The notes beneath the pieces are model-generated. The model saw nothing but the letters and a program-made list of their open reading frames with translations. It was not told where the DNA came from and did not search any database. From assembly GCA_963734545.1 (NCBI GenBank), contig CAVTHO010000009.1, positions 192,001 to 256,000 of the forward strand: a stretch of 64,000 nucleotides of DNA. Direction: 5' to 3'. The position numbers were made by a program, and so were the translations under genes. Below, one piece after another: positions 1-64,000 of this stretch; the first letter of the stretch is position 1; the number at the start of each line of letters is the position of its first letter. The stretch is from an uncultured Spirochaetota bacterium. GTDB lineage: Bacteria; Spirochaetota; Spirochaetia; SZUA-6; Fen-1364.

Positions 1-906
1 TAGTTGCCCTTCTCCTTGTTGATGAGGGCGAGCCCGAGGACCGCGTAGCTGTCGAACTCGATGTTCAGCGCCTTGCTGTAGTATTCCCGGGCGGTGTCGA
101 GCTCGTTCATTGCGCGGTAGGAATCTCCGATGCGGGTCAGGATGACCTTGTTGTCGGGGTCGGCATCCAGGATTTTCTGCCAGTAGAACAGCGACTCCTG
201 CGGATCGTTCATCCCGCGGTAGCAGTCCGCGAGCCCGAAGAGGGCGTAGAAGTTGTTGGGCTGGATCTCGAGCGCCTTCTTGAAGTACGGGATGCCCTTC
301 TCGTAGGTCTTGAGCTTGCGGTAGCAGTTGCCTATGGAGGTCAGCACCCAGATGTTCTTCGGGTCCTTCTCGTGCATCCGCTCCCAGTAGCGTGAGCGCC
401 TCCCGGTACTCCTTCAGGTCGAAGTGCAGGTAGCCCAGCCCGGTGAGAGCATACGGGTTGCCCGGATCGATCTCCAGGATCTTGTGGTAGATTTCCTTGG
501 ACCTGTTGAAGTCCAGCACCTTGCGATACGCGTCGGCGATCCGGGTGAGCACCGTCACGTCGCTGTCGCCCTGGTCCAGGTACTTCTCCCAGATCTCGAT
601 GGCCCTGTGGAACTGCTTCAGGGACCGGTAGCTGTCCGCCAGCCCGACGAGGGCGTACTTGTTTCCCTCGTGATGCGTGAGGCAGTCCTCGTAGTAGCGG
701 ATGGCCTCGTGGTAGGACTTGCGCTTGCGCGCCGCGTCCCCCATGCCCACGAGGGCGTAGTTGTTCTGAGGCTCCACTTCGAGGATGCGGCGGAAGTTCT
801 CCTCCGCCTCCGCAATGTGGTCCTCCTTGAGGAGCTGGTAGCCCCTCTTGGAAAGCTCGGATATCGACGCCGGGACGGGCGCGGACGTCTTCTCCTCGTT
901 GCTCAT
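1..906 (-). CDS. Tetratricopeptide-repeat protein (runs off the window start; apparent +1 frameshift near 395)
   Basis: Read manually, absent from the ORF track: MSNEEKTSAP...RGYQLLKEDHIAEAEENFRRILEVEPQNNYALVGMGDAARKRK...; repeated 'ALxGLADxYR' TPR helices continue after a one-base shift (YWERMHEKDPKNIWVLTSIGNCYRK...). Confidence 0.8.
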   Translation of the reverse strand, partial: MSNEEKTSAPVPASISELSKRGYQLLKEDHIAEAEENFRRILEVEPQNNYALVGMGDAARKRKSYHEAIRYYEDCLTHHEGNKYALVGLADSYRSLKQFHRAIEIWEKYLDQGDSDVTVLTRIADAYRKVLDFNRSKEIYHKILEIDPGNPYALTGLGYLHFDLKEYREALTLLGADAREGPEEHLGADLHRQLLPQAQDLREGHPVLQEGARDPAQQLLRPLRARGLLPRDERSAGVAVLLAENPGCRPRQQGHPDPHRRFLPRNERARHRPGILQQGAEHRVRQLRGPRARPHQQGEGQL

Positions 907-1251
907 TGTATTTTCGATTTCCCCTCTGCCAGCCATTGTTTCATTACCATGTGCGATTTTTTCCACCATCGCGGCGATCTTGTCCGGAGCGGGGGCCAGC
1001 CAGTACGCCTGCAGGGCCTCGAGCGGCTTTCCCCCCTTGGCGTGGTGGTCTCCTATTCTGATCAGTCCATCGGAATACTTCGTGGTGATGAATATCCGCT
1101 GTGCGAGGCCGAACTCACCCTTATTGAACAACTGGTTGCCCTTTCTAATGAGCGCCGCTCGCTGCTCGCTAGTGAGTGGCGCTGGTTTCTCGCCCGTTAC
1201 CTTCAGAAAGCCGCCTGAGGGCAACTTTTTAAGGATGTCCTGGGTGCTCAT
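903..1251 (-). CDS. Small conserved hypothetical (TPR-like) protein; a probable +1 error near 951 makes it read into the TPR gene
   Basis: ATG at 1251: MSTQDILKKLPSGGFLKVTGEKPAPLTSEQRAALIRKGNQLFNKGEFGLAQRIFITTKYSDGLIRIGD...; removing one base gives ...KIAMVMKQWLAEGKSKIQ* with an ATGA overlap onto the 906 start. Confidence 0.6.
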
Positions 1252-1339
1252 CCTTGCCTTCACTTCAAGATACTTGATTAATTCAGCTAGAGTAAATAGC
1301 TCGGGCCGCGATCACGGCACGAACGGAGCCTGCGGCCCT

Positions 1340-1936
1340 CTATCCGATTCGCCCTTTCGAGGACATTTCCTCGCTGCTTGCCTCGTACGCCTGGTGCAAC
1401 GCCTTGCCCAGCGCCTTGAAGGCCGCCTCCGCCATGTGATGGCTGTTCTCCCCTCTGCGGATGTCCACGTGCAGGCTGATGCGCGCCTGCGACGCGAGGG
1501 CGGTGAAGAACTCACGGAGAAGAGAGAGGTCGAATGTTCCCGCCATGGGCTGGGGAAAAGACGCGTGCCAGGACAAGGTGGGCCTGCCGCACACGTCGAT
1601 CGTCACCTCTGCCAGCGCCTCGTCCATCGGGACCACGGCATGGCCGAATCGCGTCACGTGCCCGGTCTTGGCCAGCACATCGGCAAAGGCCTGTCCCAGC
1701 ACGAGCCCCGTGTCCTCCACCATGTGATGGGCGTCCACCTCGAGGTCTCCGGTGCCTTCCAGGCTGAGGCCCAGCCTGCCATGAAACGACATGCTCGTCA
1801 GGAGATGGTCCAGAAACGGCAGACCGGTGCGAATTGCTCCCGGGACGGCTGTGTCCGGGTCGAGGGTAAGGGTGATGTCTGTCTCTCGCGTCTTGCGCGT
1901 GACCTGCACTTTCCGGGACGGCACTCCGAGTTCCAC
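1340..1936 (-). CDS. hisB: Imidazoleglycerol-phosphate dehydratase
   Basis: RKTRETDI, TGLPFLDHLL, GDLEVDAHHMVED, PMDEAL, GENSHHMAEAAFKALG, SSKG motifs. Confidence 0.95.
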   Translation of the reverse strand: MELGVPSRKVQVTRKTRETDITLTLDPDTAVPGAIRTGLPFLDHLLTSMSFHGRLGLSLEGTGDLEVDAHHMVEDTGLVLGQAFADVLAKTGHVTRFGHAVVPMDEALAEVTIDVCGRPTLSWHASFPQPMAGTFDLSLLREFFTALASQARISLHVDIRRGENSHHMAEAAFKALGKALHQAYEASSEEMSSKGRIG

Positions 1937-1940
1937 CTTT

Positions 1941-2024
1941 CCGGCGCGGTACTCCGCGCATTCGCTTCAATCCGGCGCGGTACTCCGCGCATTCGCTTCA
2001 AACCTGCGTGGTACTCCGCGCATT
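1941..2024. repeat. Tandem array (31-bp period, about 2.7 copies) of the REP-like hairpin GCGCGG-TACT-CCGCGC
   Basis: ccggcgcggtactccgcgcattcgcttcaa at 1941 and 1972, degenerate third copy from 2003. Confidence 0.85.
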
Positions 2025-2076
2025 TATCCCTATTGTATACACCCGACGCTGAAAATCAAATCCGGCGCCTGGACCG

Positions 2077-4792
2077 CTACGCGTGCACCACCTCCCTGCC
2101 GTTCCTCGCGCGTACTATCGCGCGCACGTAGATCTTCGCGATTTCGTTGAGGATGATCGTGGAGAAGGACAGCAGCCACACAATGCCCCACTGGAGAGCG
2201 TCCAGTCCGACGAGCTTGAAGTAGGAGGCGAGTCCGGGGACCAGGACGACGATCACCTGCATGAAAGAGCAGAGAAAAAAAGCGCCGATGAGCCAGCGGT
2301 TCTTGAAAATGCCGACCGAGATCAGGGACTTGGTGATATGACGGGTGTTGAAGGCGTGGAAGAGCTGGCTGAGGCTCAGCACGCAGAAGGCCATGGTGCG
2401 CGCCAGGGGGAGCCCTGTTTCTTCGCCGCCGCCCAGGGACAGGCCGATGAGGTAGGCTGCCAGGGCGAGGGAGCCTTTCACCAACCCGTTGAGAATGATG
2501 AAGGGCACGCCGCCGTGCGCAAAAAGGCTCTCCTTCGGGTTGCGCGGTTTTTCCCTGATGGCGTCCGGGTCGCCGGGATCCATGCCGAGGGCGAGGGCGG
2601 GAAACGTGTCCGTCACCAGGTTGACCCACAGCAGGTGGATGGGCAGGAGCGGAATGGGCATGCCGATGAGGATCGGGAAAAAGATACAGAGGATCTCGCC
2701 GAGGTTGCACGAGAGGAGAAAGAATATCGCCTTGCGGATGTTGGCGTAGATGTGGCGGCCTTCCTCGACGGCCTTGACGATGGTCTTGAAGTTGTCGTCG
2801 GCGAGGATGATGTCCGACGCGCCTTTTGCCACGTCCGTCCCGGTGACGCCCATGGCGACCCCGATGTCCGCCGCCTTCAGGCTGGGCGCGTCATTCACGC
2901 CGTCTCCGGTCATCGAAACGACATGCCCATCCGCCCGGAATGCCTTCACGATGCGCACCTTGTGCTCGGGTGACACGCGCGCAAAGACGCGGACCGTCTT
3001 GACGCGCCCCGTCAGGGCGGGGTCGCTCAGCGTGTCGATTTCCGGGCCGGAGAGGGCCTCATCCTCGCTCTTCGCTATCTCGAGGGCACGGGCGATGGCG
3101 AGGGCGGTGGCCTTGTGGTCTCCGGTGATCATGGCCACCCCGATGCCGGACGCCCTGCAGACCGCGATGGAATCCTTGACCTCCAGCCGCGGCGGATCGA
3201 TCATGCCGACGATGCCGAGGAATACGAGTCCCTCCTCGAGCCCCGCGCCCTCGGGCTTTTCGGAATCTTCCAGCTCGCGGTAGGCGGCGCCGAGGACGCG
3301 CAGGGCCCTGCCCGGCCATCTCGTCCGCCTCGGCAAGGATCGCTTCCTTGCGCCGTTTGTCCAGGGCCACGGCTGACCCGTCCGACATGACCCGGTCGCA
3401 GGACTCCAGGAGCCGGTCTGCCGCGCCCTTGGTCATCACGAGGCGCTGGGCGCCGCGGGCATGGACGGTGCTCATCATCTTGCGGTCCGAATCGAAGGGC
3501 AGCTCCCCGATGCGGGGTGCGTCTGCAAGGATGACCGACTTGCAGATCCCCGCGGCGTTTGACAATTCGAGGAGGGCGATCTCGGTCGGATCGCCGGTCG
3601 CATCATCCGGGTTGCAGGCGGTGACGCCGGGCGCCCCGAGGGAGGCATCATTGCACAGAGCTATCGCCTCCAGCAGGAGCCGCTGGCCGGACCGCGAGGC
3701 ATCGATGGACGATGCGTTTCCAGATGCGCCGTCCGCGGACCATTCCACGACGGACATCCTGTTCCGGGTGAGGGTTCCTGTCTTGTCGGAGCAGATCATG
3801 GTGACGGCCCCCAGGGTCTCGACAGCCGGAAGGCGGCGGACGATCGCCTTCTCCCTGCTCATGCGCTGGACGCCGATGGCGAGCACGATCGTCACGATCG
3901 CGACGAGGCCCTCGGGGACGGCGGCCACTGCGAGGGACACCGCGGTGAGGAAGAGCTCGAACAGCGTTTTCTCCGCGATGAGCCCGCGCCGGATAAGCTC
4001 CTCGCCCACGGCGATGGCGAACAGGAAGCCACAGAAAATGAGGATGACCACGCCGAGCTTCCTGCCGAAATCGTCCAGCTTCTTCTGGAGGGGAGTCTCT
4101 TCCTGCTCCTCCGCATCGAGCATCGTGGCGATGCGCCCCAGCTCGGTGTCCATGCCCGTCCCGACGGCGAGTCCCAGGCCGCGGCCATAGGTGGCCAGGG
4201 TCGAGGAATACCCCATGTTGAGCCGGTCGCCGAGGGCCGAGTCCCCGTCCACGACCAGGTCGGCGCGCTTCTCCACGGGGACCGACTCGCCGGTGAGCGA
4301 GGCCTCCTCCACCTTGAGGTTGACCGCCTCGATCCAGCGCAGGTCGCAGGGTATCACGCGTCCCGCCTCGATCACGACGACGTCCCCGGGCACCACCTCA
4401 TCCGAGGCGATCTCGCGGGGCGAACAGTCCCGCACGACGACGGCCCTGGGCGCGGAGAGTTTCTTCAATGCCTCGAGGGCTTTCTCCGCCTTCGATTCCT
4501 GGATGACTCCGACCACCGCATTGATGATGACCACGGCGAGTATAATCACCGCGTCCGACCCTTCGCCGAGGAGGACGGAGATGCCGGCCGCGGCCAGGAG
4601 GATGTAGATGAGGACGTCCTGAAACTGCTCCAGCACGCGCCGGAAGAGGCTCTTGCGCTTCCTGGCGGCGAGGCGGTTGGGGCCGCAGGTCTCGAGCCTG
4701 CGCGCCGCCTCTGCCGAGTCGAGGCCCCTCGAGGGATCGACACGGAGCGCGGCAATCGCCTGGGCAGTCGTCTTGACGTGCCATTGATCCAT
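2077..4792 (-). CDS. P-type IIA (Ca2+/Mn2+) transporting ATPase; apparent +1 frameshift near 3312
   Basis: SD AAAGGAGG before ATG 4792; EASLTGES, AVAAVPEGL, ICSDKTGTLT, GDPTE, PFDSDRKMMS, MITGDH, FARVSPEHK, TGDGVNDAPSLK, LLWVNLVTD spread over two ORFs (3059-5119 and 2077-3336). Confidence 0.92.
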
Positions 4793-4809
4793 CACATCCT
4801 CCTTTCTGC

Positions 4810-4856
4810 AAAAAAAAATCGCCCGGCCGCGGCGTTGCCGTCGCCACCAGGCGATT
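4810..4856 (-). terminator. Intrinsic terminator (riboswitch expression platform)
   Basis: Minus strand AATCGCCTGGTGGCGACGGCAACGCCGCGGCCGGGCGATT followed by a T run, directly 3' of the aptamer and 5' of the SD. Confidence 0.8.
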
Positions 4857-5002
4857 GGTCTTGCTGACACTCGCGTGCAACGTGGACCGGGTCCGCGGCT
4901 CGTGATTCCTGTCTCCGCGGGATGACAGGCAGATGCCGCTCGCCGTGCTGACGATCCACGATCACCGGAGCCTCGAAGCTCCGGAGAAGCTACTCCCCAT
5001 TC
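4857..5002 (-). ncRNA. yybP-ykoY (Mn2+-sensing) riboswitch
   Basis: Minus strand GGGGAGTAGC...CGTGGATCGTCAGCACGG...CCGGTCCACG...GTCAGCAAGACC matches the recalled yybP-ykoY pattern; lies upstream of a P-type ATPase, a typical target. Confidence 0.85.
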
Positions 5003-5011
5003 GCTGCCGGT

Positions 5012-5040
5012 ATTATAGGGCCCCTCCCGGGATTGCACAA
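5012..5040 (-). promoter_or_regulatory. Sigma70-type promoter for the riboswitch/ATPase
   Basis: TTGTGC-N17-TATAAT on the minus strand. Confidence 0.75.
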
Positions 5041-5075
5041 GTGACGGCAGAAGGCGTCCAGGGGACCGGCGCTCC

Positions 5076-7700
5076 TCAGCCGGCGGCGCGCGCGAGGGCC
5101 CGCCGGACCTCGGAGGCAAGCACCGAGGCCACGACCGGTTTCAGAAGGTAGGGCAGCCGTGTCTCCTCGAGGAAGGACCGGGTGACCGGATTGAGACTGT
5201 CACCGGTGATATAAATCAGGCGCCTGAGCAGTCCGGGGCGGCTGACACGGATCCACTCGTAGAGCTCCTTGCCGTCGCGGTCCGGCATCCTGAAGTCCGA
5301 GATCACGAGGGAATAAGCAGTCCCGTAGGCCAGGAGTGCGACCGCCTCCTGTCCATTCGCGGCGCTGTCCACCATGCACCCGAGGCTCTCCAGGTAATGA
5401 TACACGAACTCCCGGATGGCCGGCTCGTCCTCTGCAACGAGGATCAATGCGCCTGCCAGGTCGATCTCGCCGGCCGGTTCCGGCTCCTGTTCCCCGTCGC
5501 CGGCAGGCAGCTCCACGGTGAATGCGGTGCCCTCGCCGGGGACGCTCCGCACGCTGATATCGCCGCCCAGGGCCTCCACGATCGCGAGGGACACGGCCAG
5601 CCCGAGCCCGGTGCCGCCGATTTCCCGGCGCGTGGTGAAAAATGGATCGAACACCTTTCCGAGCTGCTGGGGCGCAATGCCCTGCCCCGTGTCGGAGACC
5701 TCCGCCCAGACACGGCCGATGTCTCTCCAGGTCCGCACGCGAAGCTTCCGCTCACGCGTCGCGGTATCCCGCGGATTCGGCGTCGCGGTATCCCGCGGAT
5801 TCGGCGTCGCGGTATCCCGCGGATTCGGCGTCTCGGTATCCCACGGATTCTCCGGGCCCGGCATCGCGGGTTCGCCGAGCGCGTGCTCGGCATTGTCCAC
5901 CAGGTTGTGAAAAACCTCCCAGAGCTGGTCCGGGTCAGCCATGACAGCAGGGATGCCGTCGGTGAGCTCCAACGACACCTCGATCCCCGCTGCCTCCAGA
6001 CTGCCCCGGCGCAGCTCGATCACCGAGGCGGCGGCGCTGTTCATGGAGCACGCCTCTCTTTTTTGCGGGCGCTCGGCCGAGGTGCCGAGAAGCCCCTGCA
6101 CGATGCCCTGGGCGCGCATTGCCTCGGCGAGGACCCGGTCGAGATCCTGCTGCAGCGCCGCGTGGGTGCGCCCGCGCACCCGCGCCATCTCCATCGAGGC
6201 GGTGATTCCGGCCACCGCGTTGCGCAGCTCGTGCGCCACCCTGGAGACGATCTCACCGAGCGCGGCGAGCTTCTCCGACCTCCGCAGCTTCTCCTCCATG
6301 CGCTTTCTCTGGGTGATGTCCCGCGCAATGCCGTGGATCTCAGCCTCACCGTGCGCACCGCCGCTGCGCACGCTTTCCAGCTCGAGGATCACCTCTTCCC
6401 CCAACCGGGTGAGCAGGGTGAGCTCGCGCGGCAGGGCGCCCGGCGTGGTGAGCGGCCCGCCGCCGCTCTGCAGCAGTCTCTCCCGTGCGTCCGGCGCCAT
6501 GAAGTCGGGGAGCCTCTTTCCGAGGATCTGATCGAGCGGATAGCCCAGCACGCGCTCCGCCCGCGAGTTGATGAAGACGATCTTCCTCGACGCGTCCAGC
6601 GAGAAAATGATGTCGCGCGCGTTTTCCGTGACGTGGCGGTAGCGCCTCTCGGAGACCTCGAGGGCCGCCGTCCTTTCCCGAAGGTGCCGCACCATGTCGT
6701 TGAACGAGCGGGAAAGTACCCCGATCTCGTCCGCGGAGTGGGAAGGGATCTGGTACTGGAGATCTCCGCTCGCGATCCTCACGGTGCCTCGGAGCAGCGC
6801 ATCGAGGGAACGCGAATACAGCCGCGCGACGATCACCGCCACGAACATGGCCATGGCCAGCCCGATGAGCACCAGGAGCAAGGACCGGCGCAGCACGAGA
6901 GAAACAGGGAAAAACGCCTTGGCCAGCGGCTGTTGAATGTAGACGGTCCATCCCAGCCCGGGCACCGCGCTGCTCACGAGGAGAGTGTCCCGCATCGAGG
7001 GAGAGCCGGGCCCGGCGGGGGCTTCACGGCGAAGGACAGCCGCCTTGTCCGGATACGCGATGAGCGTCCCTTCGGCGGAGACTACGTATGCGAATCCCCC
7101 GGGCCCCGCGTCGATGTCGTCGATGAGCCGCCAGATTTTCTCCAGCGAGAACCGGGCCACCAGGGAGATACCTCGCCGGGGAGCGATGACAAAGGTCATG
7201 CTGGGCAGACCGTGGAAGTCGATCTCCACCGGTGAAGTCCACGCCGTCCCCTGCATGGCATTCCGCAGCGCCTCGGGGGGAAACTCCCCCATGTCCACCG
7301 ATCCCAGCCGATTGTCCGCCTTGATTGCCCCGGTACGGTCCACGACCACGACGGTATCGAAGATCGCAGATTCCATCACCTTCTTTTCCAGCAGCACGCT
7401 GCTCACCCAGGGCATGCGGTCGAGGAACTCCAGGACGGCCGCGTTTTCCGAGAGGTCACGGCGCGCACCCTCGATGTAGCTGCTGATCTCCCCCGCGGCC
7501 CTTCGGGCAATCTGCTCGTTGCGCTGCCGCACGTTGAGCCGGAGCTGCTCGGTGGCGAACCGCACGATGAAACCGGCCGTAAGGGAGACGGAGAGGACGA
7601 GGAGGACGATGCTCCCGAGGGCGAGCTTCACCCACATTTGATGCAGGAAGGGCAACTCTGTCTTGTCCGGGCTCCATCCAGGTGACTCTTTGCGGCGCAT
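5076..7700 (-). CDS. Hybrid sensor histidine kinase (Cache-like, HAMP, PAS, HisKA, HATPase, receiver)
   Basis: Two TM segments, HAMP (DEIGVLSRSFNDM), PAS, H-box VAHELRN, NLVDNA, DTGQGI, FDPFFTT, GTGLGL, C-terminal REC (ILVAEDE...ISDFRMP...KP). Confidence 0.92.
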   Translation of the reverse strand: MRRKESPGWSPDKTELPFLHQMWVKLALGSIVLLVLSVSLTAGFIVRFATEQLRLNVRQRNEQIARRAAGEISSYIEGARRDLSENAAVLEFLDRMPWVSSVLLEKKVMESAIFDTVVVVDRTGAIKADNRLGSVDMGEFPPEALRNAMQGTAWTSPVEIDFHGLPSMTFVIAPRRGISLVARFSLEKIWRLIDDIDAGPGGFAYVVSAEGTLIAYPDKAAVLRREAPAGPGSPSMRDTLLVSSAVPGLGWTVYIQQPLAKAFFPVSLVLRRSLLLVLIGLAMAMFVAVIVARLYSRSLDALLRGTVRIASGDLQYQIPSHSADEIGVLSRSFNDMVRHLRERTAALEVSERRYRHVTENARDIIFSLDASRKIVFINSRAERVLGYPLDQILGKRLPDFMAPDARERLLQSGGGPLTTPGALPRELTLLTRLGEEVILELESVRSGGAHGEAEIHGIARDITQRKRMEEKLRRSEKLAALGEIVSRVAHELRNAVAGITASMEMARVRGRTHAALQQDLDRVLAEAMRAQGIVQGLLGTSAERPQKREACSMNSAAASVIELRRGSLEAAGIEVSLELTDGIPAVMADPDQLWEVFHNLVDNAEHALGEPAMPGPENPWDTETPNPRDTATPNPRDTATPNPRDTATRERKLRVRTWRDIGRVWAEVSDTGQGIAPQQLGKVFDPFFTTRREIGGTGLGLAVSLAIVEALGGDISVRSVPGEGTAFTVELPAGDGEQEPEPAGEIDLAGALILVAEDEPAIREFVYHYLESLGCMVDSAANGQEAVALLAYGTAYSLVISDFRMPDRDGKELYEWIRVSRPGLLRRLIYITGDSLNPVTRSFLEETRLPYLLKPVVASVLASEVRRALARAAG
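5756..5850. repeat. In-frame 24-bp tandem repeat (4 copies) of the REP-like hairpin inside the kinase gene
   Basis: gcgtcgcggtatcccgcggattcg at 5756, 5780, 5804 and degenerate at 5828; encodes NPWDTETP-NPRDTATP-NPRDTATP-NPRDTATR. Confidence 0.9.
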
Positions 7701-7870
7701 GAGGCCGCCATTGTGCCCTTTGGGGCCCCGGGCATCAAGCCAGCCACGAATGCCACGGAATACCGTGGCCGCGGTCTCTGTGACATTCGCGGCCTCGAAT
7801 ATCGCGCGGTGACCCCGGCTGCGAGTCTCCGTTGACGGCTGACAGGCGAGGGCTTACAGTTCGCCGGGAC

Positions 7871-9097
7871 ATGACAAAAAGCATACCGGGCACGCTCCCC
7901 GCGGCGGCGGTTTCAGGGGCGCTCCATCTGCTTGCGCTTCTCCAGTTCATTGCTCATCGCGGCCAGTACAGCCTGCCGGCCGAATGGACGCGCGACTTCT
8001 GCCTTCTCCTGGGACTGTCATTTCTCCTTCTCGTTGTGATGCACGTCGCGCCTTCGCTCCGCGCCCGCGTCGCCGCGGCGGTGGTCAAGACAGTCGCGTT
8101 CCTCATCGTCGGAGTGCCTTTCGGAGCCTTCCTGGACATCCGCTACATGCTCATGTTTTCCCTTCTGTTGGACGCGAGCTTCGCTTTCCCTCCCCCCGTT
8201 GACATCGCGCTCTCCGCTGCGGCGCTGACAGGATCCGCTCTCTTCCTCGTTCCGATGAACGCTTTCTCCGTTCCCCTGGCGTCGCCGCGGCTCCTCGATT
8301 GGGCTTCGTTCTTCTTCATCGGTGCTTCGCTCCTGCTTCTTCTTGCCTTCACGCGCAGGCTCTCGGGACGCGACAAGGAGAACGGAGCGAGAATCGCGTC
8401 CCTGAATGAGCTCATATCAAAGCTCATGAGCACCAGCAGGGATTACCTGGAGTACGCGGCCCGGGTCGAGCGGGAGTCAACGGAGAACGAGCGCAACAGG
8501 ATCACCCAGGACCTCCATGACGTCGTGGGTCAGGCCTTCACGAACATTTATGCCATGATGGACGCCTCCCTCAAGCATCCCCCCTCGCTCCCCGCGGAGA
8601 CAGGGGAGCTTCATGCCTGGGCAAAGGAGCAGGCGCAGAAGGGGCTGAACGAGACGCGCGCCATCCTCTACCAGCTCCGCTCCATTCGTGAGAAAGAACC
8701 GACAGGCATCCTCGCCATAAAAAACCTCGTGGACACTTTCAGCTACTCCACGAAGGTGAAAGTCAGGGTCGAGTGGGGGAATCTTCCCTGGGAAGTGGGA
8801 GAAGTCCTGGATGCCGTGCTCTACCGGCTCGTGCAGGAGTCCCTCGTGAACGCTTTCCGACATGGCAACGCCACCGAGATCCAGATACACTTCTGGGTGG
8901 GCGAGGATACCCTCTCCGTGGACATACAGGACAATGGCAAGGGCAGCCTTGCCGCAAAGAAGGGCATCGGGCAGGAGAGCATGGAGAGCCGGGTCCTGGC
9001 GGTCGGCGGCGCCATCACGTTTGCCGGCAGCAGCCAGGGCTACAACGTGCATGCGACCTTCCCCAGGAGCCTCGCAATCGCGGGCGGGCACGCGTGA
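7871..9097 (+). CDS. Membrane sensor histidine kinase, HisKA_3 (NarX/DesK-like) type
   Basis: About 6 TM helices; ERNRITQDLHDVVGQ, YRLVQESLVNAFRHG, DNGKG, GIGQ. Confidence 0.9.
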   Translation: MTKSIPGTLPAAAVSGALHLLALLQFIAHRGQYSLPAEWTRDFCLLLGLSFLLLVVMHVAPSLRARVAAAVVKTVAFLIVGVPFGAFLDIRYMLMFSLLLDASFAFPPPVDIALSAAALTGSALFLVPMNAFSVPLASPRLLDWASFFFIGASLLLLLAFTRRLSGRDKENGARIASLNELISKLMSTSRDYLEYAARVERESTENERNRITQDLHDVVGQAFTNIYAMMDASLKHPPSLPAETGELHAWAKEQAQKGLNETRAILYQLRSIREKEPTGILAIKNLVDTFSYSTKVKVRVEWGNLPWEVGEVLDAVLYRLVQESLVNAFRHGNATEIQIHFWVGEDTLSVDIQDNGKGSLAAKKGIGQESMESRVLAVGGAITFAGSSQGYNVHATFPRSLAIAGGHA

Positions 9098-9756
9098 AGA
9101 TACTCATCGTGGATGACCAGAAGCTCTTTGCCGATTCGCTCAAGAAAGTCCTCCTCTCGGAAGACCGGTCCGTCGAGAGCGTGGCCATTGCGTACAACGG
9201 CGCGGAGGCCCTCGCCGAGATGCTGAAAGAGGCGCCGGACGTCATCCTGATGGACATTCACATGCCCGTCATGGATGGCATCGAGGCAACCCGCCTGATT
9301 CATCGCAAGTACCCTGGCGTGAGAATCCTGATGCTCACGACCTTCGGATACGACGAGTACGTCAAGGCGGCCCTGGACAAGGGCGCCGTGGGGTACCTGC
9401 TGAAGGACATCTCTTCCTCCGAGCTGCTGGCCTCCATCCGCGCTGCGCAAGGCGGAGTGCGCATCATCTCACCGCAGGTACTGGAGGGGATCGCGGGGGT
9501 GCAGCGCCGCCCCCCCGAAGGACCGAGAGTGCCGCCCTGGCTCAGGGACCTCACCGGGCGCGAGAGGGACATCCTCGTGCTGGCGATGAAAGGGTTCAGC
9601 AACGAGGAGATAGCGGAGAAGGTCTTTCTCAGCCTGCAGACGGTGAAAAACTACCTCAGCTCGATCTACGGAAAGCTGGGGGTGGAGAACAGGTTCCAGG
9701 CAATGCGGCTCGCAATGGAGTTCAAGATCGACTCGCTCGTAGACACGGATGCGTAG
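9094..9756 (+). CDS. NarL/LuxR-family response regulator
   Basis: GTGA overlap with the kinase; KILIVDDQ, DVILMDIHMP, GYLLKD, LTGRERDIL...SNEEIA...TVKNYLSSIYGKL. Confidence 0.93.
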   Translation: MKILIVDDQKLFADSLKKVLLSEDRSVESVAIAYNGAEALAEMLKEAPDVILMDIHMPVMDGIEATRLIHRKYPGVRILMLTTFGYDEYVKAALDKGAVGYLLKDISSSELLASIRAAQGGVRIISPQVLEGIAGVQRRPPEGPRVPPWLRDLTGRERDILVLAMKGFSNEEIAEKVFLSLQTVKNYLSSIYGKLGVENRFQAMRLAMEFKIDSLVDTDA

Positions 9757-9812
9757 CGCGCGGAACGCCCCCGATGACGGGACATAGCCAGGGAGGGCGA
9801 GGCCGCGAAATC

Positions 9813-9876
9813 GGTACTTTCGTACCGGCGATTGTGACTTCCGTAACTTGCGGGCCCTCCCTGCCCCGCCCACACT
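9813..9876 (+). promoter_or_regulatory. Candidate response-regulator boxes plus promoter of the sugar ABC operon
   Basis: Palindrome GGTACtttcGTACC (9813-9826) and a related GTGACttccGTAAC abut TTGCGG-N17-CACACT (9848-9876). Confidence 0.5.
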
Positions 9877-9975
9877 GCGATTGAGTGTGGATGCCTCACG
9901 CCGGGGCCGGCCTTTCCATCATCCCCGGTTCACGGCGGACGCGCTCACATCACTCTCGAATCGAAGGAGGTTGGC

Positions 9976-11232
9976 ATGAAAAAACTCATTGGTGTCGTGA
10001 TGGCGGTCGCGCTCGCTGCCGGCGTCTCGTTCACCGCAGACGGGGCGCCTGTCACCATCTCTTACATGACCTGGGACTCAGGCGTCGGCTTCGACATCAC
10101 GCAGAAGGCCGTCGATGCCTTCCAGATCAAGTTTCCCAACATCAAAGTTGAGCTGCAGAGCGTGCCCCAGGGCTACGACGAGAAGGTGATGACGGCCAAC
10201 GCGGCAGGCAACACGCCGGACGGCCTCCTGATGTGGAACACATCTCAGTTCGCGGAGGCGGGTGTCGTGGAGAGCCTTTCGCCCTACATCGCCAGGGACA
10301 AGTACAACATGAACAAGTTCCTGCCGGTCCTGAAGGCATGGACGGAGTACAAGGGCGGCACGTGGGGGCTTCCCAAGGACTGGACGCCGCGCGTCATCTG
10401 GTACAACAGGAAGGTGTTCGACGACGCGGGCGTCGCGTATCCCCAGGACGGGTGGACGTGGGCAGACTTTACCGCCACGGTCAAGAAGCTCACCAACGGC
10501 AAGCCGGGCAAGGACGCCCGCTACGGATACGTGGCGATCCCCGGGCACACCTATGCCATCCAGCAGTACATCTGGTCAAATGGCGGAGACCTGGTGAGCA
10601 AAGACGGCCGGACGGCTACCGGCTACATCAACTCCTCCAGGGTCGTCGAGGTCGTGAAGTGGTACAAGGGCCTGTATGACATGTCGATCACCACCGGCGC
10701 CCAGGACCAGTACCAGAACCTCGGGCAGACCGAGTTTCAGTCCGGTATAATCGGCATGATGGACAACGGCGTGTGGCCCCTTGCCACCTTCAAGGACGAC
10801 AAGAGCCTGAGCTTCGACATCGTGGCCCCGCCTGTCCCGAGGAAGGGAGCGGCCTTGAAGCCCATCATCCACAGCGCGACCTGGTCCATGTTCGGCAAGG
10901 CGAAGAACAAGGACGCAACGTGGCAGCTCATCAAGTTCCTTGCCGACCCTGAAGGCCTGCGGATCCTCACCAAGGGCTTCTGGGCAATCCCGAGCATTTC
11001 TTCGATCAGCGAGGAGATGGGTTTCACAAAGGACCCCATCCTCAGGAAGTTCGTCCAGGTCGGCAGCAGGCCCACTATTGCTCCCGTGTTCGTGCGCAGC
11101 CCGAAGTGGTTCGAGGCCGACAACGAGTTCCTGGCCGCTCTCCAGAGCATCTTCATCTCCGGCGCGGATATCCAGTCGACGCTCGACGCCGCGGCGGCGA
11201 AGATGGATAAAATCCTGCAGGGAACCAGGTAG
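9976..11232 (+). CDS. Carbohydrate ABC transporter substrate-binding protein (CUT1)
   Basis: SD AAGGAGG, signal peptide, TWD...FPNIKVE, GLPKDWTPRVIWYNRKVFDDAGV...WTWADF. Confidence 0.9.
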   Translation: MKKLIGVVMAVALAAGVSFTADGAPVTISYMTWDSGVGFDITQKAVDAFQIKFPNIKVELQSVPQGYDEKVMTANAAGNTPDGLLMWNTSQFAEAGVVESLSPYIARDKYNMNKFLPVLKAWTEYKGGTWGLPKDWTPRVIWYNRKVFDDAGVAYPQDGWTWADFTATVKKLTNGKPGKDARYGYVAIPGHTYAIQQYIWSNGGDLVSKDGRTATGYINSSRVVEVVKWYKGLYDMSITTGAQDQYQNLGQTEFQSGIIGMMDNGVWPLATFKDDKSLSFDIVAPPVPRKGAALKPIIHSATWSMFGKAKNKDATWQLIKFLADPEGLRILTKGFWAIPSISSISEEMGFTKDPILRKFVQVGSRPTIAPVFVRSPKWFEADNEFLAALQSIFISGADIQSTLDAAAAKMDKILQGTR

Positions 11233-11306
11233 GTTCTCTTGAAAAAGGACCGGGGGGCGCCGGCTCCCCGGTCCTCCGGTGAACGGGAAAGGCATCGGCA
11301 CCAGAA

Positions 11307-12212
11307 ATGAGACACCTAGGCGCGTCCGCCCGCGAACGTTTTTCCGGCTTCCTCTTCATCTCGCCCTGGTTGATCGGCTTCATTGCATTCTACGCGGGCC
11401 CCATGCTCTTCTCGTTCATCGTGAGCTTCACCAACTGGGATTTCTTCAAGAACATGACCTTCGTGGGCCTGCGCAACTATTTCAGGATTTTCAGCCCTGA
11501 TGAGTATGCGCTGCCCGGCCTGCTGAAGACTTTCCTCTTTGTGGGCCTGGAGGTGCCGCTCCAGCTCATCGGCGCGCTTGCCATTGCGCAGCTCCTGACG
11601 AGGAAGCTCAGGGGCGTCAACCTCGCGCGCAGCCTCGTGTACCTTCCTGCCGTGATCTCGGGTCCTGCGGGAGGCCTCATCTGGCGCTTCATGCTCGGCA
11701 AGCAGACGGGGATCTTCAATTACTTCCTGTCGTTCTTCGGCGTGAAGCCGATTCCCTGGATCGATGACCCTCACTACGCGCTGTTCTCCATCATCTGCAT
11801 CGGGCTCTGGGCGGTGGGACAGCCCATGATCCTCTTCCTCGCGGCGCTGCAGGGCGTACCCGACGTCTTCTACGAAGCCGCGGAAGTGGACGGGGCAAGC
11901 GCGACGCGGAAGTTCTTCCGCATCACGCTGCCGATGATATCACCCACGATACTGTTGAATGTGATCATCATCATGATCAACCAGTTCCAGATGCTGGCGC
12001 CTCTGATCGTCATCACCTCGGGGGGACCCGCCAAGGCGACATACCTCTACTCCTACGTGGAATACGACAACGCGTTCCGGTTCATGAAAATGGGCTATGC
12101 CTCGTCTCTCTCGTGGCTCATGTTCGTCATCATGCTCGTCGTCACGCTCCTTTTGTTCCGGTCCTCCCGCAGGTGGGTGTTCTCCTACAGCGAAAGGGGA
12201 GATATCCTGTGA
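11307..12212 (+). CDS. Carbohydrate ABC transporter permease
   Basis: FISPWLIGF, FVGLRNY, EAA loop YEAAEVDGAS...FFRITLPMISP. Confidence 0.92.
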   Translation: MRHLGASARERFSGFLFISPWLIGFIAFYAGPMLFSFIVSFTNWDFFKNMTFVGLRNYFRIFSPDEYALPGLLKTFLFVGLEVPLQLIGALAIAQLLTRKLRGVNLARSLVYLPAVISGPAGGLIWRFMLGKQTGIFNYFLSFFGVKPIPWIDDPHYALFSIICIGLWAVGQPMILFLAALQGVPDVFYEAAEVDGASATRKFFRITLPMISPTILLNVIIIMINQFQMLAPLIVITSGGPAKATYLYSYVEYDNAFRFMKMGYASSLSWLMFVIMLVVTLLLFRSSRRWVFSYSERGDIL

Positions 12213-13048
12213 GGGCCTCGCGCGTGGGGAGCATTGCGGGAGCAGGCGTTCGCTACCTCATCCTGCTCGCGGTGAGCGTCGTGTTCCTCTTCCCCGTCTA
12301 CTGGGTGTTCCTCAAGGCAATCAATGGACCCATCGCCATCTTTCAGTATCCCCCCGACATCTACCCCGTTCGGTTCAGCCTGGCCAATTTCCAGAATGCC
12401 TTCCACAATTTCCACCTGGCCAGGAACTTCCTCAATACGCTCAAGATCATGGGCTTCGCGCTGGTGGGCGCTTCCCTTTCCTCCGCGGTTGTCGGATTCG
12501 GATTCGCGCGGATGCGTTTTCGGGGAAGAAACCTGCTCTTCATCGTGGTGATCGCGAGCATATTCGTCCCCTGGGACGTGAAGGTGATCCCTCAGTTCAT
12601 GGAGTTCAGCGCGCTGGGATGGATCAACACCTACCTGCCCCTGCTCGTGCCCCTGTTCTTCGGCTATCCCTTCTACATATTCATATTCCGCCAGTTCATC
12701 ACACAGATCCCGTACGAGCTCGACGAATCAGCCATCATAGACGGCTGCAGCCGCGTGGGCATCTTCATCCGGATCATTCTGCCGAACCTCACCCCGCCGT
12801 TCATCACCGTACTCGTCTACGAGTTCGTGCGGGTCTGGAACGACTTCCTCGACCCTCTCATTTACCTGAACAAGTCCAGCACCTATACGCTGAGCCTCGG
12901 CATCTACCACATCATCTCTCCGTGGTTCATGGACTGGGGGGCCCTGCTCGCCGCTTCGGCCCTCTCCGTCCTCTTCCCGGTTGTGCTATTCTTCGTATTG
13001 CAGAAATATCTCTTCGGAGGCCTCGTGCTCTCCGGGATCAAAGCGTAG
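12209..13048 (+). CDS. Carbohydrate ABC transporter permease
   Basis: GTGA overlap; ELDESAIIDGCS...IILP, WNDFLDPLIYL. Confidence 0.92.
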   Translation: MRASRVGSIAGAGVRYLILLAVSVVFLFPVYWVFLKAINGPIAIFQYPPDIYPVRFSLANFQNAFHNFHLARNFLNTLKIMGFALVGASLSSAVVGFGFARMRFRGRNLLFIVVIASIFVPWDVKVIPQFMEFSALGWINTYLPLLVPLFFGYPFYIFIFRQFITQIPYELDESAIIDGCSRVGIFIRIILPNLTPPFITVLVYEFVRVWNDFLDPLIYLNKSSTYTLSLGIYHIISPWFMDWGALLAASALSVLFPVVLFFVLQKYLFGGLVLSGIKA

Positions 13049-13118
13049 CCCTTCCGCGGTAGTCCGCGGAGTTGGATGGCGAGGTCGGCCGAGGCCATGG
13101 ATGGCCGAAAGGCCGACC
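13049..13118 (+). repeat. Composite repeat: CCGCGG-TAGT-CCGCGG hairpin plus an AUGGAU-loop hairpin
   Basis: ccttccgcggtagtccgcggagttgga (nearly identical to 59135-59161), then ggtcggcc-ga-ggcc-ATGGAT-ggcc-gaaa-ggccgacc. Confidence 0.75.
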
Positions 13119-13135
13119 GTTGAGGGAGGGTTACT

Positions 13136-14287
13136 GTGACAAAGACACTCGCGGCCGTTCCCCCCATGGGATGGAATTCATGGAATGGCCTCGGCGCCCG
13201 GGTGAGCGAGAAGTCAGTTCGGGAGGTGGCGGCAGCGCTCGCGTCATCCGGCATGCGCGAGCTGGGCTACCGGTATGTGGTGATCGACGACTGCTGGTCG
13301 ATGAAGACGCGGGATTCCCATGGCAACCTGGTGCCGGACCGCGAACGGTTCCCCAACGGGATGGCGGCGCTGGCCGAATTCGTGCACTCGCTCGGCATGA
13401 AGCTCGGGATCTATTCCGATGCGGCCGAGCTCACGTGCGGCAAATACCTGGGAAGCCTCGATTTCGAGGAGCAGGATGCAGCCCTGTGGGCCTCGTGGGG
13501 AATCGATTTCCTCAAATATGACTACTGCCACGCGCCTGCCGACCAGCTGACGGCAATTGCACGCTACCGACGCATGGGCGAAGCGCTCCGATCGACAGGA
13601 CGCGAGTTTCTCTTCAGCGCCTGTGAGTGGGGCGGGAGGAGCCCCTGGCTCTGGGCGCGAGATATCGGGGCTCAGATGTGGCGCGCAACCGCGGACGTCC
13701 TGGACAGCTGGACGGATGTCTTTGTCCCCCAGGCTAACTGGACAGGGATTGGAATCGACACCGCCATAGAGGCAGCTGTTCCACTGCACGAGTACGCGGG
13801 TCCCGGCGGCTGGAACGACCTTGACATGCTCGTCATCGGCCTCAAGGGCCGCGGAAACATCCCGGGTGAAGGGGCCACGTTCTTCGAATACCGATCACAG
13901 ATGTCGATGTGGTGCATGCTGTGCTCGCCTCTTATGATCGGCTGTGACATCACCGCCATGGACGAGAAGACCCGCGAGCTCTTGACGAATCCGGAGGTGA
14001 TCGCGCTGGACCAGGATCCGCTGGGAAAACAGGCAATGCGCATCCGGTCCGGGTCGGGTCAGGAAGTCTGGAAGAAGCCCCTGTCGGACGGCTCCACGGC
14101 CCTTGCGCTGCGCAACAGAGCGTCGAGCGCCGCCGATATTGCGGTGCGCGCCGGCGACCTGGGCCTGCTCGACTCATACAGGGGGCGCGTACGCGATCTC
14201 TGGAAGCATGAAGACGGAGACTTCAGCTCACCGCTCTCCCGCCGGGTTCTGCCGCACGATACCGTGCTGCTGAAGATCGGGCCGTAG
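13136..14287 (+). CDS. Alpha-galactosidase, glycoside hydrolase family 27
   Basis: PPMGWNSWN, YVVIDDCW, RFPNGM, LGIYSDA, WGIDFLKYDYC, WRATAD, GPGGWNDLDML, DQDPLGKQ. Confidence 0.93.
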   Translation: MTKTLAAVPPMGWNSWNGLGARVSEKSVREVAAALASSGMRELGYRYVVIDDCWSMKTRDSHGNLVPDRERFPNGMAALAEFVHSLGMKLGIYSDAAELTCGKYLGSLDFEEQDAALWASWGIDFLKYDYCHAPADQLTAIARYRRMGEALRSTGREFLFSACEWGGRSPWLWARDIGAQMWRATADVLDSWTDVFVPQANWTGIGIDTAIEAAVPLHEYAGPGGWNDLDMLVIGLKGRGNIPGEGATFFEYRSQMSMWCMLCSPLMIGCDITAMDEKTRELLTNPEVIALDQDPLGKQAMRIRSGSGQEVWKKPLSDGSTALALRNRASSAADIAVRAGDLGLLDSYRGRVRDLWKHEDGDFSSPLSRRVLPHDTVLLKIGP

Positions 14288-14293
14288 AGCCTC

Positions 14294-16912
14294 CTACGTG
14301 CAGAGCCTCACCAGGGTGAGGCGGCGCGATCGCAGTCGAACCTCCGCCATCCCATCGACAACCGGCAGGGCATCACGATCGTCCTCGAGCGTTCCGCAGA
14401 GAAATGCGGCGCGCACGGGCGCTCCGCCGGGCCGCAGCCGGGCCGTCGTCTCATCCCTCCCCACGCATGTCAGGCGCAGCATGGTTCCCCGGCCGTCTGC
14501 CGCCGGCTTTGCATGATTGACGAGGACCCCTTCCCCTTCAACCACGAGCAGCCTGCCCTCCCGCGCGCCATTCGTGACGAACGCCGGATGCGCGAGCAGG
14601 GGGTGGATGAACTCTCGCGCGCACGGGATGAGCCCTGCCGCGTCCGCGGCAGAGGATGTCAAAAACCCGTATCGAAGCACGGTGAGGCCGGGCTGGGTAA
14701 GGGGGTAGTTGGTGTACCAGTAGTTGTTCATCGGCCAGGCCAGAAGGAGCGGTCTTTCCGGCCGCGGCACTTCACCGAGCAGCCGGCCGAATCCGAATCC
14801 GCCTGCCTGCACGAGCGTTGCGTCCGGACAGAAGAGGGCAGCCACCCGGCCCGCGCCCTGCATGGCCGCGAAGGTGTCGACGCTCATCCATCCTCGACTG
14901 CTTCCCGGAAGCTGCTCCCTGTCGAGCTCCACCGGCACTCCTGCCGTGTCGAACAGGCACTGCCACGAGGCGGGGAGATCGAGCGGAAAGGCGAAGTAGA
15001 TTGACTCAGGCTCCGTGCAGTCCGTCTTGTCCAGTGCTGCCTCCAGCTCCATGCAGGGAGAGTCGGCCCGCAGGGTGATTCGCTGCCGCAGGCTCCTGAC
15101 CCCGGGCGCTTCCAGATACCGGATGAAGGAGATCGAGTCGGCGTCCCGTTCGACGCCGAGAGAGAGCAGGCGGGAGGCCCGCCGCCGCTCGGCGCGCCAC
15201 CCGGTTTTCCAGCAGTGCTGATCGAGCTTCTCCCTTTCCAGGTCCCGTTCATAGAAGGCCTTCCGCGTGCCGTCAAAGAGCGGGTCGGGCCGCTCATGCA
15301 CGACATCGAAGAAAGCATATTCGCTCTCTCTCGGAACAGCTTCCCATCCCAGGGTCTTGTCGAGAAGCGAGGTGACGCGTCCCGTGGAGGAATCGAATGA
15401 AAGCCGATGGAAGGGCGACTCGATGATTGTCGAGGTTCCTCCCTGCACACGGGATGCAAGCCCGGGATTTCTCGGGGCGGGTACAAGACCGGAGAGCGGC
15501 AATTTCATCCAGCCGAAAGCCGGCAGCTCGAAGGGACCGTAGACGACACCGCGCGCACGTCCCTCGGCCTGCTCCGCCCAGGTGAAACGGACACTCCGCA
15601 GGCTCTTGCCCGGTTGCTTCCACGTGTCGGGCACCCGCACGTACGCCCGGCGCGCCGTTTGAACGGGATTCAGTATAAGGAGGTGATCGGGTCTCGCGGA
15701 CTGCGCCGGATTGGCCGCCAGGCTTTCCAGCTCGCCGATGAGCAGGTATTCCGCGCGCTCGCGCGCCTGATGTGCAAGCGCGGTCTTCAAAGCGGATTGC
15801 GCACGCGCGGGAGGCAGCTCGGGCGCGGGGTCCCAGTAGGTCCACGTATGCTCGCAGAACAGCGCGAGGTCCGCCCACGCCTGATCGGAGACTTTCTTCG
15901 CGGCCGCCCTGCGCGGAATCCCGGCTCCCCGCTCCTCGGCCGCGCGGGCCCCGGAGAGCAGCTCCGCGCGCTCGAGAGTGAACCGCGCCTTCCTGCTCAC
16001 CGCTGTCTCGTACGCCGTGCTGCCACTGCCGAAGCTCCAATAGTCGGTCCAGTCGCCGCTCAGCACCGGGAGGGAGGCGGGTGCAATCCTGCGGAGCCGC
16101 GCGAGCAGGTCCGCAGGAGTGACGTAGCGGATAGGGGGAGTGCCGACCGACTCATTCCATTGCCTGATGAGCCCCGCCACCCAGGGATTCGGCGGCGAAT
16201 TGTCCCAAGCTTCAGGGGAGTTGGTGGTCGTCAGGTAGAGGAAGTCATGCGGGTATCCGCTTTGCTCGAGGCGCGCGCAGAAGCCTGACAGGCCTTCCCG
16301 CATTCGCTCTATGGAATTGTCCCAGGTCCTCAGGAGCTGATCGAACATCGTGTAGTGGCTGCCGTTCATGACCAGGAGCCTGCGCCCCGAGGGGGCTGTC
16401 CAGAGGAAGACCCCCGGTCGCGGTGAGACGAAATGTCCGTTGTCAATATTCACTGCCATGGTCAACAGCTCGATGCCCGCGTCCATCATCAGGTCCGCGA
16501 GCGGCCACGCGACGCCATTCACGTCATGCTGGTTGAGGGTGACAATGGGAATCCCGAACCTGCGTCGCAGCGCCCCGAGCGGGGCAAGCTGGCGGCTGAG
16601 AATCTCGGCGCTGCACAACGGCGACGTGTTGTACTGCATTGCCGAGATGCCAAGGCGCCCCTGGGAGAGAAAGGTCTGGAACCGGTGGAGGTCCTTCTCG
16701 TCCGCGGTCTCCATCCAGCGCAGGACAGGCGCGGTTACCTCGCAGGTCCATTTGGGCCGCGAGTGCGCGGGCCAGTCGGCAGTCTCCGACAGCATCTCGA
16801 GCGCCTGGTCGATGTATTCGCTGTGGAGCTCCCAGACGATGGGCGGGGAGTGCGTGTAGCCCACGTCCAGGTGGCTGTGATGCAGGACGAGGATCTCCCG
16901 GATCTCCGGCAT
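14294..16912 (-). CDS. GH38-like (alpha-mannosidase-type) glycoside hydrolase
   Basis: HHSHLDVGYT, WTCE, DVNG...W, WDNSPP, GDWTDYW, FCEHTW, MNNYWYTNY; 872 aa. Confidence 0.75.
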   Translation of the reverse strand: MPEIREILVLHHSHLDVGYTHSPPIVWELHSEYIDQALEMLSETADWPAHSRPKWTCEVTAPVLRWMETADEKDLHRFQTFLSQGRLGISAMQYNTSPLCSAEILSRQLAPLGALRRRFGIPIVTLNQHDVNGVAWPLADLMMDAGIELLTMAVNIDNGHFVSPRPGVFLWTAPSGRRLLVMNGSHYTMFDQLLRTWDNSIERMREGLSGFCARLEQSGYPHDFLYLTTTNSPEAWDNSPPNPWVAGLIRQWNESVGTPPIRYVTPADLLARLRRIAPASLPVLSGDWTDYWSFGSGSTAYETAVSRKARFTLERAELLSGARAAEERGAGIPRRAAAKKVSDQAWADLALFCEHTWTYWDPAPELPPARAQSALKTALAHQARERAEYLLIGELESLAANPAQSARPDHLLILNPVQTARRAYVRVPDTWKQPGKSLRSVRFTWAEQAEGRARGVVYGPFELPAFGWMKLPLSGLVPAPRNPGLASRVQGGTSTIIESPFHRLSFDSSTGRVTSLLDKTLGWEAVPRESEYAFFDVVHERPDPLFDGTRKAFYERDLEREKLDQHCWKTGWRAERRRASRLLSLGVERDADSISFIRYLEAPGVRSLRQRITLRADSPCMELEAALDKTDCTEPESIYFAFPLDLPASWQCLFDTAGVPVELDREQLPGSSRGWMSVDTFAAMQGAGRVAALFCPDATLVQAGGFGFGRLLGEVPRPERPLLLAWPMNNYWYTNYPLTQPGLTVLRYGFLTSSAADAAGLIPCAREFIHPLLAHPAFVTNGAREGRLLVVEGEGVLVNHAKPAADGRGTMLRLTCVGRDETTARLRPGGAPVRAAFLCGTLEDDRDALPVVDGMAEVRLRSRRLTLVRLCT

Positions 16913-16922
16913 GAGGAGTCGG

Positions 16923-18675
16923 CTACTCTCTCTCGTGCAGCAGCACCTTGAGCTGCTTGATCTCGCTCACGAGCCGGTCCCTGCCCATCTCCCTGAACCG
17001 GCGCGGCACCATCTCGCGGCTCGTGCACTCCAGCACCGCCACAAGGTTCTGCAGCTCGATCTCGTGCGGATACGCGGGCGGCATGAAGTCCTGAATCGTT
17101 TCCTCCAGGTCCCCCTTTGTCACGAAGACGTGGTTGTTCATCGCGGAGAGGAACTTGGCGCGAATGAGCACCGATTCGAGGTCAGCGCCCGAGAACTCGT
17201 ATTTGTACCGACGGAAGAGGTCGGCCACGTTCGTCTTCTGCATGCGCAGGTTGAGCTTCTTGACCAGCGTGGCGAACAGGTCTTCTTTCTCCTCTATGTT
17301 TTCCGGGTAGAAAAGGGCGAGGTGCTCCTCCGCCCTCCCCTGCCGCTTGAGGTCGATCGGCAGAAGGTCCGGACGGCAGGTAATGAGAAACCAGATTATC
17401 TTTCCCCGGTACTCGGTGTTTCCCATGAAGGAGGCGATCTGGCCGAAGATCCTGTTGCTCGTTCCCGAATCCCCGTCCTGGTTCCTGTCTCCCAGGAAAG
17501 CGTCCGCTTCGTCGATCATCACCCCGACGGGCGCCATGGCCTTGAGGATGTTGAGGATCTTCTCCAGATTGCTCTCCGTGACGCCCTGCCACTTGGAGCG
17601 GAAATTGCGGAACTTCACGATCGGGATGCCGATATCCCCTGTAAAGGCGGTGACCATGAAGCTCTTGCCCGTGCCCACCGGACCGGGCAATGAGATACCC
17701 CATGGGCAGCACGTCGAACCGGCTCTCGCGGATGGCCTTTGCGGCGCTGCGAAACCTCTTTTTCACGAAATCGTGACCGGAGACGGCCGAAAGGTCGTGC
17801 TCGCTCTCGATGAACTCCAGGAGGCCGACCGCTTCCGCCTCGATAATCTGCTTCTTCTTCTCTTTCAGATAGCCGAGCCCGATCTCCCGGTCCTCCTGGA
17901 AGCTCTCCGCGGCGAGCTGGTTGAGGTTCACGAGGTTCAGGCCGCTCGTGATGCCGGCGAACTCGGGTATGGTGAGCGTTTCCTCCAGCAGGAGCTTGCC
18001 GTTCCTGTCCAGGAAATGCAGGAAGCTCTCCCGCACTTTCTCGTCCGGAATGGGGAGGTTCACCTTGATTGCGCTGGGTGAGCGCACGATGGTCGGGTTG
18101 AGGTCCGCCAGGTTCTCCGTAAGAAGGAGGATCGATACGTCGCCCTGCGTGAAGATCGGATCATTGGCCCAGCGATTGAGGGTGACCAGGCAGTAGCGGT
18201 CCTCGTCGGTATAGCGGGAGATATCCGTGTTGGGGACCACCGTTTCAGAGTAGTCGATGATGAGCACGATGCGCTTGTTGTGCGTGATATTGGCGTAGAA
18301 GTATTTCTCCAGATGGCTGAGCGCCTTCACCGGATTGCGTGAGAGCAGGTTTCCCGGCGTGGCGTGCGGCATGAGATGCTTCATCTTCTCCAGATAGTCT
18401 TTTTTCATTTCGGGCTTGCAGAAGCTCACCCCAGAGGAGCGGTCATAGAAAACGATGATGTCCCTGTTTCCGAAAAGCACCTCGGACACGTAGTCCTGTA
18501 TCTTCACGAAATTGAACTCCCCCTCTTTCATCTTGTGAGGGAGAAAATCCCGTATGTTGCCGGAAAGCAGATAGAGATTCGCGGTCTTCGAGCAGTACTT
18601 GTAGGAAAGCTCCTGCGCCCAGGCAGGGAGCACCTTGATGAAGGGCAAATTCTTGACAATGAGCTGTTCAGCCAT
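16923..18675 (-). CDS. AAA+ ATPase (degenerate N-terminal AAA module plus intact C-terminal module); apparent +1 frameshift near 17686
   Basis: Joined reading gives GYLIAGPVGTGKS (Walker A), VMIDEAD (Walker B), RPDLLPIDLKRQGR; SD GGGAGGGG and promoter TTGACG-N18-TATACT at 18711-18740. Confidence 0.85.
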
Positions 18676-18795
18676 CGTTCCCCTCCCAAGGAATAGATAA
18701 GCTACCTATGAGTATAGGGGCAAAAACAGTACGCCGTCAACCTTCGGGAAAGTGAGATGGGAGGGTGAGACTGGCCGGCGCGGCGTGGAAGAGAC

Positions 18796-18831
18796 AAAAA
18801 AAGCGCCTCCGCGGAGTATCGCGGAAGCGCT
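18796..18831 (-). terminator. Intrinsic terminator built from the REP-like hairpin
   Basis: Minus strand AGCGCTTCCGCGA-TACT-CCGCGGAGGCGCT-TTTTT just after the SBP stop at 18839. Confidence 0.75.
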
Positions 18832-18838
18832 ATGACTT

Positions 18839-19834
18839 CTAGCGGATACCCTGATCGATCAGGGGCTTGATTGTCCCGACGTTCTGCGGAGTCACGGTTC
18901 CGACGCCGGTGTCGATGTGCAGACCGGGGATCAGGTAGCGCTTGGTCATGACGATCTGCATGACCGGGAAGGTAGCCCTGAAGGTAGAGCACCTGGTCGA
19001 AGCTCGCGCTGATCCAGCCGCCCTGAATGGCGCTGACCGTGGCGGGTGAAAGGTCGATGCCGCCGCAGATGATGTCGCCGGGCTTCTTCCCCGCCGCCTG
19101 GAGGACCTTGGGAAGGACGGCGGTGATGCTGCCGTGCTGGGTGCCGATGGCCTTCAGATCGGGATGGGCCTGGAGGTACGCGGTGAGGATGGGGATGGCC
19201 AGCGAGGTGTCGCTGTCCACTGCGGCGGAGACATCCAGCTTGTCGACCTTGAGCCCCGCCTTGGCCAGCGCGTCATACACGCCCTGGCTGCTCCTGCTCC
19301 TGCCTTCCTGGTGCCAGATGTCATAGACAAGCGCCTTGTCGCCCGCCTTCAGGCCTGCCCTCACCATCGCCTGCCCCGTCAGGTAGCCGCCCTGATACAG
19401 GTCGGCGCCCGCATATCCAAAGCCCTTGGTCTGGTACTTGGCCTCGATGGTCGGGAGCGGGTTGTTGCCGCTGGTGACGATGATGCCCTGGGCCTCGGCC
19501 TGATCCACGAGCGCCGCGAAGGCGGGCTCTCCGGGATGTCCCATGATGGCGATGCCGTCAGGGTTGGCAGCCATGGCCTGCTTGAACTGGTCGATCATGG
19601 TCTGCTGATCCCACTTCGAATACTGCTCGATCAGCTTGACATTGTTCAGGGCTGCGGCCGCCCGCGCGCCGTTGGTCCGTGCCAGCGTAGCGCCGTCCCC
19701 CTGCGTGCCGCCGCACTGCATGTAAATGACGATCTGCTTGCCGGCGGCTTCCTTCTGCCCCCGGCCCATGCCTGAGTGGAGAAAAGGACGCCGAAAACGA
19801 CGAGTGAAAGAACTACCCACTTCAACTTACGCAC
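18839..19834 (-). CDS. Monosaccharide (CUT2) ABC substrate-binding protein; two apparent frameshifts (about 19760 and 18966)
   Basis: SD GGAGG, GTG start, signal VRKLKWVVLSL...WAGGQKE, ANPDGIAIMGHPG, GGIDLSP, DQVLYLQGY, ends ...LIDQGIR*. Confidence 0.82.
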
Positions 19835-19968
19835 GGATACCTCCCTCTGTGAATGGAATAAGGCCTTACGCCTCGAAGACGCGCGGCCGCTCTGGTGAAG
19901 AACTGAAAACCAATTCCCCCTTTCATGACGGGATCGAGTGCCCGCGTGCCAACGGCACGCGATTTCGC

Positions 19969-21028
19969 TCATGCGTTATCATCGCGCTTGTTCTCTTTGC
20001 CCGGCGGCGCCGCTTCGGGCACGGCCCATTTGCGGGCGGTTCGGGACAGCATCGAGATGCCTTCTTCACCGATGACCACGTTGAGGATCACCGAGGCTGC
20101 CATGACGAGCCCCTCCACGAGCTGCACCCAGTAGCCGCCGATGCCCGTGGCAACGACGCCGGCTTCCAGGGAACCTATGATGTAGGAGCCGAAGAACGTG
20201 CCCACGAGCACGCCCGTGCCACCGGCAATGGAGGTACCGCCGATGAAAACCGCGGCCATCACGGGAAGAAGCATTCCCTGTCCCTGCGTGGGGAAGAAGA
20301 CGTTGATTTCCATCGTAAGGAGAAGCCCGGCAAAAGCGGCAATCACGCCGTGCAGGGTGAAGAGCCGTATCCGGGTGGCCTCCACGTTGATACCCATCAC
20401 GCGCGCAACCTCGGCATTGTCGCCGATGAACATGATCGCCTCGCCGAACTTGTGCCTGTTGAGAATGAACCAGAAAAAGACCGTGAGCCCCAGGGCCCAG
20501 AGCGCCTGGACGGGAAAGATCCCGAAGAGCCGGCCGACGAACACCGTATGGATCGTCGTGGAGATGATCTCCTGGATGTTGATCTGGAGCCCTCCCGCGA
20601 TCAGGAGCGTGACTCCGTACCAGAAGAACTGAGCGGCCAGGGTGGCCATGATCGAGGGTACCCGCAGCCGCGCCACCAGGAGGCCGTTGACATAGCCCAC
20701 CAGCGCGCCGGCCGCGATGGCAAGAATGAAGCCGATCAGGGGCGTCGTCGGAAAGGTCTTGAACCACCAGGTGAAGACGAACCCCGCCAGTGCCACCACG
20801 GCGGGAAAGCTCAGGTCGATCTCACCTGCGGTGATGATGAAGGTGAGCCCGAGGGCGAGAACCAGCATGGGGGGCACGGTCTGAAAGAATGACATGTAGA
20901 TCCTGTAGCCGGTGAACACCGAGGGCGCGGTGAAAATGAATACCACGTACAGGACGGCGAGCACCATCCGCGATGGGCAGGCCCTCCAGCTTGCCGAGAA
21001 ACGCGAAACGAGACGTTCCTCGATTCAT
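19969..21028 (-). CDS. CUT2 ABC permease; apparent +1 frameshift near 20968
   Basis: GEIDLSF, GYVNGLLV...VPSIMATL, GDNAEVARVMGINV, AAVFIGGTSIAGGTG. Confidence 0.88.
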
Positions 21029-21815
21029 GGCTTCACCTTGTCCTTCAAGCCGTGCGAGTACTCGAGGAGGAACTCGTCCAGTTCCTTCAGGGATATTTCC
21101 GCCTTCGCGATGCTTGCCACGATCTCCCCCCTGTCGATGACGATGAAACGGTCGGAGATCTCGTAGACGTCGGTGATGTTGTGCGAGATGTAGATGCTCG
21201 CCTTTCCCGCCTCCTTGATCTTGTGCACGAAGTTCAGCACCTTCCGCACTTCCTTCAGGGAAAGCGCGACCGTAGGCTCGTCGAGGATGATGAGATCTGC
21301 CTCGAAATGCATTGCCCTGCCTATGGCCACACCCTGGCGCTCTCCCCCGGAGAGCTTGTTCGCCTTCGAATCCACGCCGATCCCCTTGCCCCGAAAACCG
21401 ATGGTGTTGACCATGATCTCGGTGGCGACCTGCTTTTCCTCTTTGACCTTCAGGAATCCGAACGGGTAGGTGATCTCCCGGCCGATGAAGAAGTTCCTCC
21501 ACATGGCCTGCTTTTCCCCGAGAGACTTGTCCTGGTAGACGGTCTCGATTCCCAGCGCGTGCGCCTTCTTCACGGTATAGGAGCGCGTGTCGACCTTCTG
21601 ATCCGCGATGTAAAGATCCCCGCTGGTGGGCGGGAAGACCCCGGTGAGAATCTTGACCAGCGTGGACTTTGCCGGCGCCGTTGTCGCCGATGAGCCCGAC
21701 GATTTCATTGTGACCGACCTCGAAATTGATGTTCTTTCAGCGCGCACACCGATCCGAAGTACTTCTCGATGTTGACCATGCGCAGCGCGGTGCGCTGCTG
21801 GGGAGGTTCAGCCAC
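21025..21815 (-). CDS. CUT2 ABC ATP-binding protein; apparent +1 frameshifts near 21736 and 21668
   Basis: Joined reading IEKYFGSVCALKNINF...GLIGDNGAGKSTLVK, LSGGERQ, IILDEPT, YISH. Confidence 0.88.
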
Positions 21816-22052
21816 GAATCGATCTCCTTTCATGCGGTCCCGCCTGATGAGCACAGTGGCGACCCGTGACAAGAAAAAGGTACAGCCTATGCCTATCGAC
21901 TGGGCGCATGATAACATGCGAGCATTGACTTTGCAACATTTTTTTCAAGAACTCTTGGGCCGCAGCATGTATCATATCAGATATTCTGGCCTGATTTGAC
22001 AATCCGAGCAGCAATGGGGAAAGAAAAGCAAATCCGGAGGGAATTATAAGCT

Positions 22053-22090
22053 TTGACTTTCTGCCAGGGATAAGGTACAACTTGTATCAT
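22053..22090 (+). promoter_or_regulatory. Promoter with overlapping GntR/AraR-type operator
   Basis: TTGACT-N17-TACAAC; the imperfect palindrome GGTACAA-C-TTGTATC covers the -10 region, within an AT-rich divergent intergenic region. Confidence 0.55.
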
Positions 22091-22104
22091 CAGGAAACTG
22101 AAGG

Positions 22105-23220
22105 ATGAAGAAGCATCAGGTCATAGAAACCTGGATCAGGAACAGGATCGACGAGGGAGTCCTTGTTCCCGGAGAGAAGCTTCCGTCAGAGAGCCAGCTC
22201 TGCGCCCAGTTCGGGGTCTCCCGAAACGCTGTGCGGCAGGCAATTCGCAATCTCATCCACGAGGGGCTCGTTGAAAGCACCAAGGGCGTCGGCACATTCT
22301 GCCGCACCCGGCGTCCCGCGTCGCCGCTGTCTGCGAATATCGGGCTGGTCGAGTTTTTCATAAGCTCCTACATCTACCCGGAGATCATTCGCGGCTGCTA
22401 CAACACGCTTTCGCGCAAGGGGTTCGCCCTTCTGCTCAATCAGTCCGAGTACAACCTCGAGCAGGAACGGGCAATCCTCCAGGATCTGCGGAAAAAAAAG
22501 GTCGGGGGAATCATCATCGCTCCCATCTATGGCGCGGGGGACCGCTCCAATGCTCTCCTGCTGGAGGAGATCCAGAACGAGGGCACCGCGGTGGTCCTCT
22601 GCGATGATTATTTCCCCGGCAGGAATTTCAGCAGCGTCACTCTCGACTATTGCACGTGCGGGGAGGAAGCCGCGGCCCACTTGTGGAAAAAGGGGCATCG
22701 GAAGATCGGCATCTTCTACCAGAAGGATTTCCTGGTCAAGGCGAACAGGATGAAAGGCGTGCTGGATTTTCTCGGGAGGCAGGAGGCTCCGGTACGGGCC
22801 GCCTGGATCGTGGGGTTCAACGGGCAGGGCCCGACGAGCCAGGCTTCTGCCGCGGCGGAGCGGTTCCTGAAGGGAGCAAAGGAGCTTCCCAGCGCGTTCG
22901 TCTGCGGCAATGACGAGGACGCCCTGCATCTCATCGAGGTTGCCGAAAGGCAGGGCATCCGGGTGCCGGGAGATCTCTCAGTCGTGGGATTCGATAATTC
23001 GGACATTGCGCAGCTGGAGAAGATCTCCCTGACCTCGGTCGATCACCCCAGCTTCGAGATCGGTGAGAAGGCGGCGAACATCCTCCTCGACAAGATATTC
23101 CACCCGGAGATCCGGTTCGTCACGCACACCATCATCACCCCGCACCTGGTGGAACGCAGCTCCGTGCGCAACCTTGTGCCCGCGGCCCCCATTCCACCGA
23201 GCACCCTCCTGCAGCGCTAA
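22105..23220 (+). CDS. AraR-like regulator (GntR HTH fused to a LacI-type sensor domain)
   Basis: GEKLPSESQLCAQFGVSRNAVRQA...GVGTF; ISSYIYPEIIRG, AFVCGNDE, VPGDLSVVGFD, LTSVDHP. Confidence 0.9.
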   Translation: MKKHQVIETWIRNRIDEGVLVPGEKLPSESQLCAQFGVSRNAVRQAIRNLIHEGLVESTKGVGTFCRTRRPASPLSANIGLVEFFISSYIYPEIIRGCYNTLSRKGFALLLNQSEYNLEQERAILQDLRKKKVGGIIIAPIYGAGDRSNALLLEEIQNEGTAVVLCDDYFPGRNFSSVTLDYCTCGEEAAAHLWKKGHRKIGIFYQKDFLVKANRMKGVLDFLGRQEAPVRAAWIVGFNGQGPTSQASAAAERFLKGAKELPSAFVCGNDEDALHLIEVAERQGIRVPGDLSVVGFDNSDIAQLEKISLTSVDHPSFEIGEKAANILLDKIFHPEIRFVTHTIITPHLVERSSVRNLVPAAPIPPSTLLQR

Positions 23221-23312
23221 CAAGCGCCACGCGTAGCGTGGCAGCCACGCGCGCCTTTTGCAGCGCCAGTCGTGCCATTCACCGATTAAGACACCGGGCG
23301 AAGCGCAGTGAT

Positions 23313-26300
23313 TCATACGAGCTTTCTTTCCCGCGCTTCCTCCATGATCATGCGGTTCCACCTGTTGCGCCAGAGGAAGGAGCTCCTTTCCGCGGGAGCG
23401 TCGATCCTGCTCGCGCGTTCCTGCAGGCTCTTCAGGGATTTGCTCAGCACCGTCATCTTGTCGTCCACCTCCTCGGAGCCTGCTTCGGGCAGGACCCGGG
23501 AGTACAGATAGTTGAACCAGTAGACCGCCGGGTCCACCTCGAGAGACTTCTCTCCCCGGGTGAGCTGGTGCAGCTCGCCGATGCCTTCCTGCCGGAACCC
23601 CCGCATGCCCAGAAGATAGGCGCGCAGCCCGGACAGGATGCGGCGCAGGAACGCGTCTCCCCGGCTGAGCCGGAAGCACCTGCCCTCGACCGCGGTGAAC
23701 CCGTCCCGCCAAGGCACGCCTTCCGGTGAGGGATAGCGAACAGACCAGGGAAGCGCGAGTCCCCTTTCGACGTAGAGAGACGCGTTCTCCAGGCTTTCTG
23801 AAAAAAGGGCGCTTTCCGCCAGGAAGAGGAGCACCTCCCTTGTCTGGGAGAGGCTCTCCAGGAGCCGGGTTCCCGAGCGCAGGTCTCCGCTGTGAACGAG
23901 TGCCCTGCCCAGCCACGCGCGCAGGACGGGTACGGCGGTTTCCGCCGTATAGAGCGTAGCGAGGCACAGGCAGGTCTGCAGACACAGGGAGCAGGAGTCA
24001 TAGGATCCCACCTGGAACTCGGTCCTGGCCTTGAGGAAGAGCAGAAACAGCTCCAGCTCCCGCCGATACGTCTCGCGCGCCATTTGCAGGCCCTGGTCGA
24101 TCGCGGCAAGGCACTGCGTGTAGCGGCCGTCTACAAACAGGCAGTCCGCAAGGTAGACGGCCGTCCACAGGGCGCCTGGGGCGTCTCCGGCCTCGTGGCA
24201 GAGTCTTTGGGAGAGCCCCAGGTACTCCACGGCCTCTCCCAGCCGTCCCTCGGCCAGCATGGCGGCGCCCAGCCAGAGGTAGCAGGCGCGCTCGCCTCTC
24301 TCCGCCGTCGGAGTCTCCGGGCTCGCCTCCCGGGTCTCCTGGTAGAGAAGCATCCCGCGCTTCAGCTCATCCAGGGCAGCCACGGCATTGCCCGGTGAAA
24401 AGAAAGAACTTGGCCCGTTCGATGGAGACTTCCCCGGCGAGCGTGCCCAGGGCACCCCCCGCCATGCCCTTCTGCGCCTCGGCCTGCGCCCCGTCCGCGG
24501 CGTCCTGTTCCTCCTCCATCAGTGCGGCGCGAAGCCGGCCGATTGCGGTCACGGCCGCGAGCCGCCGGGCCTGTTCGGGCGCCGGGGCGACCGCGAAATC
24601 CAGCGAGCGCGGCTCGCAGAAGGTCCGGGCGCCTGCCGCATCGTTCTCATCCAGCTTGCGCCGGATTATCTCCGGCAGGACGCCGAGGGCCAGGTCCGTC
24701 TTTCCGCTTCGCGCCAGGAAGGTGAAAAGGAGCACAGGGTGCCGATACTTCCCGGTCGTCCAGAGGGAGATCAGGTGCGCAATGAAGCGCTCCCGCAGAC
24801 CAGCGCCCTCTGCGCCGAGAAGCTCCTCCAGCTTCCGCCGAATGGCGGGGAAACGCGGAATGAGCGAGGTTTCCTCCGCGAGCAGCCCCGAAAGCTGAAG
24901 ACTGGAGAGGGACCTCTCTGCGGCGGCGAGCTCGAATCCCGCCCCTGCCAGGAAAGAGAGGAACCCCTGCCGGTCCAGCAGGCCGCCGGCGAGGTACAGC
25001 GCGTACAGGAGCTGGAAGGTGTCATCATGCTGGGTGCGTATGAGGTACCAGGAAACGGAGAGCGGGTTGGCAGGCAGCGGGGCCTCCTCGTCCGCCGCCT
25101 GAATCCACTCGTTGCGGCCGCCATCCGCGCGGATCCGTCCCGTCTTCCAGAGATACTGAAGGTAGGAAACCACCGTGACGTACAGACCGCCGGAACGGCT
25201 TCGCACGCGGCGTGCCACAGACTCCGGGATTTCCAGGCCGGGGAACAGATGCCGCGCCAGGGAGCGGATGTCGCGCTTGCCGAGCGGATGAACGTAGAGG
25301 GGGCGCAGATCGAACGCGGCCAGCTCCTCCGGTGGATTTTTCTCCACGCTGGAGAGCAGGGGGAGGAAGCCGGGCCTGAGGAGAAGATCGTCGAACAGGC
25401 GCGCCAGGACCGCGCGCGCCGCGGGATGATACGATTCGACCCCGTCGCACACGAGGACCGCGGGCAGGAACTTCTCTTCCGCCATCCGCGTCCATGCAAG
25501 GAGGTAGAGGCGGAAGCCGAGGCTGAAATCTTCCAGGATATGATCGGGAAGCAGCCTCGACTCTCCCGCGCGTTCCGGTCCCTCGATGGCCTGCAGCCAG
25601 ACGAGCAGGCGGCCGACCTCGTCCCAGACCGCGCGTTCGGGCCCGTGAAGGAAACGGGGAACCTCGGCGAGCGTGGCGGGCAGCAGGGCGCCGAGAAACG
25701 GGTGCAGCGGCGAGCGCCTCTTGAAGAGAGTGCGCATGCGCAGGATGGGAGGCTCGCGGCTGCCGCGAAGGAGTCGCGAGGCGAGCTCGGCAAGCAGGGC
25801 GGTCTTCCCCACGCCGGGGGGCCCGTGCGCCAGGAGGATTTCCCGGGACTCACCCGTGTTGAGCCGGGGCGAGATGATGTCCAGCGCCCGGCCGACCAGG
25901 GCCTCCCGGATCCACGGCCGCGGCGAATGGACGGTCCGGGCAGGCGCCTCCCGAGGCCTCACCTGGCCGGTGGCGCGGTAAAGGGACCCGGCCTTCACCG
26001 TCGAAAGGGCATCTGCAAAAAGGAGCACACACTCGGGAGCCAGCCATACCTGCTCGTCGGCATCCGCCTCCTCCAGGAGCTCCCTGATCCGGGAAGAAAG
26101 CTCGTGCCCTCCCAGGGGGGGAAAGGAAGCCAGAAGGATTGCGAAGCCGAACAACTCCTCGCGCCGCGAGGAAAGGAACTCCTTTACCCTCCACGCGGCG
26201 GAGGAGGCGGCCGTGATGTCGAGATCCGGCTCTTCACCGAGCTCCGCCATCCAGGCCTTCTGGCCGGCTTCGGCGAACGGGGCGGCGCGCGGCCCGAGCA

Positions 26301-26409
26301 TGGCCGCGAGCCCTTCCTCCACCACCGGGAGGCTGCCCGCGCGCAACCGCACGAGTTGCCGATAATTGCGCAACTCTGCGATAATGTATACCATATGGGC
26401 ATTATTCAT
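23313..26409 (-). CDS. Large P-loop NTPase with C-terminal TPR-like helices (STAND-like); apparent +1 frameshift near 24392
   Basis: HGPPGVGKT, AVLVCDGVESY, RSGGLY helical motif; about 1030 aa when ORFs 24367-26421 and 23313-24455 are joined. Confidence 0.7.
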
Positions 26410-26438
26410 GAATGAGCGCACGGTGTGAAGGGGAATAG

Positions 26439-27005
26439 ATGGAGTCCGGTGAGTCTCTCGAGTTGAACGGAAAGCAGAGCAGGACCGTCCGGCTGAAAGT
26501 GAGCCCGAAAGCCGATTTTCGGGACGTGCTGCGCACCCTCGGAGAAATCAGCATACCGACCACACGAGTGAGCGACGAGAATATCCGGTTCGCCATCCTC
26601 GAGCTTCTCAATAATTCGATCCGCGCCCACCGGGAAAAGGGCGAGGCACGCGACATCTGCCTCGACCTGACCGTCTCCGGCGGGAGGCTCGTGATCGCCA
26701 TTCGTGACTTCGGCGGCGGTTTCGATCCCGAGAAGCTTCCGTACAACTTGCATGCGGATGCGGCCACCCTCGACCTGCGCTCCCGCGCGTTCGAAGAGTA
26801 CCAGAAGGCCAACGGCTACAAACGATTCGGGATGGGGATCTACGTGGCAAAGAAAACCTTCGAGGACTTCCGACTGGTTTTTCTGGACGGGATGGACAGG
26901 CCTGCCGCCTGGATGCCCGGCAGGGTCATCGGGACCCTCATCACCCTGTCAGTGAGAATGGATGCGGGCCAGCCCGCAGAGTTAGGAGCCGCCAGTGGGC
27001 GCTGA
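26439..27005 (+). CDS. RsbW-like HATPase (anti-sigma/Ser kinase-type) protein
   Basis: FAILELLNNSIRAH, IRDFGGGFDP, RFGMGIYVAK. Confidence 0.75.
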   Translation: MESGESLELNGKQSRTVRLKVSPKADFRDVLRTLGEISIPTTRVSDENIRFAILELLNNSIRAHREKGEARDICLDLTVSGGRLVIAIRDFGGGFDPEKLPYNLHADAATLDLRSRAFEEYQKANGYKRFGMGIYVAKKTFEDFRLVFLDGMDRPAAWMPGRVIGTLITLSVRMDAGQPAELGAASGR

Positions 27006-27336
27006 ACAGAGACAGCAGCCGAGGGTTTCCGGCTACGCCAAGGCGCTTCTCGTCGGGCCGAACACCCCCGGCTACATCAGGGACTTGAGCCGCACGGGCT
27101 GCCAGGTGGCGTTCGTGCAGGCCGTCGACGCGGCTGCCGGAGATCTCATCAAGGTACGCGTGATCGACGAGCACGACCCCGCCGTCCCTGAGTTCCAGAT
27201 CAGCATTCGCGTGCGCAGAATCAAGCCGGACGCGCTCTGGTGCGTGCTGGGCGGGGAGATAGAATCCGTCAGCGGCAACGAGGACCAGCGCGTCTTCGAA
27301 AAGCTCGTGGATTACTACGCGGGGGCAGGAGCCTAG
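26995..27336 (+). CDS. Stand-alone PilZ-domain protein
   Basis: RQQPR (RxxxR) and DLSRTG (DxSxxG) c-di-GMP-binding motifs. Confidence 0.82.
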   Translation: MGAEQRQQPRVSGYAKALLVGPNTPGYIRDLSRTGCQVAFVQAVDAAAGDLIKVRVIDEHDPAVPEFQISIRVRRIKPDALWCVLGGEIESVSGNEDQRVFEKLVDYYAGAGA

Positions 27337-27376
27337 GCAGGGATGCCTACCGCGCCGAACGGGTGCGGCCTGCGGC

Positions 27377-27886
27377 CTACCAGTGATCCTTTCCCGATAT
27401 CTGCTTGAGGGGCTTGCGCGGAGTGGGGTCCGGCACCGAGTCAGGGTGCCCCGCCAGGATGACCAGAACCACGCGCATGGAGAAGGGGATCGAGAGAAGG
27501 TCGCACACCTCCTGCTCATCGAAGGTGGTGATGCAGCAGGTCCCGAGCCCTTCGTGAACGGCCTGCAGGACCATGTGCGAGGCCGCGAACGCGAGATCGA
27601 TCGGGTAGGAAAGCTGGCCGTTGGGCATGTGGTAGTCGATATTCGTGGTGCACACGGCGATGATCAGGGGCGCCTGGCCCACATAGTCCTGGCCAAAGGC
27701 GGCCTCCATCATTTTCTGCCGCGTCTCCTTCTTCTGGATGGCGACGAACCGCCACTCCTGCCTGTTTTTCGCGGAAGGGGCGAGACGGCCTGCCTCGAGA
27801 ATGCGCTCCACCTGCTCTTTTTCCACGGGCTGGGACGTAAAGGATCTTATGCTTCTCCGCTGGAGGATTTCAGGCAGGATTTCCAT
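27377..27886 (-). CDS. Nitroreductase family protein
   Basis: RRSIRSF, APSAKNRQEWRF, AVHEGLGTC. Confidence 0.92.
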   Translation of the reverse strand: MEILPEILQRRSIRSFTSQPVEKEQVERILEAGRLAPSAKNRQEWRFVAIQKKETRQKMMEAAFGQDYVGQAPLIIAVCTTNIDYHMPNGQLSYPIDLAFAASHMVLQAVHEGLGTCCITTFDEQEVCDLLSIPFSMRVVLVILAGHPDSVPDPTPRKPLKQISGKDHW

Positions 27887-27930
27887 GTGTTCTGCAAAAT
27901 CGTAGTGAAATTCAATCCGATTTGCAAGGT

Positions 27931-27980
27931 CGCCTGTGTCCGTCCCTGGACTCGGCGTCCCTCGACATCCTGTCTACGGG
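27931..27980 (-). repeat. Copy of the GGA-loop repeat family between divergent promoters
   Basis: Minus strand cccgtag-acAGGATgtc-gagggacgccga-gtccAGGGACggac-acaggcg aligns with 60340-60391. Confidence 0.7.
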
Positions 27981-28038
27981 TCGGCGATTCTCAGGCTCGA
28001 TTGACGCCCGCACACCCTTCTCCTATGCTGGAATATGC

Positions 28039-30260
28039 ATGAAGCGATTCCTCGGTCTGGCGGCTCTGTTATGCATGATGCAGGGAGCGCTCGTTGCAGG
28101 GGCGGACCCCGCGGCCCCCTCCGCCCGACTCCCGGAAGAGGTTCTGGCTGTCTCCCGTTTCTTTCCCCGGCCGGAAGGCTCGCGGATGGAGAAAGACCTG
28201 GTCACCTGGATCGAAACGCGTCTCTCGTCCCTCGGGGTCGCTTTCATCCCGTTCGATTTCGGCCGATCGGATTTCCAGCACTCCTTCTCCTCCTGCATCA
28301 GGGTGGATATTCCCGGCGCAGTCCGTGATACGCTCATACTCGCCGTGCCGCTCAACAGCCCGCCGGATGCGGAGAGAGGAAGAGACGGGTCCATCAACGT
28401 GGCCCTCGCCCTCGACCTCATTGCCCAGGTGAAAAACAGGCAGCCACCCGTCAGCCTCACGGTTCTTTTCCTCGGTGCCGAGTACGGAGACACGAGCGCG
28501 TATCCGATGGGCAGCACCCTCTTCCTCCGTGATTTCCAGCCGGATTATCGGGCCGCCGTCCTTTACCTGAATTTTCGCGCCGTGCCGTCACGGGTGCTCG
28601 TGCGCGGCGGGGGCAGGGGAATCGTCTCTCCCTATTGGCTGATGAACAGGTGTGTGGACGCCCTGCGGGGAGCACGGATCCCCTTCCGCCTTCCGGGGGA
28701 AGAAATACAGATATTCCGCATGGGCACGACAGGCGAGCATACCGCCATCGAGCCCTATCTCAAGGCCGGCTACCCGTCCGTCGGGCTGGAAGGAGAGAAC
28801 GGCGAGATCGCGTCGCTGAACGAATCCGAATGGCTTCTCTCCTTTTCATCATTCCTGCGGGGCATCATAGCAGCAAACTCCACCGGTATTCCCGAGGAGT
28901 GGGACCGGCACTACCTGCTCCTGCAGGCGGGCGGGATCTCCCTCATCATCGGTGAGAAACTGAATCTCTCGATCCTCCTGGGAACGCTGGCTGCCACCCT
29001 CCTCTTTTCCCTCGCGTTTCGCAGGGGCCTCAAGAAGTACCAGCGCACCCTGGCAAGGAATATCCCCTCGATCATCCCCCTGGCAGGCCTGGCGTTCCTG
29101 TTCCTGGTGGCGGGCACATACGCCCTCAAGGGGATCCTTTCCGTGCGCGGCTTTTCCATCCTCTGGACGTATGTGCCGCTGGAGTTCCTTGCTCTCAAGG
29201 TCTGCATCGCCCTTTTCCTGTACGCGGCGCTGTACAATGTCATGCGCAGGCTGCCGTTCCCGCGCAACGGCAGCTTCTACTCCGCGGCGGCCGTCTTCTT
29301 CCTGCTCATCGACATCGGGGTGGTCGCGGTCTTCAATATCTCGTTCACCTACTATTTCCTCTGGGCGTTCATATTCGTGTTCCTCTCCACGCTCGTCCGC
29401 AATCGATACATGAAAGCTCTGTTTTTTTTACCCGCTCCGGTCTGGGCTCTTCGCGGGCTGATAACCGTTTTCCAGGCGCCGGCGCTCCCCTTCTGCCACT
29501 TTCTCCTTCTCTCCCCTCTCTGGGGAAACCTCCTGGCCGCGGCCGTGAGCCTGCCGATCATCCTGATGGTGCTGCGGTTGGGCCTGCTTTTTCCCGGGCA
29601 AGGGGATCATGCGCCGCAGGGTGCGGGAGTTGGGATTGGCCGGCATCCTGCTTGTCACCGGCAGCGCGCTGGCCGTTCATCTTGCCACCTTCTCTCCCTT
29701 TTCCGACTCCCGGCCGCAGCCGCTTGTCGCCACGCAGACCATCCGGGTGGCCGCCACGGGAGAAACAGAATCCACCTCGCTGGACATAACGAGCCCGGCG
29801 CCGCTGGGGTCGCTTTCCATCTCGGACTCGAGAGGGGCGCGTGCCGTCTATCCAGCCGGTACCGCGGTCCGCTACTCGCTCCCGCTGGTCGCCTCGCCGC
29901 TCCAGATCGCGCAGGACTCGAGCGAGTTCCTTCAGCAACGCAACATCCTGCTTCGCGTCCAGATGCCGTCCAGCCCCCGGCAGCGTCGTCGTGACGCTCA
30001 CCTCGGAGGATGATTTCATCCTTTTCGACAGCTCGTACCCTCCCGTCCGGGAGAGCCCGCGCCAATACCGGCTGCTCATCGGCGCTTTCCCGCCGAATCC
30101 CCTGCCGCTGCAGCTCACTCTTCCTTCGGGCGGGGCATTCACGCTCACCCTGACCGCGGAGTTCGACGCGCCCCTGATCGGGGCGGCGGTCGGTGCGGGT
30201 CCCGAGATGCGGGTGAGCACGCGCGTGCGGGTAGTGCGAAGCCTGGGGGTGAAGACATGA
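28039..30260 (+). CDS. Multi-pass membrane protein with a degenerate M28 peptidase-like domain; apparent +1 frameshifts near 29596 and 29978
   Basis: Signal peptide, PRPEGS, LILAVPLNS, LFLGAEYG, MGSTLF, YLKAGYPSV, about 9 TM segments, soluble C-terminal domain; ATGA overlap with dinB. Confidence 0.65.
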
Positions 30261-31469
30261 GCGGCGATCCGCCCCGCCCCGTCGTCTTCCACGTGGACCT
30301 GGATGCGTTCTACGCCTCCGTGGAGCAGAGGGACAACCCCTCCCTGGCCGGGCAAGCCCGTCATCGTCGGCGCCGCCCCCGGACACCGCGGCGTGGTCTC
30401 CGCCTGTTCCTACGAGGCGCGTCGCTTCGGAATCCATTCTGCCATGCCTATCTCGCAGGCGTACCGGCGCTGTCCTCAGGGAGTCTACCTGCCGGTGCGC
30501 ATGGAGCGCTACCTCGAGGTTTCCCGCGACGTCATGGCCATACTCGCCGGATACACGCCCCACATGCAGCAGATCTCGGTGGACGAGGCATTCCTCGACC
30601 TCACGGGCACCGAGCGGCTGTTCGGGCCCCCGAGGGAGACGGCCGCGCGGCTGAAGGCCGAGGTGCGTGAAAAGACGGGTCTCGCCATTTCCGTGGGCAT
30701 CGGGCCGAACAAATACCTGGCAAAGCTCGCCACGAACGCGGGCAAACCGGACGGCCTGGTGGAAGTCAGCGCGGAGAATGCCGAAGCGTTCCTGGACAGT
30801 GTGCCGCTGAAGGACCTGTGGGGAATCGGAGAGAAGACGCTGCAACGCCTCACCGAGCTGAACATCACCGCCGTCCGTCAGCTCCGCGGACTACCGGAGC
30901 CCGAGCTCGCCCGGCTGCTGGGAGCGGGAGCCGCCGGCTTTCTCTCCACGGTCTCCCGCGGCGCGGACCCGGGCATCTTCTCCGAGGAGCCGCGCAGCAG
31001 GTCGCTGTCCAGCGAGACCACGTTCGAGAGGGACAGGAAGGACAGGGCGGGAATCGAGCGGATACTGCTCGAGCTGTGTCACCAGGTCATGTTCCGCATG
31101 ATCGAAGAATCCTGGAAATCGAAAACCCCCAACCTGAAGCTCAGGTTCCACGACTTCACCACGGTGAGCGCGCAGAAGACGTTGAAGCACTGGGTGTCTT
31201 CCGCGGAAGAGCTCTACGCGGTGGCGCTGGAGCTCCTCGCATCGCGCTGGAGCGGTGGTACCCCCATACGGCTGATAGGGATCGGGTTTTCAAATCTCTC
31301 CCCCGTGGAGGCGCAGGAGCAGCTCGAGCTTTTCACGGATGAGTTCTCCAGACAGAAAAAGGTGGAAGAAGCCGTCTTTCGCCTCCGCCGCAAGCTGGGC
31401 GACGTGCCGCTCACCAAGGCGAGCCTGATGAAAGGCGAGCTGCGAAAGAAGCCCCCTACCACCCCTTGA
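30257..31469 (+). CDS. dinB: DNA polymerase IV; apparent +1 frameshift near 30350
   Basis: FHVDLDAFYASVEQRDNP, SACSYEARRFGIHSAMP, SVDEAFLD, NKYLAKLA, LWGIGEKT, IRLIGIG. Confidence 0.93.
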
Positions 31470-32346
31470 GAAGCTCTCTGGCCTTCTGCAAGTCCTTTGC
31501 CTGGGCCACGGTGAGACTTTCCAGACTGCCCAGCTCGCTCACGGTGAACCGCGCGAGTGCCCTTGCTTCCTCCCGGTCGGACACATCCGGCACGGCCGCC
31601 CCTGCCTCATAGAGGGATCCCTTCTCCAGCGGCGTGACAGCCGTGTCGAGCTTTGCCGCCCTGGCTTTCAGTTCGCTTGCCCGCCGGCTCCCGGACCAGT
31701 CCCTCTTGTAGAGGGACTTTGCAAGCTCGTTGTAGAAGTCGTAGACCAGTTCCTTCTCGGTGCCTGCCTGAACCTGTGCCTGGCGGAGATCAACGGCCTT
31801 TCGTCCAAGGGAGACCGCGGCTTCGATGCTGCCGAAGGACAACGGCCAGCCCGGCAGCTCGCGATAGAGCTGGCCCAGGACAAAGTAAGCGTCGCTGCGC
31901 TCGGGATTGATGGAGAGCTCCTTTACCAGGAGGTCCTTCATCGGACCCGCCTTGGAAAGTGAGTCGAAGATTCCCCTCACCTGGCCCCAGCGTCCGATGT
32001 TGGCAGATTTCCAGAAGTATCCCTGGTCGTTCTGCGGATCAGCGGCGATGGCCTTGTCCGCGTAGCTCTCACCCTCTACAAACAGGGCAAGGATGTCCGC
32101 CTGCGGCTTCTTGTCTTTTTCAGCGATATCGCCGAGCTCGAGCGTCTCACGCGCCGCCCTCCAGTACAGCTCGGCAAGCTCTTTCCCTCCCTGCGCATCG
32201 GGAACCGAGTCGCGGAGGAGCCTCTGCGCCTCGCCGTACATCCCCTTGTCATGCAGCGCATCCGCCCGCGCGGCGGCCGGGGAGTCCTCCGCGTGCACGA
32301 AGCCCAGGGGCAGGGACAGGAGCAGCAGGGTCAGAAAGCGTCGCAT
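31456..32346 (-). CDS. Exported TPR-like helical protein
   Basis: SD GGAGAG, signal MRRFLTLLLLSLPLGFVHA, TPR-type helices (ADKAIAADPQNDQGYFWK, DAYFVLGQLYRELPG). Confidence 0.7.
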   Translation of the reverse strand: MRRFLTLLLLSLPLGFVHAEDSPAAARADALHDKGMYGEAQRLLRDSVPDAQGGKELAELYWRAARETLELGDIAEKDKKPQADILALFVEGESYADKAIAADPQNDQGYFWKSANIGRWGQVRGIFDSLSKAGPMKDLLVKELSINPERSDAYFVLGQLYRELPGWPLSFGSIEAAVSLGRKAVDLRQAQVQAGTEKELVYDFYNELAKSLYKRDWSGSRRASELKARAAKLDTAVTPLEKGSLYEAGAAVPDVSDREEARALARFTVSELGSLESLTVAQAKDLQKARELLKGW

Positions 32347-32368
32347 CCGGGACTCTCCTTCCAGGTCT

Positions 32369-32462
32369 GCGCCGTCTCGGCGCACTGGGTTTGGCGCCGC
32401 TCTCGGCGCACTGGGTTTGGCGCCGTACTCGGCGCCCTGGGTTTAGCGCCGTACTCGGCGCA
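32369..32462. repeat. Tandem array (about 25-26-bp period, 4 hairpins) GCGCCG-TACT-CGGCGC
   Basis: gcgccg(tct/ctct/tact/tact)cggcgc units joined by actgggtttg-type linkers. Confidence 0.85.
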
Positions 32463-32469
32463 ATTCTTC

Positions 32470-33432
32470 CTACGGGTTCTTGAGCATCCTGACCTTCATG
32501 TCCATTGACAGCTCGAAGGAGTAGCTCGTCCCCGGCTGCATATCGATGTCGCCCACCTGAATGGAGAAAGCTCCTGAGGCAACCCGGATCCTGTGTCTGC
32601 CCGGCGGGACCTCGAATCCTTCCATCTCGTTCCTCGAATTGACCTGCTGGTCATCCACGAAAATCCTGATCCGGCTTCGATCGCCCGGTCCCTGATCAGG
32701 ATTCAGATACGCGGGCGGGATGATGACGCTGAAGGTCGGAGGAGAAAGCTGCCGTTGGAGCTGGACGTTCATGGACATCGGCTTGTTGAGACTGATGTTG
32801 GCGACGAAGTCGGCGTACCCCGGCGCGGAAACGCGCAGCATGTAGGGACCCGGCGGCAGGTACTCGGTGTAGGGAGTTCCCCCCTTGGGCATATTGTTCA
32901 GCATCACCGAGGCGTTCGGCACATTCGCGATCACCGTCAGCGGGAAACCGGCCATCCGCCTCAATTGAACATCCAGCGTCACGGGCCCGGCGACATTCAC
33001 CGTGGAGGAGTAGGGCCGGAAGCCTGCGGCAGACACCTGGATCATGTGAGGGCCGGGCGCCACGTTCGGTACCATCCCCGTGATGTCCGCGCCGTCGAGA
33101 AGAACGGTGGCATTCGGCACGTTGACCCGGACCATGAGGGCGAACCCCTGGGGCTCCAATTGCACGTTGAAAGTCTGGTGGCCTGTCACGACGACCGGGC
33201 CGATGAAATCGAAGTAGCCGTCGGCGTGCACCTTCACGTTATGGGGGCCTCCCGTGACTTTCGTGGTATTTCCGACTACCGGCATGTTGTCGACCCAGAT
33301 CGAAGCGTTGGGCGCATTCACCGCGATGGTGAGGTTCCAGATCTTTTTCGCCGTGAATCCCTGGCCGAAGACGGATGCGGCTACCACGACCAGGGCGATC
33401 GTCAACGTGAATATTCTCGCGGTTCTTCTCAT
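32470..33432 (-). CDS. PEGA-domain exported protein
   Basis: SD AAGGAGG, signal peptide, 3-4 repeats like NVPNASV...GTP...LPPGPYMLRVSAPGYADF. Confidence 0.82.
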   Translation of the reverse strand: MRRTARIFTLTIALVVVAASVFGQGFTAKKIWNLTIAVNAPNASIWVDNMPVVGNTTKVTGGPHNVKVHADGYFDFIGPVVVTGHQTFNVQLEPQGFALMVRVNVPNATVLLDGADITGMVPNVAPGPHMIQVSAAGFRPYSSTVNVAGPVTLDVQLRRMAGFPLTVIANVPNASVMLNNMPKGGTPYTEYLPPGPYMLRVSAPGYADFVANISLNKPMSMNVQLQRQLSPPTFSVIIPPAYLNPDQGPGDRSRIRIFVDDQQVNSRNEMEGFEVPPGRHRIRVASGAFSIQVGDIDMQPGTSYSFELSMDMKVRMLKNP

Positions 33433-33609
33433 TCGCTTCCTCCTTGCGGACGCCGGAAAGTATACCCTTTCCGTGCTGATTATCAACGCCGAAACGCCTT
33501 CGCAGGGAGCGCGACCCTTGACAATGGCCGGAAAAATGGGCTTTCTGTACACGAAAATCGTTCACCGCCGGTCACGGTATCCCGTGACATTTGAAAGGAA
33601 TCCCGCGTA

Positions 33610-34209
33610 ATGCGATATTTGCGTCCGCTCGTTTTCTTCGTCACGCTCCTCTGCATCGCCTCGTGCGCGAAGCCTCCGCAGGCGGAAATCGACGCCGCGA
33701 AGGCAGCACTGGATGCCGCCGCGAAGAATGCGGATGTCGTGACGTACGCGCCGGATTCGCTGCGTGTCGCGCAGGATAAGATGGCGGCGCTGGACGCAGA
33801 GCTCTCTGCACAGGCAAAACGGACCGTGCTCTCCCGCAATTACGATCTCGCCAAGTCGCTCGCCCTGGAAGCAGCGGATGACGCACGCAAAGCGGCGGCG
33901 GACGCCGTCGCGACCAAGGAGCAGGTGGCCCGGGATGCGTCCTCCCTCGTTGAGGAGGTCACAACAGCCATTCCCCTGTTCGAGTCAAAGGTATGGGCAG
34001 CCAGGCGCGTGCCCAGGATCAAGATGGATTTCATCGCCCCGCTGGCCCTCCTTCCCGCGCAGGCGCGGGCCACCCTGGCGGACGCGCAGAAGGACATCAG
34101 CGGCGGGGCATTCGCCACGGCCAAGGCAAAGCTCATGGCCGTGAAAGATCAACTGTCCTCCTCGGAAGAAACGATCACCGAACAGACACGAATCGCCAAG
34201 AGCCGCTAG
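33610..34209 (+). CDS. Helical lipoprotein (DUF4398-like)
   Basis: Lipobox IASC, KPPQAEIDAAKAALDAA...YAPDSL; Ala-rich coiled coil. Confidence 0.72.
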   Translation: MRYLRPLVFFVTLLCIASCAKPPQAEIDAAKAALDAAAKNADVVTYAPDSLRVAQDKMAALDAELSAQAKRTVLSRNYDLAKSLALEAADDARKAAADAVATKEQVARDASSLVEEVTTAIPLFESKVWAARRVPRIKMDFIAPLALLPAQARATLADAQKDISGGAFATAKAKLMAVKDQLSSSEETITEQTRIAKSR

Positions 34210-34285
34210 TGCGCCGCGGTACGCCGCGGATTCATTGCGCCGCGGTACGCCGCGGATTCATTGCGCCGCGGGACCAGCGGCGCGG
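34210..34285. repeat. Tandem array (26-bp period) CCGCGG-TACG-CCGCGG-ATTC
   Basis: tgcgccgcggtacgccgcggattcat at 34210 and 34236, degenerate third copy from 34262; lies between convergent genes. Confidence 0.85.
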
Positions 34286-35367
34286 AACCCAGCAAGAAAG
34301 CGCCGCATGCGTATGAGTCTCTCCGCGTAGAATGACCGCCAGACCGCAGGGAGCGCCACTGCGCCCTTCGCAAGGTCTTCCAGCCGGGCCACGACCATCT
34401 CCCCTCTCTCGTTCCTGTAGTTCGCGATGGGGACAGCCTCGACGCCGCTCACCGCGCAGCCCCCCGCACACCGCACCTGCACCGAGAGCATGTAGGCTTC
34501 TCCGGTCGCCGCCAGCTCATCCGCGGGCGCTTTCGGGTCGAGCCGCCAGGTCATGCCGGAGATGAAGTTTCCCATCGAATACATGATGAGCCTGTCGGCC
34601 CCGCGCGCGCGGACGATCTCGTATCCCTGGACCACGTGAGGATGATGGCTGAACACGATGCACGCGCCGGCTTCCACCAGCTTGTGGAAGAAGCGCTTTT
34701 TCAGTGCCGAGGGTCGCGGGGAATACTCACGGTCGCCATGGTAGGAAACTATGAGAAGGTCGAACTGCCGGCTGATCCGGCTCACGAAGCCGAGGAACTC
34801 CTGCGCCGCGGTCTCGTTGGCGTAGTCGACCACCTGCACATACCTGCCCTGGTCACGCTCGTTCAGAAACTGGGTGGCCGCGAGGAACCCGACCCTCAAT
34901 CCCCGCACGGTGAGGGCGTCCGGATAGAACGAGCCGTGCGGATTGCCCCGGATTCCGGAGAAGGCCATTGGCCGTCCCACGGACGCGCGCAGGGCGTGGA
35001 GGGAGCGCAGTGTCTGGAAGATGCCCTCCGGTCCGCCGTCGAACGCGTGGTTGTTGGCATCGGACAGGACGTCGATGCCCGCGTCCGCCGCTGCGCGCAG
35101 GTACGACGAGTTCCCATTGAAATAGGGATACCCGGATTCCGGACGGGTGGGGTCCACCGGCAGCTCGAGGTTGGCCACGGTGAGATCGTCGCCGAGAAAC
35201 GTCTGCTCCACGCCCCTGTAGATGTCGTGGTAATCCCTCATGCGGAAGTTCACGTCGTGCGCCATGATATCGCCGATGAAGGTGAGACGCAGGGTGCGCG
35301 GTGCCTGCGCGGCAGATGACGGCGGGAAAGCGAGGAGCAGGGCGAATAGAATGAGCGGCGCGCGCAT
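34258..35367 (-). CDS. CapA-family metallophosphatase
   Basis: FIGDIM, ANLE, ANNHAFDGG, SYHGDREY, SHHPHVVQ, YSMGNF; signal peptide from ATG 35367. Confidence 0.88.
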   Translation of the reverse strand: MRAPLILFALLLAFPPSSAAQAPRTLRLTFIGDIMAHDVNFRMRDYHDIYRGVEQTFLGDDLTVANLELPVDPTRPESGYPYFNGNSSYLRAAADAGIDVLSDANNHAFDGGPEGIFQTLRSLHALRASVGRPMAFSGIRGNPHGSFYPDALTVRGLRVGFLAATQFLNERDQGRYVQVVDYANETAAQEFLGFVSRISRQFDLLIVSYHGDREYSPRPSALKKRFFHKLVEAGACIVFSHHPHVVQGYEIVRARGADRLIMYSMGNFISGMTWRLDPKAPADELAATGEAYMLSVQVRCAGGCAVSGVEAVPIANYRNERGEMVVARLEDLAKGAVALPAVWRSFYAERLIRMRRFLAGFRAAGPAAQ

Positions 35368-35467
35368 CGTGCTCGTCCGCTCTTGAGTATCGCGGCAGGG
35401 CCGGCCCGGCGTCAACTCATTGAGGTCGATTTCCCCCGTCAGGGGGGCGCAGGCTGATCCAGGCCGT

Positions 35468-35914
35468 CTACAGCTGACGGAGGCCCAGGTAGACGAGAGC
35501 GGCGAATCCCGCCCCTGCCGCGATGCCGACAACTATCTCCGGCAGCGAGTGGCCCAACCGGGTGTTGATCTCACCCGCGTCCAGTCCCGGATGCTGCTCG
35601 ACCAGCTTCGTAAGCACGCGCGCCTGGTGCGCGACCGCCCCGCGCAGCCGCCAGGAATCATAGATGATGATAATGGAGAAGACGGCTGCCACCGCGAACA
35701 CTTCCGACTGGAAGCCGCTCCACAGCCCGACGGACACCGAGAGCGCCGTGACGAATGCCGAGTGCGCGCTGGGCATGCCCCCTGCCGAGAAGAAATAGGA
35801 AAGGGCGACGCGCTTCTCTGCAATCGAATAGAACACGACCTTGAAGAGCTGGCAGGCAACCTGCACGGCGAGGGCGCTCAGCAGGCTGACGCTGAGAGGA
35901 AGCATGGGCACCAT
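35468..35914 (-). CDS. Divergent PAP2 family (DUF212) membrane protein
   Basis: AGGMPSAHSA, IIYDSWRLR, RLGHSLPEIVVG. Confidence 0.88.
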   Translation of the reverse strand: MVPMLPLSVSLLSALAVQVACQLFKVVFYSIAEKRVALSYFFSAGGMPSAHSAFVTALSVSVGLWSGFQSEVFAVAAVFSIIIIYDSWRLRGAVAHQARVLTKLVEQHPGLDAGEINTRLGHSLPEIVVGIAAGAGFAALVYLGLRQL

Positions 35915-35980
35915 GCGGCAAGTGTACGCCAAAAGCAGCCGCCTTGACAAACTCGTTGAAGCGCATCACTTTTCATTGTC

Positions 35981-36922
35981 ATGAGCCAGGCTGCACGCGG
36001 CACGCCCGCGGATTCATGGAGTGCCATCGTGGAACGGATTCTCGATTCCTACCGCGAGCTGGGGGGCATCAATCACCTCGAAGGACCGAACCTGCCCTCC
36101 CGGCAGAGCGTCGAGCGGATCGTGGAAGTGCTCGGATCCCTGGTTTTCCCCGGGTTCCGCGCGGAGGAGAATCTCGACCTGGCCGGGCTGCGCTACGCCA
36201 TCGGGGAGAAGGTGGTCACCGTCTCCCGCGCGCTCACGATCGAGGTGGAGAAAAGCCTTCGGTACACGTGCAGGATCATGAACGATTGCGAGCGCCACCA
36301 GGACTGCAGCGGAGAGGCGGAAGAGATCGTGCGGGACCTGCTGGAAGGCATCCCCGAAATCCGCCGCCGGTTGAACCGGGACGTGCAGGCGGCCGACCGC
36401 GGTGACCCCGCGGCGCGCTCACAGGAGGAGGTCATCCTCTCCTACCCCGGCGTGGAGGCCATTCTCGTGCATCGTATTGCCCACGAGCTCCATGAGAAGG
36501 GTGTGGGCATGATCCCGCGGATGATGAGCGAATACATCCACGGCAAGACGGGCATCGACATCCATCCCGGGGCCCGCATCGGTGATTCGTTCTTCATCGA
36601 CCACGGCACGGGGGTCGTCATCGGGGAGACCACGGTGATCGGCGACAATGTCAAGCTCTACCAGGGCGTCACCCTGGGAGCGTTGAGCGTGCAGAAGGAG
36701 CTCGCCAATCGAAAAAGGCATCCGACGATAGAGGACGAGGTCACGATCTACGCGGGGGCGACGATTCTCGGCGGGGACACGGTGATCGGCAAGGGCTCGA
36801 TCATCGGCGGCAACGTGTGGCTCACCGCGAGCGTTCCCCCCAACAGCAGGATCTATCACACTCCCAGCCAGATCCGGCACGCCCGCGCGGATGACCCGGA
36901 CGCGTGGGACGGAGGCTTGTGA
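35981..36922 (+). CDS. cysE: Serine O-acetyltransferase (long EpsC type)
   Basis: GDPAARS..EVILSYPG, HRIAHEL, TGIDIHPGA, FFIDHGTGVVIGET, YQGVTLGA, KRHPTI. Confidence 0.92.
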   Translation: MSQAARGTPADSWSAIVERILDSYRELGGINHLEGPNLPSRQSVERIVEVLGSLVFPGFRAEENLDLAGLRYAIGEKVVTVSRALTIEVEKSLRYTCRIMNDCERHQDCSGEAEEIVRDLLEGIPEIRRRLNRDVQAADRGDPAARSQEEVILSYPGVEAILVHRIAHELHEKGVGMIPRMMSEYIHGKTGIDIHPGARIGDSFFIDHGTGVVIGETTVIGDNVKLYQGVTLGALSVQKELANRKRHPTIEDEVTIYAGATILGGDTVIGKGSIIGGNVWLTASVPPNSRIYHTPSQIRHARADDPDAWDGGL

Positions 36923-38085
36923 GCTCCCCGGCCGACCACAATCACGACGCTCCCGCCTCGGAACGCCATATGCGCATCGGCATCTGCTGCTATCCCACCG
37001 CGGGCGGCAGCGGCGTCGTGGCCACCGAGCTGGGCAAACACCTGGCCGAGCGCGGGCATTCCGTGGCGTTCATCAGCTACGCCAATCCTCTGCGCCTGGG
37101 CGAGCTGCCCCCGCGCGTGTGCTACCACGAGGTGGACCAGGAAGACCACGCGCTCCTGAAGCAGTTCCCGCACAGCCTGCAGCTCACCGCGAAGATGGTC
37201 GAAGTGGCGCGCACGCACAAGCTGCAGATCATGCACGTGCACTATGCCATCCCGTTTGCTGCCGCGGCCATCATGGCCCGGCAGATCGCACCCGAGCTGA
37301 GCCTGAAGGTAGTCACCACGCTCCACGGAACGGACATCACCCTGGTGGGCTCCAGCCCCTCATTCAAGCCGGTCACCACGTGGTCCATCGAACAGTCGGA
37401 CGCGGTCACTGCAGTCTCGCGCTACCTTCGGGACGAGACTTACCGCCAGCTCCCCATGCACAAGGAGGTCGAGGTCGTCCACAACTTCATCGATCCGGAC
37501 CGGCATGACGTGCGGGAGCCGCGGTGCATTCCCGAAAAGAAATCCGCGCGGCAGGTCACCCTCATGCATATCTCCAATTTCCGGCCCTTGAAGCGGGTGG
37601 GAGACGTCGTGCGCATATTTGCCAAGGTGAAGGCAGAAATGGACGCCCGGCTGGTACTGGTAGGGGACGGCCCGGAATACGCAAGGACCCGCGAGCTCGT
37701 GGAGAGCATGGGCCTGGCAGACGCGGTGCGCTACGTGGGCGTGGTGGACGATGTGGTGCCGATCCTGAAGGCCGCGGACGTTCTTCTGCTCCCCAGTGAG
37801 ACGGAAAGCTTCGGTCTCGTGGCCCTGGAAGCCATGGCCAGCGGCGTTCCCGTGGTGGCGAGCGACGTGGGGGGACTCCCCGAGGTTGTCGAGCACGGGG
37901 TCACCGGGTTTCTGGCGCCTGTCGGAGACGTCGACGCAATGGCAGGATTCTGCCTCCGGCTCCTTGCTGATTGCGCCGGCGCAAAGACCTATGCGCGGGC
38001 CGCCCGGAAGAGAGCCGTGGAAGAATTCGACTACAGGACCATCGTGCCTCAGTACGAACGGATCTACGAGCAGGTCCTGGGATAA
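36919..38085 (+). CDS. bshA: GT4 glycosyltransferase, N-acetyl-alpha-D-glucosaminyl L-malate synthase-like
   Basis: [61 protein letters not shown]; GTGA overlap with cysE (alternative ATG 36970). Confidence 0.85.
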
Positions 38086-38141
38086 CGAGCGGGCGCTGCT
38101 CGCTCAGGCGCGGGGGTTTGGCTCACCGCGGCACGTGCCGC

Positions 38142-38888
38142 TCAGTTCAGGCTCTTCGACGCGCCTACCATGGAGAGGTAGCTGGATTCCAGCCCCTGGA
38201 TCTGCTTCACGATTGAAAGGAACTTGTCTGCCTCGCCCTTGTTGCCATAGGGACCGATGCGCACCCGATAGTACGTCTCATTCCTGAGGGCATAGGAAAA
38301 GAGCCGGGCGGACAATCCCTTGCCCGAAAGAAGAGCGGCGAGCTCCTCCGCCTTGGTCTGGCTCTTGTACGAGCCGGTCTGGATCCAATAGTCCACGGTT
38401 CGACGCACCGTTCTCGCCTGAGTCTGCGGCTTGATCAGGCCGGGCTTGTGCACGGCTTTCGCAGCGGGCCGGGCGGCCTGTGCCGGCGGTGTGATCTGTC
38501 TGGGGAGCACCGGCTGCGCGACCGCCGGTTGCGGGGGTCTCTCGGGCGGGCTGGCTGCCGGCGGCGGGGTGGTGGCAGCAGGAGTCTCCGGACCGGCGGG
38601 CTTTTCTCCCCCCTCGCCGATATAGAAATGCATGGTCTGGGTGTTCTCCGGCGGAGTTCCACCGGCAGGCGCTTGCCCGGAAGCTCCCGCGCCCGGGCGG
38701 GGACCTGTTGTTTCTCTCTGGTACTCGTAGACCTGGGTCCCGAGGTCGGAAATGGGGCTGACGGTGCCGGGTGCGGAGGTGAGCCCGCTGTATGGTTTCT
38801 GCTTCAGCAGGAAAACGCCGACCACGAGCACGACGACCACGAAAACGCTCACCGAGAGCACGACCCAGAAGATCTTCTGTTTCTCCAT
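38142..38888 (-). CDS. SPOR-domain membrane-anchored cell-division protein
   Basis: N-terminal TM, Pro/Ala linker, YWIQTGSYKS...YYRVRIGPY. Confidence 0.88.
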   Translation of the reverse strand: MEKQKIFWVVLSVSVFVVVVLVVGVFLLKQKPYSGLTSAPGTVSPISDLGTQVYEYQRETTGPRPGAGASGQAPAGGTPPENTQTMHFYIGEGGEKPAGPETPAATTPPPAASPPERPPQPAVAQPVLPRQITPPAQAARPAAKAVHKPGLIKPQTQARTVRRTVDYWIQTGSYKSQTKAEELAALLSGKGLSARLFSYALRNETYYRVRIGPYGNKGEADKFLSIVKQIQGLESSYLSMVGASKSLN

Positions 38889-38895
38889 CTGATTC

Positions 38896-39474
38896 CTAAC
38901 CTCTCAGGCGCCGGTCCAGCCGCGCGATGCGGCGCTCCAATGCTCGCGCGCTGCCCCAGTTGGGCACACTATAAGTATCGACCGAGGAGCCATTAGATTG
39001 AGGCCGCACGTCCTCCTGGGAACGGATCCGCGCCCACGCATCCCGAAGGGAAAGGGAGTCCCGCCGCATGGCCCGCAGCAGGCGCAGGGGCGCAGGCGCA
39101 CGGACAAAGAACACCGCGTCGCAGATCAGATGAAGACCCGCCCGATGGAGGAGGGGTGCATTGACGACCACGTCGCCGGGGGCCGACGCAATGAGCTGCC
39201 TGATCCTTTCCAGGACGGGAGGGTGCACGATAGCCTCCAGGCGTCTCCGGGCGGCCGGATCGGCGAAGACGATCCGGCCGAGGGCCCGCCTGTCGACCCC
39301 GCCGTCCACGCTTCGCACGCCGGGACCGAACTGCGCGATGACATCGAGGGTTCGATCTACCAGCACATCGTGGGCAATGGCATCCGCATCTATGATGCGA
39401 TACCCCCGGGACGCAAGGGCACGGCCTGCCGTGTCCTTCCCGGCGCAATAGCGGCCCGTCAAACCAATGATCAT
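38896..39474 (-). CDS. coaE: Dephospho-CoA kinase
   Basis: IIGLTGRYCAGKD, IDADAIAH, DRRALGRIVF, LEAIVHP. Confidence 0.92.
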   Translation of the reverse strand: MIIGLTGRYCAGKDTAGRALASRGYRIIDADAIAHDVLVDRTLDVIAQFGPGVRSVDGGVDRRALGRIVFADPAARRRLEAIVHPPVLERIRQLIASAPGDVVVNAPLLHRAGLHLICDAVFFVRAPAPLRLLRAMRRDSLSLRDAWARIRSQEDVRPQSNGSSVDTYSVPNWGSARALERRIARLDRRLRG

Positions 39475-39486
39475 GACGTGCGCGGC

Positions 39487-42270
39487 CTAGTGGAAGGCAC
39501 CCCAGCTCTCCCCCGTCTCGCAGTGCACCTTCAGGGGGATATCGTGCCCGCTCGCGCTCTCCATGATTTCCCGCACGATGCGCGTGGCGCGCTCCACCTC
39601 CTCCTCCGGCGCTTCCAGAATGATCTCGTCATGCACCTGGAGGAGGATGCGGGAAGTGAGCTTCTCCTGCTTCAGCCGGTGATACAGCTTCACCATGGCA
39701 ATTTTCACGATATCCGCCGCGCTGCCCTGAATGGGCGAGTTCACCGCTGCCCTCTCCGCCGCGGTCTTCTCGGTCCTGTTCCTGCTGTTGATCGTGGAAA
39801 TCCTCCGGCGCCTGCCGAAGAGTGTATGCACATACCCCGTTTTCTCCGCCCCGCGGATCGTTTCCTTCAGAAAGGCGTCGACGCCCTGGTAGCGCTGGAA
39901 GTAGGTCTTGATGAATCGATCCGCGTCAGATCGCGGAATCTTCAGGCCCTGCGCGAGCCCGAAGGCGGACATCCCGTAGATCACGCCGAAATTGATCGTC
40001 TTGGCGGCCCTGCGCATGTCCGCCGTGACCTGGTCCTCAGTCACATTGAAAATAAGTGATGCCGTCTGCCGGTGAATGTCCTTGCCCTCCTTGAACGCCT
40101 CGATGAGGATGGGGTCCTTGGAAAGATAGGCCAGGATGGCGAGCTCGATCTGGGCATAGTCGGCGCTGATGAAGCGCATTCCGGGCGCGGGCACGAAGGC
40201 GGTCCTGATGCGCCTGCCTTCCTCCTCGCGGATCGGGATGTTCTGGAGGTTCGGATCCTTGCTGGCGAGCCGGCCCGTGGCAGCGCCCGTCTGTACGTAG
40301 TGGGTGTGCAGCCTGCCCGTCTGCTCGTTGACGAGAAGCGGCAGCGCATCCACGTACGTGGATTTCAGCTTGGTGAGCTTCCTGTGGGCGAGGATCTTTT
40401 CCGGCACCGGGTCCTGGGCGGCCAGTATCTCCAGCACGTCCACGTCCGTCGAAAAGCCGGTCTTCGTCTTCTTGACGGGTGTGAGCTTGCGCCAGTTGAA
40501 AAGGATCTCCTGGAGCTGGCGCGTGGAGTTGATGTTGAACTTCCTGCCGCACAGCGCGTAAATCTCCGCCTCGATCTGCCCGAGGCTCGCTTCCATCTCC
40601 CGGCTGTACGCGGCCAGCTCGGCGGAAAGAATGCGGATGCCGGCAAGCTCCATCTCGGCAAGGACCTCGAGGAGGGGCATCTCCACGTCGCGGAAAATCA
40701 CCGCGAGCCCCTCGCCTTCAAGATCCCTGGCGAGAAGGTGGTACATCCGCAGCGTGAGGTCCACGTCCTCTCCCGCGTAGTCGGTCACCTGCTGAATGGG
40801 CCGGTCCGCGAGCGTCTGGCCCTTGCCGACGAGCTCCGTGTACGGCCTGATGCGAAACCCCAGGCGCTGCTCGGCCATGCGGTCCAGCCCATATGCTCCC
40901 TCGTCGCTTTCCAGCATCCATGCGGCAATCATCGTGTCGAAGTGCACATGGGCCGGCTTCACTCCCCAACGGCGCATCACTTTGTAGTCGTACTTGACGT
41001 TCTGGCCGACGAGAAGAAGCTTCGGGTCTTCCAGGAGCTTCGCGAAACGCTGTCTGACCGCGTCTTCGGGAAGACACGTCACTCCGGTTGCCCGCAGGGG
41101 CACATAGCAGGCCCTGCCCTCTTCCGCTGACAGGGACAGCCCGAGCCGCGGGGCGCTCATCTCGTCGGAGCCGTCGGTCTGAACGTCGAAAGCATACAGC
41201 CCGGCCGCCCTCGCCCTGTCGAGCCAGGCGTCCAGCTCGTCGAGATCGGTGACCGTCGTATAAGTGCCCGGCGCGGTGCTCTTCAACACGATGGCCTGCG
41301 GGGCGGCGGCCGGAGGCTCTATCGGGGGGACGGTCTGCGGGGCGGCCGCCCGTGGCGAAGTCGGCGAGGCAGCCTCCACCGTGGTGGATGCCGGCCGCGC
41401 CTTTCCGCCCAGCTCGGATACGAGGGTCTTCATCCCTTCCCGCTCGAAGAGGGGAATCGCCGATTCGGTCCTGAGCCCGGAAATGCGCAGCTCTTCGATG
41501 GGGGGCATTCCCGGCACGTCGCGCTTCAAAGTGACCAGCTCACGGGAAAGGAGCGCGGAGTCCCTGCCCGCCTCCAGCTTGCCGCGCACGGAAACAGGGG
41601 CGACCTCATCCAGCTTCGCGTAGAGGGTGTCCAGGTCGCCGAACTGGGCAAGAAGCTTCTGCGCCGTCTTCTCCCCTATTCCGGCCACCCCGGGGACGTT
41701 GTCGGAGGAATCGCCGGTCAGCGCGAGAAAATCGACGATCTGCTCCGGGTACACTCCCCTGGCCTCGAAAACCTTTTCGCGGGAGTATTCCTCCAGATCC
41801 GTTGTCCCGCGCTCCTGCGCAAGCAGGCGCACGTTTCCCCCTATGAGCTGCAGAATGTCCTTGTCCCCGGAAAGGATCCAGCAGGGACGCCTCGTTGCCC
41901 GGCATGCCTCCGCGAGGGTCGCCATGACGTCATCCGCCTCATAGCGGTCCGCGCGGATGCAGGGAACCCCCAGGGCGGCGAGGATCTCCTCGATGATCGG
42001 CACCTGGGCATGCAGATCGACGGGCGCCTTCTCCCGTGTGGCTTTGTACTCCGCGTAGCGCTCGTGGCGGAAAGTGGGGACCCGTGAGTCCATGGCAACG
42101 GCGATGTACCCGGGGGACCGGTCCCGCATGAGCTGGAAGAGCGTGCGGAAAAAGACAAATACCGACGAGCTGTTCCTCCCCTGGGGATTGAGCAGGGGCT
42201 TTTTCAGAAACGCGAAGTATCCCCGGTAGATGACGCTGTAGCCATCGATGAGGTACAGCTCGTGGCTCAT
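39487..42270 (-). CDS. polA: DNA polymerase I
   Basis: LIDGYS, EADDV, GDSSDNVPGV, TGRLAS..PNLQNIP, ADYAQIEL, RRAAKTINFGVIYG, QGSAADI, LQVHDE. Confidence 0.97.
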   Translation of the reverse strand: MSHELYLIDGYSVIYRGYFAFLKKPLLNPQGRNSSSVFVFFRTLFQLMRDRSPGYIAVAMDSRVPTFRHERYAEYKATREKAPVDLHAQVPIIEEILAALGVPCIRADRYEADDVMATLAEACRATRRPCWILSGDKDILQLIGGNVRLLAQERGTTDLEEYSREKVFEARGVYPEQIVDFLALTGDSSDNVPGVAGIGEKTAQKLLAQFGDLDTLYAKLDEVAPVSVRGKLEAGRDSALLSRELVTLKRDVPGMPPIEELRISGLRTESAIPLFEREGMKTLVSELGGKARPASTTVEAASPTSPRAAAPQTVPPIEPPAAAPQAIVLKSTAPGTYTTVTDLDELDAWLDRARAAGLYAFDVQTDGSDEMSAPRLGLSLSAEEGRACYVPLRATGVTCLPEDAVRQRFAKLLEDPKLLLVGQNVKYDYKVMRRWGVKPAHVHFDTMIAAWMLESDEGAYGLDRMAEQRLGFRIRPYTELVGKGQTLADRPIQQVTDYAGEDVDLTLRMYHLLARDLEGEGLAVIFRDVEMPLLEVLAEMELAGIRILSAELAAYSREMEASLGQIEAEIYALCGRKFNINSTRQLQEILFNWRKLTPVKKTKTGFSTDVDVLEILAAQDPVPEKILAHRKLTKLKSTYVDALPLLVNEQTGRLHTHYVQTGAATGRLASKDPNLQNIPIREEEGRRIRTAFVPAPGMRFISADYAQIELAILAYLSKDPILIEAFKEGKDIHRQTASLIFNVTEDQVTADMRRAAKTINFGVIYGMSAFGLAQGLKIPRSDADRFIKTYFQRYQGVDAFLKETIRGAEKTGYVHTLFGRRRRISTINSRNRTEKTAAERAAVNSPIQGSAADIVKIAMVKLYHRLKQEKLTSRILLQVHDEIILEAPEEEVERATRIVREIMESASGHDIPLKVHCETGESWGAFH

Positions 42271-42710
42271 GTGGTGATATCGACGAGACTGGGGACGACC
42301 TCCGCGAACGGCGATGCGGCCTTCGGCCAGGAGCGAAGGGAGCTGATTTCCTGCCGCAGATCGTTCATGCGCACTTTCAGCAGCCGGCGGTTGGATGCAT
42401 TGTGGGCGATCACCTGCTTCGCCATGGCATCGAGCGTCGATTTCAGCCGCGGCACGGTGGATTCGGTCCGGGGGTAGGCGGCCTGGTAAAGGGTCTCCAG
42501 CGGCTCGATCACTTTCTTCAGCGTGAAGATTTCCGCGATGATAGCCTGCTCCATCTCCGCCTGGACGAGGAGCTTCTCCGGCTCGCCGTTGCGGATGGAG
42601 GTTTCCTCGTGCTCCAGGATCGAGAGGTAGGCCTGGAATTTCTCCCTCTGGCGCAGCAGCATTTCCCGCAGGCGCTTCAGAATCGCGATCTTCTGTGAAG
42701 TCTCATTCAT
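42267..42710 (-). CDS. flgN: FlgN-like flagellar export chaperone
   Basis: Helical 147-aa protein ending LVDITT, directly downstream of fliS; assignment rests largely on context. Confidence 0.65.
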   Translation of the reverse strand: MNETSQKIAILKRLREMLLRQREKFQAYLSILEHEETSIRNGEPEKLLVQAEMEQAIIAEIFTLKKVIEPLETLYQAAYPRTESTVPRLKSTLDAMAKQVIAHNASNRRLLKVRMNDLRQEISSLRSWPKAASPFAEVVPSLVDITT

Positions 42711-42730
42711 CTACTTGTTCCCTCCCCTTG

Positions 42731-42774
42731 CACGGTACCGCGTTCGCGCGGAACGCGTACTCGCGTACCCCGTG
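42731..42774. repeat. REP-like nested hairpin between fliS and flgN
   Basis: cgttcgcgcggaacgcgtactcgcgta matches cgttcgcgtcgaacgggtactcccgta (59190-59216) with a compensatory stem change. Confidence 0.65.
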
Positions 42775-42789
42775 TCAGCTTTGTCAGCT

Positions 42790-43218
42790 TCAGCCGGCGA
42801 TGTTCACACCCGTTGTCGGGCTGATGTTTTCCTCCAGGCCCTTGCGCGTGGAAATCTCGTCCCACGCGTCACGCAGCTCGCCCAGGAGCTTTTTCACTTC
42901 CGCCAGGGGCGCCGTGTCCTTCTGCAGATTCCCCTCGAGCAGCCGGCGCGTCATGAACGAGTACAGGCTGAAAAGGTTCTTGGCAAGGACGCCCCCCTTC
43001 TCGAAATCCAGGGCGGACATGAGCTCGGAGAGGATGTCCTGGGCCGCGATGACGTGGTTGTTGATCGTGTCGTAGCGCCGGTGTCCCTCGGCGAACGCGT
43101 CGAGCGCCAGGTTGATGTGCCTGATGGCCCCGTCATAGAGCATCACGATGAGGCGTATCTGGTTCGCCGTCTTGATCTGGATCTCTTTGTAGGCATTCAC
43201 CGGATCGTTCGCGTTCAC
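42790..43218 (-). CDS. fliS: Flagellin export chaperone
   Basis: NAYKEIQIKTANQIRLIVMLYDGAI, LDFEKGG..AKNLFSLYSFM, ELRDAW. Confidence 0.93.
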   Translation of the reverse strand: MNANDPVNAYKEIQIKTANQIRLIVMLYDGAIRHINLALDAFAEGHRRYDTINNHVIAAQDILSELMSALDFEKGGVLAKNLFSLYSFMTRRLLEGNLQKDTAPLAEVKKLLGELRDAWDEISTRKGLEENISPTTGVNIAG

Positions 43219-43243
43219 CCTCGTACCCTTTCCTTCCGCCCCG

Positions 43244-45557
43244 TCACCGGGCATGCTCGATCAGCGAGGAGACCGGGACGATCTCGTACCCTCGCCGGAC
43301 AAGCTCATTGATAAGCAGATCCAGCTTCTGGAACAGGTAGTCGTTGCGCCGGGCGTCGCCCACCCCCACCCGCAGCGGGATGATGGATCCGGGTTTTTTC
43401 TCCGCAACGATATGCTCCACGATGTCCGCTGCCGGGAGATAACTGCCCCGCCCGTCCAGGGACTCGGAAGCGGCGACCAGGTCGTAGGAATCCACGTCGC
43501 GTCCGACGTATGCATAGTTCATCTCCGCGCCCCCGGCGATTATCTCCGAGTTCACAATGTAATACGGCGCGTGCCATAAAAGGGACAGTTCACGACCCGT
43601 GGCCGCGTAATAGTCGTCTTCATTGCGGGCGAGCCCGCCCTTGACGAAGGCGGCGTCCACGTCGAACCGGGAATCAGTCATGTTGAAATACGCGTAAAAG
43701 AGAGAACCGACCTCGTGCCCCGAATCAGCGATCTCCCTGACCATGTCGGGATAGCGGCGGATGAACTCCCCGTTCACGAAGAAGGTAGCGCGGAGCTTGT
43801 ACGCGGAAAGGGTATTGAGTATGGGCATGAGCCCTTCGGCGCTGTCGATGGCATTGAACACGAGGCTCACCTCGCGGCGTCGAAGCTGCGCGCCGTGGGT
43901 GAAGTTCTTGAAATCCACCGGCTCGCCCGTCTTGGGAAACGCCTCGTACACGGTTGTCTCGGGCGGGAACAGCGGGGTCGTGCCGAAGCCCCGGGCGTCC
44001 CTCACCATGACCAGGCTCGCGTAGCTGCCCCGCACGGAGCCCTCCAGGTAAACGCGGTAATTGCCGGAGACTAGGATCTTTTCCCGCACCGAGTACGCGT
44101 CTGCCTTTTTCCAGCCGCCGATCGTCTCGTCGAAGGAGAGAACCCTGTCCTTCAGCTTCGTCAGTACTTTTACCGGGGCGCTGCCGGGAGATCCGCGGGC
44201 GGTCGTTTCGCTGGCGTAGCCGAACTCGCCGGGCTGGGACACGGCCACGAGGGCCGCGGCCGCGGTGCCGAGGGCGTAGCGCTCGATATATGCCGCGCCG
44301 GCAACGAGCAGCTCGGCATCCCCCAGCCACAACACGTGGAGGGGGCTCGGGTGCGCCATCTTTCCCTTGTCCTGCCAGCTTGCGTAGTCTTTCCAGGACA
44401 CCCCGTCGGCGCCCATGAGCGCAGCCAGGCGTCCGTCGGGAGAGAGCACGATGTCGCGTACCCCCTGGTCCGGGGTCTGCTGGAATGTGCCGTACAGGCC
44501 CTGCGCGTCCTGAACGAGCCTGTAGACCGCCGTGCCGCGCGTGCCCGCGTCGCGTCTCTCGCAGAGCATGGTGACGATATTGCCGGTGGACCATATGACC
44601 TTCCGCACCGTGGTGTCGCGGGGCAGGGACATGTAGGGCAGCGCGAGAGGGTTGCCCGAGGCGTGGAAGTCTCCCAGAGTCATGTAGAACAGGAAGATAT
44701 TTCTCCCTCCCTTGTTGAGGAGGAGGTTCTTCCCATCCGGAGAGACCCAGAACGAATCGAAATTGGGATCGAAATCGAAGGGGATCTTCGAGTTGACTTT
44801 CCCTATCTTGAGGAAGCCGGCGTACAGGGCGCGGGTAAACAGCTCGGTGGGATCGATCTCGTAGACGATGACCCCGGAGATGTAGTACAGGCTGCGATTT
44901 CGGGACCACTGCATGCTCGCGATCGTGCCGTCTCCTATTTTTCGAAGAGCCTCCGTCAGCACGCGCTTTTCCTGGAGCTGCGCAAGCGAGTAATAGTAAA
45001 GGCTGGATGCCTTTGCGAACACGATGAATCGGGAATCCGGTGACCATACCGCCGGCAGCTCCTGGAGAGAAAGCTCGACCTTCTCCGAGATCAGCGTCTC
45101 GGCGCCGGTCACGACGTCCAGGAGGGTGAGATCACCCTGGGCCGGGGTGCGCGGGCGGATGAAAAGCAGGTACTTGCCGTCCGGCGACGTCCGCATGGGG
45201 AAGATCTTGCCGCCCTGCATCTGGCTTCCCGCGACGAACGAGGGAAACATGGCAAGGGGCGCGATGTTGCCGAACCCCTGCGCGGAGCGGAAGACGCCGA
45301 ACCGGTTCTGGATCTGGATCGCCTCCCTGCCCTGCAGGAGCTGGATGTCTTCCGGGAAGAAGGTGAGCTGGCGCATGTTTTTCGATACCGACATCCGCGA
45401 GGAAAAGCGTGTCGAAGGAGCCGATATCGGGTGCCTGGGTGGTGGCCGCGAAGAGGAGCCTGTCCGACGTGGACAGGTCCAGGCCGGAGAAGCTCACCTG
45501 GCCAAAAGCGGCGGCCGCAGCCAGTGAGATACAAAGGAGGAGTAGTGGTTTCCTCAA
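43244..45557 (-). CDS. Exported beta-propeller protein with a C-terminal NodB/polysaccharide deacetylase-like domain; apparent frameshift near 45378
   Basis: Signal peptide, repeated SPDGK/WSPDS blades, ATFFVNGEF...GHEVG, WHAPYY, PGSII, GYEIVPVSSL. Confidence 0.75.
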
Positions 45558-45688
45558 GGCCCGTCCCTCTTCTTTTCCTGCTCCGTACTATGATCGGCAC
45601 TCCGGAAGCCAAAGTTTCGCAGAAAACGGCACCCCTTCATTCGCGCGCTTCTTGACCCCCTCCGGGAGCCGATGCTACAGTTCCGCGC

Positions 45689-46624
45689 ATGAAGATACTG
45701 GTCACGGGCGGCTCGGGATTCATCGGATCGCACGTGGCGAATGCCTACCTCGCGGCCGGCCACCAGGTGGTGATCGTGGATGACCTGAGCACGGGCGCGA
45801 TCGAGAACCTGCCGAAGGAAGCGACCTTCTATCTCATGGATATAGGCTCACCGGAGATCGAGAAGGTCTTCCAGATAGAAAAACCCGACGTGGTGAATCA
45901 TCACGCGGCGCAGATGAGCGTGGTAGTCTCCGTGCGCGACCCGCGTCTCGACGCCACGGTCAATTCCCTGGGACTGTTGAACGTGCTGGAGGCAAGCTGG
46001 AAGACGGGCGTGAAGAAGTTCATCTTCATCTCCTCCGGCGGTGCGATCTACGGCGAAGCGGATGAAGAGACCATCCCCGAGGACCACCCCCCCGCTCCCC
46101 TGTCCCCCTATGCCATCCACAAGCTCCTCGGCGAGCACTACCTGCGCTTCTACGGGGCGCAGCACGGTTTGGAGTGGACGGCGTTGCGCTACGCAAACGT
46201 GTTCGGTCCCCGCCAGAACCCGTACGGCGAGGCGGGTGTCGTGGCCATATTCATCAACCGGCTGCTGAAGGGCGAGGTCCCCACGATCAACGCGTTTCCC
46301 GACGAGCCGGACGGAATGGCGCGGGACTATGTCTACGTGGAGGATGTGGCCCGCGCGAGCCTCCTGGCCCTCGACAAGGCGGCGGGAGAACCGGTCAATA
46401 TCGCCTCCGGCCGCATGGTCAGGACACGGGAGCTCCTGGCCGCCATCTGCAGGATCATGGGGAAGGAGCTCAAGTACACGCGGGCCGGTCCGCGGCCGGG
46501 GGACCTGCGGAGGAGCTGTCTCGACATCGCAAAGGCCGCCCGGGTGCTCGGCTGGAAACCCTCCTTCAGCCTGGAGGAGGGACTCGCACGCACCATCTCG
46601 TTCTTTACGGCCGCCCATGCCTGA
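45689..46624 (+). CDS. NAD-dependent nucleotide-sugar epimerase (UDP-glucose 4-epimerase-like)
   Basis: VTGGSGFIGSH, HHAAQ, SSGGAIYG, YAIHK, RYANVFGPRQ, GEAGVV. Confidence 0.9.
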   Translation: MKILVTGGSGFIGSHVANAYLAAGHQVVIVDDLSTGAIENLPKEATFYLMDIGSPEIEKVFQIEKPDVVNHHAAQMSVVVSVRDPRLDATVNSLGLLNVLEASWKTGVKKFIFISSGGAIYGEADEETIPEDHPPAPLSPYAIHKLLGEHYLRFYGAQHGLEWTALRYANVFGPRQNPYGEAGVVAIFINRLLKGEVPTINAFPDEPDGMARDYVYVEDVARASLLALDKAAGEPVNIASGRMVRTRELLAAICRIMGKELKYTRAGPRPGDLRRSCLDIAKAARVLGWKPSFSLEEGLARTISFFTAAHA

Positions 46625-47855
46625 CGCAAGCCAGTCCGAGATAGGAATCCTCCCCTGCCCCGGGGGAATGATCTTTGCCCAGAAAATCTACGCCCAGCTC
46701 GAAGCCATGGCCTCGGAAAAGCTCCACGATCGCGTGGCGAAGCTGAGCCGTCTCTACAAGCTTTCCCGCGCCGAGGTCATCCGGCAGATCAACCTCGCCA
46801 CGGACATCCAGCCCTCCTCGGGGGACCTGGATGAACCGGTGGATCAGCACCGCTCGCACACCTTCCTCGTCCCCGCCAAGTACACCCGGTTCCCCAACGG
46901 CGAGGTCAAGACGGAGATCCTCACCTCCGTGCGAAACACGGAGATCTATGTGGTGCAGGACGTGGCGAACCGGTACCCGCTCCGGTTCCAGAACGGCGAC
47001 TCTCCCCAGACCCTCTCCGTGAACGACCACATCTTCTGCCTGCTGGTGACCGTCGACGCGGCCCTCCAGGCGGGCGCCCTCCAGGTGACCGTAGTCCTGC
47101 CGACCTTTCCCTATTCGCGCCAGCACAAGAAGAAGGGACGGGAAAGCCTCTCCGCCGCGCGGCTGGGTCAGATACTCGAGAGCTTCGGGGTCACGCGCAT
47201 CATCACCCTGGACATCCACTCCAAGGAGATCGAGAACAGCTTCAACCATCTCCGCCTGGAGAACCTTCACGGCGCCTACCAGATTCTGAAGATGCTCTCC
47301 ACCGTCACGGATCTGAAGGACGAGGATCTCGTCGTGGTTGCCCCCGACACGGGCGCAGTGGACAGGAGCAAGTTCTACGCATCCATCCTCGGAAAATCAC
47401 TGGCCATGCTGTACAAGGAACGGGACTATTCCCGCGTGGCGCAGAGCGCGGACCAGGGCAACATCACGGATATGAAGCTCCTGGGCTCGGTGTCGGGGAA
47501 GACGGTGTTTCTCTGCGACGACATGCTGGGAACGGGAGGGACGCTGATCAAGGCCATGCGCGTGCTGAAGGAGGCGGGGGCGCGGGAGAACATCTGCGCC
47601 GTCAGTCTGCCGTTTTTCACCACGCCCGAGACCATCGAGGTGTTCCAGAAGGCGCACGATGAGGGTCTCTTCAGCCGCGTCATCGGCACCAACGCCGTGT
47701 TCCACGACGATTCGCTTCTCGGCAGGGAATGGTACCTCAGCGCGGACGTGGCGAACCTCTTTGCCCGGATCATCTACCGGCTGCACTACAACCGCAGCCT
47801 CAGCTCGCTGCTCGATGATCGGAGCGTGATCAAGGATCTTTTGAAGAGGTCCTGA
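46617..47855 (+). CDS. prs: Ribose-phosphate pyrophosphokinase
   Basis: RFPNGEVK, PYSRQHKK, TLDIHS, APDTGA, DDMLGTGGT. Confidence 0.88.
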   Translation: MPDASQSEIGILPCPGGMIFAQKIYAQLEAMASEKLHDRVAKLSRLYKLSRAEVIRQINLATDIQPSSGDLDEPVDQHRSHTFLVPAKYTRFPNGEVKTEILTSVRNTEIYVVQDVANRYPLRFQNGDSPQTLSVNDHIFCLLVTVDAALQAGALQVTVVLPTFPYSRQHKKKGRESLSAARLGQILESFGVTRIITLDIHSKEIENSFNHLRLENLHGAYQILKMLSTVTDLKDEDLVVVAPDTGAVDRSKFYASILGKSLAMLYKERDYSRVAQSADQGNITDMKLLGSVSGKTVFLCDDMLGTGGTLIKAMRVLKEAGARENICAVSLPFFTTPETIEVFQKAHDEGLFSRVIGTNAVFHDDSLLGREWYLSADVANLFARIIYRLHYNRSLSSLLDDRSVIKDLLKRS

Positions 47856-48078
47856 TGATGAGATCGAGCTCCCTCTCCATGTCGGAGAGAAGCTCCTGGA
47901 GCGTGCGGAGGCGCACGAGGTAGTCCACTTCCCCGGTCGCAATCAGCTCCCCGGTTGATTCCTCGATGAGACTGCCAAGATCTTCACCCTGCCCGAACTC
48001 GTAGCCGCAATGAGGACAGTACTCGTAGGTGGTGTCCACGCTTTTCCCGCAGAAAAGGCAGGATTTCAGCTCCTCCAT
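47830..48078 (-). CDS. Small zinc-ribbon protein
   Basis: CLFCGK...YCPHCG plus acidic helical tail; promoter TTGCGC-N17-TATACT directly upstream. Confidence 0.7.
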   Translation of the reverse strand: MEELKSCLFCGKSVDTTYEYCPHCGYEFGQGEDLGSLIEESTGELIATGEVDYLVRLRTLQELLSDMERELDLIIRTSSKDP

Positions 48079-48191
48079 GGCCTCAAGTATAGTCGGGCAC
48101 CGCGGAGCGCGCAAGTTTTTTTCCCGCCCCGGCGCGTGCGTGTCCCTTGCGATGCGTACACGCGTCCCTTGAGACTGCGTACCGTCGCGTC

Positions 48192-49269
48192 CTATTTCAG
48201 CTTCAGGATGTCCTCGATGGCGCCCAGCAGCTCGTCGATGTCGCTCATCTGCAGGTCACCCATGTGCGCGATGCGGAATGTCTGCTCCTTGAGCTTGCCG
48301 TAGCCGTTCGAGAGCGCGAGGTTGCGCTTGCCCAGCTCCTTGTTCAGGTCCGCCACCGAAATGCCGCGCGTGTTCTTGATGCACGTCACGGTCTTCGAGG
48401 CGAATTTCTCCATCCGGGTACAACGCAAAGTGCTTCTTCGCCCAATCCTGCACCCTCTTCGCCATCTTGTCGTGACGCGCGAATCGTGCGTCGATTCCTT
48501 CCTTCAGGATCCTGTCCATCTGCACGTCGAGCGCAAAGAGATGGGAGATGCTCATTGTGGACGGGTACTGGAAGTTCTTTTCCCGGATGAACTGCAGAAG
48601 CTGCAGCAGATCGAAGTAGTAGCCGCGGTTCTTCACGGACTGCATGCGCTTCTCCGCCTTGGGGGAGAGCGTGGCCAGGCTGAGGCCCGGAGGGAGAGCG
48701 AGGCATTTCTGGCTGGATGTCACCATGACATCGACGCCCAGCGCGTCCGTCTCCACCTTCACACCGCCGAACGAGGAGACCGCGTCGATGCACCAGACCA
48801 CGTCCGGGTACCTGCGGAATACGGGCGCGAGCTCGGTGAGATGGTTCATCACGCCGGTAGAGGTTTCGCTGTGTGTCAGCGTGGCGCAATCGTATTTGCC
48901 CGTGGAAAGGTACTGATCGATCATGTCGGGAGTGAGACCGTTGCCCCACTCCACCTCGTGCTTGTCCGCGGGCACGCCGTTGCCCTGCGCGATCTCGAAC
49001 CACCGGTTGCCGAACGTGCCTACCGAGAAGACGATGGCGCGCCTGGCCGTGCAGCAGCGGATGGCTCCTTCCATGAGCCCGCTGCCCGAGGAGGCGGAGA
49101 TCAGGACGGGATTGGCGGTGAAGGCGAGCTTCTGCACCTTCTCCGTGACGCGCTTCTGCAGGTCAGAGTAGTCCCCGCTCCTGTGGCCGATCATGGGGGT
49201 GGACATCGCCTTGAGTATTTCGGGATGCACCTCGGTAGGTCCGGGAATAAACAGTTTCTTATGCGGCAT
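48192..49269 (-). CDS. Class V aminotransferase (alanine-glyoxylate/serine-pyruvate type); apparent +1 frameshift near 48415
   Basis: LFIPGPT, IGHRS, HSETSTG, IDAVSS, SSQKCLALPPG, FRIAHMG. Confidence 0.9.
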
Positions 49270-49379
49270 TTGCTTCCTCTCCATGCAACGTACTCGGTGC
49301 GTTTCCTTACCGGGATTAATGGTTGCATATTAATACGGGGAATGAAAAAAGAGTCAAGACGTATATCGTGAATATATTC

Positions 49380-50880
49380 TCAATCCACGCCTGCTTCGAG
49401 CTCTGCCCTCAGATGCGGCGGGTAGGCCGCTCCCGCGAACAGGCGGAATTGCTCCATGGCCTGGCCTATGAGCATCTGACGGCCGCGCACGACCCGGCAC
49501 CCAGCCGCGAGCGCCCTGTGCAGGAATGCCGTCGTGGGGGGCGCATACAGGAGCTCGTAGACAATCTCCTTCCCGCTGAACGGAAAGCCGGGCGCGGGAT
49601 CGCCGAGGATGTCCGGCGTCATCCCCGCGCTCGTGGTTTGCACGACGAGATCCGCATAGCCCTGCGCCTGCCGAAAACCGTCCGCGTCCAGCCCGGCGTG
49701 CGAAACGGAGAAGGCCGCCGCGAGCTCGCCGCCGCGCGCCGGTGTGCGATTGAGCACCAGGACGCGCGCGCCGCTTGCCTTCAGCGCGTGCACGACCGCG
49801 CGGGCCGCGCCCCCGGCGCCGATCACCGTGGCTGAAATGCCCCGCGGCAAGACGCCGCCCAGCGCGGCGCGGAGCGGCGCGAGAAAGCCTTCGACGTCGG
49901 TGTTGGTGCCCTGCCAGCCGCCCTTGCCCTGCGCGCGCGTCATCGTGTTGCAGGCACCCGTTGCTTCCACAAGATGGTCGCGCCCGGACAAGCCGGGGGA
50001 TCACTGCCTGCTTGTGAGGAACCGTCACGGACAGGCCCCGGATCTCGAGCGCATCCGCGATCTCCCAGAAGCCGTCCAGATCGTCCACGAGGAAAGGAAG
50101 GTACACGGCATCGATCCCGAGCGCCGCAAAGCCTCGATTGTGGATGAGGGGGGACAGGGAGTGCATGACGGGACTGCCGATGATTCCGTAGACGCGTGTG
50201 CCCGCGGTGATGGCGCGGAAGTTGTACGTGCTTTCCAATGTCACAGGATCGAGGTGCCCCGGCGCGGCCTGCGAGCGGGGCGCAGACGCATAGCACAGGA
50301 ACGAGCCGAGCTTGGGGGCAAGCACCTGAGTGGGAAAGCCGATTTCCCCCATGCCCAGAAGAATCTTCTCCTCAGCCTTGAGGCTCTCGAAGGCGGCAAG
50401 CAGGCGGGCAAGGTCGGCCGCGTTTTTCGGCAGGAGGGCGGCCTTCGGGATCTCTCCCGGGCGATGCGCCAGGCCCGCCACCCGGCGCGCAAGATCGGCG
50501 GGCACTCCGGTGAAGTCGTGCAGGGACCTGATGATGCGCCCCCCTCTGCCGGTCACCCGTTGTTCGAGCTCCGGCGCTTCGAGATCCTCCTCGAGATCGA
50601 CGTAGGCGAATCCCGCTTCCGCCAGCCTCATCAACAGGGCGCGCCGTTCCCGCTCGTCTCCGGCGAACGCGCCGCCTTCATGGGCGCGCCTCAGCGTGAG
50701 TATGACCGGACAGCCGACAAGACCCGGCAGCCGCCCCGCCTGACCCGCCTCCGCGGCGCTGAGCCGATCCACGCGCAGCTCCAGGAGGTCGAATCTCCTG
50801 CGATGCTCCGCCGCAATCCGGAGATCCGCTTCAATGGTTTCCTCTGCCAGGCAGAGGCAGATAGCGGTGCGCTCTTTCAA
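49380..50880 (-). CDS. aroDE: Bifunctional type I 3-dehydroquinate dehydratase/shikimate dehydrogenase; apparent +1 frameshift near 49984
   Basis: TTG start with SD AGGAG; LELRVD, LTLRR..EGG, YVDLE, SLHDF, APGHL; HSLSPLIHN, SVTVPHK, GACNT, NTDVEG, IGAGGAARA, MLIGQA. Confidence 0.88.
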
Positions 50881-51323
50881 AAATCGCTCCTGTAGACATA
50901 CAGGTCGGAGAGGACGCTCGCGGTGAAGACCAGCCTCACGCGGAGGGGAAAGCTCCCGTCGTTCAGATCGAAATAGAGCGAATCGCCATTCGGCGTAAGG
51001 GGGCGGAGCGATGTGCGCTCCACCTGCTCGCGGCTCGCGCCGAGGGAAAGCCCGAAGACAGTGGAGGTGAACCGACGGTCGCACCTCACCTGCCACACCC
51101 GGTCCTTGTACCAGAACAGGTAGAGAAAGTCGGGATAGTAGAAGACGACATTGTCCTGCTTTTCCTCCGCGCCCCTGTAGGTGAACATCTCCTGGGGCAG
51201 CCCGCGGGCAGCCACCGCCGCGGGAAGGTCCAGCCCGATGAAACGGGTCGGGTCGAAATCCTCCGCGGAGATCCGCGTGAGGATCGAAAGGGAGAGGGCA
51301 AGTGAAAGGATCAAGGGCCGCAT
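50877..51323 (-). CDS. Exported hypothetical protein
   Basis: Signal peptide, 148 aa, TTGA overlap with aroDE. Confidence 0.7.
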   Translation of the reverse strand: MRPLILSLALSLSILTRISAEDFDPTRFIGLDLPAAVAARGLPQEMFTYRGAEEKQDNVVFYYPDFLYLFWYKDRVWQVRCDRRFTSTVFGLSLGASREQVERTSLRPLTPNGDSLYFDLNDGSFPLRVRLVFTASVLSDLYVYRSDF

Positions 51324-51457
51324 CGCGATACTCCGCGGACTGGTGCTCTCATTGCAGGTGAGAGATTAGGAGTTTTGCCCGGGGCGCACAAGACCCGGCA
51401 GGTTCAAAGACCCCGTGATCTTCCCACACACCGGGAAAACCGATAGATTGCTCACAC

Positions 51458-52171
51458 ATGATAGCAACAGTGGTCAACGCGCTCGCGGTCATTGTCGGGT
51501 CCCTGGTCGGGCTGCTCCTGCACGCGAAGATCAGGGATTCGTTCAAGTCAATCGTCTACATCGGCGCGGGGGTCACCTCTCTCGTCATCGGCATCCAGAT
51601 GGCGCTGAACAGCTCGAAGATCGTGTTCCTGGCCTTGTCGCTCATCATCGGGGGAATCCTGGGAACATGGTGGCGGATCGAGGAGGGAATCCTCTCGCTG
51701 GGTGATGCCCTCAGGCGGACCTTCGCGAGGAAGGACGAGGGGAAGGACTTCGCCTTCGGGTTCCTCAATGCATCAGTGCTCTTCTGCGTCGGAGCCATGG
51801 CGCTCGTCGGCTCCTTCAAGGCGGGCGCCGAGGGCAACTATGACCTGATCCTCACGAAATCCGTGATGGACGGCTTCATGTCGATCGTCTTCACCGCGGC
51901 AATGGGGATCGGGGTGGCGTTTTCCGCCCTCTCCGTCCTTGTCTACCAGGGCATCCTCACGCTCGCGGCCGGCTGGCTGAAGCCGCTTGTCAGCGAGGCT
52001 CTCCTCAGGGAGCTGACCGGCGTGGGCGGAGCGCTCGTCATGATGATCGGCATCAACCTGCTGGGGCTCGCGAAACTGAAGACGGCCAACTTCCTGCCCG
52101 CCCTCGTGCTGATCGTTCTCCTGGTTGCCGGCGAGGCATTCGCGATTTCCCATCACCTGATGGGATTGTAG
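51458..52171 (+). CDS. DUF554-family membrane protein
   Basis: ATVVNALAVIVGS, FLNASVLFCVGAM, KSVMDG, GIGVAFSA, YQG, ANFLPAL. Confidence 0.9.
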   Translation: MIATVVNALAVIVGSLVGLLLHAKIRDSFKSIVYIGAGVTSLVIGIQMALNSSKIVFLALSLIIGGILGTWWRIEEGILSLGDALRRTFARKDEGKDFAFGFLNASVLFCVGAMALVGSFKAGAEGNYDLILTKSVMDGFMSIVFTAAMGIGVAFSALSVLVYQGILTLAAGWLKPLVSEALLRELTGVGGALVMMIGINLLGLAKLKTANFLPALVLIVLLVAGEAFAISHHLMGL

Positions 52172-52179
52172 GAACCCGG

Positions 52180-54717
52180 TCAGCTCCACTTCACCAGGCC
52201 GGGGAGGAAGGGATGCACCAGCGCCCTCTGCTTGGGCAGGATGCGCAGCGTGAAACCCTGGCGCCCGGTGCGGTCACACACCACCTCGGCGCAGTACTTC
52301 GCGCTGTCTCCCTCGGTGCCGCAGGGGCTCATCTCCAGCCGCCGCGGCTCTTCGATCTCCCCCTGCGAGGAAAGAGCGCCGTAGTACAGCTCCACGTCGA
52401 TCTCCTCCGGGGAAAGACCGGCCAGGAAGACGCGCGCGTCCACGGAGATCTTCTCCCCGATGGTCAGGATGGAGTGGGAGCTCGAGCTGAGCGCCTCTAT
52501 GCGGAGCGAGTCCCAGGCCTTCCTGAGCTTCTCCAGATAGGCGGCGACTTCCCGGGAGAGCGCAAAGCCCTTCTGCGTGTTCTTGCGGCCGTTGGCCAGC
52601 GCGGGTATGTAGAAGCTCTCGGCGTATTCCCGAAGCATCCTGTGGCTGCTGAACCGCTTGCCTACCTCCCGCATCGACGCCTTCATCTTCCGGATCCACT
52701 CGCGCGGCAGGCCGTCGGGGCCCCGGGTGTAGAACTGGGGAATCACCTCCCGCTCCAGCAGGTCGTAGAGCGCCGCGCCTTCCACCTCGTCCTGCAGGGC
52801 GTGGTCCTCGTACTCCTCCCCCCTGCCCACGGCCCACCCGATGTGCGTCGAATACGCCTCGTCCCACCACCCGTCGAGGATGGAAAGGTTCAGCGTGCCG
52901 TTCATGGCCGCCTTCATGCCGCTGGTGCCGCTCGCCTCCAGGGGACGTCGGGGCGTGTTCAGCCACAGGTCGCTGCCCGACACGAGGTAGCGGGAAATGG
53001 TCATGTCGTAATCCTCGAGAAAGACGATTCTGCTGGCGACCCGGGGATTGCTCGTGAAGTGCACGATCTTCTTTATGATCTCCTTGCCCGCCATGTCGTG
53101 CGGATGCGCCTTGCCCGCGAAGATCATCTGGATGGGCCGCTCGTTGTTTGTCAGCAGCTTGATGAGCCGGTCCGGGTCGGAGAGAAGGAGATCCGCCCTC
53201 TTGTACGCGGCAAATCGGCGGGCAAAGCTGATCGTGAGGGCGTACGGGGAGAGCGCGTTGGCGCTGCGGGTGAGCTCCGAGTTGGTGACGCCCCTCCGCT
53301 CGAGCTGCGCCTGCAGACGCATGCGGGCAAAGGCGACCATTCGTTCGCGGCGGCGCTCGTGCGTGCGCCACAGCTCCTCGTCGGAGACCCGGTCAATCCT
53401 GTCCCAGATCTCCTGGTTGGTGGGCGTGTCGTAGAACTCCGGGCCGAAGTAGCGATCCAGAAGGTCGATCATGTCATGGGTGATCCACGAGCGCGGATGC
53501 ACCCCGTTGGTGATGTGCGTAATGGGGATCTCTTCCAGCGGCAGCGACGGCCAGATCTTGTGCCACATCTGGCGCGACACCTCGCCGTGCAGCCGGCTCA
53601 CCGCGTTGTTGTACGCGGAGAGGCGGAGCGCCAGCACCGTGAGGCAGAACTCCTCACCCTCATTGTTCGGGTCCTCCCTGCCGAGGCCGAGGAACTCCTT
53701 CCAGGACAAACCGAGCTCGCGCGCGATGTCGCCGAAGTACTTCTCCATGAGGTCGGAGGAGAAGCGCTCATTGCCCGCGGGAACCGGCGTATGGGTCGTG
53801 AAGACATTGGTGGACCAGACCGACTGCCACGCCTCCGCGAAGGAGAGCTTGCCGCCGCGCATGAGCTGGCGGATTCTTTCGATGCCGAGGAACGCGGAGT
53901 GTCCCTCGTTCATGTGCATGCAGACCGCCTTGATCCCGAGCGCGGCCAGGGCGCGGATGCCGCCGATACCCAGCACGATCTCCTGCTGCATGCGGGTTTC
54001 GCGGTCCCCGCCGTACAGGGACGCCGTCACGAGGCGCAGCGGCTGGGGATTGGCCTCGATGTTCGTATCCAGGAGATAGAGCATGTTCTTGCCGACTTTT
54101 ACCTGCCAGATCCATGCGGCTGCAGCCGAAGGTCCCAGCTCGACCTGCACGGAGATCGGCGCTCCTTTTGCATCGCGGCACAGGGTGACCGGCATGTTGT
54201 ACCAGTCATTCTCGGGATATGACTCCTGCTGGAAACCGTCCATGTTCAGGTATTGCTGGAAGTATCCCTGGCGATAGAGCAGCCCCACCCCGACGAGGGG
54301 CAGCCCCAGGTCGGAGGAGGTTTTCATGTGATCGCCGGAAAGCATGCCCAGGCCGCCGGAGTACACCGGCAGCGCGACGTCCAGCCCGTACTCCATGGAG
54401 AAATAGGCGATGGCGTCTTCCGCTCCCCCCTTGTACCAGCGCTCCGCCCCGAGGTAGCGCCTGAACTTGGCCCACACGGCATCCAGCGCCGCAAGGAAGG
54501 AGTCGTCGGCGGCCGCCTGCTCCAGCCTGTCCTGGGAAACAAGGCCCAGCATGCGCACCGGGCTCTGGCGCGAGGCGATCCAGGCGTCGTAGTCCAGCCG
54601 CATGAAGAGCATGATCGCCTCGAAGTTCCAGCTGATCCACAGGTTGTGCGCCAACTCTTCCAGCGGCTTCAGCTTTGCCGGAATGTTGGGCTTGATCGTG
54701 AATGCGAGCAGTCCCAT
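52180..54717 (-). CDS. glgP: Alpha-glucan (glycogen) phosphorylase
   Basis: AYFSMEYG, YSGGLGMLSGD, HMNEGH, FTTHTPVPAG, ITNGVH, ARRFAAYKR, EASGTSGMKA; true start is ATG 54717. Confidence 0.95.
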   Translation of the reverse strand: MGLLAFTIKPNIPAKLKPLEELAHNLWISWNFEAIMLFMRLDYDAWIASRQSPVRMLGLVSQDRLEQAAADDSFLAALDAVWAKFRRYLGAERWYKGGAEDAIAYFSMEYGLDVALPVYSGGLGMLSGDHMKTSSDLGLPLVGVGLLYRQGYFQQYLNMDGFQQESYPENDWYNMPVTLCRDAKGAPISVQVELGPSAAAAWIWQVKVGKNMLYLLDTNIEANPQPLRLVTASLYGGDRETRMQQEIVLGIGGIRALAALGIKAVCMHMNEGHSAFLGIERIRQLMRGGKLSFAEAWQSVWSTNVFTTHTPVPAGNERFSSDLMEKYFGDIARELGLSWKEFLGLGREDPNNEGEEFCLTVLALRLSAYNNAVSRLHGEVSRQMWHKIWPSLPLEEIPITHITNGVHPRSWITHDMIDLLDRYFGPEFYDTPTNQEIWDRIDRVSDEELWRTHERRRERMVAFARMRLQAQLERRGVTNSELTRSANALSPYALTISFARRFAAYKRADLLLSDPDRLIKLLTNNERPIQMIFAGKAHPHDMAGKEIIKKIVHFTSNPRVASRIVFLEDYDMTISRYLVSGSDLWLNTPRRPLEASGTSGMKAAMNGTLNLSILDGWWDEAYSTHIGWAVGRGEEYEDHALQDEVEGAALYDLLEREVIPQFYTRGPDGLPREWIRKMKASMREVGKRFSSHRMLREYAESFYIPALANGRKNTQKGFALSREVAAYLEKLRKAWDSLRIEALSSSSHSILTIGEKISVDARVFLAGLSPEEIDVELYYGALSSQGEIEEPRRLEMSPCGTEGDSAKYCAEVVCDRTGRQGFTLRILPKQRALVHPFLPGLVKWS

Positions 54718-54825
54718 GTATTCGGATGGTAATGAAAAACAAACGCGCTGTACAGCGACGTCCCGCGCGCGCCTCTCGCGTGCGACGGATTGCGGCCGGT
54801 GCCGAGTCGTATTACATTCTCCCGG

Positions 54826-56194
54826 ATGGGTATCTTCAAATCGTACGACATTCGGGGAATCTACGGCAGGGAGTGGGACAGTACGACAGCGCATGCAATC
54901 GGCCGTCACCTCCCTGCGCTCCTCGGCGCGCGCCACATTGCGGTGGGCAGGGACGTGCGGCTTTCCACCGAGGAGGTCTTCCACTCGCTCACACGGGGCC
55001 TGACCGAGTCCGGCTGCGACGTTACCGACATCGGGCTGTGTGACACGCCGGCGGTCTACTTTGCCACGGCGTTCTACGGGATGGAGGGCAGCGTCATGAT
55101 CACCGCGTCCCACAACCCTCCCGAATACAATGGCCTGAAGATCTCCCGCCGCGAGGCGGTTCCGGTAGGCTATGACACGGGCCTGGCGCAGCTCGAAGAG
55201 CTCGTGAGCCGCAAAACGCTGCCGGAGCCGGCGGGCGCGCCGGGGACCGTGCGCGTGCGGGACATCCGCGCGGACTATGTGTCGCATCTGGCGCGATTCC
55301 GCTCGGATCTCTCACCGCTGCGTGTCGTCATCGACTGCTCCAACGGCATGGCGGGAGTGTACCTGAGAGACGCGCTGGAAGGCACGTCCGGCAGCTTCAC
55401 ACTCATGTACGAGGAGCGGGACGGGAGCTTTCCCCACCACGCGCCTAATCCTCTCGTGGAGGAAAACCTGGCGGACCTCAAACGCCGCGTCGTGCGGGAG
55501 AAGGCGAGCCTCGGGATCTGCTTCGACGGGGATGCGGACCGGGTCATGTTCGTCGACGAGACGGGGCGTTTCATCTCCCCCGATCTCATCATCGGTCTCC
55601 TGGGCACCTACTACTTCACGCGTCACCCGGAACAGGCTGGCGGGGGGCAGCCGCGCGGTCACCTACGACGTGCGCTCCTCCCGAAGCGTCGTCGAGTTCC
55701 TGCGCGCGCGCGGCGCGGATCCCCTGATCTGCCGGGTGGGACATTCGTTTGCAAAGAAGCTTCTCCGCGACACGCGGGGGATCGTCGGGGGAGAGCTGGC
55801 GGGACACTACTATTTCCGCGAGAACTACTTCTGCGATTCGGGTCTCATCGCCGCGCTGGTCGTCATGGAAGTACTTGCGGCGGACGGCCGCGCGTTCTCG
55901 AGCGTGATGGAGGACATCCGCAAGTACCATTTCTCCGGCGAGCTCAACTTCACCGTGCCCAACGGCGCGGAGATCGTGCGCAGGGTCCAGGCGGATTACC
56001 CCGAGGGACAGCTCACCGACATCGACGGCATCCGGATGGATTTTCCCGACTGGTGGTTCAACCTGAGGGTCTCTAATACGGAGCCTCTCCTGAGGCTCGT
56101 CGTGGAAGCGGCCACGGAAGGCGGGCTCGAAGAGAGGAAGAAGGAGCTGATCGGGAAGATCAGGCTCTACACGGCGGCCGCCATTCGGGGATGA
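54826..56194 (+). CDS. Phosphomannomutase/phosphoglucomutase; apparent +1 frameshift near 55645
   Basis: FKSYDIRG, TASHNPPEYNGLK, FDGDADR, GGELAGHYYF, RVSNTEPLLR. Confidence 0.92.
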
Positions 56195-56219
56195 CCCGGC
56201 GGCTCTTCCCGGGACCGCC

Positions 56220-57830
56220 CTACTGGGGAGGAATCACGAGCTGCCAGCCCGGATAGATCAGGTCCGGGTTCTGGATGAGCTTGCGGTTGCGCCTCCAGAT
56301 GCTGGGCCAGCGGTACGGGTCTCCGTAGATCTCCTTGTATTCCGCGATCCGCCAGAGACAGTCGCGTCGATCCGGAATCAGGCGCACCGTGTAGACGCCC
56401 TTCACCGCGTATGATTTGTAGATGTCGATGTAGCGCTGGGCCTCGTTGAAGTAGTCCAGGGCCTTGACGTAGTTGCCCGCCGCCTTCTCTTTCAGCCCCT
56501 GCACCCAGAGATCGCGCGCCTGCTGCAGGAGGTTCACGGTGGAATCCTCCGCCAGCACGGCGGTGCTCTGATCCGTCGGAATGCGCAACGACTGGCCGCC
56601 GGGAGCGCCGTCCTGCTCCTCCTGCTTCATCATCTGGTCGATTTCCTTGAGCAGCTCGTCCTCTGTCCAGTTCTGCGGCTTGATGAGGGTGCCGTCCTCC
56701 GTCACGATCGTCATCCGTGAAGCATCCTGGAGGGACTTCATGACCTGCGCCTGGGCCGCCTCCGCCTTTGCCTTCGCCTCTGCCTGCCGGCCGTCACGCG
56801 CTTCCCGGGCGATCCGCAGCGTGTCACGGGCAGCCTCCCGGGCAGCACCGAAGTTCTCCTCCGCGTTGTCCAGGTCCCACGCGTGCCACGCGTCGAGCCC
56901 TTTCAGGTAGAGACCGGTGACCTTGTCCTTCTGCTCCGGCGCCCATGTATAGAGCTCTTCGTCTTCGGCCTGTTTCATCAGCTGCTCGGTATCGAACTTG
57001 AGCGTGCGCACATTGGCCAGCCGGGTCTCCAGCCGGTTGCGGAGGTCCGTCATGTCTTTGAGCGCCTTGTATGCCCGAGCGCGCGCGTCGGCATACTCGC
57101 CGTTCCGGTACAGGCCCGCCGCCTCATCTATCCCCGCCGTCGCGGCGGTGAAGTCTTCCGGAAGGAACTTGTCAGCCTCGAGAACGAGCAGTTTCTGCCG
57201 GGCCGCTTCCATCCGGGCCGCCATTTCCTCTCCGGCGCGCTGAACGGCATTGGTGAATGCCAGATCCGCTTTCTCCCGGGAGCCCGCGAGTCTCTGCCGG
57301 GCGGAGGCAGGGTCTGTTGTCCGCAGATCGATCCCCTCGTCCAGCAGGCGCCGCGCCGCATCGTAGTTCTCGCTGTCGTAGTAGTCCGCGTCGACTTCCT
57401 TTGCGCGCGCGAGCGCGTTCCGCGCTTCCGTGATCTCCGTGTCAGTGACAGGACCGGCCTGCTGCGTGGTCTGGATGGTGGTGGTCTGCGCCGTGCCGCC
57501 GATCGTGAACGTGGCGCTCGCAACAGGGGAATCATTCCAGCCTGTCTTGTAGGCGATGGCACGGATCGTGGTTGTGGAGGAGACCTGCAGGGGCCCCGCA
57601 TACACGGTGCCGCTTGTCGAGGTGGGCGCGCTCGAGTCCGTTGTATAACGAATCTCCGCGCCTTCGGTGGAGGAGGTGATCGTCACGGTCTGTGTGTCGG
57701 TGTATGAACCCTCTGCGGGGTTGAATGCCGGCGCCTCGACCGTGTTTTCCGGGGGTTTGGGCGCCGACGGGCAATTCACGAGCAGGAGCGACAGAGCGAA
57801 GATTGCCGGAAGCCGCATCATACGGGCCAT
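56220..57830 (-). CDS. Lipoprotein with a chitobiase/Fn3-associated domain, helical repeats and C-terminal LysM
   Basis: SD GGGAGG, lipobox LVNC, IRYTTDSSAPT...IRAIA, DCLWRIA...YGDPYRWPSIW...NPDLIYPG; promoter TTGACA-N17-TAGACT. Confidence 0.85.
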   Translation of the reverse strand: MARMMRLPAIFALSLLLVNCPSAPKPPENTVEAPAFNPAEGSYTDTQTVTITSSTEGAEIRYTTDSSAPTSTSGTVYAGPLQVSSTTTIRAIAYKTGWNDSPVASATFTIGGTAQTTTIQTTQQAGPVTDTEITEARNALARAKEVDADYYDSENYDAARRLLDEGIDLRTTDPASARQRLAGSREKADLAFTNAVQRAGEEMAARMEAARQKLLVLEADKFLPEDFTAATAGIDEAAGLYRNGEYADARARAYKALKDMTDLRNRLETRLANVRTLKFDTEQLMKQAEDEELYTWAPEQKDKVTGLYLKGLDAWHAWDLDNAEENFGAAREAARDTLRIAREARDGRQAEAKAKAEAAQAQVMKSLQDASRMTIVTEDGTLIKPQNWTEDELLKEIDQMMKQEEQDGAPGGQSLRIPTDQSTAVLAEDSTVNLLQQARDLWVQGLKEKAAGNYVKALDYFNEAQRYIDIYKSYAVKGVYTVRLIPDRRDCLWRIAEYKEIYGDPYRWPSIWRRNRKLIQNPDLIYPGWQLVIPPQ

Positions 57831-57975
57831 TGGAAGCCTCCCTGTCGGCGCATTCTCCAAAGCAGTCTAACAGGGCAAAAATCAGTTGTCAACTCAAAGT
57901 CGAATTGATAGAATGAATTAGAATGCACCGTGGTACGCCGCGGATTTTTTTGCCTGTCGTGTAAGGAGGCCGCGC

Positions 57976-59133
57976 ATGAGGAAGACAATGGTCCTCTCCG
58001 TTCTCTTGCTCTCCTTCGCCGCCGGGCTTCTCTGGGCGCAGTTCTGGAGAGACTACACCGACACGGATCGCCGGGCCACCGGCGAGGCATACTGGCTGGT
58101 GGGCGGGCAGTACGAGGCAATCGGACAACCGGAAGTGGGCGGCTCGTTCAAGGCCATGGCCAGGGAAATCTACCCGGAGCTGGATCCGGCTGCAATCACC
58201 GACCAGGCCCTTCCTTCCGCCGCGGAGATGCTCGCGCAGGGACGAACCACGGAAATCGGCGCGGGCGCGGCCGGGATTCCCGCGGGGGCGGTCAATTCGT
58301 TCTTCCTGCGGTTTCTCGGCGCGCTGCTGGACAAGGACGCCGCCGGTATCGCCGGATTCCTGGACGGGTCAGTGTACCTCACGCGGCCGCCCGCCGAGGT
58401 GAGCCGGGCGGACGCCCAGGCGGCAATGGAGGATTTCTTCAAGGACGCCCCGGTCCCGGACCTTCAGCCTTCCCGCGTGTACAACCTGGACAGCATCGTC
58501 ATAGCCCGGGCCCCGCGCGCCATGCAGGCGGCATGGGGAGAAACCTACACGCTCACGGTCAGCGCCGCGGCCGACTACTCGCAGTACGTGAGCTTCTGGG
58601 ACATGACGCAGCAGTTCTTCATCCGGCGCGTGTCGGGAAACTGGTACCTGTTCGGGTACGGTCCCACGCCCCCTCCGCTCAACTGGACGCCGCAGAAGGC
58701 GCAAGCGGTGGAGCAGCAGGCCCCGGCCACCGCGGCTGAGGCAGACGCCGGCAACGCCATCACTCATGCCTTCACCTCGTGCCTGTCCGCCCTTCTGAAA
58801 AAGGACGCGGAGGGAGCGCTCGCATTCATGAGCCCCAGCGTCCATTTTTTGCGGATGCGCCAGAGCGTCACACGGGATGAGTTGAAGACCACGCTGCAGG
58901 GATATTTCGACACCGCGGATTTCAAGAACGCCGAGGCGTCCGACGTGGTGGACCTCGACAGCATATTTGTAGAGCCCAGCGCGAGCCCGGTGCCGGGCGT
59001 GACAGGAGAGGTCTACATGCTCAACGTGCAGTCCAGGATGGACCTCTCGGCCGGCATCCCGTTCTGGTCGGGCTATCAGAGGTACTATTTCATGCAGGAG
59101 GCGGGGAACTGGGTCATATTCGCGATTCTGTAG
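57976..59133 (+). CDS. Exported hypothetical protein with two tandem NTF2-like repeats
   Basis: SD AAGGAGG, signal peptide; duplicated ALLxKDA...LDSI...FW...GNW module. Confidence 0.75.
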   Translation: MRKTMVLSVLLLSFAAGLLWAQFWRDYTDTDRRATGEAYWLVGGQYEAIGQPEVGGSFKAMAREIYPELDPAAITDQALPSAAEMLAQGRTTEIGAGAAGIPAGAVNSFFLRFLGALLDKDAAGIAGFLDGSVYLTRPPAEVSRADAQAAMEDFFKDAPVPDLQPSRVYNLDSIVIARAPRAMQAAWGETYTLTVSAAADYSQYVSFWDMTQQFFIRRVSGNWYLFGYGPTPPPLNWTPQKAQAVEQQAPATAAEADAGNAITHAFTSCLSALLKKDAEGALAFMSPSVHFLRMRQSVTRDELKTTLQGYFDTADFKNAEASDVVDLDSIFVEPSASPVPGVTGEVYMLNVQSRMDLSAGIPFWSGYQRYYFMQEAGNWVIFAIL

Positions 59134-59134
59134 G

Positions 59135-59216
59135 CCTTCCGCGGTACACCGCGGAGTTGGACGCCGAAGGCGCGCCTCGGCAGGGACGACGTTCGCGTCG
59201 AACGGGTACTCCCGTA
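59135..59216 (+). repeat. Composite repeat (CCGCGG-TACA-CCGCGG, CAGGGACG, ACGGG-TACT-CCCGT)
   Basis: Shares about 27 bp with 13050-13076 and 33 bp (1 mismatch) with 60404-60436. Confidence 0.8.
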
Positions 59217-60293
59217 CGCACGAAGCGCGCCTCAGGCCGCGCGGCAATCGCGCGCGCCTTTTCGATCGGACTTCTGCTGATCGCGGGGACGGCGTTCTGC
59301 GAGGGGAAGCTTGGAAGCGTCACGTACCTGGAGGGGGAAGTCTCCATGGTCCGCGACGGCGCGGAAGTGGACAATCTTGCAATAGGGGCGGACCTTCAGA
59401 ATTTCGATCTCATAAGAACCGGCTCCGACGGCCTGGCCGAACTGGAGGTCGCCACATCACAGTCGCCCCGGATGACGATAAAGATCAGTGCGGACACGCA
59501 ATTCTCCTTTGAGATAGCGGCAATCGAGGGAAAGCAACAGACGACCCTGGGCATCCTGGGAGGGAGCATCAGCCTGAAGGCATCCCGTCTCGCCGGCACC
59601 CAGGCACTATCGGTGAAGACGGATACTGCCGTAATGGGGGTGCGGGGCACGCAGTTCGACGTGACGGCACCTCCCACCGGTGACGTCCTGGTGACGTGCG
59701 ATGAAGGTGAAGTGGTCGTCACGGATGACCAGGGCAAGGAGCTTCACGCAATTCCCGGAACCGTCGTGGAAAAAAGGCCGGCCGAGCTGTACCGCACCGT
59801 GCCGGTGGCCGTCTCCGACCTTGCGAAGTTTCGCGGGCAATGGAGCTCCGAGCGCAGGCAGGCGCTGGAAAGAAACGCGCTCCGTTTGATCCAGGCAAAC
59901 GCGAGACTCTACACCGCCCTTGTGGCGGGGTTGAACGCGGCGTACGCCGAGCTCGCGAAAAGCCAGGCCATCCTCAGAAAGTGGGCGGACGAGGACAAAA
60001 GCGCACGGATCGGTCAACGGGCCGAGGTCATCAGGGAAAGAAGGCAGATCGGCGGGCTCCTGGTGCGTCTCCGACGCATTCAATTCCAGCTCGAGCGCGT
60101 CCAGTTCCGACTTCTGCGGCTGAAATCCTACCACGACAGGGGGATCGGGGCAGGACAGCTGGAGGGAGGGGAAACTACAGCGCAGTTCTTCGACAGGTTC
60201 GCGAATGAGCGGAAAGACGTGGAGCAGAAACTGTCATCAACGCGCTCCGTGACAAAGATGTACGTGAGGCGGAGCGAGGGAAGGCTGCCGTAG
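59157..60293 (+). CDS. Exported FecR-domain protein (start codon uncertain)
   Basis: VTYLEGEV, DLIRTGSDG, TDTAVMGVRGTQF, VTCDEGEV; helical C-terminus. Confidence 0.78.
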   Translation: MDAEGAPRQGRRSRRTGTPVRTKRASGRAAIARAFSIGLLLIAGTAFCEGKLGSVTYLEGEVSMVRDGAEVDNLAIGADLQNFDLIRTGSDGLAELEVATSQSPRMTIKISADTQFSFEIAAIEGKQQTTLGILGGSISLKASRLAGTQALSVKTDTAVMGVRGTQFDVTAPPTGDVLVTCDEGEVVVTDDQGKELHAIPGTVVEKRPAELYRTVPVAVSDLAKFRGQWSSERRQALERNALRLIQANARLYTALVAGLNAAYAELAKSQAILRKWADEDKSARIGQRAEVIRERRQIGGLLVRLRRIQFQLERVQFRLLRLKSYHDRGIGAGQLEGGETTAQFFDRFANERKDVEQKLSSTRSVTKMYVRRSEGRLP

Positions 60294-60557
60294 CCAGGGA
60301 TGGCGAGGGCGAGCGAGTCCAGGGATGGACGAAAGCGAGCCCGTAGGCATGGACGCCGAGGGGCGCCGAGTACATGGATGTACGGCAGGCGCCCCTTAGA
60401 CATGGACGACGTTCGCGTCGAACGGGTATTCCCGTATGGCGAGGGGCGCCGAGTACATGGATGTACGGCAGGCGCCCCTTAGACATGGACGACGTTCGCG
60501 TCGAACGGGGGCGCGGGGCGCCAACTTCGTCCGCCGTCGGCGTCCAGTCCAGGGAGG
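60293..60557 (+). repeat. Cluster of 8 CA(G/T)GGANG motifs including an 83-bp-period duplication
   Basis: Copies at 60357-60426 and 60440-60509; hairpins gcc-AGGGAT-ggc, gtcc-AGGGAT-ggac, ggc-ATGGAC-gcc, gtac-ATGGAT-gtac (x2). Confidence 0.85.
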
Positions 60558-60561
60558 CAAT

Positions 60562-60592
60562 AAAAAAGGCTGTCCAGAGGGACAGCCTTTTT
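60562..60592. terminator. Bidirectional intrinsic terminator
   Basis: AAAAAAGGCTGTCC-AGAG-GGACAGCCTTTTT between convergent genes. Confidence 0.88.
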
Positions 60593-60609
60593 CTTGCACA
60601 GTGTGGGTG

Positions 60610-61704
60610 CTAGAATATCGACTTCTCGGTCTCGATGTCGAAGAAATGGATCTTGCTCAGGTCAGGGTGCAGGTTGGCGGTGTCCCCGATGTGGAAGGTG
60701 AATCGCGGTGCGACCTTTGCGACAAGCTGGTTCGCCTTGGTGCTGACCCAGAGGTGGATCTCGGAACCGAGCGGCTCGATGACCTCCACCTTTGACGGAA
60801 TATTATTCACCCTTTCCGGCGCTTCCGTGTAGAGCAGATCTTCGGGTCTCACGCCGAAGATGGCATCCTTCCCGGCGTAGTTGCGCAGGGTCTCCGACTG
60901 CTGCGGGGTGAGCTCCATCTTGAAGGAGCCTTCATCCGCTATCAGCTTGCCGTTTTCCATCTTCAGGCTGACCTTCATGAAGTTCATCGGAGGGGACCCG
61001 ATGAATCCGGCCACGAACCTGTTCACCGGCGTGTTGTACAGACCCAGCGGCGTGCCGATCTGCTGAATGAGCCCGTCCTTGAGCACCACGATCCTGTCCC
61101 CCATGGTCATTGCCTCGATCTGGTCATGGGTGACATAGATCATCGTTGCCTGGAGCCTGTGGTGCAGCGCGGAAAGCTCGGCCCTCATCTGGACCCTCAG
61201 CTTCGCGTCCAGGTTGGAGAGCGGCTCGTCGAAGAGGAATACCTTGGGCTTGCGCACGATGGCGCGTCCCACCGCGACGCGCTGCCTCTGTCCGCCGGAG
61301 AGCGCCTTGGGCTTCCGGTCGAGCAGCTCCTCGATGTCCAGGATCTGCGCGGCTTCGTGCACGCGCGCGTTGATTTCCGCCTTTGGATACTTGCGGATCT
61401 TCAAGCCGAACGCCATGTTGTCATAGACCGTCATGTGGGGATACAGGGCGTAGTTCTGGAACACCATGGCGATGTCCCGGTCCTTCGGCGCTACGTCGTT
61501 CATGAGCTTTCCGTCGATGTAAAGCTCACCGGTCGAGATTTCCTCGAGCCCCGCGACCATCCTGAGGGTGGTGGTCTTCCCGCAACCCGACGGACCAACC
61601 AGGACGACGAATTCCTTGTCATTAATCGTCAGGTTTGCGTTGTCGACGGCCTTGACGCCGCCTTCATAGATCTTGGTGATGTTTCGCAATTCTACTGTCG
61701 CCAT
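60610..61704 (-). CDS. ugpC: Stand-alone sugar ABC ATPase (MsmX/UgpC/MalK type)
   Basis: GPSGCGKTT, VFQNYALYPHM, LSGGQRQR, DEPLSNLDAKLR, YVTHDQ, GSPPMN; promoter TTGACA-N17-TATTCT (61740-61768). Confidence 0.9.
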   Translation of the reverse strand: MATVELRNITKIYEGGVKAVDNANLTINDKEFVVLVGPSGCGKTTTLRMVAGLEEISTGELYIDGKLMNDVAPKDRDIAMVFQNYALYPHMTVYDNMAFGLKIRKYPKAEINARVHEAAQILDIEELLDRKPKALSGGQRQRVAVGRAIVRKPKVFLFDEPLSNLDAKLRVQMRAELSALHHRLQATMIYVTHDQIEAMTMGDRIVVLKDGLIQQIGTPLGLYNTPVNRFVAGFIGSPPMNFMKVSLKMENGKLIADEGSFKMELTPQQSETLRNYAGKDAIFGVRPEDLLYTEAPERVNNIPSKVEVIEPLGSEIHLWVSTKANQLVAKVAPRFTFHIGDTANLHPDLSKIHFFDIETEKSIF

Positions 61705-61808
61705 TGGCAACCTCCCGCGTGGATTATTCTATGGATACCAGAATAGAATAGAACCCGGGAGATGTCAATTGAAATCTGGGAAACCAGGGGTTCTTTGGGC
61801 CTCGCGCC

Positions 61809-63059
61809 TCATTTCTTCTCGGCTTTTTGCCACTCATCGAGCGTTTTGTCGAGCGGCTGGGTCACCTGTCCCGAGGCTGTCTGGGCAATCCACGGCACGA
61901 TGACGCTGTCGCGGACCTTTACCCAGTTGTCCGGCAGGAGTCCGGGGAAGCTGAGGATGCTGTCCAGGGGAATGTGCCCGAGAAGAATGGGGTATTTCTG
62001 GGGAAGATCTCTCTCATTGATAGTTTTCAGAGCGGAAAATCCGTCGGTAACTCCAAAAACACCGATTCTCTTGGATTGATTCACGTTCAGGAGAGTCTGT
62101 TGGACCGCAGGGCTGCAAAACCATTGCAGGAAGGCTCTTGCCTCCCCCTTGTTGCGGGACGAGCGCAGAACCCCGGCAAAGAGCACGTCGTCCATGACCG
62201 GGATGACATTGTCCTGGGAAAGCCATCTGAAATCGAAGTCATGCCTCTTCTCGACGGGAAGGGCAAAAAAGTCCGTGAACGAAGCGAGCGCGAACAGCGT
62301 CTTTCCCGAGGAAAGCAGCTTGTACCAGGGCTGCACGCGGTTACGGCTGGAGAAGGCGGCGTCCGCGGCCGCTCCTCCATTGACCTGGTTCAGCCACATG
62401 CGGATGAAATCCGTGGTCTTGCTCAAGCCGCTTTCATCGTACGCCGGCAGCTCGTTCCTCCCGGGCCGGAAACGGGCTCCGAACAGCAGCGCCGACGCCG
62501 TGAGGAAATCCGCATTCCAGTCTCCCAGGGGCGAAAAACCCATGGCGATGGGGAGTCCGGTCTTGCTCGTTTTGTTGAAGGCCCTGCTCATTGTCTGCAG
62601 GTCATCCAGCGGCATGAACATCTTGTTCGGGAGATCCGCGGAGGTGCGCACATAGACGATGGCGGGGAGCGTGAAGGAAATCGGGACGAGGAACGGCCGA
62701 TTGTCCCGTGATCCCATGGACAACAGCCCCGGGTAGAACCAGGCCGGATCCATCTTCCCCGGCTTCACGATGTCTCCCAGCGTGTCCAGCCGGTCCATGA
62801 CGGCGGGTGTAGCCAGCCACTGCCCGACAACGGCGTCCCCCGGCACGCCATCCATCACGGCCTGGGAGGGCGTATCCTGGTAGGATATTTCCACTTTGAC
62901 GTCGGATTGGATGGCGTTGAAGCGATCCACGTACGCGGCCATCTCCGCCCGGTTCGTGATAAGCTGGACGACCGGCTGCATGCCGAAGCCGCACCCGGTC
63001 AGTGCCGCCGCGGCAGACGCGATCATCAGACATGCGAGCGGTCGGATCGGTCTTCTCAT
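61809..63059 (-). CDS. Extracellular solute-binding lipoprotein (family 1-like)
   Basis: Lipobox LTGC, VPISFTLPAIVY, ARAFLQWF..PAVQ; ATG 63059 follows TTGACA-N17-TACAGT. Confidence 0.72.
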   Translation of the reverse strand: MRRPIRPLACLMIASAAAALTGCGFGMQPVVQLITNRAEMAAYVDRFNAIQSDVKVEISYQDTPSQAVMDGVPGDAVVGQWLATPAVMDRLDTLGDIVKPGKMDPAWFYPGLLSMGSRDNRPFLVPISFTLPAIVYVRTSADLPNKMFMPLDDLQTMSRAFNKTSKTGLPIAMGFSPLGDWNADFLTASALLFGARFRPGRNELPAYDESGLSKTTDFIRMWLNQVNGGAAADAAFSSRNRVQPWYKLLSSGKTLFALASFTDFFALPVEKRHDFDFRWLSQDNVIPVMDDVLFAGVLRSSRNKGEARAFLQWFCSPAVQQTLLNVNQSKRIGVFGVTDGFSALKTINERDLPQKYPILLGHIPLDSILSFPGLLPDNWVKVRDSVIVPWIAQTASGQVTQPLDKTLDEWQKAEKK

Positions 63060-63127
63060 CCTGAGCACTGTAGGGGGGGGCATTCTTGTTGTCAACACGG
63101 GGGGTCTGCTACGATGACAGCAGAAAC

Positions 63128-64000
63128 ATGATGAGCGAGCCGCCCTACCTTACTTATTCCCGCTACCTGAGGGAGCGCCACGGCTGCACCGTCTATCGCG
63201 TGGCGGTGGATGCCGGCTTTTCCTGCCCCAACCGCGCGGATGGAAGGTCCGGCCGCGGATGCACGTATTGCGCGGAGGACGGCGCCCGGGCCCCGTACCT
63301 CGGGAACCGGGAGAGCCTGAAGAACCAGGTGGAGAGCGCCATGTCGTTTCTCCGCGCGCGATACAGCGCGGAGGCATTCATCCTTTTCTTTCAAGCCTTC
63401 TCCAACACGAACGCGGAAGTCGGCGCCCTTCGGCGGATCTATGACAGTGGACTGGAGCTCGCTCCGTTTCGTGGCCTGAACGTCGCGACAAGGCCTGACT
63501 GCATCGACGAGGACAAGGCGGCGCTTCTGGCCTCCTACAAGGAGCGCGGCCTGGAGGTGTGGGTGGAGCTGGGGCTTCAGTCGGCGTGCGAATCGACGCT
63601 GCGCCGCATCGAAAGGGGACACAGCCGCGAGGATTTCATGCGTGCGTACGGGCTGCTGAAGGAAAGGGGCCTGAAGGTGGCGGTGCATCTCATCTTCGGG
63701 CTGCCGGGGGAAGGATTCGCGCCCATCATGGATACGATCGACACGGTGGCGCAGCTGGAGCCGGACGGCGTCAAGATCCACAACCTCCATGTCCCCGCGG
63801 GCACCGTTCTCGCCGCCGAGCTCGCGAAGGGAGAGCTGACGGTCCCCTCCCCGCAGCGGCACCTCGAGTACGTCATTGCCGCGATCGAGCGGCTCCCCGC
63901 CCGCACCGTCATCATGCGTCTCACCTGCGACACGCCGGCAGAAAGGTTGATCGCGCCCAGAGATTTCTGGACCAAGGGAACGTTCACCGCCCGGGTGGCC
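63128..64000 (+). CDS. TIGR01212/YhcC-family radical SAM protein (runs off the window end)
   Basis: Read manually: MMSEPPYLTYSRYLRERHG...DAGFSCPNRADGRSGRGCTYC, FQAFSNT, ATRPDC, VELGLQS, HLIFGLPGE, GVKIHNLH. Confidence 0.9.
   Translation, partial: MMSEPPYLTYSRYLRERHGCTVYRVAVDAGFSCPNRADGRSGRGCTYCAEDGARAPYLGNRESLKNQVESAMSFLRARYSAEAFILFFQAFSNTNAEVGALRRIYDSGLELAPFRGLNVATRPDCIDEDKAALLASYKERGLEVWVELGLQSACESTLRRIERGHSREDFMRAYGLLKERGLKVAVHLIFGLPGEGFAPIMDTIDTVAQLEPDGVKIHNLHVPAGTVLAAELAKGELTVPSPQRHLEYVIAAIERLPARTVIMRLTCDTPAERLIAPRDFWTKGTFTARVA

Follow-up and report, generated by a model that had tools for sequence, protein, structure and literature searches.

A mobile REP-like repeat array behind a FecR-like gene of a spirochaete and its possible role as dispersed CsrA decoys

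We analysed a stretch of 64,000 nt, here called the window, from an uncultured Spirochaetota bacterium (assembly GCA_963734545.1, contig CAVTHO010000009.1, positions 192,001 to 256,000). An earlier note, made from the sequence alone, had described a cluster of GGA hairpin loops behind a FecR-like gene and had proposed it to be a CsrB/RsmZ-like sponge for CsrA. From our analysis, some 300 nt directly behind the FecR-like stop appear to be a head-to-tail array of a repeat, with three full units followed by a cut one and a module that closes the array, and further elements of the same family lie elsewhere in the window. The features are listed below; L082 (~90% identical) and L081 are relatives, and C4, C5, C6, C7, and C9 are contigs.

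13045..13122, + strand: a unit beginning at a TAG stop, its first loop holding a nested CTTCCGCGGTAGTCCGCGGAGT hairpin (unit match C9:205073-205120).
27936..27976, - strand: a partial unit (match C9:219936-219976), which the relative lacks at this position.
59131..59234, + strand: a second same-family element, beginning at the TAG stop of ORF 57976-59133, with nested modules in both loops; the same site is empty in L082.
59157..60293, + strand: the FecR-like gene (Pfam FecR, E = 1.7e-9), whose TAG stop at 60291-60293 doubles as the tag of unit 1.
60290..60342, + strand: repeat unit 1, with the GTAG tag, hairpin 1 GCCAGGGAUGGC at 60293-60304, and then hairpin 2.
60343..60395, + strand: repeat unit 2, of another subfamily, with outer stem GGGGCGCC/GGCGCCCC, inner stem GUACA/UGUAC, and the hairpin GUACAUGGAUGUAC.
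60396..60478, + strand: repeat unit 3, a copy of unit 2 with a nested module at 60407-60436 in its first hairpin; one copy of an 83-nt duplication.
60479..60560, + strand: the cut fourth unit and a 3' terminal module (..ACUUCGUCCGCCGUCGGCGUCCAGUCCAGGGAGG..); the second copy of the 83-nt duplication.
60563..60592, both directions: an intrinsic terminator between the convergent FecR-like and ABC ATPase genes, kept in L082 and L081.
60610-61710, - strand: the ABC ATPase gene (ATPase Pfam match).

The eight CAKGGABG motifs that had been claimed were all recovered on the + strand at the same positions (60295, 60320, 60348, 60373, 60401, 60456, 60484, and 60550), and the first hairpin does follow directly on the TAG of the FecR-like ORF. 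The whole window holds 42 matches against 20.8 +/- 4.3 in shuffled sequence (42 was reached by 0 of 100 shuffles); the remaining 34 are scattered over both strands of the 64 kb, which is indicative that eight within 263 nt of a single strand are far above background. Nowhere else in the genome do GGA hairpins cluster as densely as in the array (seven strict motifs in 322 nt), and several of its GGA motifs lie in hairpin loops on one strand, as in CsrB/RsmZ-type RNAs. For the + strand RNA of 60290-60600 the folding energy is -168.8 kcal/mol (z = -8.45), and the - strand folds equally well (z = -8.46), so that the strand is not decided by folding energy alone. The hairpins proposed earlier were found in the full fold, with GGA in every loop, on the stems GCCA/UGGC, GUCCA/UGGAC, and GUACA/UGUAC (twice), drawn as tetraloops instead of the proposed hexaloops because the folding program closes an A-U pair, and the GGC/GCC hairpin, absent from the full-length fold, forms when unit 2 is folded alone. 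The terminator seen earlier was confirmed as perfect 13-nt inverted arms (60563-60575 and 60580-60592), preceded by an A-run and followed by a T-run, and was missed by a simple terminator scan. Two ORFs, 60300-60482 and 60374-60613, lie inside units repeating at 53 and 83 nt; since these periods are not multiples of 3, we took the ORFs as by-products and rejected a coding reading.

Folded alone, unit 1 reaches -25.7 kcal/mol (z = -4.83); its second hairpin has an outer stem GGGCGAGC/GCGAGCCC with tandem G-A pairs, an inner stem GUCCA/UGGAC, and the loop GGGA. It is the best covariance-model match of the genome (81.9 bits) and the first row of the unit alignment. [quoted passage not shown] The nested module of unit 3 is made of a cUUCGg hairpin, CGACG-UUCG-CGUCG, and a hairpin ACGGG-UAUU-CCCGU, and the 3' terminal module, present in L082 too, also closes other arrays (C7:943421-943451 and C5:555302-555329). 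The public reads examined were metagenome runs kept as contigs, including one RNA run, whose sole contig of 235 nt lies inside the FecR-like coding region (59671-59905) and is uninformative on transcription of the array either way; in the DNA runs, many short contigs stack on 60279-60474, as expected for a repeat.

Each 53-nt unit starts with G/A-TAG, followed by two hairpins whose loops both read CA-N-GGA-U-G (also written CANGGATG), with the two GGA loops ~26 nt apart. Across 44 aligned units, which were selected to begin at model position 1, the T and A of the tag are invariant (44/44), and the base in front of them is mostly G (34 units), otherwise A (7) or C (3). The stems of these units vary in a compensatory manner: 86.7% of the stem cells are paired against 69.8% in shuffled alignments, 105 cells are changed on both sides against 39, and the covariation score is 0.346 against 0.086, a value reached by 0 of 500 shuffles (slid controls 0.013-0.076). 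Through all this the three GGA letters persist, at 44, 43, and 44 of 44 for loop 1 and at 44, 43, and 43 of 44 for loop 2; the N position is free to vary. Each loop is likewise kept in 28 of 32 units from other genera despite their different stems, and the sites in common with the ~90%-identical species show paired stem changes or swaps of whole subfamilies around a constant GGA. The internal loop has further conserved unpaired positions, GAG on its 5' side and G-N-N-A on its 3' side.

Stem mismatches are highly asymmetric, with 51 of the G-A/A-G type against one of the C-T/T-C type, an excess that comes mainly from two abundant subfamilies. No such asymmetry was found between G-U and A-C stem pairs (10 vs 7; 3 vs 4 and 7 vs 4), and as G-U is not commoner than A-C, the wobble test gives selection at the RNA level no support. 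The nested module occurs in seven copies in the genome, with a constant TTCG loop on two covarying stem variants. Insertion of nested modules into GGA loops disrupts the way these loops are displayed.

The earlier suggestion that the cluster might be repeat-derived is borne out. The array region yields 91 BLAST segments in its own genome, and the family comprises 86 units in 67 arrays by iterated nhmmer search and 88 units by the covariance model, dispersed behind ordinary genes over nine of the ten contigs. The covariance model matches all 20 same-genus genomes examined (11-64 matches each) and all four genomes of other genera of the family (4-30 each; 5-36 at a looser cut-off), and only two of 16 genomes of other families, marginally. 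The repeat family is thus lineage-specific and essentially restricted to one bacterial family, with the qualification that a model which rewards GGA loops would miss relatives without them.

The gene context of the units is strongly biased towards stop codons. Among our gene calls, which come from a crude purpose-made caller, 36 of 1294 TAG-ending calls abut an element, against two of 2687 TGA-ending and none of 400 TAA-ending calls, and in 21 arrays the TAG of the unit is itself the stop codon (distance 0). By the same calls, 41 of the 67 arrays lie at most 150 nt downstream of a credible same-strand ORF (23 of them without a credible opposite-strand ORF), seven follow an opposite-strand ORF only, and 19 have no credible ORF nearby. 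One long array adjoins the 5' end of an opposite-strand tRNA gene. Two universal 16S primer motifs had no match in C6:319956-324988. The number of intact motifs per unit shows no clear difference between sense (1.41) and antisense-only (1.50) arrays, the numbers being small.

Comparison with relatives indicates that the units turn over. In both relatives the FecR-like orthologue (93% identical in L082, 61% in L081) likewise has a TAG stop with a unit behind it, and the locus holds 3.5 units here against one in each relative. The 83-nt duplication described earlier is confirmed, with copies 83 nt apart of which 70 nt are 100% identical; it is recent, enlarged the array, and is missing from the ~90%-identical relative. 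Of 26 collinear sites compared with the relative, 19 are shared and seven are not, and empty and filled sites occur in both directions. Identical 4-nt flanks stand on both sides of units (GTAG..GTAG, CTAG..CTAG, CAAG..CAAG, and CTGG..CTGG), and at one empty site the GTAG is already present. New units go in directly behind a GTAG, in very many cases one that contains the TAG stop of a gene, and since a unit ends in GTAG again, arrays can grow.

The closest likeness is to the GTAG-tagged REP/BIME repeats (Di Nocera et al. 2013, PMC3733652; Nunvar et al. 2010, PMC2817692). As far as the available parts of the survey describe them (PMC3733652), both consist of short, GC-rich palindromes that carry an unpaired GTAG on one end, dispersed and mostly extragenic in tens to hundreds of copies, mostly behind same-direction or convergent ORFs to which the tag often supplies the TAG stop, and both have subfamilies with complementary stem changes, clusters of units, and copy differences between relatives. 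The same parts of the survey report CGTC repeats in Spirochaetes and, as far as seen there, do not name Spirochaetes in the GTAG list (PMC3733652). The differences are equally clear: the unit here has two hairpins with long conserved loops, whereas most REP loops are 2-4 nt, and its multi-unit arrays each run head to tail on a single strand at 53-nt spacing, whereas REP/BIMEs are inverted pairs (PMC3733652). Unlike the GTAG-tagged REPs, the repeat also carries other small hairpin modules nested in its loops.

Unlike RAYT-linked REPs, the repeat has no linked RAYT-type transposase in the 25 family genomes searched (60-99% complete), of which ten lack a Y1 transposase and yet carry 5-64 units. 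The covariance model gave no good unit match at 30 Y1 transposase loci (best 16.4 bits), and the single Y1_Tnp gene of this genome has different hairpins of its own. The RAYT hypothesis is rejected as far as tested. An integron attC or VCR-type reading was also rejected, as the units are dispersed over the contigs and stand in tandem with no cassettes between, whereas attC repeats follow gene cassettes within one array beside an integrase; attC core sites are RYYYAAC / GTTRRRY, and these were not seen in the unit alignment. MIRU is a co-transcribed repeat of a similar type, which overlaps stop and start codons. With it and with Correia/NEMIS, ERIC, and RUP, co-transcribed bacterial repeats of MITE type (PMC3733652, in the parts available), the present family has in common that they are small non-coding gene-adjacent repeats folding into hairpins. 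Those repeats are transcribed with neighbouring genes and their hairpins alter the fate of the mRNA; the units here are shorter, show no evident terminal inverted repeats in their alignment, and conserve the loop motif instead of the ends.

The earlier note had made its proposal depend on csrA, and both csrA (C4:34761-34919, a 121-aa ORF) and fliW are present in the genome, adjacent to each other and downstream of a flagellin-family gene which we take to be flgL. The array loops match the CsrA consensus, as had been claimed; published as the SELEX consensus RUACARGGAUGU with the GGA in a hairpin loop (PMC4347634, as far as available). They also match the hairpin of the flagellin leaders of this lineage itself. 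Four of four such leaders here have GGA motifs upstream of the Shine-Dalgarno sequence, three of four have the GGA-loop hairpin, and two of four match CANGGAUG exactly; the same hairpin was present in all eight distinct flagellin leaders read from four repeat-free genomes of sister families. It lies 13-25 nt upstream of the Shine-Dalgarno sequence, which is the classic place of the first CsrA site. The unit loop and the flagellin-leader hairpin agree at 7/7 specified positions and have the stem directly flanking the octamer in common, and only 24 comparable hairpins were found in intergenic DNA outside the arrays. In the parts of the literature available to us, CsrA sites are described for the flagellin leaders of other bacteria (B. 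subtilis hag BS1/BS2, C. difficile fliC, and flaB of Borrelia and Leptospira; PMC8523840, PMC8668096), and CsrA binds flaB leaders in spirochaetes (PMC8668096). The repeat hairpin, x-CA-N-GGA-U-G-x', also matches the published first flagellin-leader site, TGACAAGGATGT (PMC8523840). Given csrA, fliW, and loops of this kind, binding of CsrA to the units is plausible on sequence grounds. The leader sites block ribosome binding in cis (PMC8523840, PMC8668096, as far as available), whereas hairpins after a stop codon are in no position to stop translation of their own gene from starting. A search for literature linking CsrA with REPs, MITEs, or spirochaete sponges gave nothing relevant by title and abstract.

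Our preferred reading, to which we give a probability of about one half, is that the array is one of many REP-like mobile arrays whose units work as dispersed CsrA decoys on mRNA 3' ends. As it lies between a stop codon and a terminator, the array, further enlarged by the recent 83-nt duplication, would form the 3' end of the FecR-like transcript. Its loops copy the hairpin that precedes flagellin ribosome-binding sites in this spirochaete order and that elsewhere is a CsrA target, for which reason the most likely working is one CsrA dimer per unit via the two GGA loops. Taken together, the ~90 units at the 3' ends of many mRNAs would form a dispersed decoy pool acting on CsrA activity, with the FecR-like locus as its largest single array and not a dedicated sponge gene. 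A bolder version, which we put forward tentatively and consider rather unlikely, is that the CsrA hairpin of the flagellin leaders was acquired by a mobile REP-like element, which now distributes strong CsrA sites in pairs over the 3' ends of dozens of mRNAs; this would create an RNA-based CsrA buffer in a FliW-type lineage.

Several observations touch on a decoy function of the + strand RNA. About 170 extra strong sites look costly if the stoichiometry is like that of Hag, FliW, and CsrA in B. subtilis, which is near 1:1:1 (PMC8523840, in the part available). The lack of a G-U excess, the seven antisense-only arrays and the 19 without a credible ORF nearby, the intact motifs being no more frequent in sense contexts, and the spoiling of GGA loops by nested modules also speak against decoys, while the G-A mismatch bias, the UUCG loop on a covarying stem, and the placement of arrays on the sense side speak for an RNA role.

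The strongest rival, which we consider possible and less probable than decoys, is that the loops of this REP-like mobile array serve its own spread through some ssDNA transposase or nuclease, or another RNA-binding protein, and that on RNA the units are a generic 3' hairpin block stabilising or terminating the mRNA, the likeness to CsrA sites being a 7-nt coincidence. The elements are clearly mobile and target GTAG, they stand in antisense and gene-free contexts too, their stems have no G-U excess, and CsrA has no need of the conserved unpaired GAG and G-N-N-A; for GTAG-tagged REPs of other organisms, an action as RNA hairpins or as DNA sites that does not involve CsrA is assumed (PMC3733652, as far as available). 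A coincidence is harder to reconcile with the agreement with the flagellin-leader hairpin at all specified positions and in the directly flanking stem, and with two loops per unit at a spacing that suits a dimer, and an own-spread function with the missing link to a RAYT-type enzyme, both at the Y1 loci and in the genomes without Y1. An improbable alternative is a role at the DNA level only, as a cruciform, a recombination hot spot, or a site for a protein such as gyrase or an IHF-like factor, as proposed for E. coli REPs, which are gyrase targets (PMC3733652, as far as available). Equal folding of both strands and units in both orientations relative to genes would fit such a role, but the asymmetry between G-A/A-G and C-T/T-C mismatches, the UUCG loop of the nested module, the sense bias with shared stop codons, and the head-to-tail instead of inverted arrangement argue against it.

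The array does resemble CsrB, CsrC, RsmY, and RsmZ in its many GGA motifs in hairpin loops on varied stems, in a spacing of neighbouring motifs that suits a CsrA dimer, and in its strong 3' terminator. Those RNAs come from single-copy genes with their own regulated promoters, and the gammaproteobacteria that have them are, to our knowledge, without FliW; the array here, unlike them, is the stop-codon-anchored 3' UTR form of a mobile repeat found in 67 places of a FliW-type organism. No sigma-70-like site was found on the + strand in 58900-60290 by a scan for this one promoter type, and Rfam (cmscan to E = 10) gave five chance-level matches on the array, with no Csr/Rsm family and none near threshold. 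Hence the dedicated CsrB/RsmZ-like sponge gene with its own expression control that had been proposed at this locus is very improbable, since the densest GGA-hairpin cluster, the terminator, and a unit behind the stop in all three orthologous loci are outweighed by its being one of 67 arrays, by its start at a stop codon with no such promoter-like site upstream, by the Rfam result, and by a unit number and type that differ between close relatives.

REP-type repeats are abundant and the purpose of their loops is mostly unknown, and in FliW-type bacteria such as Bacillus, Campylobacter, and spirochaetes CsrA is thought to be restrained by a protein, RNA decoys being doubtful or absent. Two copies of the flagellin-leader CsrA hairpin per unit, kept family-wide through turnover of the stems, make this repeat a concrete candidate, testable at little cost, for a system of RNA decoys that mobile DNA has spread. 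For annotation, caution should be exercised in these genomes, where clusters of GGA hairpins are repeats and not sRNA genes. Even without any CsrA binding, the family keeps its value as a new, clearly delimited GTAG-tagged repeat that lacks a RAYT and shows insertion behind stop codons, with empty and filled sites, and a second layer of modules that insert into loops. If the bolder version is true, no RNA antagonist of CsrA derived from dispersed mobile DNA would precede this one, nor any shown to work alongside FliW; CsrA would be a reader of mRNA 3' ends, and its buffer would rise and fall with overall transcription.

Directly 3' of a FecR-domain ORF (Pfam), whose TAG stop lies at 60291-60293, pattern matching recovered the eight CAKGGABG motifs of the earlier note on the + strand (60295, 60320, 60348, 60373, 60401, 60456, 60484, and 60550), and folding of 60290-60600 as RNA placed GGA in the loops of short hairpins with differing stems, as had been described. 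The entire window holds 42 such matches, compared with 20.8 ± 4.3 in shuffles, the remaining 34 being scattered on both strands. The predicted fold energy of the region was -168.8 kcal/mol (z = -8.45), and the opposite strand folds equally (z = -8.46). The proposed terminator is a perfect 13-nt inverted repeat (60563-60592) with an A-run 5' and a T-run 3', and it is two-way, standing ahead of a convergent ABC ATPase gene. The claimed 83-nt duplication was also borne out, and is recent because its copies share 70 identical nucleotides. An Rfam search of the region found no family.

The idea of a CsrB/RsmZ-like sponge gene gave way to a different reading, in which the region belongs, as a single array, to a repeat family spread through the genome (86-88 units in 67 arrays), an assignment we consider practically certain. 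With the region as query, a BLAST search of the genome that carries it (5.14 Mb, 10 contigs, ∼62.7% G+C, 89% complete) returned 91 segments from both strands of nine of the 10 contigs. Iterated nhmmer searches, run to convergence, gave 86 units in the 67 arrays, and a covariance model built on 44 full units gave 88. By strict motif count the region's array is the densest in the genome (7 motifs in 322 nt), its motif number being equalled by a 1091-nt stretch on contig 7. The family members of the window are as follows.

60290-60342, + strand: unit 1
60343-60395, + strand: unit 2, of a different subfamily
60396-60478, + strand: unit 3, with a nested module
60479-60560, + strand: cut fourth unit and an end module that also occurs at other arrays
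60563-60592: terminator, closing the array
59131-59234: further family element
13045-13122: further family element
27936-27976, - strand: further family element

The 53-nt unit comprises a G/A-TAG tag, a first hairpin (G-N-CA-N-GGA-Y-G-N'-C), and a second hairpin with an 8-bp outer stem, a 5-bp inner stem, the loop CA-N-GGA-U-G, and an internal loop with GA on its 5' side and G-N-N-A on its 3' side. Selection acts on this structure, in which the loops stay constant. In the alignment of the 44 units, paired cells amounted to 86.7% (69.8% when shuffled), both-side changes to 105 cells (39 when shuffled), and the covariation score to 0.346 (0.086 when shuffled), a value reached in none of 500 shuffles, with slid-partner controls scoring 0.013-0.076. 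The outer stem occurs in complementary versions (e.g., GGGCGAGC/GCGAGCCC, GGTCGGCC/GGCCGACC, GGGGCGCC/GGCGCCCC, and GGGCCGAC/GGAGGCCC) that are freely combined among units with those of the inner stem (TCC, GCC, TAC, TGC, and CAC). Each letter of GGA is present in both loops in 43 or 44 of the 44 units, and all four bases occur at the N position of the loop. Stem mismatches are nearly all tandem G-A/A-G (51, against one C-T/T-C), which are stable on the unit's own strand only; two abundant subfamilies account for most of this excess. G-U pairs were not commoner than A-C (10 vs. 7, with further counts of 3 vs. 4 and 7 vs. 4), and therefore the wobble test for the transcribed strand gives no support.

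We then related the family to genes called with a crude codon-usage caller (4381 calls, 85.5% coding). An element lies directly 3' of 36 of the 1294 TAG-ending genes, compared with 2 of 2687 ending in TGA and none of 400 ending in TAA, and CG precedes the stop in 21 of 38 element-flanked cases as against 121 of all 1294 TAG genes. When a credible ORF was defined by ≥100 codons and a positive coding score, 41 of the 67 arrays were found ≤150 nt downstream of one on the same strand; TAG terminates 37 of these 41 ORFs, and in 21 arrays this stop codon is supplied by the unit itself. No credible opposite-strand ORF accompanies 23 of the 41 sense arrays, whereas 7 arrays follow an opposite-strand ORF alone and 19 follow neither. 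Thus, the family is biased to the sense strand just 3' of stops, though not exclusively. An earlier sorting by nearest gene call had placed 23 arrays between convergent and 9 between divergent genes, with the remaining same-direction arrays split into 24 sense and 11 antisense; a missed gene lay behind at least one of these 11. A 3.5-unit array on contig C7 (961800-962100, - strand) lies 1 nt from the 5' end of an opposite-strand tRNA gene, with CAGG/AAGG at its unit boundaries in place of GTAG, and another (C5:335753-335845, - strand) has a tRNA gene on either side, runs in sense with them, and is retained in the relative described below apart from a paired change from G-C to A-U.

The covariance model matches all 20 same-genus genomes (11-64 matches each) and all four genomes from three other genera of the family (4-30 matches, or 5-36 at a looser cut-off); in other families of the order, 2 of 16 genomes (seven families) match, once each and with a marginal E-value. 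Units of the other genera have different stems and 4-nt flanks, the flanks are often equal on both sides of the unit (CTAG, CAAG, CTGG), and each GGA loop is kept in 28 of 32 units, a count biased upwards because the model rewards GGA loops. Turnover was assessed against a relative with ∼90% nucleotide identity in flanking genes (G041, reached via its locus L082, which is the same assembly as G014 of the relatives list, with identical unit coordinates). The element at 59134-59234 and the unit at 27936-27976 are missing in the relative. Near 14288, the window has a bare CCGTAG and the relative has a unit directly 3' of its CCGTAG stop; therefore, the GTAG target pre-exists and insertion takes place 3' of it. 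Among 26 unit sites of the relative with collinear flanks here, 19 are also filled in the own genome and 7 are not. Shared sites show frequent paired stem changes (e.g., TGC/GCA to TAC/GTA, GGGC/GCCC to GAGC/GCTC), and some carry a wholly different unit subfamily in the relative, with GGA unchanged despite the stem differences; arrays are mostly uniform within one genome. A single unit follows the FecR-like gene of the relative, compared with three and a half in the window, and a 61%-identical FecR-like orthologue also has a unit 3', of still another composition.

The element 3' of the stop of ORF 57976-59133 also lies within the FecR-like coding sequence, at its 5' end, as an in-frame insert of ∼37 codons. 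The FecR-like TTG start of the relative (L082 2395-2450) overlaps the end of the upstream gene and is followed by a lipoprotein-type signal peptide; the window has CTG at that position, its first start codon being a TTG within the repeat (59157), from which the protein has a long arginine-rich N-terminal extension.

The closest known kind of element is the GTAG-tagged REP. In passages of a REP survey (Di Nocera et al., 2013; PMC3733652), most GTAG REPs are placed 3' of ORFs, between same-direction and convergent genes, their subfamilies differ by complementary stem changes, and RAYT transposases are thought to move them; these passages report CGTC repeats in Spirochaetes and do not name Spirochaetes among the GTAG-repeat phyla that they list. 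Repeats of this class, and their habit of lying at stop codons, are already known. Unlike classic REPs, the present family has head-to-tail arrays, two hairpins with long conserved loops per unit, and small secondary modules inside the loops. A RAYT link fails on the evidence of the Y1 genes in family genomes. The single Y1 (IS200-type) transposase gene of the own genome (160 aa, C4:159630-159989, at 1400-2000 of locus L003) lies in low-GC DNA between CCACCGCC-N4-GGCGGTGG hairpins of its own and is unrelated to the units. Of 25 family genomes, 10 are without a Y1 transposase, including three with a completeness of 96-97%, yet these 10 hold 5-64 units, and a model search of 30 transposase loci gave no good unit.

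The secondary modules sit at or directly 3' of the CA-N-GGA-U-G octamer and include a 22-nt hairpin (CTTCCGCGGTACNCCGCGGAGT), a cUUCGg hairpin followed by ACGGG-TAYT-CCCGT, and a module starting GCGTAGGGCGGCAGG. They were found at 60407-60436 and 59187-59216 of the window and at C1:58644-58714, C7:154895-155041, C5:459799-459875, and other sites of the genome; in one unit the same 22-nt insert occupies both loops, and the relative is without it. The modules look like a second layer of mobile elements targeting loops. In a title-and-abstract search of the literature on CsrA together with REPs, MITEs, and spirochete sponges, we found no Spirochaetota REP-like family whose loops are the lineage's CsrA site, and likewise neither the lack of a RAYT nor loop-targeted nested modules. 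On contig C6 (319900-320120 and 324500-324950, also near 334000), ∼150-nt inverted repeats holding long-stem (7-11 bp) hairpins with CANGGACG loops flank a 5-kb stretch without gene calls; sequence beside one flank resembles what we take, by eye, to be the 5' end of a recombinase gene. Two 16S primer motifs had no match in the stretch, which hence does not look like an rRNA operon.

Both csrA and fliW, which the earlier note had invoked, are present in the genome, adjacent to each other and downstream of a flagellin-family gene, presumably flgL. CsrA (121 aa, N-terminus MLILARRIGES; 1294-1659, - strand, of locus L001 on contig C4) has a core that we take, by eye, to align with E. coli CsrA, and a repetitive C-terminal tail rich in proline, alanine, and glycine. 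The open frame around csrA reaches up to 276 codons in same-family genomes, ∼89-156 in most sister families, and 235 in one. The strongest new evidence for a putative CsrA link comes from the flagellin leaders. GGA motifs lie 13-25 nt upstream of an AAGGAGG-type Shine-Dalgarno sequence in all four own leaders, of which three form a GGA-loop hairpin (CCGGAC-AAGGAA-GUCCGG, GGAGG-CACGGAUG-CCUCC, and CGGG-CAUGGAUG-CCCG) and two contain an exact copy of the repeat's octamer. Four genomes of sister families without the repeat show the same hairpin in 8 of 8 distinct readable leaders and the strict octamer in 7 of 8, a count omitting three loci that did not fit the start pattern. Across ∼770 kb of intergenic DNA, comparable hairpins (≥3 extra stem pairs) off arrays number only 24, including one flagellin leader. 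Two near-complete genomes of family f7 (G030 and G037) gave no csrA match, and G030 gave no flagellin match; this may be a branch of the order that lacks flagella. A spacing of ∼26 nt separates the two loops of a unit, within the span that a CsrA dimer can bridge. The leader layout is that published for two-site CsrA binding on flagellin mRNAs, where the passages concerned describe sites BS1 and BS2 on B. subtilis hag and a predicted BS1 site, TGACAAGGATGT, on C. difficile fliC (PMC8523840). In the SELEX consensus, RUACARGGAUGU, the ACA and GGA letters do not vary, and a hairpin loop holds the GGA (PMC4347634). For Leptospira and Borrelia, the relevant passages report CsrA binding to flaB leaders, no csrB/csrC, and fliW beside csrA (PMC8668096).

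Several observations nevertheless stand against the CsrA step: G-U pairs are not in excess in the stems, some arrays run antisense to genes or lie far from them, intact motifs are no commoner in sense contexts (1.41 per unit, vs. 1.50 in antisense-only contexts), loops are broken by nested insertions, and other unpaired positions, for which CsrA would have no use, are conserved. Moreover, ∼170 extra sites would upset a Hag-FliW-CsrA stoichiometry near 1:1:1, as a passage on B. subtilis gives it (PMC8523840). The main rival, which we hold to be possible though the less probable account, assigns the loops to another protein or to the spread of the element itself, with the array as no more than a generic 3' hairpin block. 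The reading we prefer, with a probability of about 0.5, is that the region would be the 3' UTR of the FecR-like mRNA, assembled from mobile REP-like units whose loops are putative CsrA sites, and may be the biggest single element in a scattered pool of CsrA decoys, as opposed to a sponge gene.
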